Assembly (NCBI RefSeq): GCF_006345805.1
Contig: NW_021828460.1
Coordinates: forward strand, 1 to 8,322
Direction: 5' to 3'
DNA length: 8,322 nucleotides
Source: Octopus sinensis
Lineage: Eukaryota
Shown here: piece after piece, positions 1 through 8,322 of the stretch
Layout of the letters: the number at the start of each line of letters is the position of its first letter
Numbering within the stretch: the first letter of the stretch is position 1
Notes under the pieces: model-generated
The model's database searches: none
Seen by the model: only the letters and a program-made list of their open reading frames with translations
What the model was told of the DNA's origin: nothing
Position numbers and translations under genes: made by a program

Positions 1-104
1 TGAAGGCAAAGTCGACTCGGCGGATTTCGAACTCAGAACGTAAGGCCGGATGAAATGCTGATAAGTGTTTTATCCGGCATAGTAACGATTATTCCAGCTC
101 GCCG
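1..104 (-). mobile_element. tRNA-derived SINE, family A, 5' head (runs off the window edge)
   Basis: The reverse complement aligns (roughly 70% by eye) with the head of the full copy at 6246-6475. B-box GAGTTCGAAATCC lies at 22-34 on the minus strand, followed by the core GTCGACTTTGCCTT. Confidence 0.85.
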
Positions 105-105
105 C

Positions 106-121
106 AATAATAATAATAATA

Positions 122-168
<47 letters not shown>
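106..168. repeat. Compound microsatellite (AAT)6(GAT)15
   Basis: Read directly from the sequence; explains the poly-S/L ORF at 33..236. Confidence 0.98.
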
Positions 169-279
169 AGTGTTTTCTTTAATAACCAATAAGGGCCCAT
201 AAAAACAAACATTGGGGACGGTTCAGAAAAATACAATGTGGGCTACATAAAGATGCATGAGAAAGAGAACAGCAATAAA

Positions 280-1158
280 ATAAATTCCAACAAAAGAGGG
301 AGACTTCTCAGGACTACTCGAAGAAACCCCATAAAACTATGGTCGTCCTGACCCCTAGGGGGAAGTGCCCTCTTCTCATCGTCTTCCTTCAATCTACAGG
401 CGCATGCTTGGATTTGGTCCGTTCACTCAGACCGTTCTTCCCACATACACCCATCTTTCAACAAAATTGCTGGGAAACAGCACTTTTTTCTCCACTTTCA
501 CTTTCCTTTTCAAGTGAAACTTGAAAAAATCTTGACGAGGGTTTGGCCAACTACGAAAGTATCTGATTTCAGCTCTTTCAATCTGGTTCGTCACACAGCT
601 TCTTTCGCTAAAGCCACCAGACAAACACTGCCTGCTCTCCCCGGCCAAAGGAAGGCGGTGGGACGATCTTCAGAATGGACGCAGCCGATCCACCTTACAC
701 TTCACTGCAGGTGTTCGACTCAAACCCACAAATCGAACACCTATTATCACTAGAAGTGCGCTTGCAGAACGGTTACGTCACTCTGTGCTTATCTCGGGTA
801 GGCACGTCTGACAAGCGCTTCCATGACTGAAGACTTTATCTCGAACAGAGAGCCAGCACTACTAAGCTAAAGATTTCTGGAAATTATCTTTCGGCCCCGG
901 TAGGAAAGTCCTCTGGAACAGAACAGCCAGTTGATGCCCAGAGTCTACCCCAAGAAAATCGTCGCTCTTGCCCGCCTCTAAACCTCTTTAGAACGTCTTT
1001 GCTCGACTGCCAGAGGATTGTGAGCGCCAGACAGGTGCCAGGTGCCCTGCTTCTGTCTACGTTTGATCCAGGATTGTGACTCTTTCTAAGAAACGAGCTG
1101 TAGAAAAGCGAATCTGACAAACAGCAATTACACCTGCTCACCGCAAAAGAAACGTTGG
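280..1158. other. Unassigned high-complexity, GC/CpG-richer block (possible exon/UTR, structured RNA or decayed TE)
   Basis: No simple repeats and no match elsewhere in the window. Frame +1 is open 352-750; frame +3 612-1076 has one internal stop (828-830). No protein family recognised. Confidence 0.3.
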
Positions 1159-1224
<66 letters not shown>

Positions 1225-1235
1225 GGTGGTGGTGA

Positions 1236-1275
<40 letters not shown>

Positions 1276-1288
1276 TAGTGTAGTAGTA
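1159..1288. repeat. Compound microsatellite (GTA)n/(GTG)n
   Basis: Read directly; source of the poly-V and poly-Y/H ORFs. Confidence 0.98.
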
Positions 1289-1358
1289 AATTACAATCAG
1301 CGAGAGGTCTATAATTGGCAAAATGACCCTCCCCAAATACTTAGATACGCATGCAGCA

Positions 1359-1392
1359 ACGCGCGCGCACACACAAACGCGCACACACGCAC
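1359..1392. repeat. (CG)n/(CA)n alternating purine-pyrimidine tract
   Basis: ACGCGCGCGCACACACAAACGCGCACACACGCAC. Confidence 0.85.
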
Positions 1393-1579
1393 CCCTCTCA
1401 TAGTTATCAATAAAAGCATTATTGCAATGTATTCATTCACCGATAATGAATTAAGCTACTGTAATTCGAAAATTAACAAATACATGTTTCAACACACGAT
1501 TTCACATCAGGAATCTTGTAAAACATAAGAATTAACTAAGAAAAAACAAATCGAATATTTGTTAGTGGCAAAAAGCGAA

Positions 1580-1739
1580 ATTTAAACTGGAAAAAAGAAA
1601 GACATGAATATTAGTGAATGAGGGGAGTAGAAGAAGTTGAGGAGATAAAGGAAAAAAAACTAGCGAAGAAGAATGAGAAGGAAATGAGTGAGTGACGATA
1701 GAGAACGAGAAAGATAGAGTGGAAGGAGAAAAAGAGAGT

Positions 1740-1819
<80 letters not shown>

Positions 1820-2680
1820 GACAGAGACAGAGGGGGAGAGAGACGAGAATGAAAGTGAGGGAGTGAGAGAGACGGAAGAGAAAGTGAGAATGAGTGAGAG
1901 AGACAGACTAGGGAATGTGAGAGAGACGTGAAAGAGGGAAAGAGAATGAGTGACATGAGGGAAAGTGTGAGAACGAAAAAGTCAGAAAGAAATAGAGACA
2001 GAGGAGGAGAGCCAGAGAGTCAGAGTAAAAGAAAGAAAAAAGAAAGAAAGAAAGAAAGACAAAAGAGAGAGAAAAATTGTGCGATGCAGCAAGGAGGGGA
2101 GGGTACAGATAAGGATACGACAGAGGGGGAGAGATGGAGGATATGGAAGAAGCAGACGATAAAAAGGAAACGATAAAGTAAATAAGTAGAAGTGAGAGGA
2201 AGAGTGAAAGTGTGAGATGGTTAGTGATGAGAGTGATGGTAGAAGTGGTTGTTATGCTTATTGTGATGGTGATGGTGGTGGTGGTTTGGTTGTAGCGGTG
2301 GTGGCGGCGACGTTGGAGTCGGAAAAGAAAACGTAGAAACGAGACGAGAGAGGGAGAGAAGAGGATGAGAAAAAGGAAGTGGAGGTCATTGAAGAACAGA
2401 CGTACGTGAGGAAAAAATAGATAAATAAAGAGTGAGAGGTAGTAGGAGGAAAGGGAGAGAGAGAGAGAGATTGAAGAGAGAAAGAGTGAGAGAGTATGAA
2501 TGCAAAGTGACGGTGCGGTGGTAGAAGAGTAGCAGTAGGAGGAGGAAAGGCTGTGTCAAGTTATGTGGGAAGGACAGCGGCGAAAAAAGAAGTCAGAGAG
2601 AAAGGTGCAAATGAAGGATGGTCAGAGTAAGTAAATATAGAAGAAGAGGGAGGGAGGAAGGGGAGGAAGTAAATGAAAAC
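1580..2680. repeat. Purine-rich low-complexity region with (AG)n core 1743-1809, (GGT)-rich patch ~2262-2310 and (GA)n ~2452-2471
   Basis: The plus strand is overwhelmingly A/G; explains the RE/SL-repeat ORFs at 1660-2176. Confidence 0.92.
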
Positions 2681-2708
2681 TCTAACTATAATACCCGTAA
2701 AAAGACCC

Positions 2709-2739
2709 CACCATCACCACCACAACACCACTCTGACTT

Positions 2740-2770
<31 letters not shown>

Positions 2771-2781
2771 GCTGCTGCTGC
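2709..2781. repeat. Compound microsatellite (CAC)-like, (ACT)10, (GCT)3
   Basis: Read directly; (ACT)10 spans 2741-2770. Confidence 0.95.
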
Positions 2782-2835
2782 AAGGGGAAGACGCAGAGGG
2801 TCAAGAGAATGACCGCAAAAGGAGTTGAAATATAT

Positions 2836-3223
2836 ACTCTTTACTTGTTTCAGTCATTTGACTGCAACCATGCTGGAGCACCGCCTTTAGTCGAGCAAAT
2901 CGACCCCGGGACTTATTCTTTGTAAGCCTAATACTTATTCTATCGGTCTTTTTTTGCCGAACCACTAAGTGACGGGGACGTAAACACACCAGCAATGCTA
3001 GGGGGACAAACACAGACACACAAACACACACGCGCATATATATATATACACATATACGACGGGCTTCTTTCAGTTTCCGTCTACCAAATCCACTCACAAG
3101 GCTTTGGTCAGCCTGAAGCTATAGTAGAAGACACTTGCCCAAGGTGCTATGCAGTGGGACTGAACCCGGAACCATGTGGTTGGTAAGCAAGCTACTTACC
3201 ACACAGCCACTCCTGCGCCTATA
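2836..3223 (-). mobile_element. tRNA-derived SINE, family B, near full length with internal CA/TA microsatellite
   Basis: Minus-strand A-box-like TGGCTGTGTGGTAAG (3195-3209) and B-box GGGTTCAGTCCC (3156-3167). Colinear with the copy at 3401-3844. Confidence 0.9.
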
Positions 3224-3400
3224 CCTTGACGGGTTTTTTAGCAGAGCAAAACCGATGCAATACTTTAAGTCTGGTACTTCACTTATGGTAACAGTCGGTC
3301 ATTTTTGCCGTGATGCTATTACGGGGACGTAAACAAACTGACAACTGTTGACAAGAGGTGGTGGTGGACAAACACAATTACACACACACACACACACCAC
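3224..3400 (-). mobile_element. Diverged family B SINE, 3' half (up to the internal CA repeat)
   Basis: Degenerate matches to 3458-3650 (CCTTGACGGGTTTTTTAG, TTTTTGCCG, TTACGGGGACGTAAACA, GGACAAACAC, then (CA)n). Confidence 0.75.
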
Positions 3401-3623
3401 ATTCTTTTATTCTTTTACTTGTTTCAGTCATTTGACTGCGGCCATACTGGAGCACCGCCTTGAAGGATTTTAGTCGAACAAATCGTCCCCAGGACTTCTT
3501 TTGTTTCCTTTAAAGCCTAGTACTTATTGTGTCGGATCTCTTTTGTTGGACTGTTAAGTTACGGAGACGTAAACACACCAACACTGGTTATCAAGCGTTA
3601 ATGAGGTTCAAACGTAATCACAA

Positions 3624-3663
<40 letters not shown>

Positions 3664-3844
3664 ACACACATATATATATATAATACGACGGGTTTCTTTC
3701 AGTTTCCGTTTACCAAATCCACTCACAAGGATTTTGTCAGGCCGAGGCTATAGTAGAAGACACTTGTCCAAGGTGCCATGCAGTGGGACTGAACCTGGAA
3801 CCATGTTGTTGGGAAGCAACCTTCGTACCACACAGTCACACCTG
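3401..3844 (-). mobile_element. tRNA-derived SINE, family B, full length
   Basis: Colinear with 2836-3223 from the tail TCTTTTACTTGTTTCAGTCATTTGACTGC to the head CCACACAGTCACACCTG; internal (CA)n(TA)n ~3630-3683. Confidence 0.9.
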
Positions 3845-4005
3845 GCTTCTTTTTAGTTTCCGTCAACCAAATCCGCTCAAGATGATCTGGTCGACCCGGA
3901 ACTATAGTGGATGTCACTTACTCAATATGCGGTGAAGTGGGATTGAACCCAAGACGACATAGTTGTGAAGCAAGCTTTTTTACCACGAATCCACGCCTGT
4001 GCGCC
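3845..4005 (-). mobile_element. Diverged family B SINE, 5' half including tRNA head
   Basis: Degenerate match to 3062-3220 (GCTTCTTTTTAGTTTCCGTCAACCAAATCC ... GTGGGATTGAACCC ... TTACCAC ... GTGCGCC). Confidence 0.8.
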
Positions 4006-4050
4006 ACGACGACGACGACCACAACCACCACCAACAACAACAACAATAAC
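4006..4050. repeat. Compound (GAC)n/(CAA)n microsatellite
   Basis: Read directly. Confidence 0.9.
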
Positions 4051-4331
4051 ACATAAAGTACAAATTCACGAAGGAGTCTTTAGAGCAGAAATGGATAAAC
4101 TGCGACCCGCGGGACTTCTTGAATGGCATGTCTAACGAAAAATTACCTTGAATTTTTTTTTAGTAGATTCGGTCCGCCTGATGATGAGTCTAGTATCAAG
4201 CGCCCCGCATCTCGAAAATCGTTACCTATAACTACTTTAGGCGGTCGTTCGACATGCTAGAAATAGTAGCCAAATTATTCTCAAATTGCATGTAAATATC
4301 TTTAAATATGAAGTACATATTGAATAATGTA

Positions 4332-4383
4332 GCATGCCATGCTTTTGACAAAATCAATTCCTTCTATGGTTTGTGTTTTCGTG
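4332..4383 (-). mobile_element. 52-bp antisense fragment of the RLE retrotransposon at 5683-6884
   Basis: Matches the reverse complement of 5819-5870 at 50/52 positions; both encode TKTQTIEGIDFVK. Confidence 0.92.
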
Positions 4384-4405
4384 AAGTTTGGTGGAGTAAT
4401 AATCC

Positions 4406-4568
4406 TTTCTGCTAAAGGCTCAAGGCCCTGAAATTTTGGGAAGGGGACTAGTCGATAACATCGACCCCAGCGCTTCACTAGTAATTGATTTATCGACACC
4501 GAAGGGATGTTCGGCAAAGTCGACCTCGGTGGAATTTGAACTCAGAACGTATAGAGGGATAGAATACC
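4406..4568 (-). mobile_element. Family A SINE with an alternative 3' tail, truncated within the tRNA head
   Basis: The core TCGATAACATCGACCCCAG...GGCAAAGTCGACCTCGGTGGAATTTGAACTCAGAACG matches the reverse complement of ~6310-6412. B-box retained (4531-4543), A-box missing; tail differs from 6415-6475. Confidence 0.85.
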
Positions 4569-4632
4569 TATTTCTATTTCTTTACTACCCACAAGGGGCT
4601 AAACACAGGGAGGACAAACCAGGAAAACAAAA
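4569..4632 (-). mobile_element. Family A SINE 3' tail fragment
   Basis: TATTTCTTTACTACCCACAAGGGGCTAAACACAGGGAGGACAAAC matches the reverse complement of 6421-6477; cut off by the (CATA)n array. Confidence 0.85.
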
Positions 4633-4704
4633 CATACATAACATACATACATACATACATACAACATACATACATACATACATACATACGTACGTACATG
4701 CATA
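4633..4704. repeat. (CATA)n array with CGTA/CATG variants at the right end
   Basis: Read directly. Confidence 0.97.
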
Positions 4705-5138
4705 TACCTCAATAAAATGTATGCACAACAGATCTGATATGATGTTTTGGGATAGAGAAAAGAAACTGTGCACAGTTGTGGAAATTAGCTGCCTAGCGGA
4801 TGTTAACGTAAAGCTGAAGTTCAGTGAAAAAGAGAACACCTATGCTGAACTATTGAGAAATCTGCAGTTACTTTATCCAGATTACAAGTTCAGGTTTATA
4901 CCTGTAATTATTGGAGCCCTGGGATATATAATACACTGCTTAAATGCCAATCTTGAGTAATTAGGCTTCTCAACACCAGGAAGGAAAATGTTAATTCGAA
5001 GACTATAGATCCAATCCATCACCGGAACTGCAAAAGTCTGTAAGACTTTCCAGAAGTTTATCATTTAAATATATATGAGCATGTCTAGATATGTAACTAT
5101 ATGAATGAGAATACATATATAAAACGTACAAATCTGCA
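4705..5138 (+). mobile_element. 5'-truncated non-LTR retrotransposon, copy A: C-terminal restriction-like endonuclease plus start of 3' UTR; decayed
   Basis: Frame +2 reads HNRSDMMFWDREKKLCTVVEISCLADVNVKLKFSEKENTYAELLRNLQLLYPDYKFRFIPVIIGALG...LE*LGF...LIRRL*IQSITGTAKVCKTFQKFII*, with premature stops at 4958 and 5006 and the likely natural stop at 5066-5068. The HN(R/K)PD...E(I/L)SC...EK..Y...GALG pattern is typical of R4/Dong-like RLE domains (family knowledge; clade not determinable without the RT). Confidence 0.85.
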
Positions 5139-5274
5139 CATACATACATACATACATACATACATACATACATACATACATACATACATACATACATACA
5201 CATACATACATACATACATACATACACACATACATACATACATACGTACATACATACATACGTACGTACGTACA
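5139..5274. repeat. (CATA)n array ending in (CGTA)n variants
   Basis: Read directly; source of the YIHT/MYVC ORFs. Confidence 0.98.
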
Positions 5275-5276
5275 AA

Positions 5277-5387
5277 CAAAATTACCCTGTTGTTGATGTT
5301 GAAATTCCAAAGAAGGAACCTTGGATCTAGGTTAGAAACCGGTTCTTTCTCTCTTGGCGAGAAATCTTAACATAAACTGAATAATGA
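5277..5387 (+). repeat. ~110-bp unit 1, probably a retroelement 3' terminal segment
   Basis: About 80-85% identical by eye to 5412-5520; ends ...AATAATGA and is followed by degenerate CATA repeats (5388-5411). Confidence 0.75.
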
Positions 5388-5411
5388 CATTCATACATAT
5401 ATACATATATA

Positions 5412-5520
5412 CAAAAATACCCTGTTGTTGCTGAAATTCCAATTAAGGAGCCTTGGGTCTAGGTTAGAAACCCACTCTTTCTCTATTAGCAAGAAATCTT
5501 GAAATAAAACTAAATAATGA
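5412..5520 (+). repeat. ~110-bp unit 2, direct repeat of 5277-5387
   Basis: Shares TACCCTGTTGTTG, GAAATTCCAA, CCTTGG-TCTAGGTTAGAAACC, TCTTTCTCT, GAAATCTT and AATAATGA|CAT with unit 1. Confidence 0.8.
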
Positions 5521-5682
5521 CATACATACATACATACATACATACATACATACATACATGCATGCATACATACATACATACATACATACATACATACATA
5601 CATACATGCATACATGCATACATACATACATACATACATACATACATACATACATACATACATACATACATACATACATACA
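5521..5682. repeat. (CATA)~40 array with a few CATG variants
   Basis: Read directly. Confidence 0.98.
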
Positions 5683-6884
5683 ACTTGAGGAAAGGTTTAA
5701 AATGAGATCTGTGACAGATCTCTTCCTAAGGAGTATTGGTAAGATCTGTTTATCAGAAGAATAAAATAAAAAAAAGAAATAATCTAATTCATTGAGAATG
5801 TAGTAGATGGGTACTTGGCACGAAAACACAAACCATAGAAGGAATTGATTTTGTCAAAGGCTTGGCATGCAGTATCGACAAATTTATGACATACTACTTC
5901 GAAGGTTATATGCATGCAATTCAAGACACAGAGATTCCCACCAAGTAACTACAGCCTAAAAGGCAGAAATCATTGATAGATAACAAATGTAGGCTGTACT
6001 TAACCAAAACTGTAGACACCAAGAACATTATTACCAGCTGCGAGAAAATGCCTTCTAGATATTATCTTTCCTATGAGGTATGATGCGATGGCCAGAACAG
6101 TCTGGAATAGGATAGCAAATAAAGAAAACACCTACGGACCTAGCTGACTATATTGAGACCGATGTGTGAAAAAGAATATTAGTGGAACTTAAAAATCAAA
6201 ACTGTCACCAAGTTAAAACACAACCGGTCAGATATTGTTATGTCGAAGACGGCCAGCTGGCAGAAACGTTAGCACGCCGGGCGAAATGCTTAGCGGTGTT
6301 TCGTCCGCCGCTGCATTCTGGGTTCAAATTCCGCCGAGGTCGACTTTGCCTTTCATCCTTTCGGGGTCGATAAATTAAGTACCAGTTACGCACTGGGGTC
6401 GATGTAATCGACTTCATCCGTTTGTCTGTCTTGTTTGTCCCCTCTATGTTTAGCCCCTTGTGGGTAATAAAGAAACAGATATTGTTACGTCGGACCACAG
6501 GGAAAGAATATCGTTTGTTGTGGAATTAAGCTGCACTCTGGCGGCCAATGTGGTTAGAAAAATACAAGAGAAAGAAGGAATCTATGTACCACTGATAAAG
6601 AGTTTCCAAATACACTTTCAGCTTAATATCTGTTACTATTGGACAATAGGATGCATACCAACCCGTCTGGTGCGAAGTATGGCTGAGCTTGGGTTTTTGG
6701 AGAGAGAACGCAAACCCTTAATTCGTAGTCTACAAATGATTACGATATTTGGGACTATAAAAATCTGCAAGACCTTAAGTTTGCAGGGATGATGAACAAA
6801 ACAAAATGCTATCCTTCACAATCTTGTGCCCAAGTAAACAGGTGGCCGGTTAAAATTTATTCTAAATTAAAAAGAGAAAGAGAA
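5683..6884 (+). mobile_element. 5'-truncated non-LTR retrotransposon, copy B: post-RT region, CCHC knuckle, RLE domain and 3' UTR; pseudogenised and interrupted by a SINE
   Basis: From 5820: QTIEGIDFVKGLACSIDKFMTYYFEGYMHAIQDTEIPTK*...NKCRLYLTKTVDTKNIITSCEKMPSRYYL; frameshift near 6069 to PMRYDAMARTVWN; then EY*WNLKIKTVTKLKHNRSDIV. After the SINE: DHRERISFVVELSC...EKEGIY...LGFLERERKPLIRSLQMITIFGTIKICKTL, stop 6790-6792. EGxxxAIQ, CRxC...H..xC and RHD-like motifs are characteristic of RLE-type elements. Confidence 0.88.
6246..6475 (+). mobile_element. Full-length tRNA-derived SINE, family A, with 17-bp target site duplication
   Basis: A-box-like TGGCAGAAACGTT (6258-6270), B-box GGTTCAAATTCC (6321-6332). 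TSD CAGATATTGTTA(T/C)GTCG at 6229-6245 and 6476-6492, 16/17 identical. Confidence 0.95.
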
Positions 6885-6945
6885 CATACATACATACATA
6901 CATACATACATACATACATACATACATACATACATACATACATAC
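6885..6945. repeat. Perfect (CATA)15 array
   Basis: Read directly. Confidence 0.98.
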
Positions 6946-7336
6946 GTGGTGGTTGCCCCCTCGATATCGAGTATGGCCATTGCACGAAGCTTAATCCATG
7001 TTATCGTGCAATGCCTGTGGAAGATTTTTTTAAAGTGAGGAAAGGCTGTGCACTGAGTCAATCCCACTCACTAAGCAACAGCAGCCATAATCCGAAAAGA
7101 AGAACAAGTCAACATCATCGATAGCCATTGAGCCGCAGGTTTTATGTCGGAGTTATCCCATTTACCTGAGTTACCTTCTCCTAGAAGGATGCCCTAACAA
7201 AGGCTAGGAGTCCCTCACTCCCAATGGTTTAACCGCGTGATCGGGTATTCAGTCCAATTATTTCTATGTCCTCGCGCATGATACAGCCTTAAGACATTTA
7301 TTGGATGGCCGTTGACTCTCAAGAGCTCCTCCGCCC
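6946..7336 (-). mobile_element. Putative non-autonomous RTE-derived element (5' UTR joined to 3' end)
   Basis: The minus strand carries ...GGGACTCCTAGCCTTTGTTAGGGCATCCTTCTAGGAGAAGGTAACTC..., resembling the RTE-clade 5' UTR motif, and ends ...ATACTCGATATCGAGGGGGCAACC followed by (TATG)n, resembling RTE 3' termini. Both resemblances are from memory, not a search. Several perfect hairpins are present. Confidence 0.5.
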
Positions 7337-7379
7337 TACATACATACATATATACATACATACATACATACATACATAC
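7337..7379. repeat. (TACA)n array
   Basis: Read directly; one TATA variant. Confidence 0.97.
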
Positions 7380-8222
7380 TGATTCCCATTGCTCGTTATT
7401 TACTCAACGCCGTCATGATACACTATATAACTAGCCGGTCCGGCTTTAGATATACAAACCCTAACGGAGATGATACAAAGATTACCAGGCGGACAAGTGT
7501 CTCAGATTGACGTCAAGTCCCGTCTACGAAGCGTTAGATTCGTTGACCACATCTTTTCAAACCGATTTTCACTCATCTGATCATCGTCTTCAATATGCAC
7601 ACAAAAAGTATTAACGATGTTTGAGATAGCATCGCTAAAACGTAAGTACAAATCTTTTATATAATGCAATATATGTACATACATATAAAATGCATGTGCA
7701 ATGGGTAAGACTTTACTCATATAAAAATGTTACAAGATCTTTAACAGAAATTCTGCAACGTGCAGTCCTAGCTACATAGCTTACATAAGGTTGTAAATCT
7801 CTGAATACAACCATAAAATTTATAAATACTATACAAAGAGAATCGAATGCAGTTGCAAACTCTCGGATTGGTGATATAAGAAGAAGCTAAAAGGTACAGT
7901 AAAAATTTATATCGGGTTAACTGAATATACATTTAAAATTAGGATCTATATCGCACACATTCATTTACAGTCGGTGATGAAATGTCTCTATCAAAATATA
8001 TCTGGTTCCTGAAAGAGAGGTTCAATCGATTTGACTGGTAATTTAAATTTCGCCTTTGATGACTTACTGAGGCCTTTGAATAAGCCCTTGATGACGAAAT
8101 GCAAAGTTCCAGGAAAATGAATATTATAAATAAATAATACCGTACGAAAAGGATAAACCTCCAGCACTAGTAAATTTTAGGCGTCTTCAACTTGTTGACG
8201 AGCAAAAAGAAATGATGCATTG

Positions 8223-8300
8223 ACACACACAAGCACGCACAATTATATACATATATATATATATATATATATTTATATACACACATATACATAGATATAT
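8223..8300. repeat. (CA)n and (TA)n dinucleotide tracts
   Basis: Read directly; (AT)n core at 8251-8272. Confidence 0.9.
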
Positions 8301-8322
8301 AAAAATGCACAAATGTAGCGGT

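Follow-up and report, generated by a model that had tools for sequence, protein, structure and literature searches.

The 8,322-nt stretch of Octopus sinensis DNA analysed here, the window, contains a cluster in which (ACAT)n arrays alternate with fragments of non-LTR retrotransposons. The question raised by this locus is whether these elements home to the ACAT repeat or carry it as a mere 3' tail. Site-specific restriction-like-endonuclease (RLE) retrotransposons, for which R2 serves as the model, are under development as gene-insertion tools, so what sets or changes target choice is a practical question. The evidence described below favours the first of these readings. We consider it probable (about 0.7) that a single octopus (ACAT)n array was hit independently three or more times by two divergent families of the Dong clade, each time in the same orientation and with 5' truncation, and that these elements home to ACAT.

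ACAT arrays of the window

Six (ACAT)n arrays were found within 4632-7379, all with ACAT on the + strand, as the preliminary description had observed (Table 1). Five of them were recovered by TRF as period-4 arrays. The remaining one, array 3, was detected by TRF at 5393-5413 as a short degenerate tract of ATACATAT units, and its extent was set as given in Table 1. The arrays had been described as confined to the cluster, and this held true: 86 of the 88 ACATACAT 8-mers of the window fall within 4633-7379. ATGTATGT showed zero occurrences across the whole window. The window is rich in repeats and possesses SINEs and many other microsatellites.

Table 1. Features of the ACAT cluster and its margins. 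Positions are those of the window; match is the ungapped match to (ACAT)n.
Feature	Position	Strand	Match	Description
Family B fragment outside cluster	4332-4383 (52 nt)	-		96% inverted copy of coding 5819-5870
Two SINE fragments, left boundary	4395-4568 and 4570-4631	-		80-85% inverted match to SINE 6246-6475
Array 1	4632-4704	+	64%	Degenerate (ACAT)n; TRF
E1, Dong-like family A	4705-5386	+		5'-truncated; tblastn homology from 4706
Array 2	5138-5278	+	74%	Expanded microsatellite within E1 3' UTR, by alignment to O. vulgaris paralog; TRF
Array 3	5387-5413	+	89%	Short degenerate tract ACATTCATACATATATACATATATACA
E2, second family A copy	5414-5519	+		Terminal ~108-nt 3' UTR module only
Array 4	5520-5682	+	98%	(ACAT)~40, purity 96-98%; TRF
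E3, Dong-like family B	5683-6883	+		5'-truncated in linker; tblastn and profile alignments
SINE within E3	6246-6475 (230 nt)	+		Later insertion; target-site duplications 6229-6245 and 6476-6492
Array 5	6884-6945	+	100%	Perfect (ACAT)15.5, directly 3' of E3; TRF
Insert 5	6946-7336	unassigned		Between arrays 5 and 6; includes 71-nt octopus interspersed-repeat piece
Array 6	7337-7379	+	98%	(TACA)~11, microsatellite right end; non-repetitive DNA beyond; TRF

Dong-like copies in the cluster

E1 retains the last ~118 codons of the RLE domain with two in-frame stops and keeps the entire 3' UTR, whose terminus is ...AATAATG. Its coding homology, detected by tblastn, extends from 2 nt past array 1 to about 5059. 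To understand the position of array 2, E1 was aligned to an O. vulgaris paralog (L001 10150-10577). The two are 88-91% identical and colinear across array 2, where the paralog possesses only about (ACAT)4-5 and a degenerate tract, with both flanks matching E1. In the paralog, the sequence of insert 1 passes via a short (ACAT)n directly into that of insert 2; 4705-5386 is therefore one element, and array 2 is internal to the E1 3' UTR and marks no insertion boundary. The internal tract of family A measures about 20 nt in O. vulgaris against 141 nt in the window, a growth which indicates strong slippage.

E2 is cut off inside this internal array of family A. Its module (insert 3) is 82-85% identical to 5279-5386, the corresponding module of E1, and array 3 between them is at once the E1 3' flank and the remnant of the E2 internal array. 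The E1 module is 90.7% identical to the O. vulgaris paralog and the E2 module 82.6%. The E1 module is thus nearer to the paralog, which favours a probable origin of E2 by independent insertion over local duplication. Folding of the 108-nt module gave no support for a structured element (RNAalifold covariation term about 0; single-sequence z-score -1.36). Metagenome scans for this module and for relatives of P0002, a protein related to family A, gave zero matches.

In E3, the CCHC knuckle is degenerate, the RLE domain is interrupted by several stops and one or more frameshifts, and the 3' UTR measures 91 nt. Coding homology of family B was found from about 5782-5814 to 6777 by tblastn and profile alignments. 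The SINE within E3 is flanked by a 17-nt target-site duplication, CAGATATTGTTAYGTCG, and the frame of E3 is restored across ...NRSDIVMS / DHRER... when the SINE and one duplicate are deleted. The SINE orientation was assigned by means of a B-box-like motif, GGTTCAAATTCC, which this copy carries on its + strand. All Dong copies in the window are dead, as they carry stop codons, a frameshift and the SINE insertion.

The preliminary description had noted two divergent RLE fragments in the same orientation, each beginning right after an array. The first part stands: both fragments are on the + strand, their peptides are 36% identical and their 3' UTRs gave no alignment to each other. The second part is true for E1; in E3, no coding homology was detected in about 100 nt after array 4 (5683-5781). 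The count of five retroelement inserts had to be given up, because array 2 lies inside a single element, insert 3 only repeats the terminal ~108 nt of inserts 1 and 2, and insert 5 could not be recognised as a retroelement. The cluster is instead composed of three Dong insertions, two of family A and one of family B, along with one piece of other sequence.

Domain organization and clade of the elements

The closest proteins were hypothetical proteins of O. vulgaris and O. bimaculoides. The window peptides retrieved 5 and 2 relatives in word-indexed protein searches, and an alignment query retrieved 91. Just 2 of these 91 are annotated octopus proteins, so octopus copies stayed scarce. Look-ups of P0208 and P0205 returned one same locus from many Tara samples and no independent insertions.

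The long relatives possess RVT_1 and zf-RVT followed by a C-terminal domain of the window type. RVT_1 (E 1e-20 to 1e-29) was found upstream of this domain in P0012, P0067, P0078, P0120 and P0233; the RT thus lies in the same ORF in the relatives, and the window copies are truncated 3' of it. In family B, a degenerate NKCRLY..(N)IITSC aligned to the profile CRLC..EDxxHxxxxC of the CCHC knuckle. The relatives match zf-RVT, and their CCHC aligns to R2. The window peptides retain ...(R)SD...VVE(I/L)SC...EK.... The C-terminal domain of P0002, which is 65% identical to the family A peptide, was modelled by AlphaFold (pLDDT 87), and the top PDB matches of the model were the RLE domains of R2 (9nl2_A, 9dou_A and 9nl3_A; TM 0.71-0.73, E about 1e-5), followed by other PD-(D/E)XK nucleases. 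As judged from this predicted fold, both coding fragments are C-terminal remains of non-LTR retrotransposons with a PD-(D/E)XK RLE.

Clade membership was scored by BLASTP against 11 reference sequences from PMC5678591. The relatives gave 237-358 bits with Dong, 157-248 bits with R4 and at most 176 bits with R2, R8, NeSL, Utopia, HERO and CRE. Similarly, the linker peptide of family B from the window itself gave 73.9 bits with Dong_Bm against at most 25 with other clades. By these scores, the window elements are assigned to the Dong / R4 clade. Membership of HERO was considered since some HERO families are microsatellite-specific, and it was rejected at no more than 112 bits, against more than 300 for Dong.

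No N-terminal Pfam domain was detected in P0233, P0078 and P0120; published detection of the divergent N-terminal Myb/SANT-like domain of the Dong / R4 clade took profile-profile search (PMC7998251). Rfam scans at E <= 0.1 of L005, which includes two roughly full-length relatives, L011 and L013 returned no ribozyme of the HDV-like or any other type; HDV-like ribozymes are often missed by family models. No R2 3' UTR element was found in the Rfam scan at the same threshold. Matches of mir-297 type inside the arrays were all under the gathering score and were rejected as low-complexity artefacts.

Comparison with known target-specific elements

R4/Dong elements insert into rDNA or microsatellites, Dong into (TAA)n (PMC7998251, PMC3812793). 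Dong of Bombyx mori, along with DongAg and DongBg, was the best-scoring reference over the RT and linker. Like Dong, the elements described here have a single ORF with RT, CCHC knuckle and C-terminal RLE, the RT being seen in the relatives, and their insertions in a simple repeat share one orientation and build same-strand nests. One relative in L032 is flanked by (ATA)n/(AAT)n, like Dong. They differ from Dong in their repeat partner, which is the tetranucleotide (ACAT)n. Dong has an HDV-like self-cleaving ribozyme at its 5' end (PMC3774820); none was found in the relatives scanned with Rfam, and the window copies are without 5' ends. R4 of Ascaris and other nematodes, the second-best reference, is of the same clade and has an RLE nuclease, but it targets a specific site of the 28S rDNA and no microsatellite.

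Waldo (WaldoAg1/2, WaldoFs1) of the R1 clade has essentially the same target repeat, (ACAY)n (PMC3812793). Its nuclease is an N-terminal APE type and its clade is unrelated, whereas the elements here have the C-terminal PD-(D/E)XK RLE. Neither the N-terminal APE nor the R1-clade RT of Waldo was found, the RT being nearest to Dong, R4 and R2, and the common ACAT target is a convergence and not a sign of relatedness. R2 (8gh6, 9dou, 9nl2) provides the nearest solved structures for the RT (E 1e-24) as well as the RLE, but it belongs to another clade, possesses N-terminal zinc fingers and a Myb domain, and has one target only, in the 28S rDNA. Other microsatellite-targeting RLE lineages are Togen, NeSL-related fish elements specific for (TG)n, and some HERO families (PMC4640811). 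These belong to other clades and use other motifs, and the HERO and NeSL references score far under Dong. Full-text searches of the literature turned up no RLE element described as targeting ACAT, an earlier description in Repbase Reports or Kojima & Fujiwara 2004 being possible. As Dong/R4 is already known for microsatellite targeting by (TAA)n, what is new is the motif and not the principle, which suggests a new target specificity inside a clade with known microsatellite targeting.

Array junctions in octopus copies and in relatives

The octopus DNA compared comprised the 20-kb O. vulgaris locus L001 and three Logan contigs of ~1.5 kb, and an orthologous site with an empty, unbroken array was not seen. 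An ACAT-type array stands directly at the 5' junction in all four readable octopus copies (three in the window, one in O. vulgaris), and the truncation points differ among the array-adjoining copies. The copy in L001 is truncated at a codon different from that of E1. It lies directly 3' of a ~90-nt (CCAT)n(ACAT)n array and has on its 3' side just ACTGACATATATAT, a degenerate tract of ~14 nt. In the window as well as in O. vulgaris, the first array from the left is preceded by no Dong element, and opposite-orientation SINE sequence was found upstream of it. About 20 kb of L001 and the other 5.6 kb of the window contain no further ACAT array.

In L005, an unrelated invertebrate locus from another host, five or more Dong-like copies lie on one strand, each with perfect (ACAT)n at its borders. 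For three of these the truncation falls at amino acid 598, 469 or 965, and coding sequence begins 3-10 nt past the perfect (ACAT)n; two further copies are roughly full-length and directly 3' of an array. In L029, a family-B-like contig, (ATAC)5 was found directly after a 137-nt 3' UTR. A repeat on both sides in fixed orientation was thus found in a small sample, of four octopus copies and at least five in L005. Neither (TAA)n nor 28S rDNA was found as the target, the flanks being (ACAT)n in the window, L001, L005 and L029, and no TAA array lies beside any window copy. Sister families showed (TTAC)n on both sides in L011, L013 and L032, and (TGAC)n and (GACTGACC)n lie directly 5' of truncated sister copies in L032 and L010.

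Proposed homing to ACAT and alternative explanations

In one alternative, (ACAT)n is an element-borne 3' tail or an internal slippage microsatellite, the elements do not seek out ACAT when they insert, and the cluster arose by chance or from a general neighbourhood preference. ACAT adjoins the end of every copy, the internal tract of family A has slipped strongly, and short tandem repeats are found at the ends of many non-LTR elements, the reported octopus RTE element (PMC9115989) among them. As ACAT stands at or near the 3' end of every element and also inside family A, a 5' array within the cluster is indistinguishable from the tail of the previous element. Array 1 is preceded by a minus-strand SINE and is therefore no tail of an upstream Dong copy; it is the leftover upstream portion of the target microsatellite. 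The array of L001 likewise stands 5' of the first element. The preliminary description had considered a 3' tail made by slippage only, and the L001 copy shows the reverse pattern, with a long array 5' and almost none 3'. Moreover, at least ten insertions in three loci share one orientation relative to the array, and three elements of two families as distant as A and B within 2.7 kb are not expected of random insertion. This explanation is therefore unlikely.

That ACAT arrays multiplied and shuffled one or two insertions, through unequal crossing-over among them or through replication slippage, is still less probable. TRF reported a 132-nt period over 5252-5553, and L005 contains a tandem duplication of 1.27 kb at 99.7% identity (14464-15733 against 15745-17014), so part of the repetition in such nests is duplication and not insertion. 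Against this, the families of E1 and E3 are too distant, all truncation points are different, and the two 108-nt modules are less alike than the first is to its O. vulgaris paralog, which sits at a different locus. This means that the E1 and E2 modules are not each other's closest relatives. Passive accumulation, in which broad insertion is followed by preferential survival in or near DNA that is rich in microsatellites and recombines little, the process suggested for Waldo-A/B of Drosophila close to CA repeats (PMC3812793), agrees with the repeat richness of the window but is very improbable, because the (ATG)n, (AGT)n, (AG)n, (CA)n, (TAC)n and (TA)n microsatellites of the window carry no Dong fragment (TRF, tblastn), junctions are precise to a few nucleotides and orientation is uniform.

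Homing to ACAT is the preferred reading, and the earlier proposal that at least two divergent RLE lineages repeatedly struck one (ACAT)n array was supported, with all tests run in agreement. Target-primed reverse transcription, as in R2, is the model mechanism. By analogy with R2 and Dong, we infer the nicking specificity, the pairing of RNA tail with target and the order of events as follows. The element protein would recognise the (ACAT)n duplex in one orientation, the C-terminal PD-(D/E)XK nuclease would nick one strand, and the freed 3'-OH would prime reverse transcription of the element RNA, whose terminus ...AAUAAUG with ACAU repeats could pair with the nicked target. Frequent early halt of reverse transcription would produce the differing truncation points. 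The new 5' end would then be joined within the repeat, for E2 inside the element's own internal ACAT tract, and slippage may lengthen or shorten the arrays to create fresh targets.

Repeat motifs in the Dong clade and their implications

The ACAT association was found in at least three separate branches, namely octopus family A, octopus family B and the L005 group, and L032 holds three repeat specificities inside 12 kb of one genome. It is conceivable, at somewhat less than even odds in our view, that the Dong clade is a radiation of microsatellite-homing elements with repeated motif switches among TAA, ACAT, TTAC, TGAC and GACTGACC. Close relatives homing to different simple repeats would offer natural comparisons for mapping target determinants, for example the Myb-like domain at the N-terminus, the RLE domain and the 3' tail of the RNA. 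Should motif recognition depend in part on pairing of the repeat-bearing RNA 3' end with the nicked target, the elements would form a natural series of RLE integrases with altered targets.

Among the LINE groups of O. vulgaris, Dong-R4 is reported to have the most recently active insertions, with 1129 insertions and 4.7 Mb (PMC13282606), and an earlier short-read survey of O. bimaculoides reported no new Dong insertions (PMC9115989). Microsatellite homing could explain such under-detection by short reads. If true, it would mean that the abundant, recently active Dong-R4 LINEs of octopus use ACAT arrays as safe landing pads, largely overlooked by short-read insertion callers, and it would explain their proliferation with little gene damage. 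For microsatellite marker design, octopus ACAT loci may often be interrupted by Dong elements.

Sequences at the cluster margins

The SINE fragments at the left boundary contain no Dong sequence. ARAGORN scans of the window and of four loci were negative for tRNAs. Insert 5 showed no Pfam match in six frames, no coding signal and no match to the Dong relatives. By analogy with family A it was considered as the distal 3' UTR of E3, and this was rejected since the relative in L029 ends at (ATAC)n after its short 3' UTR. The repeat piece of insert 5 was a further ground for rejection, as it is shared with an unrelated O. vulgaris site in opposite orientation, matching L001 10982-11052 on the opposite strand with 76% identity over 71 nt.

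ACAT arrays and coding inserts

Tandem repeats of the window were analyzed by TRF and all the period-4 arrays of the cluster were found to carry ACAT on the plus strand. Of the 88 ACATACAT words counted in the window, 86 lie in 4633-7379; ATGTATGT has zero occurrences in the whole window. The (ATG)n, (AGT)n, (AG)n, (CA)n, (TAC)n and (TA)n microsatellites identified by TRF are all situated outside the cluster. Both analyses confirmed the alternation of ACAT/CATA arrays with five inserts given in the preliminary description. The Rfam mir-297 model also matched the minus strand of the arrays (5555-5623 and others) with at most 65.7 bits, below the gathering score of 90; such a match is a low-complexity artefact which could mislead automated annotation.

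Features of the ACAT cluster (window coordinates)
Feature	Position	ACAT strand	Source or remark
Array 1, period 4	4632-4704	+	TRF
E1, family A (single element)	4705-5386		inserts 1 and 2 with array 2 between them
Array 2, period 4	5138-5278	+	TRF
Array 3, short degenerate tract	5393-5413	+	TRF
E2, family A (insert 3)	5414-5519		
Array 4, period 4	5520-5682	+	TRF
E3, family B (insert 4)	5683-6883		3' end at 6883
SINE within insert 4	6246-6475		
Array 5, period 4	6884-6945	+	TRF
Insert 5	6946-7336		
Array 6, period 4	7337-7379	+	TRF

In insert 1, a single frame with two stops encodes the C-terminal ~118 residues of a protein, and homology to relatives starts at 4706, 2 nt past array 1. Insert 4 codes for this C-terminal domain too, along with a linker and a degenerate CCHC knuckle. 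Its profile homology begins at about 5782-5814, extends to 6777 and is broken by several stops and one or more frameshifts; no homology was detectable in the first ~100 nt of E3. The SINE of 230 nt which interrupts it is bounded by a 17-nt duplication, CAGATATTGTTAYGTCG. No coding signal was found in insert 5. The peptides of inserts 1 and 4 show 36% identity, in line with the clear divergence previously noted for the two restriction-like endonuclease (RLE) proteins. Hypothetical proteins of Octopus vulgaris (83% identity) and O. bimaculoides (74%) are nearest to the insert 1 fragment, and an exhaustive HMMER search revealed 501 relatives of its peptide. In the long relatives, RVT_1 and zf-RVT precede the shared C-terminal domain. 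This domain was modelled by AlphaFold using a relative 65% identical to the window peptide (P0002) along with a 46-sequence alignment (pLDDT 87, pTM 0.81). The top PDB matches of the model were the RLE domains of R2 proteins 9nl2, 9dou and 9nl3 (TM 0.71-0.73, E about 1e-5), and other PD-(D/E)XK nucleases came next. The solved structures nearest in sequence to the reverse transcriptase of the relatives are also R2 proteins (E 1e-24). The nuclease 'PD' motif reads N-R-S-D in both window families (4712-4723 and 6219-6230) against N-R-P-D in relatives, an identical Pro-to-Ser change in families only 36% identical to each other.

Clade assignment

Reference RT/linker sequences of R2, R8, R4, Dong, HERO, NeSL, Utopia and CRE came from an alignment in the supplement of Mahbub et al. 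2017 (PMC5678591) and were compared by BLASTP. The long relatives scored 237-358 bits with Dong of B. mori and A. aegypti, 157-248 bits with R4, and at most 176 bits with R2, R8, NeSL, Utopia, HERO and CRE. Similarly, the family B linker peptide of the window scored 73.9 bits with Dong and at most 25 with any other reference. As Dong gave the best score in both cases, the window elements are classified by sequence as Dong-like, within the R4 clade. Such an assignment fits the 'Dong' or 'Dong-R4' LINEs listed in octopus repeat annotations (PMC9115989, PMC13282606).

Revised anatomy of the cluster

A family A paralog in O. vulgaris (locus L001, 20 kb of OX597824.1; 10150-10577) is colinear with window 4980-5386 at 88-91% identity. 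In this paralog the ORF end is followed by a short (ACAT)4-5 with a degenerate tract and then by the insert 2 sequence, uninterrupted. As the colinear paralog crosses the position of array 2, this array is an internal 3' UTR microsatellite of E1 expanded to 141 nt, and inserts 1 and 2 belong to a single element. The true 3' end of E1 is ...AATAATG, followed by ACAT repeats. E2 contains only the terminal ~108 nt of family A with a remnant of the internal tract ahead. The 108-nt modules of E2 and E1 show 82-85% identity, and that of E1 shows 90.7% with the O. vulgaris paralog. An independent insertion truncated inside the internal repeat is more likely for E2 than a local duplication. E3 ends at 6883, just before array 5; in a family-B-like contig from another sample (L029), the 3' UTR is likewise short (137 nt) and directly followed by (ATAC)5. 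The end of this ENA contig after (ATAC)5 (1022-1114) is Nextera adapter (CTGTCTCTTATACACATCT…) with poly-G, an untrimmed adapter left in a public assembly which breaks within the microsatellite. Insert 5 has 71 nt in common (76%, opposite orientation) with an unrelated site in L001.

With array 2 internal, E2 separate, E3 ending at its array and insert 5 devoid of coding signal, the cluster represents three Dong insertions of two families, along with the insert 5 piece and a later SINE. Thus, the view of all five inserts as retroelements holds for the three Dong insertions and not for inserts 1 and 2 as separate units or for insert 5. The RLE fragments were also described as running from array to array; E1 coding does begin 2 nt after array 1, but array 2 is no boundary. 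In a longer family-A-like copy from another sequencing project (Logan SRR11869384/90/91; 74% nucleotide identity), an octopus-type SINE cuts the 3' UTR directly after the ORF, so SINE insertion into these elements recurs.

ACAT repeats as target or tail

If ACAT were only the 3' tail of the element, a long array would be expected on the 3' side. Among the four octopus Dong-like copies compared, the O. vulgaris copy shows the opposite, with a ~90-nt (CCAT)n(ACAT)n array directly 5' and only ACTGACATATATAT on the 3' side. Its truncation codon differs from those of the window copies (…SENENTYAELL). Inside a nest, a 5' array is indistinguishable from the tail of the preceding element. Array 1 and the array upstream of the L001 copy have no Dong 3' end as left neighbour, both being preceded by SINE sequence in opposite orientation.

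A 20 kb part of a 2.97-Mb ENA contig from an unrelated invertebrate host (L005) contains nine perfect (ACAT)n arrays, all on the same strand. Three Dong-like copies in it have their truncation at amino acids 598, 469 and 965, with coding starting 3-10 nt past an array, and two more, roughly full-length, each directly follow an array; a further apparent copy was left out of this count as a 99.7% tandem duplication. The sense strand is the ACAT strand in all of the at least 10 insertions. Sister families are flanked by other motifs: (TTAC)n on both sides in loci L011, L013 and L032, (ACTG/TGAC)n stopping 8 nt short of an L032 copy whose truncation is at amino acid 1021, and, in L010, (GACTGACC)42 that continues into a copy with its truncation at amino acid 891. 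The third L032 family has (ATA)14 on one side and (AAT)11 on the other, which is the repeat classically targeted by Dong. The 5' arrays, the L005 nest, the uniform orientation and the sister motifs together favour (ACAT)n as insertion target over the mere 3' tail considered in the preliminary description. The octopus copies number only four, and an empty site was not encountered. Repeated hits on an ACAT array by at least two RLE lineages, as proposed there, are supported with a corrected anatomy, families A and B both being Dong-like.

By neighbour-joining on the RLE domain (~120 residues), octopus families A and B and the ACAT group of L005 formed three separate branches, and the TTAC- and GACTGACC-flanked families were positioned between them. 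The tree is weakly resolved and the separate ACAT branches are only a lead.

About 13 kb of one genome (L032, 6484-19828) hold three Dong-like families, each with a different flanking microsatellite, a ~1.6-kb (TGAC)n array, (TTAC)n or (ATA)n/(AAT)n. The 3' UTR ends just before the arrays in two L005 copies (9305-9364 and 17500-17555), 87% identical, resemble an antisense tRNA 5' half (…ggtagagcatcagactgcagatccatgggtcgctggtt, other strand); ARAGORN made no tRNA call there. Upstream of the (GACTGACC)n-flanked Dong fragment, L008-L010 1-7600 holds a minus-strand gene cluster with a Pox_A32/ATPase_2-type packaging ATPase, which may indicate that the host carries a Polinton-like or virus-like element.

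Possible mechanism and comparison with known elements

By analogy with R2 and Dong, a protein of ~1100 residues would be supplied by a master copy outside the window (the relatives P0233, P0078 and P0120 have 1085-1139 residues). It would bind its own 3' UTR and recognise (ACAT)n in one orientation, the likely DNA reader being a putative N-terminal Myb/SANT-like domain, as published for R4/Dong elements (PMC7998251). The RLE would nick one strand, and the 3'-OH would prime reverse transcription. The end of the element overlaps with the array (…AATAATG|ACATACAT), so the RNA probably carries ACAU repeats pairing with the nicked target. Early termination could produce the truncated copies, and joining within the repeat the exact-looking junctions. 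A 5' ribozyme is known in Dong (PMC3774820); the full-length relatives gave no Rfam match for it.

Known microsatellite targets are ACAY for Waldo, AC for Mino, TC for Kibi, TTC for Koshi, TAA for Dong and TG for Togen, and some HERO families are also listed as microsatellite-targeting (PMC3812793, PMC4640811). PMC7998251 gives (TAA)n as the Dong target in most insects, molluscs and cnidarians. Homing of a Dong-clade element to a simple repeat is therefore already known. The literature searched contained no ACAT, TTAC or TGAC partner of an RLE element, as the preliminary description had supposed for ACAT, and an earlier note in Repbase Reports or Kojima & Fujiwara 2004 may exist. So far as found in that literature, ACAT as a Dong-clade target is new, along with the apparent breadth of motif switching within the clade.

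Surroundings of the cluster

The SINEs flanking the cluster are also present in an O. vulgaris locus. Together with the octopus proteins nearest to insert 1, they identify the window as octopus DNA. The left edge of an ACAT-type array meets the 5' side of a minus-strand SINE fragment both in the window (4570-4631) and in L001 (10010-10065), which may be a coincidence or a recurrent junction type. An inverted 52-nt copy (96%) of family B coding 5819-5870 lies at 4332-4383 (minus), 250 nt left of the cluster and separated from it by a pair of SINE fragments. It may be what is left of a further family B copy or of an inversion during insertion. Window 1-4050 is dense in SINEs, and the copies at 2840-3215, 3414-3844 and 3845-4000 have internal (CA)n/(TA)n microsatellites. 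A SINE fragment also occupies 1-104, with (AAT)n(ATG)n after it. A purine-rich low-complexity block of 1.1 kb (about 1560-2700) is situated between inverted (AGT)n 1159-1288 and (TAC)n 2740-2783.
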